Below, piece after piece: positions 1 through 64,000 of a DNA stretch of 64,000 nucleotides; position 1 is the first letter of the stretch, and each line of letters begins with the position of its first letter. Below the pieces are notes generated by a model. The model was not told the origin of the DNA. It made no database searches and saw only the letters and a list, made by a program, of their open reading frames with translations. The position numbers and the translations under genes are program-made. Source of the DNA: Piromyces finnis finn (taxonomy: Eukaryota; Fungi; Neocallimastigomycota); the NCBI GenBank assembly GCA_002104945.1, contig MCFH01000056.1, positions 1-64,000 of the forward strand, given 5' to 3'.

Positions 1-409
1 GATAGGTAAAATAAATAAATTAAATTAATTGAACTTTTAATAGAATAATAATATTATGTTATCTGTTATATTAAAAAAGTTTTAAAATAAGAAGAAAAAT
101 AAAAAGGCTGTTAATTAAATCAATATTTCTTTCTTCATTATAATGTTTTATTTATAACATTAAATTAATTATTTTATTTTATAATCTTCTTTTCTTTCTT
201 GTTGTTTTTCTTATTTCTTTTTTAGTATTATTTACGGTACTCTTTGTTATTCTTGTTCTTCCTCTTGTTCTTTTTCTTGCTTATGTTTTTGTTGTTGTCT
301 TTGTAATTTTAACATATTTCTTATTATTTTCAATGATTTGATTTAACATACTATTTTTATATATTTTAATTTGATTTAAACTTTCATCTTTTTCAGTTGA
401 TTTGGGCTC

Positions 410-1280
410 ATCTACTTAAATTCAAACTTTTTCCAAATCGTCTTGGTCGTACTATCAAATATACATTTCTATCATTGTTAATAAAAGTTTGTATCATTCT
501 AGTTTTATCAACAAAATAAAACTTATCAAGATCAACATCTATATACGCTTCTCCAGAATATACTTTTTTTGGCATTTCTTTTCTTTTGAATTTCTCACAA
601 TAATTTATTTCATAAATTACATCACATTCTTCTTTATAGATAGCTATTCCATATTTAATAATTTTTTCATTTTTTTTATTTAAGCTTTTTCCATTATTAA
701 TTCTTCATTATTATCCAATGCTTCATAACAACTTTTATTAAATTCAACATTTTTTAGTTTTTCTTTCATTATAAAATAAATATTTTTTGATGAAAATTTA
801 CTATTATCACCGTCATTTTGATATTTCTTATCAACAAATAATAATTCACGAATATTGCTTTTTTCATTAAAATTATACTTAGTAATAATTTTATAATCGT
901 CTTCTAAAAATAACAACTAATAGATAATAACATAAAAATTATCTAAAAAGCTAGATTAGTTATCATAATAGTTGACTATATTATTAATTTTACTTTCAAG
1001 AAATTCTTTTATTCTTTCTTCATCATAATATTCTATAAAATAATTAATTCCATTAATTATTTCATTGTTACTTTTATACAAATTCTTTTTCCATTCAATA
1101 AACTTATATTTAATTAATTCTTCAATTACTTTATTTCTTATTATTAATTTTTTATTATTTTCATTTTCTGTATTAATATCAATTAGATAATCATATTCAA
1201 TAAATAATGACCAAATAATACAAAGTTCAATTTCTGTATTTATACACTTTTATTCATCATCATCCGATATTCGATTAAAT
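410..1280 (-). pseudogene. Decayed AAA-ATPase-like / PD-(D/E)XK_9 (DUF1703-type) gene; the nuclease C-terminus runs into the start of a second AAA unit
   Basis: Minus-strand translation across frames gives IWSLFIEYDYL...KLIIRNKVIEELIKYKFIEW, then ORF 680-916, then EKIIKYGIAIYKEECDV (nuclease C-end), then FYFVDKTRMIQTFINNDRNVYLIVRPRRFGKSLNL (YFVDKT / RPRRFGKS Walker A signature). Multiple stops and frameshifts. Confidence 0.75.
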
Positions 1281-2349
1281 AATTAAAACATTAATAAATA
1301 TATATATAATATATTCATTATATTTTTAATATATAATAAATAATTATAATATAAAAAATAAATGTTATATTAATATTTAGTAATATTTGAATGTATTAAT
1401 TATTATAATTACATCGTTAATAAATTGTATTTATATCTTCTTTTATCTATTGAGATATTTATATTATAAATATAATAGAATATATTATATGAGTATACTT
1501 TCTCTTTACGATAATCTTTTAAATTAAATGAAAAATACTATATCCTATCAATTATTATTGGCTAATATTTCTTAATTAACCTGCTTTGTATTTAATTAAA
1601 ATGAGTAAAACTAGGTGAGTAATCGTTAGAAAATCAGTCTTGAATGAAAACTAGTCTAATACTACTACATTGACTATTTACTATATTAACTATTACTTCA
1701 TTGAACTATTATTACTTCTACTACACACTATTACTACTAATAATAATAATAACCTCTTAATAAAATAGAAATTTATTTCTTTTATTGGAATAATTATTTT
1801 AGAATTTTATATTAAATATTTTTATAAAATATTATATTTTGTTGTCTACTAATTTCTTTTGATAATTATATAAAATTTATTGTTTTATTTAATTCTCTTT
1901 AAATTATAATCCTTTTTTATTTTTAATATTTGTAATTATAAAATATTAATGAAATAATAAAATATTTTATCAATACATTCCTTCAATTTGATACTATTTT
2001 TTTAAATAACTTTTAATAGAAAGCATTTCATTCTTTCTATTTAAAAACACTTTTTTTTCTTTCCTTTTAATACTATTATCCCATATTTATTATTATTTAT
2101 TATTTATTATTTATATTATTTATTTATAAATTAAATAGCCCTAGCCACCACCATTAATTTTATTCAAAAAGTTTTTTAATTACAATTTACTTTTTCATTT
2201 TAAATAGAATAATGAATAGAATAATAGAATAATGACATTCATAATAAATATTATAAAATATTATAAATATAAATAAAGGAAAAATAAAAATGTATAGTAT
2301 GCCTTTTTATTAAAAATAATAAATAAAAAAAATGGTAGGTGTTATTATG

Positions 2350-3246
2350 AGATTTTAATATTAATATATTTAAAATTGTGTTGTTTTTGTAAAGTATTCC
2401 TTGTAATAAAAACATCCCATAATAAATTCACTTTTTAATATGCTATTAACTGAATAGATTATGTAATCTGTATTTATAAAAGATAAATCCTTAATATAGA
2501 AAGGTATATTAACATCCACAATAAGTATAATTCTAATGTATCTTACTGTACACTATTAATAAAATATTCAAAATTCATAGTTTTAATAATATTAAAATAA
2601 TGATATAACTAAAGGTTAATATTACAAGATATTAGATATTGTTTCCTCTCCCCACTTTCTTATTCATACCTATTTAAATAAAAAAGATTACATTCTATTT
2701 TCAAAATTGTATGTACAACAATATATATATTTATTGTGTGCCACATAATGTATGTATTTTGGCTTATACCTTTGATCTATTACAATACATTAATAATTGT
2801 AATTCATTCTCAAAGTTTTTTTTTTATTTAATTAGCATTTAAAAAAGTGGAAGAAAAGAATCCTTTTCTCCAATGAATTATACTATAATCCATTTTATTA
2901 TGGGTTAATTTATATAATTCTTTCAATTCATTATTATCATTTGTATTTAATTTGTGGAAATAACTTAATGCTGATTGTGTTACAGGTTCACCAACTGATT
3001 GAGCTGCTAAAATACCAACATGAGTATTTTACGAGACTTGATTTTATCCACAATTATTTTAGTAAACTTATCACAGTCAATTTCTTCTGCTTTGATTTTT
3101 TTCTTTAAATAATTTCTTACTTTATTATTTATTTGATCAATATAAGGAATCAATCTTTTATTTTCTTTAAAATTTTTAGAAATTTCGTTACATATATAAT
3201 CAATATCTTCAACAGAAAAATATTGTATATTTTGAGATTCTTCCAT
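2350..3246 (-). pseudogene. Stand-alone C-terminal part of a multisubunit RNA polymerase largest subunit (RPB1/beta-prime, trigger-loop region); probably viral
   Basis: ORF 3007-3246 (own ATG) frameshifts into HVGILAAQSVGEPVTQSALSYFH (codons 3022-2954). This matches the RPB1 trigger-loop consensus VGxxAAQSIGEPxTQxTLNxFH. Downstream sequence is broken by stops, so the 3' end is approximate. Confidence 0.85.
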
Positions 3247-3863
3247 ATTTGAAATATTTATTTAAAATATATTTATATATTTATATAATATTTATAAAAT
3301 ATTTAAATAAAATATCTACAAAATATTTACTATAAATTTACAAAATATTTATAAAGTATTATTAATTATCATTTTATAATTTAATACATATATATGAATT
3401 ATAAATAAATTATACAATCTTTTTATAAAGAATTTACAAGAGAACTTTATATTTTTAAAAAATTATTTTAATTTAATACATATTTTATGATTTTATACTA
3501 AACACAGTTTATTAATTAATATACATAATTAATATATAAAAACCTTTATAAACTAATGATATTAAGGTTATTTACATTAATACATATAGAATATCATGAA
3601 ATTAATTATACATTACTAATAATATATATATATCATTATACATATATATATTATATATTATTATTATACATATTACAATGAATTAATATTATGCTTTTAA
3701 ATATAAATTTGTTAATTCTTTATGATAACAAAATTACAATATTGAATTCCAATTTTAAAAATTATTATTTAAATAATAACAAAATAAATAAATAAATAAA
3801 TAAATATAAAATTTAAAAAAAAAATAACTTTATACATCTACGATAGTATTAATATCTTATTAA

Positions 3864-6010
3864 CTAAAAAATCATATAAATAGAATTATTTTTGAAAGAT
3901 GAATAGATAGATCCATCTAAATTTCTTTTTAATATTAAATAAGGTTTATTAAGGATAGTTGATTTTAATATTTCTATGGATGCTTTATATGGATAATAAA
4001 CTTCATTATCCCATACACCATAGGTAATAACTTTTTTATTGTTTTCATCCATAATACTATAATGATATGCAGTTATATTTTTAATATTTTTACATAAAAA
4101 AGAAAATGATGGTAGTGTATTGTATAATTTATCATTATCTTTTATTATTGGTATTGTTGGTATTATTTCTGAATAAATCGATCTCCATAAATATACCTTT
4201 TCATCTGGAGATTCCTTTTCTGTTATTAAAACTGTTTTATTATCTGAAACATATTGTTTAATGTATTTAGTTAATGTAGCATTATCTATGATTGAAATTG
4301 AATTCTTTTTAAACATAAAAAATATAGCATGTACAAAATCATCATTAAAATTGAACAAACTCTTATTTAAACTTACTACATATTCATATCTATAATTAGG
4401 AAGTGTAAATAATTTACATGTATTTAACATTATTATTAAAAAGGGAAAAGAAGAATTACAACTGTAGACATAATCAAAAACACAATATGGATATACATTC
4501 ATATTATTATCTACTGAAAAAGATAGTATATTAATATCATTGTAATTGTAATTTTCATTTATTAATTTTAATTGTTTATTCTTAAACTTTTCTTTTACAC
4601 AATTTATTAATTCCTTCTGACTAGGAATATTAATATATTTATTTCATTTAGAGCATATTATAAATTTATTATTTATTTCTGGAATATCAAAATATTGTTT
4701 ATATAAACCTTGTAATTCATAACCATAAGAAATAAATAAAATGGAATGAAATTTTCCTTTACAAAGTTTGTCTAGTTTATAAGTAATATTAAATTAAACA
4801 GATTTTTCTTTTTCTTTGTACTTTCTTATCACTTTAACACATTTAGGAACTACATTTAATTCTGATACTGAATCAAATAATATCTTTTTGTCATGAAATA
4901 CAAAGTTATTATCAATAGAATTTTTATTTGTTGAAAGAGCAATTTTATATCCTGAATTTTCTGGTGATCTATAATAATTATTATTCCACTGTACATATGG
5001 TATATTATTATTAATACATTTTTCTTTATCAGCAATTACTGGTAATATCTTATCCTTATTATTAAAATATCTAGTATAATATTTTCCAAATAATCAATTA
5101 TAATTTATTTTTAATGGAATATTTAATACTTTATTTCTTTTATAATAACTTATATGAAAATCAATATATAATAAATAAAGATAGTTTAATATTATTTTAA
5201 CAGTCATATACATATACCATTCTAATTCTTGAAATTGGATAATTTCTGTAAATTGTTTATATTTGTTATATAGTTTCATATTCAATGACTGATTAAAGAT
5301 ATTCATTGTATATACTAATTTTTCTTTATTTTTTATTATATCTTCATTTTCATTGGTATATATATAGGGATATAAAGCATTTTCATATAACATCAAATCA
5401 AACAATTGAAAATTTATATTTATTGGATAAGTAAAAGAAACAATACTTGGTTTGAATCTAATTAGTATTTGATCACTTGAATAATTTAAACATGGTAATA
5501 ATTTACAAATAATATTATCATAAGTATCTCTTTCATAAAATGTTATTTTATTTCTAGTGATTCTTATACTATCATGACAACATTTAATAATTATGAAATT
5601 ATCTGAATCTTTAACATCCTTATTTTTATCTTTTGCAATTAACACTTGATTATAGTGATACGTTTCAGTATATCTTTTATTAAAGTAATGATAGTAATTT
5701 ATTCTTTTGATAAAAGCAGTTACATATTGACAAGTATTTGGTAACTCTAGCTTTATTATTTTATTATAAATATCTTTAAGCGTATATGAAGGTATATTTT
5801 TAGATATATAATAATTTGTTTTAGTTGTATCTTTTAAATCAAAATTATATTTAAATATTTTTTCATTACATATTTTTTCCAAAGTATTAATAAGCAAAAA
5901 ATTATTCAGATTGTCATTTATATTATTATTGCTATAGTTAATAATATATTGATCTTTAGTAAGATTATTGCAATTAATAATACTTATTCCTTCAAAGAAT
6001 GAAAAATATT
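3864..6010 (-). pseudogene. Probable NCLDV early transcription factor large subunit (VETF-L / A7-like), about 715 codons
   Basis: ORFs 5094-5897 and 3864-4502 and the gap between them lie in one frame, broken only by TGA 5094-5096, TAA 4794-4796 and TGA 4644-4646. Blocks FDLMLYENALYPYIYTNENEDIIKNKEKLVY, LFGKYYTRY..ILPVI and NNYYRSPE resemble my recollection of giant-virus VETF-L. No introns. Confidence 0.55.
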
Positions 6011-6119
6011 TATATTATTATTATAATAATAAAATCTTTTAAAAATAATAAGATACTTATTAATATTTATATTATTATTAATATTAAATATTTTAAATTT
6101 GTATTAATATTATTAGTAA

Positions 6120-7390
6120 CTGATTTGAAAGTATTTTTGTGTTTCTTTTCCTGCTAAATTAGCAGATTTATAATAAATTCCTGAAATATAATTACCAAAT
6201 TCTTTTATACTTTCTTACATTTGTTTTTTTTTTTATTTTCATTCATAGAATATTTTATAGTATTATCATAATTAATCATTTCTTTAAATAACTCTTCAGT
6301 TTTTATTTCTGAATCTTTAGAATATTTAGAAATAAGATTATGATTATATTTAACAACTTTATCAATAGCTTTAGAAAATGATTCATTTTTTAAATCTTCT
6401 AGAGATTGAATATTTTTTGGTAATTTCTTACTTAATTTACTATAGTTTTGCTTAAAAAAAAAATAGCATTTACAGCATTAATGCTTCCCAGTGATTAGTA
6501 GTTAATATATTGGTAATTTAATTCATTAGAGAATCTTAGCCATCTTTGAGCTTCCATGTCATTACCACTATTTTGAATTAGATTAGAATCTTCATCAGCT
6601 TTGCTATTAATATTTGATTTGTCAATATGCATATTAATTAAGCTTTTTTCTGATGAACTATTAGAATTCAATTTAATACTACCTTCTTTGGGAAATTTAG
6701 CATTGATATCATATTTATCTTGATTACTTTTTTCAATTTTTGACATAGTATTATTAAAATTAATATTAGCAACATATCTAACCCTATTATCTAATTTGTT
6801 ATTAAATTCAACCATACTAATAAAAATAATATTATTCAAATCACTACTATACATATAACCATAGCATATTGAAATAGCAGCTAAGTCATTTTAATTAGAT
6901 GATATAAGATACATGATTTAATATATGTAATTCATTTCCTTTATAATTTTTTAATAAATTAATTTAATTTCCTTCATTATCAACATATATATATGTATAT
7001 ATTTTGTATCTGTAATAAACTTATATGTATTTTTATCTATATTTTTGTTATTTGACAAATTTATACTATTTTCAAAACCCTTTAATACTAATGTTTTACT
7101 TTCAGGCGAAATCTTCTCGTTTTTAATTATATCAATAGCATTACTGTTGTCTAAGTTTTCAAGATCAAGATAATTTATTTTGTGCATCTAAAAATCATTA
7201 GAATCATATTCTTTTTATCCTTCTTAGATACAATACTATCATGTAATTTGTGAATAACTTCACTATTATTTCTTAAATTACTGGTATTATATTTTTTAAT
7301 ATTTTTATTAAGTAATTCATGTAAATTGTTATAAATAGTTAATTATGTATCTCTGTGAACATCATCATATTTTTTTAAAACTTTTTTTTA
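6120..7390 (-). pseudogene. Unidentified decayed gene co-directional with the viral-like cluster
   Basis: ORFs 6951-7187 and 6495-6854 plus coding-like segments on either side (KQNYSKLSKKLPKNIQSLEDLK..., KEFGNYISGIYYKSANLAGK) join across frameshifts at homopolymers. No family recognised. Confidence 0.45.
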
Positions 7391-8612
7391 AAAAACTTAT
7401 TATTTAATATAATTGTTTATTATTTTTAATAATGTAATAAATATTTATATTAATTTATAATATTTAAATATATATAATAATTTCAAATATGTAAAAACAT
7501 CTTTCTACTATTAGTGCTACTCTTGATAAAATTAAATAATATTAATAATTTTATTAACATTTTAAAATGTTACATAAAACTTGTTTTAAGTTAAATGTAA
7601 AATATATTATAAAAGCATTATTATATTAATAATTTATATAAATTATTTTCAATTTTGTTGTTTATTATATTTAATTGTATATATAGATATTCCATAAAAT
7701 AATAATAAAATTAATATTGCTAAATAATCTGAATAATCAAACAATGTATTACCAAATATTAATCCAACATTAATTATAAAAGCAATACAAAAGAATATTT
7801 TATGTAAATTATTTTCAAATTTCATGGTGTTGTTTATTATATTATAAAAATTATATTATAAATTATAAATAAAAATTATTTTATATAAACATAAATTAAT
7901 ATTTTAATATTTTATAAACATAAATTAATGTAATATTGAAATAGATTATCATGTAGTTTTTAGTACATTTTATTTAGTACATTAATGTATTTATCATATT
8001 TTTATAATCATGTGATAAATTAAAGTATTTATTAGAGTATTTAATATAAACAGATAAACAAATTTTATAGTTAGATTTTGGTATAAATTAGTAGAAAATA
8101 TAGTAAATTAGTCTTTATCTAAGAATATAATAGTTAGGAGATATTCTTACGATCATTTAATATTAAGTATATAAGTCAACCACAAATCCTTAGTGTATTG
8201 AAACGAGTTGTATCAATTATTTAATGTATAATATATATTATAATAATTTAGTATATATAATATAATAAATTAATACTTATAATATATTTATTAAAGAATC
8301 TAATGATATACATTCATTCAAAATAATATACAAATTTGGTATTTAAATTATTATACATAATATCTATTTTATTATTGTTATAATGATTTCTAGGAAACTT
8401 ATAATGACACCACGAATATTAAGACACAGGTCAATAAATTCTTATTATTAAAACTTTATTAATGTATATTATAAATTTTTTTTTGTTAATAACAACACGA
8501 GGAAAAAAAAGAAAAAAAAGATTATTAACATTTAACATTATATTATCTCATACTACGGTTTGACCAATAGTTTTAAGAATAACTAATTTAATAAAAAAAT
8601 TAAAAATAAAAT

Positions 8613-8664
8613 AAAATTCAGTATAATGTACTCGAACCTGGGACATACCATTATACTGAATTTT
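8613..8664. repeat. 16-bp perfect inverted repeat with 20-nt loop at the break point of an integrase fragment
   Basis: AAAATTCAGTATAATG (8613-8628) and CATTATACTGAATTTT (8649-8664). Confidence 0.9.
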
Positions 8665-9231
8665 GAATGGACCTACCTTTCTAGGTTTAAGTTTTTTATT
8701 TCCTTTTCTGTCGAATAAATAGCTTCTAATCCAAACTTTATCGTTAATTTTATAGTTTGGAGGTTTTTTCCTATAGTTATCAGCGAATTTCTTTTGAGTT
8801 TCGGTAGCTCGGGATAAATGGTCCTTCAGTTCGTCAGTGATTCTTTTTAAATCTCTAGTGAAAAAATTGGCTCTAGGAACTTCAGTTTGGCTTGGGATGG
8901 CAGGGGAGTGTCTAGGATTGAAACCATAATTTAGAAAGAACGGGGAGGCCTGGGTGGACTCTTGAGTGGCATTATTATAGCTGAATTCAGCTAAACAAAG
9001 ATATTTAATCCAATTTTTGCCTCTGTAATTCAAGTAACATCTTAAATATTGTTCCAGAATAGAGTTTACTCTCTCCGTTTGACCATTGGATTGATGATGA
9101 AACGGAGTAGCATACTTGCAGGAAATATTTAAAGAACGACAAATAGAGGACCAAAACTTGGAGGTGAATTGTGATCCTCTATCCGAAATAATATCAAAAG
9201 GGAGGCCGTGTAGACGAAAGATATATGAGAG
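8660..9231 (-). mobile_element. Ty3/Gypsy integrase fragment (core to GPF motif)
   Basis: [23 protein letters not shown]...[12 protein letters not shown]...LKPRKVGPFK within ORF 8548-9303. The ORF ends outside this span are flanking repeat sequence. Confidence 0.92.
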
Positions 9232-9658
9232 TGTAAAAAGATGTGTCTTTAACAATAAAAAACAAGTTATAATATTTACTAAATAACTTAGTAATATTAA
9301 CACTTTAAAATATCCTGTAAATTATTAATTTATAAAAATATTATTAAAAACACATAGAATTTAACTTAATAAGTTAGTGTTTAATAATATAATTATTTAT
9401 TAATAAAATCTCGGTTTTTTTAAAATATTTGGGAAAATTCACTCGTATTTATACTAAAATTTTTTTAAATTAATTTATAAAATTTTTTCAACTTAATTTT
9501 TAGCCAATCAATAATCTTCATATAAAATAAAATTTAAAATAAAATAAATAAAAATTATAATTTTTAAAAACAGTATCTATGAGGTCTCGAACTAGTGTCA
9601 TTCAGACTCAAAGTCTTAGCTACTAACCACTAAGACAATTTAGTTATTTCTAGCATTT
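9232..9658 (-). mobile_element. Family H LTR, with a tRNA-like segment near its right end
   Basis: Starts TGTAAAAAGATGTG. Colinear with copies at 23149-23567 and 29190-29623, and with reverse copies at 14466, 19141 and 50061. Right end interrupted by a family A LTR. Confidence 0.8.
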
Positions 9659-10155
9659 TGTAAGAAATATTTGTGGCCATAAGTTTGCCCACAAATATTT
9701 CAATTGAAACCATATATTCTGGTCACCATTTATTGGCCAGATATATGGATAACCATATATTAATGGTTATTAATTAAATAGGAAGTTTATTTGCTTTACC
9801 CAATCAAGTGGTAAAGAAAATAAACTAATATAGTTAAATAGTATAGTTAAAACTAACGTTAAATACTTTAGCGTTAGTATTAGAGTAAATTAATAGCTAT
9901 AATAATAAATAATGTATAATAATTATAATAAATAAATAAAAGATATAATTAACAAATAATTATTAAGTAGATTTATTTCATAATAATATTTATATATTTA
10001 TTTATATTTATTTTAGTGTTATAATATTTATTTTATTTCTTTTATTATTTTTATAAAACTTTATTTAGTTATTAACTCGTATAGAGAGGTAATAACTAAC
10101 TTAATTAACTAAATTATATAACTTATTAACTAATATTATAAAAACACCTTTTACA
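9659..10155 (+). mobile_element. Family A solo LTR
   Basis: TGTAAG...TTTTACA, same sequence as the LTRs of element 43259-50060. TSD CATTT on both sides. Confidence 0.93.
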
Positions 10156-10268
10156 CATTTGTTGATATAAATTGGAATTAATAAATATGAAATTATAATC
10201 TTGATATAAACTAACCCTCAAAACAACTTAAAAATAAACAATAAATAATAATAATATTTAAATGTTTA

Positions 10269-11060
10269 TGTAAAGATATAATATATATCTTTAGATTATT
10301 TAATAATTAATTATTAATTATTAAATAATAAATTAATATTTAGTAAAACTGATTATAAAATTTTTGAGTAAATTTTATGGAATAATTTAATAATAAATTA
10401 TTTTATAATAATTCCGTTAAATTTAAATTAAGATAAATATTTAAGTTTAAGGAATAAAAGAATTTTAATTAAATTTAAATATTTCAAATATTTTAAATAA
10501 TTAAAATATTTTTCAAATACTTTTTATTTAATTTTAGAATAGATTATACTTTTTTATTTAAATTTAGAATAGTTTAATAATTTTAACTTAGTTTTAAAAA
10601 TAGATTTATTTATATTTCAATAGGAAATATATTAAGAATAGTATTGATAATATTAAATTAATTTATAGAAAATACATGGGCTTTATTCAATTTTGAGTTT
10701 ACTCAAATTGAATTAAAAGTATAATGAATTAGTTTAGTTTAGTTCTGTTATTTTATTATTTAATTAAATTAGTTTTGTTTATTTTATATTAAATATATGT
10801 TTATTTAAATAGAATAATATATTAGAATATAATTATGAAAAAATATAAATACATGTAATTTTTATTTGTTAAATCGATGTAATTGTTATTTTCAATTTTT
10901 TAATTATTAACTATTATATAGTTAATAATATTTTTAAGAGTTTAAATAAAAATGTTTTTTTTTTAAAATAAAAATTTAATGTTTTATTTTTTTATTTTTG
11001 TGTTATTAAAAATTGTTTTGTTTTAAGTATAAAATCTGTTTTAAATTTTATACTTTTACA
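10269..11060. mobile_element. Family I solo LTR
   Basis: TGTAAAGATAT...CTTTTACA with TSD GTTTA. Near-identical copies at 32645 and 36044. Confidence 0.92.
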
Positions 11061-11209
11061 GTTTAATTAAAAGTATAAAAATTATTTATTAAAACTCAGT
11101 TTAAATTATATTTTTGTTATAAAATAAACATAGTATAGATAACATTTTAAATAGTAAAATAGTGTTATATTAATTAAATTAATTATTTTAAAATAAATTG
11201 TTTCTTTTA

Positions 11210-11552
11210 TTTATTATTCATTATTATTTTAAAACATATTAATATTTTATTTTAAAAAGTTAAAACAGAAAGAAAATTATAAATACATGTAATTATTTCC
11301 TAATTTAAAAATCAATCAATACTTTTAATAAATGTATTAAATAAAGAGTTGATTCAAAAATATATTTTAAAATTGTGTTTTTAAAACATAACTTTTATAT
11401 TTTGTTAATAATCGTTATGTCGAATTAAAATATTTCAAATAACTTTATAATAAAAATTTATTTTAAATCTTTTTTTTATATAAATTGATAAGAATATTAT
11501 CACTTTTATAATTATTTAATTATAAATTAAGATAATATTAAACACTTATCAT
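11210..11552. repeat. Family K LTR-like repeat (partial)
   Basis: Colinear with 32176-32545, which ends ATTCGTTACA. Confidence 0.6.
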
Positions 11553-12045
11553 TGTAAGAAATATTTGTGGCCAAACTTATGGCCACAAATATTTCAATTG
11601 AAACCATATATTCTGGTCACCATTTATTGGCCAGATATAAGTATAACCATATATTAATGTTTATTAATTAAATAGGAAGTTTATTTGCTTTACCCAATCA
11701 AGTGGTAAAGAAAATAAACTCATATAGTTAAATAGTATAGTTAAAACTAATGTTAAATACTTTAGCGTTAGTATTAAAGTAAATTAGTAACTATAATAAT
11801 AATTAATGTATTATAATTATACTAAATAAATAAAAGATATAATTAAAAATAATTATTAAGTAAATTTATTTCATAATAATATTTATATACATTTATATTT
11901 ATTTTTGTGTTATAATATTTATTTTCTTTCTTTTATTATTTTTTATAAAACTTTATTTAGTTATTAACTCGTATAGAGAGGTAATAACTAACTTAATTAA
12001 CTAATTATATAACATATTAACTAATAATATAAAAAATCTTTTACA
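11553..12045 (+). mobile_element. Family A solo LTR
   Basis: TGTAAG...TTTTACA, homologous to the other A copies. Flanks are not an exact TSD. Confidence 0.85.
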
Positions 12046-12801
12046 GCATTCGTTATAGAGAGGAACTATAAAATATTCTAAACTAAGTCCAGGTTTGTAT
12101 ACACGAAACTAAACTAACCAAATTATAAATTATTTTTAATAATATTTTTATTTATTTTAAACTATATTAACAACCGTTGATTACTTTACCGTGAAGGTTA
12201 TTTTACCAGAGCCCTCACTAGGTAATCAATTTATATTTATTTAAAACTAAAATTATTAATCTAAACTATAAACTAATTATAAACTAATGTTAATTTATCT
12301 AAACAAAATTAACCTATACGATTTTCCAACTATCGTTTCAATAGTTGAAAATTTTTCTTTATTTATACTTTTTAAATAAATTGAATAAATTCTAATATAC
12401 ATGTTTTAATATTATAATTTTACATTGTTTACATTTATACATTTATTAAAAGAAATTATTTGTATTAAACTATTTAAATTCAATTTATTTACTAAAGAAT
12501 TTTCTAAACTTAAAATAAAGTTTTGATTTATTTACTATATGGTTAATTATATTTCAAACATATATTTAATTTATTTATTTCTAATTTTGAGGCTTAGTTT
12601 ATAAAAAAAATTTTTTATTATCTAAAATATTTATTGGTTAAAAATTTATTTAGTTTAAAATTTTATTTTATCATCAAAAACTTTATCTTATCATAAAATA
12701 AAATTTACATAAATTTATGCTAATGTATTGTGATATAAATTTTATGAAAATTTACGGTACATTAATTTAATACATTATACATTATTTTAAATACGTATTA
12801 A

Positions 12802-13796
12802 TGTTAAGTTTTTGGATTTGGTTATGCGGCCAGGTCAGAATGTTATCAATTATATAGTAAATATGTTTTTTAAGAAATTAAATTTAAATATAAAATAACC
12901 CTTTAAACTTCCAAATGAAAAATTAATATTTATTCTTTAGAATAACCTTTTATAAAATTTTATTTATTTATTAATAATAATATAAATGATAATATATTTA
13001 ATAATTATATAATTAAGATTATAACTATAATCTTTACAAAGAATTAAAATCAAATTCAATTCATTCTATTTTATATTCTTTGTTCAGATTATTAAATTGA
13101 TAAAAATAAAGTATTACATGTAATATATTAATAACATAATAAGATTGTTTGTTTGTTTGTTTGTTTGTTTTGTCATGACATAAAATAAAATAAACATATG
13201 ATTAATCATTTAAACACTTGATCCATTAACCTATTTTATAATAATTAGAATTATTTAATTTATAAATGTTAACTGTTACACCTAAATGGTTTAGTTCTAT
13301 TTTTAGTAACAGTCACTATCATTAATTAAATTAATATAATTAAAATTTCTATTGATATCTTTTTAATTTTCGTCAAGTCATAAGAAATGTCTATGATCCA
13401 TACTTGATATCATATTAATTTTAATTTACTTATTAAAATCTTCAAATGACCATATCTTTCTTAAATGACCAGTTAGAAGGACCGCGATTGTACCAAAATG
13501 TAGCTTTTTCCTTAAGCTTTCTAATAAACTTGGTTTCACAGCCGTATCACTTACAACCGTAGTGCTCGTTTTTGGCGAGTTATGCGTAGTTTCGTATTTG
13601 TTTATTTTTGGTTAAGGGTTATAGTGTATTGATATTAAATTTTTGAAATCATAACCCTTTCACTGAATCAAAATTTAAAAGGTGACTTTTAAAGGTGTTT
13701 TAAAATAATTATTGAAATTATTTAATTATAATTATTATGTTTAATTAATTATAGATATTATCTGAATTTGTTTTAAATCCAGTTAATATCTTCACA
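12802..13796. mobile_element. Family B solo LTR (B1)
   Basis: TGTTAAG...ATCTTCACA with TSD ATTAA. Near-identical to 43926-44919. Confidence 0.92.
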
Positions 13797-13801
13797 ATTA
13801 A

Positions 13802-14421
13802 TGTTAAGGATTTCACTTCAGTTAGGTCGGAACGTACATATTTACCCTAAGTTTATCAATTAATTAAATAAATGAATTAGTAAATTTTTAAATAAATAAT
13901 ATTTTATTAACTTTATTTATTAATAAATTTTTATTTAAAGAAAAATCTTTATTTATTAGTTATTATTATAATTAGAGTAAATATTAAATGTAATGAACTC
14001 TCGAAATTCCTAATGATAGGAATTTTCTCGAGTATTTATACTATCTCTAATATTAAGGAATACATTTTAAATTTAATACATGACTAATTATTTATATTAA
14101 TTAACTATTCTATAAATTAATTATATATTAATTATATATGACTTTTCACTCGTGTTAAATTTAATAATTATAAAAGTCATATTATCAATCATTTGTAGAA
14201 GGAATGATTATTTTATAATTTAGTTTTAATTTCCTTCTTAATCAAATGAACAAAGAAATATTAATTCAAACTTTAATAAATATAAAATCTTAATAATTAT
14301 AATTAATTAATATTTCTTAAAATATTATTTAATTATGTTTTATAATAAAATATTTCTAATTAATTAAACGAATAAAACACTAATTAAATAAATAATCATG
14401 AATCCACTAATATTCATGACA
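13802..14421. mobile_element. B-lineage solo LTR (B2)
   Basis: TGTTAAGG...GTTAGGTCGGAACG at the start and ...AATCCACTAATATTCATGACA at the end. Flanked by ATTAA on both sides. Confidence 0.75.
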
Positions 14422-14465
14422 ATTAAATACATTATTCTATTAATACAATATTTTACAGTTGGTTC

Positions 14466-14900
14466 CTTAACAAAAGTACTATAAATAACTAAATTGTCTT
14501 GGTGGTTAGTAGTTAAGATTTTGAGTCTGAATGACACTAATTCAAAACCTCATAGATACTATTTTAAAAAATTATAATTTTATTTTATTTTATTTTAAAT
14601 TTTATTTTATATGAAGATTATTGATTGGCTAAAAATTTTAAGTTGAAAAAATTTTATAAATTAATTTAAAAAATTTTCGTATAAATTCGAGTGAATTTTC
14701 CCAAATATTTTAAAAAATCGAGATTTTATTAATAAATAATTATATTATTAAACTCTAACTTATTAAGTTAAATTCTATGTGTTTTTAATAATATTTTTAT
14801 AAATTATTAATTTACAGGATATTTTAAAGTGTTAATATTACTAAGTTATTTAGTAAATATTATAACTTGTTTTTTATTGTTAAAGACACATTTCTTTACA
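14466..14900 (+). mobile_element. Family H LTR
   Basis: Reverse complement of 9232-9658. Ends CACATTTCTTTACA; the 5' terminus is degenerate. Confidence 0.8.
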
Positions 14901-14940
14901 ATAAAATCTCCTTATAATATAAAAGCTTAATACCTTAATG

Positions 14941-15569
14941 TTTAAGAAATTGTTATAGATAAAACTTTTTAAGTTTTATTGTTGAAGCTTTTCTTTAAAA
15001 GAAATATTTTCTTTACTTAAAGTAGTAGAATTAGTACGCTTTAGAAGCGGTATATAATTCAAACTATAAATATTTTACAATTTGTGGCCATAAGTTTGCC
15101 CACAAATATTTCAATTGAAACCATATATTCTGGTCACCATTTATTGGCCAGATATATGCATAACCATATATTAATGGTTATTAATTAAATAGAAAGTTTA
15201 TTTGCTCTACCCAATTAAGTGGTAAAGAAAATAAACTACTATAGTTAAATAGTATAGCATAAACTAACGTTAAATACTTTAGCGTTAGTATTAGAGTAAA
15301 TTAATAGCTATAATAATAAATAATGTATAATAATTATAATAAATAAATAAAAGATATAATTAACAAATAATTATTAAGTAGATTTATTTCCTAATTATAT
15401 TTATATATTTATTTATATTTATTTTAGTGTTATAATATTTATTTTATTTCTTTTATTATTTTTTATAAAACTTTATTTAGTTATTAACTCGTATAGAGAG
15501 GTAATAACTAACTTAATTAACTAAATTAAAATAATAACCTATTAACTAATTAATAATAAACCTTTTACA
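14941..15569 (+). mobile_element. Family A LTR containing a 129-bp TG...CA insert (14951-15079)
   Basis: AAGAAAT | insert | ATTTGTGGCC reconstitutes the A start. Ends CCTTTTACA. Confidence 0.8.
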
Positions 15570-15577
15570 GGTACTGA

Positions 15578-15787
15578 ATACCGTTACATAAAGTTAAGTT
15601 TAAATGTGGTGGTCATTATCCTTTAAATATATATGTATACTATGACAATTCTGTTAAATGTATTGATTTTGATGATAGTATGTATCCTAAAATTAGAGAA
15701 TGCCAGAATTCGTCTCCATCAGGAAACACATCTTTAAGATGGAAAGAAAAATTAATTAATCAAGTCATTTATTATAAATGTGAGTAG
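15578..15787 (+). pseudogene. 3' fragment of a gene, possibly a ricin-B-type lectin repeat
   Basis: Open frame ...VKCIDFDDSMYPKIRECQNSSPSGNTSLRWKEK...* has the C..C..W spacing of a ricin beta-trefoil subrepeat. The 5' part is missing. Confidence 0.3.
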
Positions 15788-16293
15788 AAAAAATTGAAAT
15801 AATAAATAATATTAAAATTAAGAAATTACTAAGAATTAAAAAAAAAAAGAAGAAAAAGTAGAATCATAATTATACATAAACTTCTTGTAATTTTTTTTCT
15901 TAAATATAAAAGTATAAATAAGTTATTAAAATATAATTAAAATAATAATTATTCTTAGTTGAGTGAATTTATAATAAAAATAACTTAAAAAAAAAATATT
16001 TTAAAACATAAGTTCTTCATTAAATAATCTTGAAATATTTCATAATAAAATGAATAAATTATATATAAGAAATTAAATTTTGTTATAAATTATAATATTA
16101 AAAAAAAACTTAAGCCATTCTAAAATAAAATTATGAATCGAAATGATTTAAAGAAAAACACAAGTTTAAATAAATTTCTATAATATATATATATATATAA
16201 GATATATTTTAATAAATATTAAATATTTAGATAATGCAATTTTTAGTAATTTATAAAAAATAATAAAAATATTTAATAAAAGTAGTATAAAAA

Positions 16294-17344
16294 ATGAAAT
16301 TTATAAAAATATTTATTGCTTTTTTTGTTATTAGAGCTTACTTTAGCAAAACGTTGTGGACCTGAGAACTCTAATAAAAAATGTCCAAGTAGTGAATACT
16401 GTATTAAGTGGGGATATTGCAATATCTCAAATGATTATTGTAACACTGGTTGCCAAATTGCTTTTGGAAAATGTAATAGTGCTATAAAAAAAACTACAAC
16501 TAAAATTAAGTCTACCACGAAAATAAAATCAACTAGTAAAGCTAAAACTACTACAAAAATTAAATGTACTACAACATTTAAACAAAAAGAAATATCTTCT
16601 AAAATATATTATTGTGGTCCTAAGCATGATAATATAAAATGTTCATATATGTAATGTTGAACACTAAAAGAATAGATTAGGATATCTATTCTATTACAAT
16701 AACACTAAAATTTTAAAATAAAATAAAAAAATTGTTTTATAAAAATGTCTTTTATTATAATAGAATTTTTAATAATAACAATTATTGATAAAATGATGAA
16801 AAATATCTTCTATTTATATTTTTCCTAAATACATTTATATTATATTATAACTATTTATTTAAAATATATTATTATTTAAAACATACACTAAAATCTTAAT
16901 TATTAATAAAATATTTACACTATAACTATTTTAGTAATATTAAATAGGCAATTCAAATCAAGTACTATTTAATTTGAATATGTGCCCATGTATTATTGAT
17001 ATATTAATCATTTATTATTTATATACTATTCATCTTTTTCTATCAAAAACAATACTAAAACTAAGAAATTAAATTGAGAAATTTAATCTATTTGTAAAAC
17101 ATTAAAAATAAATTAATAATTTATTTTGTTTCAAACTTTAATTATTAATAAATAAATTATGTCTCATTTTCTTTTTCTGTAATATAAATTGTGTAACTTA
17201 AACAATAATACTTGTGGCTTAAGTTACATTAAAGATATCAAGTTGAGGCGTTTGATATCTTTACAATATAGAAACTGTTGTAGTAAAGACGGTAAATGCG
17301 GATTTGGTCGTGGAAGTGGTCGTCAGCCTGAATTTGATGGATGA
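16294..17344 (+). pseudogene. Secreted chitin-binding (CBM18/hevein) two-domain protein, disrupted
   Basis: ATG 16294 signal peptide, with a frameshift in a T run. CBM18 domain RCGPENSNKKCPSSEYCIKWGYCNISNDYCNTGCQIAFGKC, then a Thr/Lys linker. The second CBM18 (YCGPKHDNIKCSY|RNCCSKDGKCGFG) is rejoined in frame when the 16650-17265 LTR and one TSD copy are removed. Confidence 0.88.
16650..17265. mobile_element. Family G solo LTR
   Basis: TGTAATG...GATATCTTTACA with TSD ATATA. Confidence 0.93.
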
Positions 17345-17558
17345 TTGTTATAAAATATTATATATTATAAATATATATATTTAAATAATAAATATATAAT
17401 CTACAATTTATAATTTTAAAAATATTTAAATAAAAATTTAATAATTATTAAATAAATAAAATAATAATTTTTATTTTTATATATAGATAAATAATAGTAT
17501 AATAATATGGCTATTTTTATTTTTCCATATATGTAAAAACAAAAAATTTTATATTATC

Positions 17559-17905
17559 TGTAACGTATAAAGGTTTTGTACCTTTCTAATAATGTAAAAA
17601 TTAATGCTATTAAATGCTATAATAACATAAATTCTTAGAATCTATAAATTTATGTTTAATTTATTTTATGATATGTTATCTCGTGATATAATTTATGGAA
17701 TAATATTTATTATTATAAGAATTTAATAATATTATATTATAAAAATCTAATATTATATATTAAAAATGTTATTTTTAGGTTGATTATATTAATAAATTTT
17801 ATTATAGCAAAAATTTCTCTTAACGTAATGTAACGTATTGATAGTAGTTTATTGTTTTAATGTAAAAATTTTATAATCTGTTTTAAATTTTAAAAAACTT
17901 TTACA
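17559..17905. mobile_element. Family D LTR
   Basis: TGTAACGTATAAAGG...TTTTACA. The same start recurs at 34064. No matching TSD. Confidence 0.65.
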
Positions 17906-19140
17906 GTTACTACGGACCATGGTGTTCAGTTCACCAGCAAGTTGTAGAGGGACATTATGGGGTTCTTTGGCGTAGAAGTAAACCTTGCTACCACTAGCCA
18001 TCATGAAACGGTTGGTCATGTAGAACGTAATAACTCCTACCTAAGTATGTATCTTAGATGCTTTGTAAAGACCTTTGATGATGATGAATGGCTGAAGTAC
18101 TTGTACTTAGCTGAGTTCTTCTACAATAATGCAGTCCACAGTTCTACCAAGCAATCCCTATTCCTAGCTTTGTATAACTACCAGGTACATATGAACCTTC
18201 AGGATTCAGAGCTTGTCCACTCACTTGGAGAAGCTCCTGTACTAGACAGCTTTGCCAATAACATAGGTATCTTAAAACATATATTGGACATCTCAAGAAC
18301 ACGGTTCTTAGACCACTTAGACCATAGAAGAGAACTTAACTACCCAAAAATTAGGCTCATGGATTTTGTGTGGTTAAGAAAACCAGAAAACTACAACATT
18401 CTTCCCTTCTACAAGCTACAAACAAGGAAGTACGGACCCTTCAAGGTTATTGGAATTGACGAAAGCAAGCTTAACTACCGGTTGGATATCAGCAAGTCAC
18501 CTTTCCCCAACGTCTATCCAGTGTTTCATATCAGTGAGTTAGAATCATACCACAATAAACCAGAAGAACTAACACTGGCACCAGAAGGCTACCAGAAAAT
18601 TATCAAAATCCTTAATGCCAGAAGAAAGAAGGACAACTACCAGTATCTAGCTACCTTTAGTGACTTTAGGCAAGAGTGGGTTTATGCTGATATCATCGAC
18701 AATAACTCCCACTATGATAAACTACTAAAAGAATTTCAAGATAAATGCCACCAGGAATTCATGGTTAGTGTCCAAAACCCTGCCTAGGTTTTCACCTTAG
18801 GGGGGATTGTAAGAAATATTTGTGGCCATAAGTTTTCCCACAAATATTTCAATTGAAACCATATATTCTGGTCACCATTTATTGGCCAGATATATGCACA
18901 ACCATATATTAATGGCTATTAATTAAATAGAAAGTTTATTTGCCTTATCCAATCAAGTGGTAAAGGAAATAAACTAGAATAGTTAAATAGAATAGTGTAA
19001 ACAAACGCTAAATACTTTAGCGTTAGTATTAAAGTAAATTAATAACTATAATAATAATTAATGTATGATAATTATAACTAATAAATAAAAGTTATAATTA
19101 GAAAATAATTATTTAAGTAAATTTATTTTATAATCTTATT
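17906..19140 (+). mobile_element. 3' remnant of a family A Gypsy element (integrase C-half, divergent chromo-like domain, PPT, truncated 3' LTR 18808-19140)
   Basis: ORF 17957-18787 is closely similar to 48700-49544. PPT TAGGGGGGA precedes TGTAAG at 18808. Confidence 0.92.
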
Positions 19141-19883
19141 TAAGACTTTGGGTCTAGATGACACTAGATCGAGACCTATTAGATTCTATTTTACAATTAT
19201 AAAATTATTTTTTTAAATAATTTTATTTTATATGAAGATTATTGATTGGTTAAGAATTTTAAGTTGAAAAAATTTTATAAATTAATTTAAAAAATTTTTA
19301 GTATAAATACGAGTGAATTTTCCCAAATATTTAAAAAATCGAGATTTTATTAATAATTATATTATTAAACACTAACTTATTAAGTTAAATTCTATGTGTT
19401 TTTAATAATATTTTTATAAATGTAACGAAATATTATAATAATAAACATACTAAAATATGTAACTAATATTTTTTCTAATAATTTTTTATTTATTAAATTT
19501 ATTATTATAATACAACTAACTCGCTAGATCAGTGTATTATCAAACTAAAGACAAAACAAAAAAAACTAATTTTATTAATTATTAATAAAAAAAATAAAGA
19601 GCTATCATATCTTTCGTATTCTCTTTTATACATGAAAAATTATTTTTTAATACAATTTGATAAGTGAACTAATTACTTAATGATTGATTATAAAAAAAAA
19701 TATAATAATAATAATTTCTTTCATTAATCTAACCTTAATGACTTTCTAATCTAACCCTTATCACTAAGTATACTTCGTTACAATAAATTAATAATTTACA
19801 GAATATTTTAAAGTGTTAATATTACTAAGTTATTTAATAAATATTATAATTTGTTTTTTATTGTTAAAGACACATTCTTAACA
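19141..19883 (+). mobile_element. Family H LTR (5'-truncated), interrupted by a family F solo LTR
   Basis: Near-identical in reverse to 23149-23530. Ends CACATTCTTAACA, followed by CAGAT. Confidence 0.85.
19421..19782 (-). mobile_element. Family F solo LTR
   Basis: Reverse-complement homolog of 36920-37287. TSD ATAAA. Confidence 0.9.
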
Positions 19884-21078
19884 CAGATTAAAGCTCCTAG
19901 ATAACATGAAGATTGATCCGGTATTCCATAAATCGTCTCTCTCAAGATTTACTTCGAAGAAAAATTGCAAACGGAGAAATTCAACCTCCACCACCTGTCA
20001 TTATAAACGAAGAATAGGAATACGAAGAAGAAGCGTAAAAGTGTAAAATTTAAAACAGATTTTATACTTAAAACAAAACAATTTTTTTTAACACAAAAAA
20101 TAAAAAAATAAAACATTAAATTTTTATTTTAAAAAACATTTTATTTAAAACTCTTAAAAATATTATTAACTATAAATAGTTAATAATTAAAAAATTGAGA
20201 TAACAATTACATCGATCTAATAAACAAAAATTACATGTATTTATATTATTTCATAATTGTATTCTAATATATTATTCTATTTAAATAAACATATAATTAA
20301 TATAAAATAAACAAAACTAATCTAATTAAATAATAAAATAACAAAAATAAACTAAAACTAATTCATTATACTTTTAATTCAATTTGTGTAAACTCAAAAT
20401 TGAATAAAGCCCATGTATTATCTATAAATTAATTTAATATTATCAATACTATTCTTAATATATTTCCTATTGAAATATAAACAAATCTATTTTTAAAACT
20501 AAATAAAAATTATTAAGCTATTCAAAATTTAAATAAAAAATTATAATCTATTCTAAAATTAAATAAAAAGTATTTAAAATATTTTTCTTATTTTAATTTT
20601 AACAGAATTATTATAAAATAATTTATTATTAAATTATTCCATAAAATTTATTCAAAAATTTTATAATCAATTTTACTAAATATTAATTTATTATTTAATA
20701 ATAAATAATTAATTATTAAATAATCTAAAGATATATATTATATCTTTACAAGAAGAAACTCTTAACAAAAGAAGACGCTATAACAAAATCCAATACTTAA
20801 TCAAATGGAAAGGATATCCTATCTCAGAAGCTTCATGGGAACCTGAAGAAAATCTGAACTGTACAGCAAAACTAAGAGAATTTAACAAGACCCATTAAAA
20901 AAAATAAACTAATAATAATAAAACTAATTTTCATTAATTTTTTAAACATATAAATAAGGGAATATCAATATTATAGAATAAACTTAACTGATACCGTTTT
21001 GGCGAAGCTTTCATAGGGATGTACTGGATTTACAAGCGTACCAAGAACAAGTACTATCAAACGGTCATATTGGAACCT
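19884..21078 (+). mobile_element. F-type integrase C-terminus, chromodomain and 3' UTR fragment (inverted tail of the 23568-28184 element)
   Basis: Matches 41270-41750 in DNA. Split by the family I LTR at 20034-20750. Confidence 0.88.
20034..20750. mobile_element. Family I solo LTR (reverse orientation)
   Basis: CGTAAAAG (T>C) ... ATCTTTACA with TSD AGAAG. Confidence 0.9.
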
Positions 21079-21819
21079 CAAGGATAAAAATATTAATGAG
21101 TTCTTTACACACCTGAAACATTATATGAAATCATAAAAGATAGATATACAGTTATTTGCTATCAAATGGAATATAACAATATAAATTTTAAACATAAACA
21201 AGATAATCAACAAAGAGATGATAACTCTTTTAACACAAGAAACACGAAAAACGAAAACAATCATTATAATAACCCATCCATCAATGAATATAGAGATTTT
21301 CATTATGATTATATGGATATAGATAATATAGAAAAGAAATACATAAAAGACAAAAGAATAAACAAATATCATCACGGAAATAATAAATATTGTATAATTT
21401 GCAATATTTCTGGACATTCAACTAAGAACTGTTATTACAATCCATACCGGGCTACAAGAACAAAGAAAAATGAAACACATCCTAATAAACAAACCCACAA
21501 AACATTCTCATACAAAAGGAAATCCAATGAAGATAAATATTGTTCCAACATTGAAAATAATGAAACCACAGAAAGTACACCATACTATGAAAAATTAAAT
21601 ACAATGTTCGGACCTACAGCTGACAATATTGAAAGTAAAATAAATAGTAATGAAAAAATGGATGATCCAAATATTTCTAACTCTGAAAATGAATGTTACA
21701 CAAACATACATTCTGACCAATCAAAGGTTGGTCGCGTGAAATATATACTTATTAAACTAACTCTTAAAAACATTTTTCCAATTGAAAATACAGAAGAAAT
21801 ATATGTCCATGTAATGTTT

Positions 21820-23008
21820 TGATATATGTTACTTTTATGTTGTAATAATTTAATATTAGTTTATTTATAATTTATTATATTAGGTAAAAAAATATTTTAT
21901 TACTATTATTAACTTCTCTCTTATTAATAATTTCACTTATAATATTTTCTTATTAAAACTCTTCTTTCTAATTATTAATTATTTTTACATGAATATTTTT
22001 ATTATAAAGATATCAAACGCCTCAACTTGATATCTTTAATGTAACTTAAGCCACAAGTATTATTGTTTAAGTTACACAAATTATATTCAGAAAAAGAAAA
22101 TGAGACATAATTTATTTATTAATAATTAAAGTTTAAAACAAAATAAATTATTAATTTATTTTTAATGTTTAACAAGTAAATTAAAATTCTCAATTTAAAT
22201 CCCTAGTTTTAGAATTGTTTTGTAATAGAAATAGATATATAGTATATGATTATTAAATGATTTATATGTCAATAATACATGGGCACATATTCAAATTGAA
22301 TAATACTTAATTTGAATTGCCAATTATATTTTTCTAAAAATAGTTATAGTTTAAATATTTATTAATAATTAAGATTTTAGTGTAGATTTTAAATGATAAT
22401 ATATAAGAAATAAATAGTTATATAATATAAATGTATTTAGGAAAAATATAAATAGAAGATATTTTCCATCATTTTATCGATGTAATTGTTATTAATAAAA
22501 TTTCTATTATAATAAAAGATATTTTTATAAAAACAATTTTTTTTCCTTATTTCAAATTTTAGTATTATTGTAATAGAATAGATATCCTAATCTATTCTTC
22601 CAGTGTCCAACATTACATTTATATTATAAAATTCCTATAATATAATTGAATATCAATTATATAATGTAATGTATTCATAATATATGAATAATAATTAAAT
22701 AGGATATAGTATAATATATTTTACATTTTAAATGAAATATTACTATATAAGGAAAAGTAATGTAATACAAATAAGTATTACAATAAAATTAATACTAATA
22801 TATAATATTAATATTTAATAATGTAATGAAATATGTACATGAATTCTATAATTAATATATAAATAATGTATTATAATATATATCAATTATTATATTATTA
22901 TTATGAAATATTATATATAAATTTTTAAATATGAAATTGAATATTTTAAATAATAAAAATTATTTTAAATATGGCTAATATGTAGCTAGACATATTAATT
23001 TCATATCA
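21820..23008 (-). mobile_element. Family E solo LTR (older variant) containing a G LTR
   Basis: TGATAT...ATATCA with 4-bp TSD GTTT. Confidence 0.9.
22003..22617. mobile_element. Family G solo LTR (reverse orientation)
   Basis: TATAAAGATATC (G>A) ... CATTACA with TSD TTTAT. Confidence 0.9.
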
Positions 23009-23148
23009 GTTTCAAGGTCACATGATCAAAATGATGGTTACACAACATCAATATGGACCTATGATACAGGTGCAAGTGAACATATCACAAATAATAAAGA
23101 AATATTGAAAATTTTATTAATGAAAAAATTACTATGAATTTTACAAAT

Positions 23149-23567
23149 TGTAAAGAATGTGTCTTTAACAGTAAAAAACAAATTATAATATTTACTAAAT
23201 AACTTAGTAATATTAACACTTTAAAATATTCTGTAAATTATTAATTTATAAAAATATTATTAAAAACACATAGAATTTAACTTAATAAGTTAGTGTTTAA
23301 TAATTATTTATTAATAAAATCACGATTTTTTAAATATTTGGGAAAATTCACTCGCTCGTATTTATATTAAAAATTTTTTAAATTAATTTATAAAATTTTT
23401 TCAACTTAAATTTTTTAACCAATCAATAATCTTCATATAAAATAAAATTATTTAAAAAAAATAAATTTATAATTGTAAATAGAATCTATTAGGTCTCGAT
23501 CTAGTGTCATCTAGACCCAAAGTCTTAAATAACTAAGACACTTTATTTATTTCTAGTATTCATTACA
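23149..23567 (-). mobile_element. Family H LTR
   Basis: TGTAAAGAATG...CATTACA. Flanks CAAAT and ATCTG do not match each other (see inversion finding). Confidence 0.88.
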
Positions 23568-23591
23568 ATCTGAATGAGACTTCTGATATCT

Positions 23592-24207
23592 TGTAATTTT
23601 GACACTAGAAGAATAGATTAGGATATCTATTATATTAAAATAACACTAAATTTAAAATAAAAATAAAAATTGTTTTATTAAAAATATCTTTTATTATAAT
23701 AGAAATTTTATTAATAACAATTACATCGATAAAATGATGAAAAATATCTTCTATTTATATTTTTCCTAAATACATTTATATTATATTATAACTATTTATT
23801 TCTTATATATTATTATTTAAAATCTACACTAAAATCTTAATTATTAATAAATATTTAAACTATAACTATTTTTAGTAAAGTACAATTGGCAATTCAAATT
23901 AAGTACTATTCAATTTGAATATGTGCCCATGTATTACTGATATATTAATCATTTATTATTTATATATTATTTATCTATTTCTATTACAAAACAATTCTAA
24001 AACTAGGGATTTAAATTGAGAATTTTAATTTACTTGTTAAACATTAAAAATAAATTAATAATTTATTTTGTTTTAAACTTTAATTATTAATAAATAAATT
24101 ATGTCTCATTTTTCTTTTTCTGAATATAATTTGTGTAACTTAAACAATAATACTTATGGCTTAAGTTACATTAAAGATATCAAGTTGAGGCGTTTGATAT
24201 CTTTACA
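23592..24207. mobile_element. Family G solo LTR inserted in integrase
   Basis: TGTAAT...GATATCTTTACA with TSD TATCT. Confidence 0.93.
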
Positions 24208-27200
24208 TATCTGTTGTTCCATTTCGTAGGGACCGAGTTTCCGAGGGGTAAATTTTTTATTTCTCTTAACTAAATTATTATTAATTAACCATACTTTTTC
24301 TCCTGGTTTGAATGAGGGGCCTGGTTGTCTATGTCTATTGGCAATAAGTTCTTGTTTCTTTTGAGCTTCCGAAAGATTTTTCTTGAGGATGCTGATTATA
24401 TCCTTTAGTTCTTTTGTGTAATCTTCAGCTCTTGGTACTTCACTTGTTGGAATTGTTGGATTAAAATTAGGATGGAACTCATAGTTCAAGAAGAAGGGTG
24501 TTTGTTTTGCAGATTCTTGAACTGAATTATTGTAACTAAACCCGACTAGACTTAAGTATTCGATCCAGTTAGTGCCTTTGTAATTTGAGAAGCAGCGTAG
24601 ATATTGCTCTACAACGGAGTTTACTCTCTACGTCTGGCCATTGGATTGGTGATGATAAGCAGAAGAGTATTTCAAATCAAGCAATCTTGAGAGTAGCAAA
24701 GAATTTCTTCCAAAACTTTGAAGTGAACTGAGTACCTTGGTCGAGAACAATGTCGGAGGGGCATCCATGAAGTTTGAAGACATTGTTAATAAAAGCTTCA
24801 GCAGCACGTTCAGCAGTCGGAACTTTTTCAAGAGGGATAAAGTGAGCCATTTTTGTCAAACGATCAATGACAAAGATATAGGTAAATCCACGAGAAGAGA
24901 GGAGGTCAGTGATAAAATCCATAGCAATGGATGACCATGGACGTTCACCTAAGGGAAGAGTGGATAGTAACCCGTAAGGTTTATGTCTAGAGGGTTTCGA
25001 ACGAGAGCAGACATCACAAGAACGAACATAATCCTTAACATCCTAATACATTTTGAGCTACCAGTAGTTACTGGAAATCAAGGATAAAGTTTTCGAAATA
25101 CCAAAATGGCCGGCAGCAGGGGAGTCATGACAAGAAGACAGAATTTCAACGCGACAATCATTAGGGACATAGATTTTATTTTGGAAAATGAGAATGTTGT
25201 TACTAAGTTTGAAGTCAGAAGAACAATTATCAATATGAAGCTGATTAGTAGTCTCAATGGAAAATTTGTCAAGTTTACAAGAGAGAACAATTTTTCAAGA
25301 AGAGAAATAGGAGTTGATGAAATAAAGCAGGAACTGAAATTTTCGGGACGAAAGACGGAGTTATGAGAGTCAGAATTGCAAGAGTGATCAATATAGACAA
25401 GTCTTCTTGACAAGGCATCGGTTTTTCCGTTAGAAGAACCAGGGCGATATTCAATAACAAAATCGAATTCAGCAAGGAAAAGGGACCATCTAATTAACCT
25501 CTGAGTCATCTTCTCCGGCTTCTTCTGAAAAAGGAGGTTTCTGTTGTCTGATATAATTTTGAAAGTATGATTTGCACCTTTCAAAAATGTCTCCACACTT
25601 CCAAAGACGCGACGATAGCCAAAAATTCTTTGTCATAGTCATAGATGGGGTAATTCTTTTCTGGATTTGTAAGGGATCTAGAAAAGAACGCAACAGAGTG
25701 AAGAATATTGTCGGATTTGTTAACTTGAGACAATACAGCACCGATTGCAAAATTACTTGCATCTGTCTCAACCACAAAAGGTAATTCAGGATCGGCATGA
25801 ATTAAAATTGGTTCTTCGAAAAAGAATTTCTTTAAAGTACAAAAAGCTTCATTACATTCTTCTGACCAATTAAAATTAACATCTTTCTTTGTTAGATTAT
25901 GTAACGGTTTGGCAATACTAGCAAAGTTTGGAATAAATCTTCTATAATAATTACATAATCCGATAAATGATTGCACTTCTTTAACAGATGTTAGTACATG
26001 CCATTCCATAATAGCTTTAACCTTCTTTGGATCCATAGAGATTCCTTTATCTGAGATAACATGCCCTAAGAAAGTAGTTTCTGAAGTTTCAAATTTGCAT
26101 TTATTAAGTTTCGCATACAATCCATTTTCTTTTAATATTTGAAGATCTTTCTTTACGTGCTTTCGATGTTCTTCTAAGTTTTTCGAATAGATAAGAATAT
26201 CATCAATATAAGAAAAAGCGAATTCATCCAAGTATTCCCCGAGAACATCATTGATAAAATGTTGGAAAGTTGCAGGAGCGTTTTTCAATCCAAACAGCAT
26301 GACAAGATATTCAAAGTGACCAAATCTTGTCCTAAAGGCAGTTTTATATTCATCACCTTCATTTATTCGAACTAGATTATAAGCAGACTTGAGATCAAGT
26401 TTAGTAAAGACTTTAGCTTCCCTTAATCTATCGAATAATTCAGATATGAGAAGCAACGGATATGAATCTCTGATTGTGTTTTCATTGAGTCTTCGATAGT
26501 CAACGCACAATCTTAAAGAAAAAAATTTGAATTTGAATTCAAGAGTTTGATCCTTAAAGCTGATTATAGGATCATGTTTTCTTAACCAATTCTTGCCCAG
26601 AATGACAGAAATACCAGAAGGAAGATCGGTAAGGTAGAATTGAATGGATTTCTTATGATTCTTGATATTCATGATCAAAGGAATTGTTTCATACTTCAAG
26701 AATCCATTACCACCTATACCTTCAACATACTTATCCTTAAACATTCTTTGGAATGGAATATTTATCAACATCCATCCAATCCAAGAAATCTAAGTCCGAA
26801 CCAGAATCCACAAGAGCCTTAAGATAAACACCACTGTTAACTTGTAGCAAGATGTCATAAACATTCAACATTCTTCTTCCAGCGGTAGTAGCCATAAACG
26901 CTTTTGGTCTATTTATAACCTTATTCTTAAGTTTTTGACAATCCTTCTTAATATGACCTGTTCTTTTTTTGCAGAAAAAGCATTTTCTTGGTTTGATCGA
27001 ATTTTGGTAGTCTTCTTGATCCATATAGTTATTATATTTGGTTCCATAAGAAGCATATCTGTTAGTTCCTAAGTTTCTATTATATCTTCTAACTTTCTTT
27101 CCGTCAACCTCCATGGGATCTTTTCCATAAATCTTCCATTCAACTTCGACATTAGCGGCAACCTCATTGATCAATTCGGTAAGTTTTCAAATTTTTTGAT

Positions 27201-28173
27201 ACAGTAGCCTTGCTTTCTCCTTGACGGATGGTGGTAGTCCTTCCATAAAGAAATAGATCTTTACTTCATCATTAAATGAAGAGTCCCTGGCCATCTTCTC
27301 AAAAACTTCACAGTATTCCATTACGTTCTTGAATTGTCCTGCTTTTATCTTCACCAACCGACTGTTAGCTACGTCGGCGCTGTTACAAGTCTTGTAGCGA
27401 GCCTTCATTGCCTCAATAAAATCTTCGTAAGAGTTCAACAGGGGGCTTTCTTTTCTTTCTAAGTCGGCAAACCATTCGGCGGCGGCTCCTTCCAGGTAGC
27501 ATTCCAAGATATCCAGCTTGTAGGCGTCGGTATCATCTTCTTCTAGGTTATACTTGAAGTACTTCTCCAGTCTTGCCAGGAAGTAAAGAAGTTCACTTTT
27601 TTTCCTGAAAAACTTGGTTTTTGGGATGAGTTTTCCCCTGGTGTTAACGCTTTTACCAGTCTCATCCTCAATATCCATCATGGAACTCGCCTCAGAGCCT
27701 GCATCACTGACTCCAGCTATTCCATCGTCACGGTTGTTTATTCTTAAATAACTATTTCTATCCATTTTACTATTACTTAATAAACAACAAATTATTAACC
27801 AATAATTAATATTCCAATTATATTTACTCAACTTTATTATCTATACTTATTTTAAATTTTCTTTTATTAGTAACTAAAACCAAATAATGTATTATACTAT
27901 TATTAACTAAACTAGTATTTTTATATTATTACTATTTATTAATTATTAACTATTAAACTATTTTAACAACAAATTATTCTATACCAAATAATTTTAAAAT
28001 ACCCCTAAATTAACTAAAATTAATTTCTAACAACAAAAAAAAATTTTTTTTTAATATTAATATTCTATAATCCACGAATTTAATTCTATTATTAAATTCT
28101 CACTATAATTAATTATTAATATATATTTTTTTCTATCACTATTTGTATACAAAGGTAAACTTTTATACTATCA

Positions 28174-28184
28174 AGTTGGAAAAT
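28174..28184 (-). promoter_or_regulatory. Self-priming PBS of family C (ATTTTCCAACT)
   Basis: Directly follows the LTR end on the minus strand. Perfect complement of AGTTGGAAAAT at 28406-28396, about 30 nt downstream of TATAAATA. Confidence 0.85.
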
Positions 28185-28934
28185 TGTAAAATAAGCTATA
28201 CTACAGTTCAGGTTTGTATACACTTAATAAACTAAACTAAATTTTAAATTATTTTTTTTTATTTATTATATTTTATTTATTTATTAAATTATTTTAAATA
28301 AACTAAACTAAAACAACCGTTGATTACTTTACCGTGAAGGTTATTTCACCCTCACTAGGTAATCAATTATTTTATTAATTAAACTAAACTATACGATTTT
28401 CCAACTATCGTTTCAGTAGTTGAAAATTTTACTTTATTTATACTTTTTTAATAAATTGAATAAATTCTAATATACATGTTTTAATATTATAATTTTACAT
28501 TGTTTACATTTATACATTTATTAAAAGAATTTATTTGTATTAAACTATTTAAATTCAATTTATTTACTAAAGAATTTTCTAAACTTAAAATAAAGTTTTG
28601 ATTTATTTACTTTATGGTTAATTATATTTCAAACATATATTTAATTTATTAATTTCTAATTTTGAGGCTTAGTTTATAAAAAATTTTTTTTTATTATCTA
28701 AAATATTTATTGGTTAAAAATTATATAATTTAAAATTTTATTTCATCATCAAAAACTTTATCTTATCATAAAATGAATTTTTTATAAATTTATGTTAATG
28801 TATTATGATGTAAATTTTTGTAATTGAAAAATGAATTTTACATAAATTTATATTAATGTATTGTGATGTAAATGTTTGTAAAAATTACGGTACATTAATT
28901 TGATACATTATACATTACTTTAAATACGTATTAA

Positions 28935-30591
28935 TGTAAAGTGGGCTTGGGTTGGTATGTAACTTGGTCAGAATGTTTTATATAATACAACTTAATCTAG
29001 AATAAGATATTAAACTTGTTTATTATTAAACCTTTTCTTTAAAACTTATTAAAGAATTTTAAATATTACTAATTTAAAAATTAAATAGGTTTTTATATTT
29101 AAAATAAAAATTTTGATATAATTTAATTATGAAATTTATTTATTAATTATTTATTTATGAAAATAATATTAATTAAGTTATATTATATTTGTAAAGAAAT
29201 GTGTTCTTAACAATAAAAGAAATTTATAATAATTTACTAAAATAACTTAGTAAATATAAAACACTTTTAATTACTGTTAATTATTAATATTTAAAATTAT
29301 TATTAAAAACACACAATTTCTAACTTAATAGGTTAGTGTTTAACAATAATTTATTAATTAATAAAAACTCGATTTTCTTAAATTATTTAGAAAAATTCAC
29401 TCGTATTTATATAAAATTTTTTAAAATTAATTTAAAAGATTTTTTACAACTTAAATTTCTTAACCAATCAAAGAATTTCGTGTTGGTAAAGAAAAATCAA
29501 AATAAAAAATTAAAATAAAATAAATAAAGAAAGTAATTTAGAGGTCTCGAACTCAAAATATTCGGACCAAAGTCTTAGTTACTAACCACTAAGACAATTT
29601 CATTATTTCTACGATTCGTTACAATATTATATATTATAGTTAATAGTTAATTAATAATCTTACAAAGAATTTCAAAAATGATTTTAATTCTTTGTTTAAA
29701 TACTTTTTTCTTACAATTAATAAAATTACATTGATATTAATATTGATATTAATAATAAAGATAAAAATAAAATAATTTAAAATTAAAACATTAATAATTG
29801 ATATTGATATTAATAATATGAATTCATATGATAGATCTTAAGATTAATCTTTTAAATTACTTTAAAAATAAAAGTATTGTTTTAACCATTTTAAATTGTA
29901 AATATTTAATATTATAAATTGAGAATAACAATTACTGATACTAATTATATATTCTCATAATTAATTAATTAATAATTATAACTAATGATTTTTGATCCAA
30001 AGGCTTTTTTGGTTTGATTATGATTGAGGTTATTAATCAAAATTATTTAAAAATAATTAATTAATTTTTATAATTGATCAGGTTTGGAATCAAGAATACT
30101 TATTATCTAACTTTATTTAATAATAATGGAGAATTTTTTAAATTGAATTATTTATAGAAAGTTGGATAACTTGAATAATGACTTTAATTATACAAATTAA
30201 TATTGATCATTTTAATATATATTTATTGGAACTAATCAATTCTTTAAATAGTTATATCTCAAGAACTAGTTGTCTATATTAGCTGAAAATTTGTGAGAAT
30301 ATAGATCTCAACTAGTACTTTCTAATAAAATTGATTTGAAGTCTCTTGAAAATAAAAATAGGACGCGAGATTCCGAAGTTATCCCTAGTTTCGTATAATG
30401 TATTTTTTTCAAGGGTTAATTTATTGAAAATTAAATTTTTGTGATCCTTAACCCTTTTCAATATAAAATTTTTTCAAGTGATCTTTTAATTATTTTTAAA
30501 AGTACTTTATAATTTTTGAAATATAAATTTGATTTTTAAATTGTTTATTTGAATATTTAATTTATTTTTTAATCGTCTTCTATTCTTGACA
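28935..30591. mobile_element. B-lineage LTR (family O) inserted in the C LTR and itself containing an H LTR
   Basis: TGTAAAG...GGTCAGAATG start and ...TATTCTTGACA end. TSD ATTAA. Confidence 0.8.
29190..29623 (-). mobile_element. Family H solo LTR
   Basis: TGTAAAGAAATG...ATTCGTTACA with TSD ATATT. Confidence 0.92.
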
Positions 30592-30596
30592 ATTAA

Positions 30597-31500
30597 TGTA
30601 AAAGTTTTACTAAACTTATAATTTAATATCAAAATATTAAATTAAATAAAAGGTTAAAAGATAACTAGGTTAGAAAAAAATGTTTTATTAAAATAATCAT
30701 AATTATTTTATAAACGAATAGTTAAATTATATATTGTGGTTAAAATAATTTCTTTTATATTTTATTTAAATAAAATATTAATAAAGAATATAATAGTAAG
30801 ATTATTTAATAGCAATAATTATTAAGTATTAATTATTGTTAATTATTAATATTACTTATTTTTATTATTATTATTATTACTTATTGTTATTAATTATTAA
30901 TAATCTTTACAAAGATTTTAATTTCATAAACTATTCTAAACTATTTATACTATTTGTAATTTTACATTTAATAATAAAATAAGTTTTAATACATGATTAT
31001 ATTCATAATATATTTTATAATACTAAAACTAAAGACTTATTACTAATTATTAAAAATAACTATTGCTTATAATATTTATAATATTAATTATTTCTTAATT
31101 ATAATATAATTTATTGTATATAATATTAATAATTATAATATTCTAATTCAAAGATTATAAGTTATGTTATTGAAATAATAATTATAAAATAAAGTTAATT
31201 AATTCCGGAAAATAATTTTAATTTAATTAAAACAATAATTTATATCCTTTGAGTGAATGATTTATGTTTGATACATCAAGGATAATCATTCTCTGAATAA
31301 ACAATTAATCATTACTAACAAAATATCTTTAAATTGGAATATCTCGTGAACCAGCAGAGATATTGACCTGATTTTAAGATATGTTGTTTATCTTGAGCGT
31401 GGCTTTCTAACGCACATAGTTTCATCCAAAATATTTTCATTCAAAAATCGCCATTCGTTGAGGATTTACGATTGTTTTTCCTTATTAAATTATGACGATA
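30597..31500. repeat. Probable further LTR starting right after the ATTAA duplication; right end not seen
   Basis: ATTAA|TGTAAAAG start. Has a GC-richer internal patch, as in the B LTR. Truncated by an A fragment. Confidence 0.4.
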
Positions 31501-31519
31501 ACGGCTAAAGTTATTTATT

Positions 31520-31784
31520 ATAAAATTATTAACTATTATTATAGTTATTAATTTACTTTAATACTAACGCTAAAGTATTTAGCGTTTGTTTACAATCTGT
31601 TCTATTTAACTATTCTAGTTTATTTCCTTTACCACTTGATTGGGTAAGGCAAATAAACTTCCTATTTAATTAATAACCATTAATATATAGTTATGTATAT
31701 ATCTGGCCAATAAATGGTAACCAGAATATATGGTTTCAATTGAAATATATGTGGACAAACTTATGGTCACAAATATTTCTTACA
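31520..31784 (-). mobile_element. Family A LTR, 5' part (truncated)
   Basis: Reverse complement of the first ~265 bp of the A LTR. Confidence 0.85.
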
Positions 31785-31788
31785 CAAT

Positions 31789-32175
31789 TGTTATAACTCT
31801 CAGGATAGCTCAGTGGTTCTGATTTAGTATGGATTATGTCATTGGTTCGAATTCTACTGTTTACTTTTTATTGTTATATTTTAATTAAATGAATAGTTAG
31901 ATAAATTATATTTAAATTAAATGTATGAATAATTATAAATTAGATAATTTAATATTAATGTAAAATCCAATCATGTATTATAGAATTAGAACTAACGAAT
32001 ATAAATAACCATGTATTATTTTTATTTTATGCTCTTTAAGCTATTATTAACATTGAATAATAATAAATAAAATAATATAAAATCCTAAATAATATTGTTT
32101 ATTTAATTTTGTGTTTTTATTTATTTGTTTGTTTTATTTATTATTATTTCCTACAACAACCTAGTTCTCGTTACA
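31789..32175. mobile_element. Family L solo LTR with tRNA-like A/B boxes near its left end
   Basis: TGTTA...GTTACA; flanks ACAAT/ATAAT (one mismatch). TAGCTCAGTGG at 31806 and GGTTCGAATTC at 31844. Confidence 0.65.
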
Positions 32176-32545
32176 ATAATTCATTATTATTTTAAAATAT
32201 ATTAAATATTAATATTTTATTTTAAAAAGTTAAAACAAAAAGGAAATTATAAATGCATGTAGTTATTTCCTAATTTTAAAAAAATCAATCAATACTTTTA
32301 ATAAATTTAATAACTAAAAGTTGATTCAAAAATACATTTAAAAATTGTATTTCTAAAACATAACTTTTATATTTTGTTAATAGTGGTTATGTTTAATTAA
32401 AATATTTCAAATAATTTAATAAATAAAATTTGATTTTAAATCTTTTCCCCTTATTCAATAATTAATTGATAAGAATATTATCACTTTTATAAATTTTTTT
32501 AATTATAAATTAAGATAATAAATAACTCTTATCAGATTCGTTACA
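32176..32545. repeat. Family K LTR-like repeat
   Basis: Homologous to 11210-11552. Ends ATTCGTTACA. Confidence 0.6.
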
Positions 32546-32644
32546 CTAATACTATTTCCATAGTAAAATTTAAATTTTGATATTCACTCATAATAGTAGT
32601 TATTGACGCTGAAAATGAATTTCCACTACTGTATGCATAATCAC

Positions 32645-33436
32645 TGTAAAGATATAATATATATCTTTAGATTATTTAATAATTAATTATTAATTATTAA
32701 ATAATAAATTAATATTTAGTAAAACTGACTATAAAATTTTTGAGTAAATTTTATGGAATAATTTAATAATAAATTATTTTATAATAATTCCGTTAAATTT
32801 AAATTAAGATAAATATTTAAGTTTAAGGAATAAAAGAATTTTAATTAAATTTAAATATTTCAAATATTTTAAATAATTAAAATATTTTTCAAATACTTTT
32901 TATTTAATTTTAGAATAGATTATACTTTTTTATTTAAATTTAGAATAGTTTAATAATTTTAACTTAGTTTTAAAAATAGATTTATTTATATTTCAATAGG
33001 AAATATATTAAGAATAGTATTAATAATATTAAATTAATTTATAGAAAATACATGGGCTTTATTCAATTTTGAGTTTACTCAAATTGAATTAAAAGTATAA
33101 TGAATTAGTTTAGTTTAGTTCTGTTATTTTATTATTTAATTAAATTAGTTTTGTTTATTTTATATTAAATATATGTTTATTTAAATAGAATAATATATTA
33201 GAATATAATTATGAAAAAATATAAATACATGTAATTTTTATTTGTTAAATCGATGTAATTGTTATTTTCAATTTTTTAATTATTAACTATTATATAGTTA
33301 ATAATATTTTTAAGAGTTTAAATAAAAATGTTTTTTTTTTAAAATAAAAATTTAATGTTTTATTTTTTTATTTTTGTGTTAATAAAAATTGTTTTGTTTT
33401 AAGTATAAAATCTGTTTTAAATTTTATACTTTTACA
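32645..33436. mobile_element. Family I solo LTR
   Basis: TSD ATCAC. Confidence 0.93.
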
Positions 33437-33488
33437 ATCACAACTATCTTTTTTATTACAAAAATAAACATAATAGGGTGCATATATA

Positions 33489-33757
33489 TGTAAAGATATC
33501 AAACGCCTCAACTTGATATCTTTAATGTAACTTAAGCCACAAGTATTATTGTTTAAGTTACACAAATTATATTCAGAAAAAGAAAATGAGACATAATTTA
33601 TTTATTAATAATTAAAGTTTGAAACAAAATAAATTATTAATAAATAAATTATGTCTCATTTTCTTTTTATGTAATATAATTTGTGTAACTTAAACAATAA
33701 TATTTATGGCTTAAGTTACATTAAAGATATCAATCTGTGGCATTTGATATCTTTACA
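33489..33757. repeat. Fold-back palindrome made of two inverted family G LTR ends
   Basis: Arms of roughly 120 bp, both ending in the GATATCTTTACA terminus. Flanks ATATA/ATAGC do not match. Confidence 0.85.
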
Positions 33758-34091
33758 ATAGCTGTTCAATAATTATTATCATTTGTAGGAGAATAGCAAT
33801 AGTTTGAAGATAATGAATAATAAACAGCATTATCTGTAATATTAATAGCACATTTTACTATTCTATCATTTATATTTTAAAATTCACTACTTTTAAAATT
33901 AAAACTTCTATCTATAAAAAATATATCGATATCTTTTTCGGAAGATTCGGGATAGTAATAATTAGTATCTGTAAAATTACTTAACATACTAATTAATTAA
34001 TATTTATTATAATATTTATTATTATTTATTATTTAATACATTATTTAATACATAATTTGATACTGTAACGTATAAAGGTTTTGTACCTTTT

Positions 34092-35434
34092 TGTAAAATA
34101 AGCTAACCTAAGTTCAGGTTTGTATACAATTCAACTAAACTAACAAATTATTTTTATTTATTATATTTTATTTATTTATTAAATTATTTAAACTAAACTA
34201 AACTATAACAACCGTTGATTACTTTACCGTGAAGGTTATTTTACCAGAGCCCTCACTAGGTAATCAATTTATACTTATTTAAAATTAAAATTATTAATCT
34301 AAACTATAAACTATTTATCTATACTAAATTAACCTATACGATTTTCCAACTATCGTTTCAATAGTTGAAAAATTTTCTTTATTTATACTTTTTAAATAAA
34401 TTGAATAAATTCTAATATGCATGTTTTAATATTATAATTTTACATTGTTTACATTTATACATTTATTAAAAGAAATTATTTGTATTAAACTATTTAAATT
34501 CAATTTATTTACTAAAGAATTTTCTAAACTTAAAATAAAGTTTTGATTTATTTACTATATGGTTAATTATATTTCAAACATATATTCAATTTATTTATTT
34601 CTAATTTTGAGGCTTAGTTTATAAAAAAATTTTTTTTATTATCTAAAATATTTATTGGTTAAAAATTTATTTAATTTAAAATCTTATTTTATTATCAAAA
34701 ACTTTATCTTATCATAAAATTAAATTTTACATAAATTTATGTTAATGTATTGTGATATAAATTTTGATATAAGTTTCTTTTATGTTGTAGTAATTTAATA
34801 TTAGTTTATTTATAATTTATTATATTAGGTGAAAAATATTTTATTACTATTAACTTCTCTCTTATTAATAATTTCACTTATAATATTTTCTTATTAATTA
34901 TTAAAGCTCTTCCCTTTCTAATTATTAATTATTTTTTACATGAATATTTTTATATTATAAAATTCCTATAATATAATTGAATATCAATTATATAATGTAA
35001 TGTATTCATAATATATGAATAATAATTAAATAGGATATAGTATAATATATTTTACATTTTATATGAAATATTACTATATAAGGAAAGGTAATGTAATACA
35101 AATAAGTATTACAATAAAATTAATACTAATATATAATATTAATATTTAAGAATATAATGAAATATGTACATGAATTCTATAACTAATATGTAAATAATGT
35201 ATTATAATATATATCAATTATTATATTATTATTATGAAATATTATATATAAATTTCTAAAGATGAAATTGAATATTTTAAATAATAAAAATTATTTTAAA
35301 TATTGGCTAATATGTAGCTAGACATATTAATTTCATATCAATTTTATGAAAATTTACGGTACATTAATTTAATACATTATACATTATTTTAAATACGTAT
35401 TAAATACATTATTCTATTAATACAATATTTTACA
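34092..35434 (-). mobile_element. Family C solo LTR (with E insertion), inserted in a D LTR start at 34064
   Basis: TGTAAAATAAG...ATTTTACA with TSD CTTTT. Confidence 0.92.
34765..35340 (-). mobile_element. Family E solo LTR
   Basis: Near-identical to the LTRs of 51866-59475. 4-bp TSD ATTT. Confidence 0.94.
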
Positions 35435-35448
35435 CTTTTCACCAAAAT

Positions 35449-35848
35449 TGTATTTCGGGGTTCTCCAAGCTGGCTTCGCCGTCAGGTTGTTGGACGCTGA
35501 CCTACTTGTCATGTGTTCGACTCCGGATTATTTATATTATGGATTAAATATAGCGATTGCTATTTTTAATCCATAATATTTGTCTATTTCTATTTCTTCT
35601 TTTTTATTTAAATAATTGAAGTTACCAATCAATATGAATAATGTTTATTCATAATTATTAAATAAGAATATTTATAAATAGTAAATATAAATAATTTATA
35701 AAATTCATGTAAATTTAGTCTTTAGAATTAGTATTAAGGTTAATTTGTATTAATAATATTAAATAATCAAATTATTAATAAAATATACTATTAATACAAA
35801 AAATAGTTAATTAGTATTGTGTTAACCTGAGTCTCTCGCGTTGTTACA
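35449..35848. repeat. Possible LTR (TGTA...TTACA) with a GC-rich head
   Basis: Termini only. No TSD and no second copy in the window. Confidence 0.4.
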
Positions 35849-36043
35849 GATACATTAATTAAATGCATTGTTTTATTACATTAATTTAGTTGTATCAGTT
35901 TAACCAATCCATGTATAATGTATTAAATTAATATAAAAGAATAATCTTGATTCTCTTTTGAGAAATTAAGAGTTATTATTATATAAATTTATTAATAAAA
36001 TAAAGTATTAATTATTTTAAAAGTAATGTTTATTTAACGTGCG

Positions 36044-36837
36044 TGTAAAGATATAATATATATCTTTAGATTATTTAATAATTAATTATTAATTATTAAA
36101 TAATAAATTAATATTTAGTAAAATTGATTATAAAATTTTTGAATAAATTTTATGGAATAATTTAATAATAAATTATTCTATAATAAATCCGTTAAATTTA
36201 AATTAAGATAAATATTTAAGTTTAAGGAATAAAAGAATTTTAATTAAATTTAAATATTTCAAATATTTTAAATAATTAAGATATTTTTTTAAATACTTTT
36301 TATTTAATTTTAGAATAGATTATACTTTTTTATTTAAATTTAGAATAGCTTAATAATTTTAACTTAGCTTTAAAAATAGATGTGTTTATATTTCAATAGG
36401 AAATATATTAAGAATAGTATTGATAATATTAAATTAATTTATAGATAATACATGGGCTTTATTCAATTTTGAGTTTACTCAAATTGAATTAAAAGTATAA
36501 TGAATTAGTTTAGTTTAGTTCTGTTATTTTACTATTTAATTAAATTAGTTTTGTTTATTTTATATTAAATATATGTTTATTTAAATAGAATAATATATTA
36601 GAATATAATTATGAAAAAATATAAATACATGTAATTTTTGTTTATTAAATCGATGTAATTGTTATTTTCAATTTTTTAATTATTAACTATTATATAGTTA
36701 ATAATATTTTTAAGAGTTTAAATAAAAAATGTTTTTTTTTTAAAAATAAAAATTTAATGTTTTATTTTTTATTTTTGTGTTAATAAAAATTGTTTTGTTT
36801 TAAGTATAAAATCTGTTTTAAATTTTATACTTTTACA
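36044..36837. mobile_element. Family I solo LTR
   Basis: TSD GTGCG. Confidence 0.93.
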
Positions 36838-37287
36838 GTGCGCTTTTATATTTATTTTTTAATATTTAATATTTTTATTTATTAGTATTTTTATATAATA
36901 AACTCGAAATTAATGTCTTTGTAATGAGGTATATCTAATGATAAGGGTTAGACTAGAAAATCATTAAGGTTAGATTAATGAAAATTTCACAATTATATTT
37001 TTATAACCAATCATTAAGTAATTAATTCACTTATCAAATTGTATTAAAAAAAAATAATTTTCATGTATAAAAGAGAGAATAAGAAAGATAAAATAGTTCT
37101 TTAGTGTTTTTATTAATAATTAATAAAAATTAGTTTTTTTGTTTCGTCTTTAGTTTGATAATACACTGACCTAGCGAGTTAGTCGTATTATAATAATAAA
37201 TTTAATAAATAAACATTATTAAAAAAAAATACATATATATTTGATACATTAAAGTGTGTGTGTTTATTATTATAATATTTCGTTACA

Positions 37288-37298
37288 ATAAAAACACT
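37288..37298 (+). promoter_or_regulatory. Self-priming PBS of family F (ATAAAAACACT)
   Basis: Perfect complement of AGTGTTTTTAT at 37103-37113, about 35 nt downstream of TATAAAA in the LTR. Confidence 0.85.
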
Positions 37299-37357
37299 CT
37301 AAGAAAAAGATCGCTACCTCAGTGCCTCGTTTATTTGCTTACTTCTAATTTTTTTTT

Positions 37358-40300
37358 ATGGATAACTCTGCTGATTTGAAGAACGGTTTTGATGGCAACC
37401 GTCGCTACCTGAAGGGATTCTTAGCAAAAATGGACATGATCTTTATGATCCATCCTGAAATAGGAAGGGACGATGGAGAAAAGGTCTTCTACGTCGTTAG
37501 TCGCCTCTACGGGGATGCAATGAATTGGGCTGCTACCTTGATTAACAACCATGATCCTTGCTTACAGGATTATGGCGCCTTTGTTGGAAAGCTGAAGGCT
37601 GCTTTTGGTTTTCAGGATATGGTCTATACTGCCAACCAAAAGCTCAAGAAGATCAAACAACATGGCCTATCCAATACTCAAGAGTATATCAAGGAATTTA
37701 ACTACTATGCTGATGAATCCACTTGGAATGAACAAGCCAAGATGGATGCTTTTGTTGATGGGTTGGACGATAGAATCGCCACCCATATCCTTCAGATGTT
37801 TCCTGGCCCTTCTACCTTGATAAACTTACAAACAATAGCCAGTCGTATAGGAAGTAGATTGGCATGCCACCAAGAGGAAATAAACAGAAGATCCAATAGA
37901 AGTTTCCGTTCTAAACAAAGCTTCCAATCCCGCTCCTCAGAAAGATTTACAAGTAAATCCACTCAGCCCAAGAAGGAAAATAATTTTGGCCCCATTTCAA
38001 GTGAAGAACGTAGCCGCCGAATGAAAGAGAATCTCTGCTTATATTGTGGTAAACCTGGTCACCGATTATCTGAATGCCCTATTAGAACCAAAAAGGAAAA
38101 CCATACTAATAATGCTGGGGTCCATGTTTTGAATGAACAAGAAAAATCCACTCGACTTTCGGATAACTCCTCTTTACCTCAAACGGTTATCGATGTTGAT
38201 GTTGTTCTTCCATACAAATCTGTCGGAACTAAAGTTCTCTTAGATAGTGGTTCACAATTCTGTTTGATAGACCACGCCTTTGTTAAGGCCCATGAGATCC
38301 CTATAATTACCAAAGTAAAATGCCCACAAATTATAGGTATCGGAGGTCACCAAAAGATTATCGGCCAGACTTGGCCTATAACTGTGGAACACATGAATCA
38401 CTCATGCCAGTTACAATTTTACGTCGTAGAATTGCCTTCTTACTGTTGTATTCTTGGCTCTGATTGGCTGGCCCTTCACAATCCGACAATCAATTTTGCT
38501 AGTAAGGACGTTTCCTATCATTCTGAATACTGTAAGGAAAATTGCTTAAGGAAAGAATCTGCTAGCTCTACCACTTCTGAACTCGAAGACCAATCGAAGG
38601 ACGAAATGTCAGTTGGAAATACACCTGAATACCCTTTCAATGTATTCACTTGTCTAGAAGAACCTGAAGTTGAGTCACCCCAAATTCCAATTCACTACTC
38701 TCAACACTCCAAAGTGTTCGAGGAAAGGCTCGCTGATAAACTCCCTCCTCATCGCCCGTACGACTGTGAGATCAACCTGAGACCAAATAGCAACTTGTTT
38801 TATGGTCCAATCTACCGACTTACTGAGAAAGAATCAAAGGTATTAGAAGAAACTATTAATGAAAATTTAAAAAAGGGGTTTATCCGCAAATCCAAATCGC
38901 CAGCTGGTGCTCCCGTTCTGTTTGTCCCGAAGAAGAGTGGAGAACTTCGTATGTGTATCGACTACCGCCGCTTGAACGAAATCACCATTAGGAACTCGTA
39001 CCCTCTCCCATTGATCCAAGACATGTTGGATCATCTAGGAAAAGCTAAGGTGTTCTCGAAGCTAGATCTTCGATCCGCCTATAACTTGGTAAGAATCAAA
39101 GAAGGCGATGAATATAAGACCGCCTTCACCTGTCAATTTGGCCATTTCGAATATCTGGTAATGCCTTTCGGTCTCAAGAACGCTCCTGCAGTCTTCCAAC
39201 ATTTTATTAACGACGTTCTTGAAGGCATTATCGGTAAATTCGTCTTTTCGTATATTGACGATATTATCATTTTCTCTGATAATATAGCCGAACATCATGA
39301 ACACGTCAATGAAGTCCTTCGTAGACTCGAAGAAGCCGGACTGTACGCTAAACTTGAAAAATGTCTATTCGACTCTCCTTGTCTTGACTTCCTTGGTCAT
39401 AGAATCTCTGCCTCTGGTATCGGAATGGACCCTAATAAGGTGAAAGCCATTGCGGAATGGCCGACTCCTAAATCGGTCCATGAACTACAATCCTTCCTAG
39501 GCTTAGCCAACTATTATCGTAGATTTATTCCTGGCTTTGCTAAGATTGCTCACCCACTCCACCAACTTTGCAAGAAGAACACCGCCTTCGTTTGGAACGA
39601 TACCGCTCAAGATGCTTTTGATGCTTTGGTTAAGCATTTTATTAGTCAGCCTATCCTTGCATATCCTGATGTTGACCTACCTTTCGTTGTCGAAACCGAT
39701 GCAAGCAGCTTCGCCATAGGTGCTGTATTGTCTCAAGTCAACAAGTCCGACAATATTCTTCACCCTGTTGCGTTCTTTTCTAGATCCCTTACAAACCCGG
39801 AGAAGAACTACCCTATCTATGATAAAGAACTTTTGGCTATCGTCGCGTCCTTAGAAGTGTGGAGACATTTTTTGAAAGGTGCGAATCATCCTTTCAAAAT
39901 TATATCAGACCACAGAAACCTCCTTTTTCAGAAGAAACCGGAGAAGATGACTCAGAGATTAATTAGATGGTCCCTTTTCCTTGCTGAATTCGATTTTGTC
40001 ATTGAATATCGCCCTGGTTCCTCGAACGGGAAAACCGATGCCTTGTCAAGAAGACCTGACTATCTTGATCACTCTTGCAATTCCGATTCTAATAACTCTG
40101 TCTTTCGTCCCGAAAATTTCAGCTCCTGCTTTGCTTCATCCACTCCTTCTTCTCTTCTTGAAAAAATTGCTCTCTCTTGTAAACTTGACAAATTCTTCAT
40201 TGAGACTTCTAATCAACTTCTCAATGATAATTGTTCTTCTGACTACAAACTTAGTAACAACGTCCTCCTTTTCCAAGATAAAATCTATGTTCCTAATGAT

Positions 40301-41552
40301 TGCCGAGTTGAAATTCTGTCTTCTTTTCATGACTCCCCTGCTGCCGGCCATTTTGGTATTTCAAAAACTTTATCCTTGATTTCCCGTAACTACTGGTGGC
40401 CCAAAATGTATCAGGATGTTAAGGACTATGTCCGTTCTTGTGAGGTCTGCTGTCGTTCGAAATCCTCTAGACATAAACCTTACGGGTTATTATCCACTCT
40501 TCCTTTAGGTGAACGTCCCTGGTCTTCCATTGCTATGGATTTTATCACTGACCTCCCCTCTTCTCGTGGATTTACCTGTATCTTCGTTGTCATTGATCGA
40601 TTGACAAAAATGGCTCACTTTATCCCTCTTGAAAAAGTTCCCACTGCTGAACGTGCTGCCGAAGCTTTCATTAACAACGTCTTCAAACTTCATGGATGCC
40701 CCTCCGACATTGTTCTCGACCAAGGTTCTCAGTTCACTTCAAAGTTTTGGAAGAAATTCTTTGCTACCCTCAAGATTGATTTGAAATACTCTTCTGCTTA
40801 TCACCACCAATCCAATGGCCAGACGGAGAGAGTGAACTCCGTTGTAGAACAATATCTACGCTGCTTCTCAAATTACAAAGGCACTAACTGGATCGAATAC
40901 TTAAGCCTAGCTGAATTTAGTTACAATAATTCAGTTCAAGAATCTGCAAAACAAACACCCTTCTTCTTGAACTATGGTTTCCATCCTAATTTTAATCCAA
41001 CAATTCCAACAACAAGTGAAGTTCCAAGAGCTGAAGAATACACAAAAGAATTAAAAGAAATTATCAGCACCCTCAAGAAAAACCTTTCGGAAGCCCAAAA
41101 GAAACAAGAACATTTCGCCAATAGACATAGACAACCAGGCCCGTCATTCAAACCAGGAGAAAAGGTATGGTTAATCAATAATAATTTAGTTAAGGGAAAT
41201 AAAAAATTCACCCCTCGGAAACTCGGTCCCTATGAAATTGAACAACAAATATCAGAAGTCTCATTCAAATTGAAACTCCCTGGTAACATGAAGATTGATC
41301 CGGTATTCCATAAATCATCTCTCGAGCCTTACTTCGAAGGGAAAAGTACAAACCGAAAAGTTCAACCTCCACCACCTGTCATTATAAACGAAGAGGAGGA
41401 ATACGAAGTAGAAGAAATTCTGGACAAAAGAAGACGCTATAACAAAACTCAGTACTTGATCAAATGGAAAGGATATCCTATTTCAGAAGCCTCATGGGAA
41501 CCCGAAGAAAATCTGAACTGTCCAGCAAAGCTAAGAGAATTCAACAAGACCC

Positions 41553-41557
<5 letters not shown>
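37358..41557 (+). CDS. Gag-Pol polyprotein (gag, CCHC, PR, RT, RNase H, integrase, chromodomain), 1399 aa
   Basis: [14 protein letters not shown]; LLDSGS; YIDDII; ETDAS; HDSPAAGH...CEVC; MDFIT/DQGSQF/TER; [10 protein letters not shown]...YLIKWKGY...SWEPEENL. Confidence 0.97.
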
Positions 41558-41584
<27 letters not shown>

Positions 41585-42469
41585 TAATAATAATAAAATT
41601 AACTAATTTTCATTAATTTTTAGACACAAATGAGGGAATATCAATTTTTAGAATAAACTTAACCGATACCGTTTTGGCGAAGCTCCCATAGGGATTTACT
41701 GGACTTACAAGCGTACCAAGAACAAGTACTATCAAACGGCCATATCGGAACCTTGCCTATGAAACCTCTAGTACTTGTTGGACATACTTTAGTCTTGGCG
41801 CCAACCCGCCTTACATCAAAGTTACTCTACCAACCCCGACTTCGAACTCACAACCTTCTAGTTTATTGCCAACTACTCGACCATTGTACCACACCTTTTA
41901 ATTCTCATATGAAGTCAACTGCCTATTTAAAACAAAAAAAAAAAAAAAAAAAAAATTAGTAGCTTATAAATTCGTCTGGAATCCGAATTTAGAGGAGGAG
42001 CTTGTAATGAGGTATATCTAATGATAAGGGTTAGACTAGAAAATCATTAAGGTTAGATTAATGAAAATTTCACAATTATATTTTTATAACCAATCATTAA
42101 GTAATTAATTCACTTATCAAATTGTATTAAAAAAAATAATTTTCATATATAAAAGAGAGAATAAGAAAGATAAAATAGTTCTTTAGTGTTTTTATTAATA
42201 ATTAATAAAAATTAGTTTTTTTGTTTCGTCTTTAGTTTGATAATACACTGACCTAGCGAGTTAGTCGTATTATAATAATAAATTTAATAAATAAACATTA
42301 TTAAAAAAAATACATATATATTTGATACATTAAAGTGTGTGTGTTTATTATTATAATATTTCGTTACAGTCTTTATTTTTTTCTCAAATTAGTAATAGTT
42401 AATTATTCAATTATTATTAATTTGTAGAAGTAATTTATAATTTATTTATAAGTGACTTCTTACACAACG

Positions 42470-43247
42470 TGTAATAATTATATTATATTTATTATATAAT
42501 AATAATTATTAGCTTTAAAATTAATAATATAAATTATTATTAAAATGTGAAAATAAAAATAAAATTAAAAACTTAACTTAATGAGTTTATTATAAGAAAT
42601 TATAATAAACAAACACCAACTATATCAAAATTCTTTTGCGTATTTAATAGTTTTTTAATATCTATTTATTACTTATTATTTTGTATAAGGTTATTTATTA
42701 TAATTAATCTTATAATAATAACTTTTGATTTATCAAATCGAACTCAAGAGTACTATTTATATGTTTTATTTTATAAATGAAAATTTCTAAGAACATTCTA
42801 ATCTTAACAAAAATCTTTTTAGGATAAGACTAGAAGAAAAACCTAAAAAGTTATTTAATTGATATTCTAATCATACCAATCATCGTAATATTAAGTAAAA
42901 CCGTTGATCACGAATAAAACCTTAATATCCGATTTCCTATTACATACTAATATATAGTTGTATAATATTATTAATGTAATTAGTATGTATTTTATTTTTA
43001 TAATACAAGTGTATATAAATGAATGTAGAAATATAAAAGATAAATAAATATATTAATCTAATTTAGTGGATGGATGATTATGAACTAAATAAATTATTTA
43101 TAATATTTAACTGAACAAATAAAATGAACAAATAAAATACTAATAAATAAATATATTAATATAATTTAATGGACGAATGATTATTAACAATATAAATTAT
43201 TTATAATATTTAATACTAAGAATAAATATTTATTATTTATTCTTACA
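42470..43247. mobile_element. Family P solo LTR
   Basis: TGTAAT...TTCTTACA with TSD CAACG. Contains an internal ~105-bp tandem duplication near 43030-43230. Confidence 0.8.
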
Positions 43248-43753
43248 CAACGAATCTTTGTAAGAAATATTTGTTGCCATAAGTTTGCCCACAAATATTT
43301 CAATTGAAACCATATATTCTGGTCACCATTTATTGGCCAGATATATACACAACCATATATTAATGGCTATTAATTAAATAGAAAGTTTATTTGCCTTATC
43401 CAATCAAGTGGTAAAGAAAATAAACTAATATAGTTAAATAGTATAGTTAAACTAACGTTAAATACTTTAGCGTTAGTATTAGAGTAAATTAATACCTATA
43501 GTAATAAATAATGTATATAATTATAATTAATAAATAAAAGATATAATTAATATATAATTATTTAAGTAAACATTATTTCATAAAATTTTTATACATTTGT
43601 TGTAATTATTTTAGTGTTATAATATTTATTTTATTTCTTTTATTATTTTTTATAAAACTTTACTTAGTTATTAACTCGTATAGAGAGGTAATAACTAACT
43701 TAATTAACTAAATTAATAACCTATTTACTAATAATATAAAAACACCTTTTACA

Positions 43754-43764
43754 ATACTAACGCT
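43754..43764 (+). promoter_or_regulatory. Self-priming PBS of family A (ATACTAACGCT)
   Basis: Perfect complement of AGCGTTAGTAT at 43469-43479 inside the LTR. Confidence 0.85.
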
Positions 43765-43910
43765 TTATAGTTAGTTCTTACGTTAGCTTAGTTTTAGTTA
43801 GGTTAGTTTTATTAAAAAGTTAATTATTTTTAAATTTTAAAATTCACCATAACAATATTTTATATAATAAATTCTTTAATTTATTGAAAGAATTTATTTT
43901 AGAATTAGAA

Positions 43911-46900
43911 ATGAAAAATCCAGGTTGTTAAGTTTTGAGATTTGGTTATGCGGCCAGGTCAGAATGTTATTAATTATATAGTAAATATGTTTTTTAAGAA
44001 ACTAAATTTAAATGTACAATAACATTTTAAACTTCCAAATGAAAAATTAATATTTATTTTTTAGAATAACTTTTTATAAAATTTTATTTATTTAGTAATA
44101 ATAATATAAATGATAATATATTTAATAACTATATAATTAAGATTATAACTATAATCTTTACAAAGAATTAAAATCAAATTCAATTCATTCTATTTTATAT
44201 TCTTTGTTCAGATTATTAAATTGATAAAAATAAAGTATTACATGTAATATATTAATAACATAATAAGATTGTTTGTTTGTTTGTTTGTTTGTTTTGTCAT
44301 GACATAAAATAAAATAAACATATGATTAATCATTTAAACACTTGATCCATTAACCTATTTTATAATAATTAGAATTATTTAATTTATAAATGTTAACTGT
44401 TACACCTAAATGGTTTAGTTCTATTTTTAGTAACAGTCACTATCATTAATTAAATTAATATAATTAAAATTTCTATTGATATCTTTTTAATTTTCGTCAA
44501 GTCATAAGAAATGTCTATGATCCATACTTGATATCATATTGATTTTAATTTACTTATTAAAGTCTTCAAATGACCATATCTTTCTTAAATGACCAGTTAG
44601 AAGGACCGCGATTATACCAAAATATAGTTTTTTCTTAAGCTTTCTAATAAACCTGGTTTCACAGCCGTAGTACTTACAGCCGTAGCACTCGTTTTTGGCG
44701 AGTTATGCGTAGTTTCGTATTTCTTTATTTTTGGTTAAGGGTTATAGTGTATTGATATTAAATTTTTGAAATCATAACCCTTTCACTGAATCAAAATTTA
44801 AAAGGTGACTTTTAAAGGTGTTTTAAAATAATTATTGAAATTATTTAATTATAATTATTATGTTTAATTAATTATAGATATTATCTGAATTTGTTTTAAA
44901 TCCAGTTAATATCTTCACACAGGTAAGTCTCCTAACCCTCGAGGTGTCCATAAATTGGACACAAAAACATCATTCGTAAGGGACGGAACCCGTCCTGATG
45001 CGGCGAGCGCGGATGGCATGAATGGTGTAGAGGGAATGTCACGGATTCGAACCCCAGTGCTTCTCGAAAGTACCGAGGTCGAATCTAATCAGAATTTACA
45101 GGTTCAACAGGGGGATTCTATGCCCGCCCCTGTTGATCCTTCTTTCTTTTTTACTAATAATAGTGAGGTAAACCCAATGCAGCACATTGAAGTTCTTAAT
45201 AGATGGGTTTCTGAAATATCTAGCCAGTTTGCTAGTATGGGAAACCGTCTGGGTGCTATGGAAGAACAACTTCGGGGCATTGAGGTTTACAAGAGCGAGA
45301 TAAACGATGCTCTTCAGCAAAAATTTGTTGAAGTGGATCAAAGGTTGGAAGCAAATGAGTCAGCTAGTCATGTTAGCTTGGAAGAGCTGCATGCTGTGAA
45401 AAATGCCTTTATTGCAGAACATGAGGAAAGGTTACAAGACCACCAACAAATGCTAAACAACCAAGAAACGTTGTACCGTCAATCTAGTGCCTTTGTCTCT
45501 TATAAAAAAGAGCTTGAAGAAGAGATGGCCAGATTGAGGGAAAAACGAAACGCTCTAGAAGAAAGAGAAAAACTGTTCGAGGCTAAAGTCGAATCCATGA
45601 ACAGAAGAGCTGAAGCCAGAGCTCATGAAAGAACATCCTACCAAACCGGTGGTACGGGTAATCCTCATGGTGCTGGAACTAGTAGCAGCACCAACCCTAC
45701 GGAATATTCCGAGGACGGGGACGTGAAGATGTTCGACTGTCGAGTACATAGGTATGAAGAAAAGGTACCTATATTTGATAACAATGGGATAGATTTAGAG
45801 GGTTTTCAGGAGAAGTGCTTACGTCATTTCAAACGTTACCCATATGACTATGGTAACGACGAAAAGGCAAAGGTTAGCTTCATTGAAGATCATCTAGGTG
45901 GGAAAGTATTGAGATGGTATAGACTTAGAGAGAGGATGTTGCAGCGTAGGAATCCTGATGCTGAAAGACTATTCCTCCACCTTCAAGAAAAGTTTCCACC
46001 AGAGTCTCCCCATGAACTCTGCAAGTCAAAATTGCTTAAGCTTACACATGAGTGGGGAAAAGCATACGACTACTTGGAAGAGTTCAATGAGTTGACGGAA
46101 ACACTTGGGCTTCCTAATAATGTGAGGAGACAGGTGTTAATACAACAGGTTAGGCCTTCTGTTAGGGAAGCGTTCTATGATATCCCTGAACAGGAACGTA
46201 CGTTGGAAACATTAAGTGAAGTCTTGTTAAAGTGCGATGATCACCAAGCAGTCTTCCGTAATGAAACCATAGAAAAGTACGATAAGAGAGATCGCCAGAC
46301 CACTATCATGGCCTTGTTGGATATTACAGACCCATGCAGACCTTCTAAATGGGCCGAGTTAAAGCAGAAGAACAACAAGCCAAATAATAAGCCTAAAGTT
46401 GAGCAGAACAACACTCAGGCTTATGTAAAAATGGTAATAACAAAGAACGTCGTGAGTTGTTCAACAAACCGGGTTTTAGAAGAAGTTCTAGCTTCCAACC
46501 AAAGCAAGGACCTTCTAGTATGGAAAATAATCCCTTACCTAAAGCCATGGCTAGTCAGCCAACGGTGAATAATAGCTACTACAGTCAGAATCAACTAGTA
46601 GCTGAAATAAATGCAAGAAGCAACCCTCGGGATACAAAACGGGTGGAAGTCTTGTATGATACTGGTTCCACTACAAACCTCATTCACCCAAACTTAGCAA
46701 AGAAACTCGGGTTGAAGGTAGTGGATAAACCAGCCATATTTAGAACTGTTAATGGAGATATCGAGTTAAAACAGTTCTCAGACGACTTGCAGTTGAAGTT
46801 GTGGTTAACTCCATCTGGTGAACAGGAAGCTAAACCATACTGTTTCAACACAAGTTGTCACCTGTCCGACAACATGCCGGAGATGATCATCGTGGTACTG

Positions 46901-49544
46901 GGCTTCATGGATGAGCACTTTATCTACAAAGGTTATGATAAAGATGCACAAGTGAGGTACTTCGTAATGGATAATGATAAAGAAAAAGGACATACCAACA
47001 GTTATGGTATAAATGATGGTGATATCTACTACTGTACTCAATTAAGTCCCATAACTACAGTTACTAATGCAAAAGAAAGAAGGCCTCTGGTAACTGTAAC
47101 TGCGGAAAACATAGAAGCCGAAATCGTGGGTAATGGTAGCCACAAGGCTGCAAGAGAACCCAGGGACGGAAGTTCCGGAGGGTTGGCATCGAGTTCCAAC
47201 TTAGAGAAAACTTGTGTTTCAGTAGGGTTGGTACAAGAGTCGAACTTAGAGAAAAATCACATTTACGTAGGGTTGGTACAGGAAGAAAACTTAAACAAAA
47301 ACCAACCTACGCCTGAAGAAATTGTGGAGAAGTACTACCACAATTTCAAAGAAGCATTTAATGAAGAAATAGCAAACCAGCTACCAGAACATCGTCCTTA
47401 CGACTGTAAGATCGACCTGGAGCCGGATGCTAGTATTCATAAAGGGCCTATATATCCCTTCAATCCAGAAGAAGAAAAAGCACTGAAGGAATATATAGAG
47501 GAAAACCTGGCAAAGGACTTCATAAGAAAGTCAGAGAGTCCTGCACCACGACCGTCAGTTTATAGTGGAGTGTGACGCTAGTAACTACGCAGTTGGTGGT
47601 GTATTGTCACAACTCGGCGATGACAACGAACTACACCCTGTGTATTACTACTCCAAGAAGCTTACGAAAGCAGAAATCAACTATTCCATCACAGAAAAGG
47701 AGTTGTTGGCTATTAGGAATGCTTTCATTGAGTGGCGACACCTGTTAATGGGTGCGAAACATAAGATCCTAGTATATAGTGACCACAGGAATCTCCTGTT
47801 CGCCACAAAACCACAGTTGTTGACAGCAAGACAGGCAAGATGGCAAGAGCTATTTGCTGCATACAACTTCGAGATAATATATCGGCCAGGGAAAATAAAT
47901 GGTAGAGCCGATATCCTATCAAGAATGGTATCTCCAGAACAGGTACAACTGGAGATGGAAAAAGCTAGCCTCCTTCGACCAGAAAAGGTCAAAGAATTTC
48001 CACCCATGGAAGAAGAGTGTTATGCGGTGTTAGAGGTAAGCTTTGTAGGGGAATTAAAACAAGCTTACAATACGGATGAGCTTGCTAGGGAAATTAAAGA
48101 AGGTCTTGATGCAAAAAAAGGCCACAAGTTCATCAAAAAGAAGAGGTTGATGGTTAATGAGTTGATTGTTAGAAAGGATGCACCAGAACGTACATACGTA
48201 CCAAAGGTATTAAGAGAAACAATCATAAAACTTAACCACGATAGTGAAACAGCAGTTCATCTGGGAAAAGATAAAACTTATGACCTGATAGCCAGAAACT
48301 ACTACTGGCCAAAAATGAAGGATGACGTTGCGGGTTACATAAAAGCTTGCACCATATGTTGTACCCAAAAGGACAATAGGCACAAGCCGTACGGTAGCGC
48401 TGCTATGGTAAATGTTGCAGATTTGCCTTGGCAAGAAGTAGAAATTGACTTCCTGACGGATCTACCTATCAAGGAACGAAGAAAACCAGGTAGTAGTCCT
48501 TCAGAACCACCAGAAGTCACTAGACGGGGTTGTATCATGGTTTGTAGCGACAAGTTAACCAAAATGATATACTTAGTGGGGTTTAGAAGTATGCCTACTA
48601 CCAAAGAAACAACATTAGCGTACTTACAACATGTATTCAAGTTGTATGGTTGTCCCAAATCGGTTACTACGGATCGTGGTGTCCAGTTCACTAGTAAGTT
48701 GTGGAAGGACATTATGGAGTTCTTTTGCGTAGAAATAAATCTTGCTACCACTAGCCATCACGAAACGGTTGGTCAGGTAGAACGTAACAACTCCTACGTA
48801 AGTATGTACCTTAGATGCTTTGTGAAGACCTTTGATGATGATGAATGGCTGAAATACTTGTACTTAGCTGAGTTCTTCTAAAATAATGCAGTACACAGTT
48901 CTACCAAGCAGTCCCCATTCTTAGCTTTGTATAACTACCAGGTACATATGAATCCTCAAGACTCAGATCTTGTCCACTCACTTGGTGAAGCTCCTGTATT
49001 AGATAGTTTTGCCCACAACTTAGGTAACCTAAAACACATGCTGGACATATCAAGAACACGGTTCTTGGACCACTTAGATAGTAGAAGAGAATTTAACTAC
49101 CCAAAAATTAGGCTATTGGACTTGGTGTGGTTAAGAAAACCAGAAAATTACAACCCTCTCCCTTTCTACAAGCTACAAGCAAGGAAGTACGGACCCTTCA
49201 AGATTATTGGAATTGATGAGAACAAGCTTAACTACCGGTTGGATATCAGCAAGTCACCTTTCCCCAACGTCTACCCAGTGTTTCATATCAGTGAACTTGA
49301 ACCCTACCATAACAAACCTGAAGAACTAACACCTGCACCAGTGGGCTACCAGAAAATCATCAAAATCATGAATGCCAGAAGAAAGAAGGATAACTACCAA
49401 TACTTAGCTACCTTTAGTGACTTTAGGCAAGAGTGGGTTGATGCTGATATCATCGGCAAGAACTCCCACTATGATAAGCTACTCAAGGAATTTCAAGATA
49501 AATGCTACCAGGAATTCATGGTTAGTGTCCAAAACCCTGCCTAG
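43911..49544 (+). pseudogene. Family A gag-pol, disrupted
   Basis: True start ATG 43911 (MKNPG|KSPNPRGVHKLDTK) is split by the B LTR. One-base frameshift near 46427. Protease LYDTGS; RT missing between RKSESPA and VECDAS (~47545). Integrase has a TAC>TAA stop at 48879-48881 (TAC in the 18118 copy). Confidence 0.92.
43926..44919. mobile_element. Family B solo LTR inserted at codon 5 of gag
   Basis: TSD CAGGT. Near-identical to 12802-13796. Confidence 0.94.
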
Positions 49545-50060
49545 GTTTTCTCCTTAGGGGGGCATTGTAAGAAATATTTGTGGCCATAAGTTTGCCCACA
49601 AATATTTCAATTGAAACCATATATTCTGGTCACCATTTATTGGCCAGATATATACACAACCATATATTAATGGCTATTAATTAAATAGAAAGTTTATTTG
49701 CCTTATCCAATCAAGTGGTAAAGAAAATAAACTAATATAGTTAAATAGTATAGCTAAACTAACGTTAAATACTTTAGCGTTAGTATTAGAGTAAATTAAT
49801 ACCTATAGTAATAAATAATGTATATAATTATAATTAATAAATAAAAGATATAATTAATATATAATTATTTAAGTAAACATTATTTCATAAAATCTTTATA
49901 CATTTGTTGTAATTATTTTAGTGTTATAATATTTATTTTATTTCTTTTATTATTTTTTATAAAACTTTACTTAGTTATTAACTCGTATAGAGAGGTAATA
50001 ACTAACTTAATTAACTAAATTAATAACCTATTTACTAATAATATAAAAACACCTTTTACA

Positions 50061-50483
50061 ATCTTAGAAATAAAGAAGTTGTCTTAGTGGTTAGTAACTA
50101 AGACTTTGATCCGAATGTCTAAAGTTCGAGACCTCTAAATTACTTTTTTTTAATTCATTTTATTTAATTTTGATTTTGATTTTTTACCAACATGAAATTC
50201 TTTGATTGGTTAAGAAATTTGAGTTGTAAAAAATCTTTTAAATTAATTTTAAAAATTTTAATATAAATACGAGTGAATTTTCCCAAATATTTAAAGAAAA
50301 TTGAGTTTTTATTAACTAATAAATTATTGTTAAATACTAACCTATTAAGTTAGAATTTATGTGTTTTTAATAATAATTTTAAATATTAATAATTATCAAT
50401 TAATAAAAGTGTTTTAAATTTACTAAGTTATTTTGGTAAATTATTATAAATTTCTTTTATTGTTAAGAACACATTTCTTTACA
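50061..50483 (+). mobile_element. Family H LTR (its first bases lie at ~43248-43258)
   Basis: AACGAATCTT | A element | ATCTTAGAAAT. Ends CACATTTCTTTACA. Confidence 0.85.
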
Positions 50484-50499
50484 ATATTATAAAATCATT

Positions 50500-51040
50500 T
50501 CCTTTCGTAATTAGTTGTAAAAAGTATATGGAATATCAGTCACATTCATTTTATAGCAAATCTGACATTTATTAGAAATTAGATGGAATGATGTTAGTAT
50601 AAAATAAAATACAGAAATACATTTATCATTAATATCTCAATGTATGTTTAATGAAAAATTAATAAATAAATACGATACTGACTATTATTATCCTGAATCA
50701 TCAGGAGAAGACATTGACATTTTCACAGATTGGCTTTTTCATAGAAGAAACAAATTTCGATTTTTCAAATATAGAAAACCGTATTGTAAAAACTGCAGTA
50801 AATGTCACAAACGGCGATAAAACAATACCAAAATCTTCAAAATATTGTTTTTCTTCATTAAATCAAAATAATCATGGAATAGGAGTTGCTAGTTTATCCA
50901 ATATATATGGAATTTTAATTAAAATTGGTGACGTTAATATTATTGAATCTCTTAGATACATTTTATCTATTTGTAGAAATGATAAAGGTATAATTATCAT
51001 GACTTTTGGAGGTGACTACGAATTATGGAAAACAAAGTAA
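50500..51040 (+). pseudogene. Subtilisin-like (S8) protease fragment
   Basis: DTDYYYPESSGEDIDIF, then a frameshift, then FIEETNFDFSNIENRIVKTAVNVT...NNHGIGVAS. Paralogous to 33760-33990. Confidence 0.75.
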
Positions 51041-52750
51041 ATCTTGAATATATTGAAGGATTTAATGGAAAACTGTAACAAGAACTAGTGATAACCACTA
51101 GGTTGTTGTAGGAATTAATAATAAATAAAATAAATAAATAAATAAAAACACAGAATTATAAATATTATAATAGTATTCACGATATGTAAAAAATTATCTT
51201 TTAGAAACAATATATCTTTTATATATCATTATTTATAATTATTTTATTTTATCATAATATTTTTTTTATAAATTAAATTAAAACTTTTATTTGTTTTGTT
51301 TATTTGTTGTTTTATTTTTTAGATTAAAAAATAAAAGATATTTTTTGTTTCATTTTATAGGCTTTTTTTATGCAACATACATTTATTATAATATATTGTA
51401 ATATATAGGTAATTTAATAAAAATTTATTGTGGATTATAAAATAAAGTTTTTTAACTCAGAATTTTTTTAATTACATTATCGATTATTTAAAATACGTTA
51501 TGTATTTTATTAATTATATAAGCCACAAATAAATATATATTTGTAAATAAAATTAACTTATGTAGCTTTTTTTCGAATAACTTTAAATAATTTTGTTAAG
51601 AGTCAATGAGGGTTAGTGTGACTTTTTGTTTTTAATTTCCTAGTTCATTTCTCCCATCAATCAGAATAAGCTCCAATGGTGGTTCTTAGAGAAACGTTGG
51701 CTCTTCCCTATTGCTAGATGGTTGTGACCCTTCTGGTCTGTCATACCGAATCTTCAGCTTCCACGCTCACTTAATCCATGTACATTAGATGCATGTCGTT
51801 GTACGATATTTCCAACTATAATACTAAGCCTCATATAGTCAATTTTGATCACGTGACAAACGCCCTGATATAAGTTTCTTTTATGTTGTAGTAATTTAAT
51901 ATTAGTTTATTTATAATTTATTATATTAGGTGAAAAATATTTTATTACTATTAACTTCTCTCTTATTAATAATTTCACTTATAATATTTTTTTATTAATT
52001 ATTAAAGCTCTTCTCTCTAATTATTAATTATTTTTACATGAATATTTTTATATTATAAAATTCCTATAATATAATTGAATATCAATTATATAATGTAATG
52101 TATTCATAATATATGAATAATAATTAAATAGGATATAGTATAATATATTTTACATTTTATATGAAATATTACTATATAAGGAAAGGTAATATAATACAAA
52201 TAAGTATTACAATAAAATTAATACTAATATATAATATTAATATTTAAGAATATAATGAAATATGTACATGAATTCTATAACTAATATATAAATAATGTAT
52301 TATAATATATATCAATTATTATATTATTATTATGAAATATTATATATAAATTTCTAAAGATGAAATTGAATATTTTAAATAATAAAAATTATTTTAAATA
52401 TTGGCTAATATGTAGCTAGACATATTAATTTCATATCAGAAACTTCCCTGCTAGAATTGAGCTATAATTATTAATTATTTGATATAATTAAAATAATTAT
52501 ATGCGAAATAATTTAATAAAATTTATATTGAAATATTTTTATAATTATATAAAAAAAATTAAAAATTTTTTTTTTTTGTTTTGTTTTGTTTATATATATA
52601 TGTATATATCTTTCTATTATTATTAATAATTAATATAATTATTAATCTACTAAGTTATCAATCTTCCTCTTACTTATTATTATAATTATATACTTATATA
52701 GTTAGTATATATATATTTTAATACATTTATAATTTTATTTCATTTTATTT

Positions 52751-55700
52751 CTACTCCCTGAATGGTAATATATTTTTAAAATGGACATTTCTTTCTAAAT
52801 ATTGTCCCGTCAGTTCATCTTGTAATTTAGCTGTGTTCCAAGATATTTCTCTAATAATAAAAGGACCAATAAAATAGGGTTCTAACTTGTTTCTTTGTTG
52901 GTTCCTAATCTTTACCTTATCCCCTATTTTGTAGTTATTTTTATTGTTCATACTTTGTTGAGCTAATCTTCTACTTTTCCAATAATTTATCGTCCCTAGC
53001 ATTTTACTGGCAGCTTGTTTTACCCATTTGGCGTGGTCTAGAAATCTTTCCATTAATAATTCTTCTATTGATCTTTCTTCTATACTTAATATTGAATTTC
53101 TTATATTTATATCAATTGGAATATTTTCTGATCTTCCATACAAGAGTTCAAAACTTGAATAACCAGTAGAAACAGATTTACAAGTTCGAATAGCCCATAA
53201 TGCAATTGGTAACAATACATCCCAGTTTTCATTGTTATCAGAGAAATTTCTTAATTGCTTACCAATTTCTCTGTTTCTGTTTTCCACCAGTCCATTAGAT
53301 TCCGGATGGTATGTACTAATGAAATGAATGTATACATCATAAAGATCTACAAATATTTTTGTGTACTCTGAAACAAATTGTACACCATTATCTGTTATTA
53401 TTAATTGTGGAGTTCCATGCCTACTAAATACTTCAACTAAGAAATTAGTTACGTCTTGAGAAATAGTAGTTCTAACTGGTTTTGCTTCCACCCATTTTGT
53501 AAAGTAATCCACACATACCATTATATATTTATTCCCAAGTGTGGTTTCTCTTAATGGACCTATAATATCAAGACCAAGTCTAACAAAGGGTGCTTCTACA
53601 GGAGTTCTAAACTTTTCTGTCGGCTTTGGTAATGGCTCAGATTTATTTAACTGACATATTTTACATAAGGAGACATATTTTTTTACATCAATGATTAAAT
53701 TTTTCCAATAAAATTTGTTTTTGATTCTTTCATAAGTTTTCTGTACTCCTTCATGTCCAATTCTATGCTCTTTTGCAATTATTTTAATTTTAGTGTAAGG
53801 GTCATCAATAATCTCCCTAAAATTATTATTATCCTTGAAATATAATTTATTGTCAATAGTGACAATTTTATCATTTAAAAATTTTTTCATAAAATCGGAA
53901 ACAAATTTTTCGTTCTCCTCCTCGGTAAAATTGGAACTATTGGTTTTGTTGGAAATATCGATATTTTTGATATTATTATTATTATTATTATCATTATTAT
54001 TATTATTATTATTAATTTCCAAATTATCCAAATTATTAGCAATAAACTTATTAATGTTACTATTATTCTCATCTTTATTATTATTGTCATTACCATCAGA
54101 AATAGTAGTGTTAACAATTAAATTCTCTTTCAAAGTTATTCTGGATAAAGCATCAGCAATTTTATTAGCTTTTCCTGGTTGATAAATAATATTAACTTTT
54201 AATTGACTAAATTTATCACACCAGCGTTGATGTTTCTTTGTATTCGGTTCTCCTTTCTTAATGATGGGAACTAAAGGTTCATGATCAGTATAAAGAATGG
54301 TTTGAAATGGATTCCCTAGAATATATGGTTCAAATTGTAAAAGACAATAATAAGCAGCAGTACCTTCTAATTCAGTAGTGGTATAATTTTCTTCCGTTTT
54401 CTTAATACTTCTACTAACAAAATAAACTGGGTGTTCAATATTGTCATCATATAACTGTAGTAAAACACCACCAATTCCATATCCACAAGCATCAGATCTA
54501 ATTATAAAAGGAACATCAAATTTAGGAAAACAAAGAGTTGGTGCATTAACTAGGCAATATATCAGATTTCTGAAACTTTGTTCTTGAATTTCTGTCCATT
54601 CATATTTAATTTTTTTCTTTAATAGTTTGCAAAGAGGAGCTGCAATAGCAGAATAATTTTCAATAAAATTTCTGTAATAACTAGTCATACCTAAAAATGA
54701 ACGTAGTTCAGAAATATCTCGTGGTGGGTTCATTTCTTTAATAGATGCGACTTTCTTTTCCAAAGGAAGTAAGCCATCAATAGTAACCCGATGACCTAAA
54801 GCCTCTATTTCAAGTTGACAAAAAGAACATTTCTCAATATTTAACTTTAATTTGTTATTACGTAAAATAGTAAAAACTTTTCTTAAGTCATTAATATGAT
54901 CTTCAAAACTGGGAGAATAAATAATAATATCATCTAAATATATTTGAACACATTCATTAATTAAATCGAAAAAGATACGATTCATTTCACGCTGAAAAGT
55001 GGCAGGAGCATTAGTTAATCCAAAAGGCATAACTTTAAAATAATAGTTACCAAATTTAGTGGTAAAAGAAGTTTTATCCATATCTTCTTTGAACATAGGA
55101 ATTTGATGATATCCACTAAATAAATCGATTGTTGAAAAGATTTTTGAGTCTTTAAGTGAGTCAAAAATTTCTTTGATTTTAGGTAGGGCGTATGCATCTT
55201 TAACAGTTACATTATTTAATTTTCTAAAATCAATGCAAAGGCGCCATTTTCCATTTTTCTTCTTAACCATAACCACTGGAGAAGCCCACGGAGAATGAGA
55301 CGGTTCAATTAGACCTTTATTAATTAGTTTTTCTAATTCTTCTTTTAAACCTGATAATTGAACTTGTGAAATATTATAAGCTTTTTGTTTAATAGGGCGC
55401 ACATTATCCTCCAAAATAATGTGGTGTGGTAACAAATTTGATGGTTCCAAATCATCAGAAGATACAGCAATAACATCATTAAAATTTTTAAGAAGAGAAC
55501 TAAATAAATTTTTATCAACATCGTTATCAACTTTGATATTAGAAATTATATTATTAATAATATCCATTTTATTATTATTATTATTTTCTATTTTGTTAGG
55601 TCTATTTTCTTCAACTACAGCTAAAATAGTACTAGCGGTTATATCTTCATAATCAAAATAAATATCTTCTACATCATTGGAATAGCAAGAAAGAGCTTGG

Positions 55701-57172
55701 GATTGAAATATAGAAATATCTTCAACATCAACAATAGGAATAAATTTATTATCAGAAGATTTCAAAATTAATGTTTTATCAACTGTATCAATCATAATGC
55801 GATTTTCATTTTGTGTTTTAAATCCAATAATAGCATCATAAAATGAATCGTTTTTATCTGATATTCTAAATATAGAATCAAATTCAATTTTGCCTATTTT
55901 TACATGAAGTTTCACTAGATCATATACTCTAGCAACATCATCAACCATTGCTTGTCTTATTCTTCCTCTAATTTGTCCTACAATTTCAAAATCTTTAATT
56001 TTATTATCTAAAAAGGAGCGCGTAATTAAATTTGTATTACTACATGCATCAATAAATATAGCTGCTGAATGGGAATTGATTGTACCATGAACAACTGCAA
56101 CATCATGATCGTTTACTTTGGTTCTTCCATCGATATTAATGAAATTATTATTTAATTTATACAAATTATTATTATTTTCATCAACTTCAGTGGTACTAAT
56201 AGTAATATTATCCAACTTTAAATTCTTTAATCCCTTAATTAATTCAGCTTTGGACGTTTTACTAACACCTAAAAGTTGTCCAAAAGTAATATTAGCTGGA
56301 GTATTTAATAAATCGGTACATATATTATATTCTTCTGAATCTTTTAGCATTTGGATTGAAGTTTTTGTTTTTATACTATTAGAATTATCACTAGGTAATA
56401 TATTTTCCAAAGTGGATTCTTCATTTATACGCGTGTTTTTACGCGTTTTCTTTACCTTATTAGCTTCTTTCATATCTATATCGGTATTTAAACTAGTAGT
56501 CTTATTTTTCTTTGATTTATCTTCATTTTCTAATTTAAAATTTACTTTCTTGGTTTTATTATTCTTATCAATTGAATTATCATTAATATTATTATTCAAT
56601 TTTATATTATTATTTATATCTTTTTCATTATTATTATTATCCGAAGTGTTATCTTTAATATTGCTATAATTATTTTTATTATTGATATTGATATTGTTAT
56701 TAATATTATTATTATCATTATTATTTAAATTATTATTGTTAAAATTATTACTAGAATTATTAGTATTATTATTGGTATTAAAATAATTATTACTAATATT
56801 ATTGTTAAAATTATTTTCATTTGTAATATTGCTATTCATATTATTAAAATTGTTATTATTCATATTATTAATGTTATTATTAGTGTTAATATTAGTATTA
56901 ATATTTTTAAAATTATTCTTTTCTCTTTCTGTATTAGGAATTCTGGAATATGGATTTTTAGCTTTTAATTTCTCATCTCGATGTCTTTTAGCTGCAGCAA
57001 CAATAGCTTCATAATTAGGTGAATAAGTAGTTGCTGTAACATCGGGATTCATTGTATTATTATTATTATTATAGTAATAGTTATTATTAGTGTTGGCAGT
57101 TTGATTAACGGAAGTTTGCCCTCTTCCATAACCTAGTTTTTTGTATAATATGTAGAGTTCATGTGTGGGCAA
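52751..57172 (-). CDS. Pol (Asn-rich leader, PR, RT, RNase H, integrase), expressed by a probable -1 frameshift
   Basis: IDACS protease; YLDDII; RSDAC/TDH RNase H; HRIGH...CKIC; LDIIGP/TDNG/LVENRN; GPF. No chromodomain. The listed ATG is unlikely to be the real start. Confidence 0.95.
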   Translation of the reverse strand: MPTHELYILYKKLGYGRGQTSVNQTANTNNNYYYNNNNNTMNPDVTATTYSPNYEAIVAAAKRHRDEKLKAKNPYSRIPNTEREKNNFKNINTNINTNNNINNMNNNNFNNMNSNITNENNFNNNISNNYFNTNNNTNNSSNNFNNNNLNNNDNNNINNNININNKNNYSNIKDNTSDNNNNEKDINNNIKLNNNINDNSIDKNNKTKKVNFKLENEDKSKKNKTTSLNTDIDMKEANKVKKTRKNTRINEESTLENILPSDNSNSIKTKTSIQMLKDSEEYNICTDLLNTPANITFGQLLGVSKTSKAELIKGLKNLKLDNITISTTEVDENNNNLYKLNNNFINIDGRTKVNDHDVAVVHGTINSHSAAIFIDACSNTNLITRSFLDNKIKDFEIVGQIRGRIRQAMVDDVARVYDLVKLHVKIGKIEFDSIFRISDKNDSFYDAIIGFKTQNENRIMIDTVDKTLILKSSDNKFIPIVDVEDISIFQSQALSCYSNDVEDIYFDYEDITASTILAVVEENRPNKIENNNNNKMDIINNIISNIKVDNDVDKNLFSSLLKNFNDVIAVSSDDLEPSNLLPHHIILEDNVRPIKQKAYNISQVQLSGLKEELEKLINKGLIEPSHSPWASPVVMVKKKNGKWRLCIDFRKLNNVTVKDAYALPKIKEIFDSLKDSKIFSTIDLFSGYHQIPMFKEDMDKTSFTTKFGNYYFKVMPFGLTNAPATFQREMNRIFFDLINECVQIYLDDIIIYSPSFEDHINDLRKVFTILRNNKLKLNIEKCSFCQLEIEALGHRVTIDGLLPLEKKVASIKEMNPPRDISELRSFLGMTSYYRNFIENYSAIAAPLCKLLKKKIKYEWTEIQEQSFRNLIYCLVNAPTLCFPKFDVPFIIRSDACGYGIGGVLLQLYDDNIEHPVYFVSRSIKKTEENYTTTELEGTAAYYCLLQFEPYILGNPFQTILYTDHEPLVPIIKKGEPNTKKHQRWCDKFSQLKVNIIYQPGKANKIADALSRITLKENLIVNTTISDGNDNNNKDENNSNINKFIANNLDNLEINNNNNNNDNNNNNNIKNIDISNKTNSSNFTEEENEKFVSDFMKKFLNDKIVTIDNKLYFKDNNNFREIIDDPYTKIKIIAKEHRIGHEGVQKTYERIKNKFYWKNLIIDVKKYVSLCKICQLNKSEPLPKPTEKFRTPVEAPFVRLGLDIIGPLRETTLGNKYIMVCVDYFTKWVEAKPVRTTISQDVTNFLVEVFSRHGTPQLIITDNGVQFVSEYTKIFVDLYDVYIHFISTYHPESNGLVENRNREIGKQLRNFSDNNENWDVLLPIALWAIRTCKSVSTGYSSFELLYGRSENIPIDINIRNSILSIEERSIEELLMERFLDHAKWVKQAASKMLGTINYWKSRRLAQQSMNNKNNYKIGDKVKIRNQQRNKLEPYFIGPFIIREISWNTAKLQDELTGQYLERNVHFKNILPFRE
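57085..57142 (-). promoter_or_regulatory. -1 ribosomal frameshift signal
   Basis: A_AAA_AAC (57142-57136) directly before the gag TAG, followed by a GGAAG-AGGGCAAA-CTTCC hairpin. Confidence 0.75.
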
Positions 57173-58062
57173 AATCTGGCAATATGACCTGGTTCATGGC
57201 AGAAATAACAGGTCTTTATGTGTAAGTTCTGCATTCCGTTAATCAAATCATTCATTTCATCATTTTGATTATTAATGCTAGTAGTTAATCTTGTATTATT
57301 ATTAGAATTTGATATATTAGAATATTGTGTACTAGCACCATTATTCATACTATTATAGCTTTTACTATAATTAACATTATTACCATTATTATTACTATTA
57401 TTATTAACATTATTATTTACTTTAATATTATGTGGAGGATTGTAATTATTGTAATTATTCGAATATCTAGGCCTACTATAAGTATAATTCGAATTATTAT
57501 AATTGTTATTATTAGTACGACGGTAGTTCATAGACGAAGTACTAGCTCTAAGATTTGGACCATTATGAATTTCATAATATCTTTCAGCAATCCCCATAGC
57601 ATCTTCAATTGATTTTGGATCTGCGAATGCAACCTTTTCATAAACATCATCTTGTGCAACTAGAGCGAATTCATAGTCATACACAGAAATCTTGTCTTTG
57701 AATTCATCTGGCAGATCATCATAAAGCTTTATAAACTTTTTATCGAATTCTAATACATTTTCATTAACTTCAATTTTTAACATTTTTAATTTCCTAAATT
57801 TGGCAGCTTTATCATTGTTTGAATGATATTTCTTCATAAGTATTACTTTACATTCATTAAGAGATAAGTCTCTATTTACTTTTCTCCTATGTTCCAGAAT
57901 CGCTTTGGTAGCTTCTTCACGCGTACTAGCCAAAATATAACGGTAGATATCTTCATTAGCTACCTTTTCTATAGCTAACCAATTTTCTAAAAGATCCACC
58001 CAGGTATCTACATCTTGGTTAGTTCCTCCAATTGTTGGAAGTGGAATTTTAAATTCACCCAT
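57133..58062 (-). CDS. Gag, 309 aa
   Basis: C-terminal CYFCHEPGHIARFC zinc knuckle; correct position after the PBS and 5' UTR. Confidence 0.93.
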   Translation of the reverse strand: MGEFKIPLPTIGGTNQDVDTWVDLLENWLAIEKVANEDIYRYILASTREEATKAILEHRRKVNRDLSLNECKVILMKKYHSNNDKAAKFRKLKMLKIEVNENVLEFDKKFIKLYDDLPDEFKDKISVYDYEFALVAQDDVYEKVAFADPKSIEDAMGIAERYYEIHNGPNLRASTSSMNYRRTNNNNYNNSNYTYSRPRYSNNYNNYNPPHNIKVNNNVNNNSNNNGNNVNYSKSYNSMNNGASTQYSNISNSNNNTRLTTSINNQNDEMNDLINGMQNLHIKTCYFCHEPGHIARFCPHMNSTYYTKN

Positions 58063-58880
58063 TATTGAATTGAAAATAGAATAAATAATTAAATGGTATT
58101 ATTATATGAAATAAAAAAAAAAAAATAAAATAAAAATAAATGTAATTCTTAATTATAAGATTAAAATAATGTAAATAATACAATATTTTAATTCTCTTTA
58201 AATAAAATAAAATAAAATAAAATAATTAAAATAGTTAGAATTAAAATAAGTAAGAAGATATAATATTTTAATTCACTTAGATAATGATAATTATAAAATA
58301 ATTAGAATTAAAATAAGTAAGAGAATACAATATTTTAATTCACTTAAAATAATATGAAAATTTCTTTAAAATAAAACTCACTATAACTAATATAGTTGGT
58401 AGTAAGCTTAATCAGATATTATAAAATAAGTAAAAATATTATAAAATATGTAATAATAATTCTTAAATATAAAATTCTTTATATATAATATAATGTTATA
58501 TAGTAATATAACATAAAACTTTTCAAACTATTGAATAAAAATAAAATAAATAATCTACCAACTAATAAACATATATGAATAAAAGATTAATCGTTTTTAT
58601 TCTGGTCCGATTTCCCCAGTTTCTCTTATTCAATTATATAAAAATAATAAAATTGTATTAATAATAATATTCTTGTGGATATTAGAATATAACTTGACTA
58701 AAGTAAATACTCTAAATTTCACAAAATACAAAGGTAAAATAAAGAAAATAAAAATAACAATTAATTCAATTCAATAATATCGCGTTTATTTTCCACTTAA
58801 TAATAAAACACTCAAACTAAATAATTAAATTCACCTATATTATAGATTTAATTAACTAATATTAATATCTTTTATTCTAC

Positions 58881-58899
58881 AACCTCACACTTCGCACCA
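58881..58899 (-). promoter_or_regulatory. tRNA primer-binding site TGGTGCGAAGTGTGAGGTT (elongator tRNA-Met-like)
   Basis: 3 nt from the LTR. The complement ends in CCA and has a CUCAC T-stem. tRNA identity is inferred. Confidence 0.8.
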
Positions 58900-60500
58900 A
58901 TTTGATATAAGTTTCTTTTATGTTGTAGTAATTTAATATTAGTTTATTTATAATTTATTATATTAGGTGAAAAATATTTTATTACTATTAACTTCTCTCT
59001 TATTAATAATTTCACTTATAATATTTTCTTATTAATTATTAAAGCTCTTCTCTCTAATTATTAATTATTTTTACATGAATATTTTTATATTATAAAATTC
59101 CTATAATATAATTGAATATCAATTATATAATGTAATGTATTCATAATATATGAATAATAATTAAATAGGATATAGTATAATATATTTTACATTTTATATG
59201 AAATATTACTATATAAGGAAAGGTAATATAATACAAATAAGTATTACAATAAAATTAATACTAATATATAATATTAATATTTAAGAATATAATGAAATAT
59301 GTACATGAATTCTATAACTAATATATAAATAATGTATTATAATATATATCAATTATTATATTATTATTATGAAATATTATATATAAATTTCTAAAGATGA
59401 AATTGAATATTTTAAATAATAAAAATTATTTTAAATATTGGCTAATATGTAGCTAGACATATTAATTTCATATCAGCCCCCTAATGTTTACACTTAAATA
59501 GATTAAAGAATGTTGGTTGTGTATTTGGTATAGCCTAAGTCACCAATTATAAGGTTCTAATTTGCAATGTAATATGTATATTTTGACCCTCTCAGGTCGG
59601 TTAGATGAGTGCTAATATCATAGTAGTAAATTAGAAAGTTCATTAATACTTATGAATATCATAACCAAACCCATAGCAAAATTCAATGGGGGAAATCTAC
59701 GAACACTGACATCTGCGTGATCAAACCAGAAGCCTTATGTATACTAAGGAAATGCCTTAAAAATAAGGATAAAAACTTGGACGACATTTAAACTATGTAA
59801 ATTTTAAATGATTTATCAAATATTAAAACTCTATATATTTCTTTGTTTAAAATATATGCATTTATTAATAATATTATTGAAATAGAGCTAATAAAACATC
59901 TTTTATTCATTTAAAATAATTTATTTTAATTATTTTTATTAACATTATTTAATTTTATATTTTAATTATTTTTATTAGCATTATAACTTTAAAATTGTTA
60001 TGATAATTTTAGGATTTGTAATATGTTTTATAAGTATTGATATTTAAAAATTATAAAGGTTTATTATTTATAATATAATATTTAATTAAAATGTATCATA
60101 TCATATATATTAGATATATATTATTAACCATATAATATACATAAATTTAATAATTAATCTTTAAAATAATAATACACCAATGGAATAGACACCATTAGAA
60201 TTAACTAAACTTTTTTGAGAATTTGCTATAGTTTTAAAAAATAATCTTTTCTAAGTATCACAAAAATTTATTTTTAAATTAACTAACTTTAATATAATTT
60301 TTATTATTTTTAATATTTTCCATTATTACATAATTTTTCATATTTTTTGTATTGATATTTTTGCATTAATACATTATACTTCGTTCATTATATTAGTAAA
60401 TTAATGTATAATTTTAAATTCTAAAAATATATTAGAAAAACAATTAACGTATTATATAATTTTGAACATTCATATTGACACATTTTTATTTATCTATTTC

Positions 60501-61217
60501 TGTAAAAGTTTTATAAAAAATTAAAACAGATTATAAAATTTTTACAATAAAACAAAAACACAAAATAAATAAAAAGAAACAAGAAAACAAAATATAATTA
60601 AAATATCTCTTTTATTAAATTTATTTAGTTATTAACTAAATAATAGTCAATAACAATTACATTGTTTTAATCAAGAAATTTTACATGTATTTATATTTTT
60701 TGTAAATTATTTTAATATAATATTCTATTTAATTATACATATAAAATAAACAAAACTAATGTAATACTAATTTAATTAAGTAATAAAATAATAAAACTGA
60801 ACTAAAACTAATTAAATACACTTTTGATTCAATTTGAGTAAACTGCAAGTCGAATACGGACCATGTATTACCTATATTAATTAAATATTAACAATACTAT
60901 TTATTATATATTTGCTATTAAAAAAAATGCTAATTTAAAACTACGCTAAAGTTATTAAACTAATTTTAATTAAATAAAAACTTTTTAAGATTTAATTTGA
61001 ATATTTTGAATATTTAAATTTAATTATCCATTAATTTAAATATTTATCCAAATTTCATTTCTAACTTTGATATTTTAAAATTAATCTTTATTTAATTATT
61101 CTATAAAATTTATATAATAAATTTTATAAATAATTTTTCATTAAAATATCAAAATTATTATTCAATAATTATTAATTAATTATTAAATAATTTAAAGATA
61201 TACTTTATATATTTACA
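60501..61217. mobile_element. Diverged family I-like solo LTR (reverse orientation)
   Basis: TGTAAAAG...ATTTACA with TSD ATTTC. Patchy identity to 20034-20750. Confidence 0.8.
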
Positions 61218-61560
61218 ATTTCATATATCTAACTTACAAAAAAATAAACATGTATTAAAAGTGTTGTAAACTGTAATATTATCAATACTTTACATTACAT
61301 TAATAAAAAATTTTTTATAATTAACTTTAATTAATAATAAATAATGCAATAATTTTCGTAGAAGAATCTTAATTATTAATAAATTAGTTATTAGTAATAA
61401 ATAGAAAAATTTAGAAGAAATAAATAGTTTAGTTTAGTAAAAGAATTATAACACCTTCTCGAAGTAATATTAATTTTATAATTTTAATTATTAATTATTT
61501 TTATTTAATTAGTAATTATTAGTAATTATTATTAATAAAAAATTAGAATAATTGTAAAGC

Positions 61561-61618
61561 CTCAATTGAAGCTTTAGTATAAAGAGTTAAGGAAAAAATT
61601 AGTTAAGCTTCAATTGAG
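61561..61618. repeat. 14-bp perfect inverted repeat with 30-nt spacer
   Basis: CTCAATTGAAGCTT (61561-61574) and AAGCTTCAATTGAG (61605-61618). Confidence 0.85.
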
Positions 61619-62568
61619 AATTATTTTCAATTTCAATTTCAATTCCTATTTTAAAAACCTTTTTATTACTTTGATTTATCAAAGAGTTCACTTTTAAATG
61701 TTAATAAAGAATCAAATAAAATTTTAAACATTATTAATAAAAGAATCTTAAATAAATTTTTAAAATTTTTATTATTGTCTTTCCAAAATTTTTATCAAAC
61801 CTTATTTAATAATAAAATAATTCAACCTATTCGTGAAACTCCTAATAAATATACGTGTTTTGGAGATCAGTTTAAATTTTTACACTTTAAAATTTTAAAT
61901 TTAAATTTTTAAATCTAAATATTAAAATTCAAAAAAAAAAATATTTTAAATTCTTTAAAAAAAGTAATTTAAATTTGTAATTCGAAAATAAATAATGAAA
62001 TTTTAATTTAAAATTTAAATTACTTCATCTTTATAGGTATTATTAATAGCAGGTAATACAAATAGTAGTCTATATAAATTACTTTGTAAAAAAAACTAAA
62101 TATATAAATTTTATTATCAAATATTATTTTTCTTTTGTTATTAGATGATAATGGAAAATAGTAAGAACAAGCGAAAAAAAAAAAAAAAAAAAAAAAAACA
62201 GTTTATTGCCGAAATGACAGTTAATATAGAGTTAAGGTTTTTTATGGTTTATAATATTTATATTGTTTTTTTAACTTTGAAAAAAGTATTAATGATTTTA
62301 ATCATAAAATCAAGCTTTTCTTTTTTTTTTATTAATAATATGATATAGATAAATTAAAATGTACGATAAACTTTTAAAGGGTAGGAGGTTAGGGGTTAAT
62401 AATATGTTTTATTTATATTATTATTACTCAAAAATTTCTCATGGTTTAAATAATAAATTAGTTTATTTTTACGAAAATGTTATTGATTATAAAGATTATG
62501 CAGTTTCAAATCAACTTTTTTTAACCAGTAGAATAAATATTTTAGACAAAAATAAAACAATAAGTAAA

Positions 62569-62599
62569 TGTAAAGATATCAAACGCCTCAGCATGATAT
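62569..62599. repeat. Terminal 31 bp of a family G LTR, interrupted by element M
   Basis: TGTAAAGATATCAAACGCCTCA. Confidence 0.75.
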
Positions 62600-64000
62600 T
62601 GTAACGCGTATCTATATAAGTATTTAATAATGTGGTAATTAATAAACTTTATATAGATAATAATTTTGATCCCAATAAGTCAATTAATTTTATTTATTAA
62701 AATTTTTAATTATTTTTTATTTAAATTATTTTTTAATAATAAATATTTTTTTTTTTTTTTAAAATTTAAAAGTTAAAAGTTAATAGTTAATAAAAACACA
62801 ATTTTTTTAATTTTCGATTCAAACCACTTCTATTTATACTTTTTCTAAATCTGATGTGGCTAAATCAAAAATTTTAATTATCTTTCTAGATTGTTCTTTA
62901 AATTAAAAATTGCATAAGATGAATCCCGTGATAAAATTACAAAAAATATTTGATTTTTCGAATATTCGAACTTATTCTTTTTCGAATAAGTTCTATAAGT
63001 TTCTATGAGTCGTAAATTAAATTGTTAAATAAATAATCTAAAATAGATTTCGGATCAAGGTGTGAGTCGAACCCGAGTGATCCAGATTAATGTCTTAAAT
63101 ACTAACCATTAAGACAATATTAATTATCTAATAGATTCGTTACATGGTCTTCCTCCAGGATTCGGATACCAGACGAATCTTTGGATTCATTTTATGTTTT
63201 ATTACAATAATAATTTTTTTAAGCTATATAATTACTATATAATTAAACTATACTAATTGAATTACAATAAAATAATTTTTTTTTTTTTTTTTTTTTACAT
63301 TATACATTTAATATTAAATACATGCTTAAAGAAAATCTAAAATTTAAGAAAATTTAAAGAAGTTATTTTTTTTTTTAAATTAAAATTAAAAATAAATTAA
63401 AAATAAAGTTTCTGTTGAAATCATTTCTTTTTATTGAATTCCTTAAGTAGTTCTGGACAATTCAAATTTGTTTCTGGCTCCCAAGATGCTTCAGATATTG
63501 GGTATCCTTTCCATTTAATTAGATATTGGACTTTACCATAATATCTTCTTTTATCCAATATCTCTTCGACTTCAAATTCTTCCTTATTATCCACAATAAC
63601 CGGCGGAGGTGGCGGTTGCTTTCTATTGAACTTGTCTTCATGGTAGGGTTCCAATTCTGAAACGTGGATGACTGGATGAATGCGAATTTCTTTTGGTAAC
63701 TCCAATTTGAAAGAAACTGGAGAAATTTTTTCAATTATTTTGTACGGACCAAGTTTTCTAGGTTTTAACTTCTTATTACCATTACGCATTATTAAAGAAC
63801 TGTTGATCCATACTTTATCATTTACCTTGAGTTCAGGGGCTTTACTTCTGTGTTTGTTTGCGAATTTTTCTTGTTGATTAATGGATTTCTTCAAGTTATC
63901 TTTAAGAGTTTTAATTATTTCTTTGAAATTTCTTGTGAATTCATCCGCAGTTGGTATCTCGGTACGACTTGGTAAAATTGGAGAATGTTTTGGATTATAG
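62600..64000 (-). mobile_element. 3' end of a chromoviral Gypsy element, family M (3' LTR 62600-63144); continues beyond the window
   Basis: ORF 63421-63894 has GPYK and a canonical chromodomain [11 protein letters not shown]...[23 protein letters not shown] precedes TGTAACGAATC. Confidence 0.93.

Follow-up and report, generated by a model that had tools for sequence, protein, structure and literature searches.

Genes and remnants at the locus

The window, a 64,000-nucleotide stretch of the Piromyces finnis contig MCFH01000056.1, harbors three adjacent broken frames, all on the minus strand, next to an AT-rich stretch:

2350-2869, no strand assigned: AT-rich sequence without matches, counted in the polymerase gene by the preliminary description
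2870-3246, minus strand: 5' part of RP1c, recognized by Pfam PF04998 and by tblastn to relatives, with a frameshift near 3025-3040
3864-6014, minus strand: pseudogene of a predicted viral early transcription factor large subunit (VETF-L), with three in-frame stops, named from the fold matches of a relative, P0007
6070-7390, minus strand: decayed coding-like sequence of low stop density in shifted frames (7178-7342, 6435-7187 and 6070-6477)

The trigger-loop motif of an RNA polymerase, on which the preliminary description had relied, was recovered at 2831-3028 on the minus strand (PF04998, E 8.5e-8), while the N-terminal part of the gene lies in a different frame, 3010-3261, with the frameshift near 3025-3040 separating the two. 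The piece is 63% and 67% identical to the relative P0079 and 65% and 71% identical to P0077 in tblastn, and in the window as well as in five of five relatives the gene starts with its own methionine about 70 residues ahead of the trigger loop. Judged by this homology, 2870-3246 encodes the beginning of RP1c, a C-terminal half of RPB1 that has its own gene. The gene had been drawn as reaching 2350, an extent we could not reproduce: similarity to the relatives stops at 2870, the tails of three longer relatives compared with 2300-2875 performed no better than shuffles in nine of nine frame tests, the 60-residue frame at 2373-2552 found no match in the PDB, and 2350-2869 none in Pfam. The break that sets off archaeal Rpo1C (A'') falls at a comparable position upstream of the trigger loop, and residues 35-170 of the relative P0080 align with its residues 25-163, however at an E value (1.4e-5) that gives no sign of close kinship; the two splits are likely independent. 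The predicted model of RP1c reached a pLDDT of 41.9.

The long frame at 3867-6014 comprises 716 codons with merely three stops (4644-4646, 4794-4796 and 5094-5096), whereas 1000 first-order Markov resamples averaged 75.9 and never fell below 54, none of them being as low, congruent with the roughly 715 codons initially described. The first approximately 25 residues are missing, and an insertion of about 14 residues is common to other decayed P. finnis copies. Homologs of this frame (n=17) are 43-88% identical.

A similar depletion characterizes the third frame, where 6498-7187 on the minus strand holds three stops in 230 codons versus 24.6 expected, again with none of 1000 resamples as low. 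The homolog search nevertheless returned a single match among 1495 candidates, namely the gene model of the locus itself, placed on a 359,038-bp P. finnis scaffold, and no credible Pfam match was obtained. A decayed DNA polymerase was considered as the identity of this gene, and was left without Pfam support. Related copies of both ends of the frame occur in sequencing runs, with the lowest depth (157) at 6468-6705, and no single read piece among those listed spans the stretch examined there. Two runs guessed to be RNA contain contigs of related copies, which says nothing on expression. Thus, of the three co-directional, intronless viral genes originally proposed, the shared direction stands for all, the first two align to relatives free of intron-sized gaps, and the viral nature of the third, whose only homolog is its own model, is not borne out.

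From about 8550 onwards the right flank consists of Ty3 LTR-retrotransposon ORFs, as anticipated for a flank filled by such elements. Six-frame Pfam scans over 1301-3864 and 6020-8550, plus 20 other ORFs, detected none of DNA polymerase, RPB2, RP1n, D5, D6/D11 helicase, methyltransferase and UDG, although heavily decayed copies could escape, and neither a capsid nor an A32/packaging gene. Among the 25 longest pairs of inverted repeats none is long and brackets the locus, which is a fragment.

A predicted early transcription factor

By sequence, the long-gene family gave nothing meaningful against Pfam and the PDB, and a profile search of 1.84 billion representatives returned 38 matches, four of them already known; the named members of ten others that were checked are all gut-fungal. 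We therefore turn to the fold matches of the predicted model of P0007, for which Foldseek returned 29 viral matches at E<=0.001: 16 are named early transcription factor large subunit, 12 are unnamed or uncharacterized viral proteins, and one is labelled otherwise. Marseilleviruses and pithoviruses are on top (best E to VETF-L 3.5e-11), in line with the placement of the fundsalphavirus DNA polymerase near Pithovirus by Gong et al. (PMC7017919), and pithoviruses, marseilleviruses and iridoviruses rank above mimiviruses, a ranking that does not represent a phylogeny. Weak support is added by TBP-type chains among the matches to residues 91-221 (Z 5.5-5.8) and by a chain from a poxvirus pre-initiation complex, second in the PDB fold search (E 0.038), considering that vaccinia VETF-L carries a TBP-like domain (PMC12917281). 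The first Atlas match of P0007 was a viral cluster (0.83), which serves as a lead only.

Compared with VETF-L of pithoviruses, marseilleviruses, iridoviruses and vaccinia (A7), the gut-fungal proteins share the predicted fold along most of their length and, weakly, the TBP-like N-terminal domain. They differ in size (about 735 residues here, mostly 1000-1500 in the top matches), at 9-14% identity and with no match at the sequence level. The assignment is weakened by its purely structural basis, as the quality of the model is moderate (pLDDT 58.5, pTM 0.45), the TM-scores are low (0.13-0.27), VIA-align ranks an unrelated enzyme first (Z 6.1) and sequence searches are silent. Accepting this, the approximately 735-residue family is a predicted VETF-L, a Nucleocytoviricota marker encountered through its fold, and the early transcription factor guessed at the outset holds as a prediction.

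The viral folds, and the identity of 63-71% to RP1c on scaffolds of the published viral type, also bear on whether the polymerase piece is a processed pseudogene of the host and the long frame a fungal gene family. Indeed, the best PDB sequence match of P0080 is yeast Pol II RPB1 (E 3.6e-6), and named VETF-L relatives found by sequence stem from gut fungi only. However, the yeast match is weak, about one third identical over some 90 residues as counted from the alignment, and that to a fission-yeast-type Pol I is weaker still (E 0.31), so that this comparison via P0080 did not show the close resemblance to fungal Pol I, II or III that a host pseudogene would be expected to have. Moreover, the relatives start with a methionine of their own at a fixed internal point, and the gene pair is syntenic at other loci. 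We consider a host origin extremely improbable, and neither of the two gene-level outcomes named in the preliminary description as refuting it was encountered.

Kinship with fundsalphaviruses and spread of copies

Viral relics are already published for this fungus: fundsalphaviruses were described in P. finnis by Gong, Zhang and Han in 2020 with an RPB1 split into RP1n and RP1c, which grouped with NCLDVs and outside fungal Pol I-III (PMC7017919). Elsewhere in P. finnis, RP1c and the long gene directly follow one another as gene models at two loci (ORX41414/41415 and ORX41574/41575), the contigs of which measure 127,315 and 168,386 bp, the sizes given for MCFH01000089.1 and MCFH01000083.1, and a Piromyces E2 relative resides on a 68,043-bp contig, the size given for KZ151082.1. 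Because the pair adjoins on scaffolds of published size, the family is one already known in P. finnis. The window piece is related to these loci at 63-71% (RP1c) and 59-64% (long gene) identity, the loci being matched by size and not by sequence. It shares with fundsalphaviruses the host species, the separate RP1c gene, the stops and frameshifts and a retrotransposon-rich setting, and its endogenous state is apparent from its own stops and frameshift, the 359,038-bp host scaffold and the Ty3 elements. It differs in that its scaffold is outside their five P. finnis scaffolds, in that the DNA polymerase that defines them is missing from the scanned parts of the window, and in the adjoining approximately 735-residue gene, which is unnamed in their supplement, where 'VETF' and 'early transcription' return no matches. 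Among titles and abstract openings, with few subscription papers covered, we found no later study of fundsalphaviruses in gut fungi.

New in our data are related gene models on at least ten P. finnis scaffolds, and many near-identical full-length copies in Neocallimastix and in metagenomes. In the tree, the window copy groups with three other decayed P. finnis copies at 100/100, while the branch joining this subfamily to the two loci above has a support of 88/89 only. One assembly of N. 'constans' contains, among the matches listed (17 accessions), 11 full-length 736-residue variants that are 3-26 residues apart, and metagenomes yield, among the matches listed, 15 proteins of 734 residues that are 1-5 residues apart. 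These relatives in other gut fungi suggest that the parent element may still multiply. Scanning metagenomes for related loci gave two short contigs from 234 pattern matches; the same scan of viral contigs and prokaryote genomes gave none, and a plasmid collection was without match.

Aggregated, the locus is very probably a fragment, broken and non-functional, that an integrated nucleocytovirus-related element of the fundsalphavirus kind left behind, retaining the start of a split RNA polymerase gene and a predicted VETF-L. By homology, both products would belong to the transcription system of the intact element: RP1c, acting with a separate RP1n, would supply the trigger loop needed to close the active site, and VETF-L, as in vaccinia, would use a TBP-like domain to bind early promoters and bring the polymerase to them. 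The window copy belongs to a P. finnis subfamily marked by the common insertion, which likely came to occupy several scaffolds either because it integrated repeatedly or because copies were later duplicated within retrotransposon-rich DNA, followed by truncation and decay. The fossil of a cytoplasmic giant virus first proposed holds for the nucleocytovirus origin, through the RP1c homology and the VETF-L folds, while nothing shows a giant size of the parent.

The nature of the parent element

The parent may have been an ordinary, larger, virion-forming virus akin to pithoviruses, with copies arising by repeated infection or host segmental duplication and none active now, an account that we regard as plausible while falling short of probable. 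Every P. finnis long-gene copy found is indeed shorter than the 726-748 residues of relatives, divergent lineages are present in Neocallimastix (P0103/P0121 and P0113, 25-30% identity), and LTR elements fill the flanks. The near-identical full-length variants in a single assembly and in metagenomes however speak for recent copying or continued selection.

An AT-rich, intronless locus with a split polymerase also recalls a cytoplasmic linear plasmid of the yeast pGKL2 type. The RNA polymerase of such plasmids likewise comes in two parts, and they also code for a capping enzyme and a helicase; yeast linear plasmids possess a protein-primed DNA polymerase and terminal inverted repeats, and VETF-L is not known from them. 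Chitin-binding domains appear in the published fundsalphavirus maps, one of them beside a zymocin-type chitinase in Zancudomyces (PMC7017919). Nevertheless, the sister loci carry a D5 primase-helicase, UDG, a separate RPB2 and a DNA polymerase grouping with Pithovirus (PMC7017919), rendering a plasmid very unlikely.

As a refinement of the nucleocytovirus-related reading, the window may instead be a dead piece of a compact element of roughly 30-55 kb, capsid-less or with a degenerate capsid, that keeps replication and transcription genes of its own and multiplies as tandem arrays or circles in gut fungi; we propose this tentatively. Ten of the 11 N. 'constans' variants are located on contigs of 36-108 kb, which may however be haplotigs or collapsed repeats of host chromosomes. 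Identical proteins are encountered 15 and 24 accession numbers apart (KAL6588294/309 and ORX41574/598). The published maps, as machine-read text, are compact and place most named genes within 32-40 kb contigs, in rotated orders and with no capsid, yet they cover just eight domains on either side of the DNA polymerase (PMC7017919). In the supplement of Gong et al., the label form of the capsid and A32 trees gave no gut-fungal rows for four genera, against five for a control genus; a capsid could be missed, as in pithoviruses the only capsid protein is a divergent one (PMC9546926). Furthermore, our scans recovered no DNA of an intact element, the metagenomes providing solely the two short contigs.

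Other small or endogenous nucleocytoviruses provide partial parallels. Mriyaviruses are small relatives of 35-45 kb, within the range of sizes considered for an intact element, but have a capsid and lack DNA and RNA polymerases (PMC11253617), the opposite of the fundsalphavirus maps. Mycodnaviridae are likewise endogenous in zoosporic fungi, but were found via capsid genes, reach 350 kb and are akin to Imitervirales and Algavirales; gut fungi are unmentioned in the main text and four of the ten supplementary files of that study (PMC13533422).

Taken alone, the locus is unremarkable, a dead fragment belonging to a family that was described in 2020. The predicted VETF-L beside RP1c implies that these elements may have run their own early transcription, and the approximately 735-residue gene is a marker specific to the family, able to reveal copies from which the DNA polymerase is absent. 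It is conceivable, if doubtful, that gut fungi carry a still-active element of about 30-55 kb and 15-25 genes, derived from nucleocytoviruses and equipped with a full poxvirus-style transcription kit (split RPB1, RPB2, VETF and a capping methyltransferase) and replication genes, with no recognisable capsid, and propagating as tandem arrays or circles. If true, a giant-virus lineage would have turned into an intracellular mobile element that is present in cultured Neocallimastix strains, of which the window holds a dead fragment. The near-identical full-length copies in cultured Neocallimastix and in gut metagenomes make it testable whether gut fungi host a DNA virus that is still alive or, alternatively, a derivative of such a virus without a capsid.

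Layout and decay of the locus

The region, with a GC content of 14-21%, holds three decayed co-directional frames on the minus strand, as concluded from low stop counts and a Pfam trigger-loop match, in line with the three co-directional genes of the preliminary description. The long frame carries 3 stops in 716 codons (3867-6014(-)), while Markov resamples (n=1000) average 75.9 with a minimum of 54. For the third frame, the 230 codons of 6498-7187 include 3 stops versus 24.6 expected, and the frame continues, shifted, at 7178-7342 and 6070-6477. The polymerase trigger-loop motif, likewise recognized earlier, lies at 2831-3028 and matches RNA_pol_Rpb1_5 (E 8.5e-8). The P. finnis gene model ORX43043.1 (359,038 bp scaffold), which is 100% identical to 6564-6854 over 97 residues, splices part of the third frame onto the long frame.

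This gene model is the sole homolog of the third frame among 1495 candidates, and no credible Pfam match was obtained for the frame. Thus, the third gene stands as a real decayed coding-like frame, but no homolog among these candidates marks it as viral. Related copies of both its ends are present in sequencing runs. Moreover, one DNA contig of run X1 joins 6437 to 6951 with 7 letters between, indicating a related copy that lacks the middle of the frame.

The right flank contains Ty3 retrotransposon ORFs, as the claim of a retrotransposon-filled flank had it. Further features of the window are as follows.

Features surrounding the locus
411-1369, minus strand: broken AAA-ATPase-like gene left of the locus (PF09820, E 2.7e-11; stops and a frameshift)
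9232-9659 and 14473-14900: inverted pair of ~430 nt, 92-95% identity, 4.8-5.3 kb apart
9669-9968, 11563-11862, 15080-15379 and 18818-19117: four copies of a 300-nt repeat, 91-100% identity
16310-16651, plus strand: chitin-binding domain ORF with a signal-like start (PF00187, E 2.4e-7)
37349-41554, plus strand: unbroken Ty3 polyprotein frame, 1402 codons, with chromodomain
52754-57193, minus strand: unbroken Ty3 polyprotein frame, 1480 codons

The remaining Ty3 elements of the window are broken. The 300-nt repeat copies start with a 38-nt hairpin-like palindrome, and are possibly LTRs or a miniature element. In the published maps of fundsalphaviruses, a nucleocytovirus-related family of gut fungi (PMC7017919), AAA-ATPase labels also flank some loci and chitin-binding domains recur, the latter being common host genes as well.

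A split polymerase subunit and a predicted early transcription factor

Five relatives of the trigger-loop gene were found among 46 candidates of 124-396 aa, all with a Met start ~70 residues before the trigger loop; this gene thus encodes the C-terminal half of RPB1 on its own (RP1c). The window aligns to these relatives in two frames, 3234-3025 and 3028-2870, with identity up to 63-71%. Past 2870 nothing matches them above shuffled controls, so the copy has been cut or deleted there, and the polymerase gene does not demonstrably extend to 2350 as first proposed. The alignment of the relative P0080 to archaeal Rpo1C falls close to the N-terminus of the latter, and P0080 matches yeast Pol II RPB1 at E 3.6e-6 only, a similarity that appears too remote for a recent host pseudogene.

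The long frame has 17 homologs among 7997 scored candidates, its own gene model included, originating from Piromyces, Neocallimastix and metagenomes. An AlphaFold model of a full-length relative, P0007 (pLDDT 58.5, pTM 0.45), yielded 29 viral Foldseek matches at E<=0.001 (best E 3.5e-11), labelled early transcription factor large subunit (VETF-L) in 16 cases, unnamed or uncharacterized in 12 and otherwise in one, with low TM-scores of 0.13-0.27. The corresponding PDB search returned nothing at E<=0.001; at rank 2 (E 0.038) is a 708-residue chain of a poxvirus pre-initiation complex, which we take to be VETF-L. Residues 91-221 of P0007 resemble TBP-type chains (Z 5.5-5.8), with an unrelated enzyme scoring higher (Z 6.1); a TBP-like domain of vaccinia VETF-L is described as recognizing early promoters (PMC12917281). 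Sequence-level searches of the family (Pfam, PDB, profile) connect it to no virus. Thus, the early transcription factor suggested previously is backed by the predicted fold but not by sequence methods, and VETF-L is a good assignment on structural grounds only. In the window copy the first ~25 residues are missing, and neither a full RP1c nor a full long-gene protein can be made from it.

Relatives in gut fungi and the published family

Gong et al. 2020 (PMC7017919) describe fundsalphaviruses with a split RPB1 and a DNA polymerase related to Pithovirus; of the DNA-polymerase loci given there, six belong to P. finnis. Two P. finnis contigs, of 127,315 and 168,386 bp, carry gene models of RP1c and of the long gene directly next to each other, and match two fundsalphavirus scaffolds of that study by size. 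The size of the window scaffold is absent from the five P. finnis scaffolds given there, as would follow from a copy without DNA polymerase, their probe. A term search of the supplement found no VETF named for the family. The fossil virus proposed for this locus is real as a decayed viral fragment, but of a kind already published for the P. finnis genome.

In P. finnis, relatives of the long gene are annotated as gene models on scaffolds of 10 or more distinct sizes. Summed contig depth in X1, which is not a copy number, is 1300-6500 over the long gene versus 157 at the exactly matching 6468-6705. A tree of 20 proteins places the window copy in one group (100/100) with three further decayed copies from P. 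finnis, all four having an insertion in common, and supports its link to the two published loci at 88/89. Spread within P. finnis may reflect repeated integration or later duplication.

The search for relatives recovered full-length proteins in Neocallimastix and metagenomes, but eukaryotic gene callers may splice out stops, as in the window's own model, and haplotigs may inflate counts of near-identical copies. For a 90%-identity cluster of 80 members, figures rest on 15 listed (40 read), and a single N. 'constans' assembly accounts for 11 of these 15, each 736 aa long, differing by 3-26 residues and in 10 cases located on contigs of 36-108 kb. Analogously, the 15 listed members of a 16-member metagenome cluster are all 734 aa and 1-5 residues apart. 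More distant VETF-L lineages in Neocallimastix (P0103, P0121, P0113, P0123) show 25-30% identity. P0113 and P0123 represent a 211-aa piece that three Neocallimastix assemblies retain on large scaffolds and that may be an insertion fixed long ago. A 2.9-kb metagenome contig, L001, carries an intronless ORF read from sequence as Ras-like (79-693) and, directly downstream, a frameshifted VETF-L relative (981-2866), reflecting either chimerism of the contig or a neighbouring host gene.

Nature of the parent element

The parent could be a compact, tandem or circular, capsid-less and still-active element, a reading that we consider rather unlikely. Such an element would fit the PMC7017919 maps, which, on an uncertain column reading, place methyltransferase, UDG, RPB2, D5, DNA polymerase, RP1c, helicase and RP1n (the N-terminal RPB1 half) within 32-40 kb contigs, in gene orders that are rotated between contigs. 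It would also fit identical VETF-L proteins recurring 15 and 24 accessions apart, and the capsid and A32 trees of that study, with 0 gut-fungal rows for 4 genera versus 5 for the control, a check tied to label form that differently labelled rows would escape. However, the maps span only 8 domains each side, capsid proteins of pithovirus are divergent (PMC9546926), and scans of metagenome, viral and genome DNA turned up no intact copy. Among described groups, mriyaviruses resemble the suggested element in size but, unlike fundsalphaviruses, are reported to lack both polymerases (PMC11253617), while Mycodnaviridae are given as a different, capsid-bearing clade (PMC13533422).

In an intact element, RP1c would join RP1n to build the large polymerase subunit. 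VETF-L, acting with a D6/D11-type helicase shown in the published maps, would initiate early transcription independently of host factors. The predicted VETF-L and the intact multi-copy relatives raise the interest of the window fragment.
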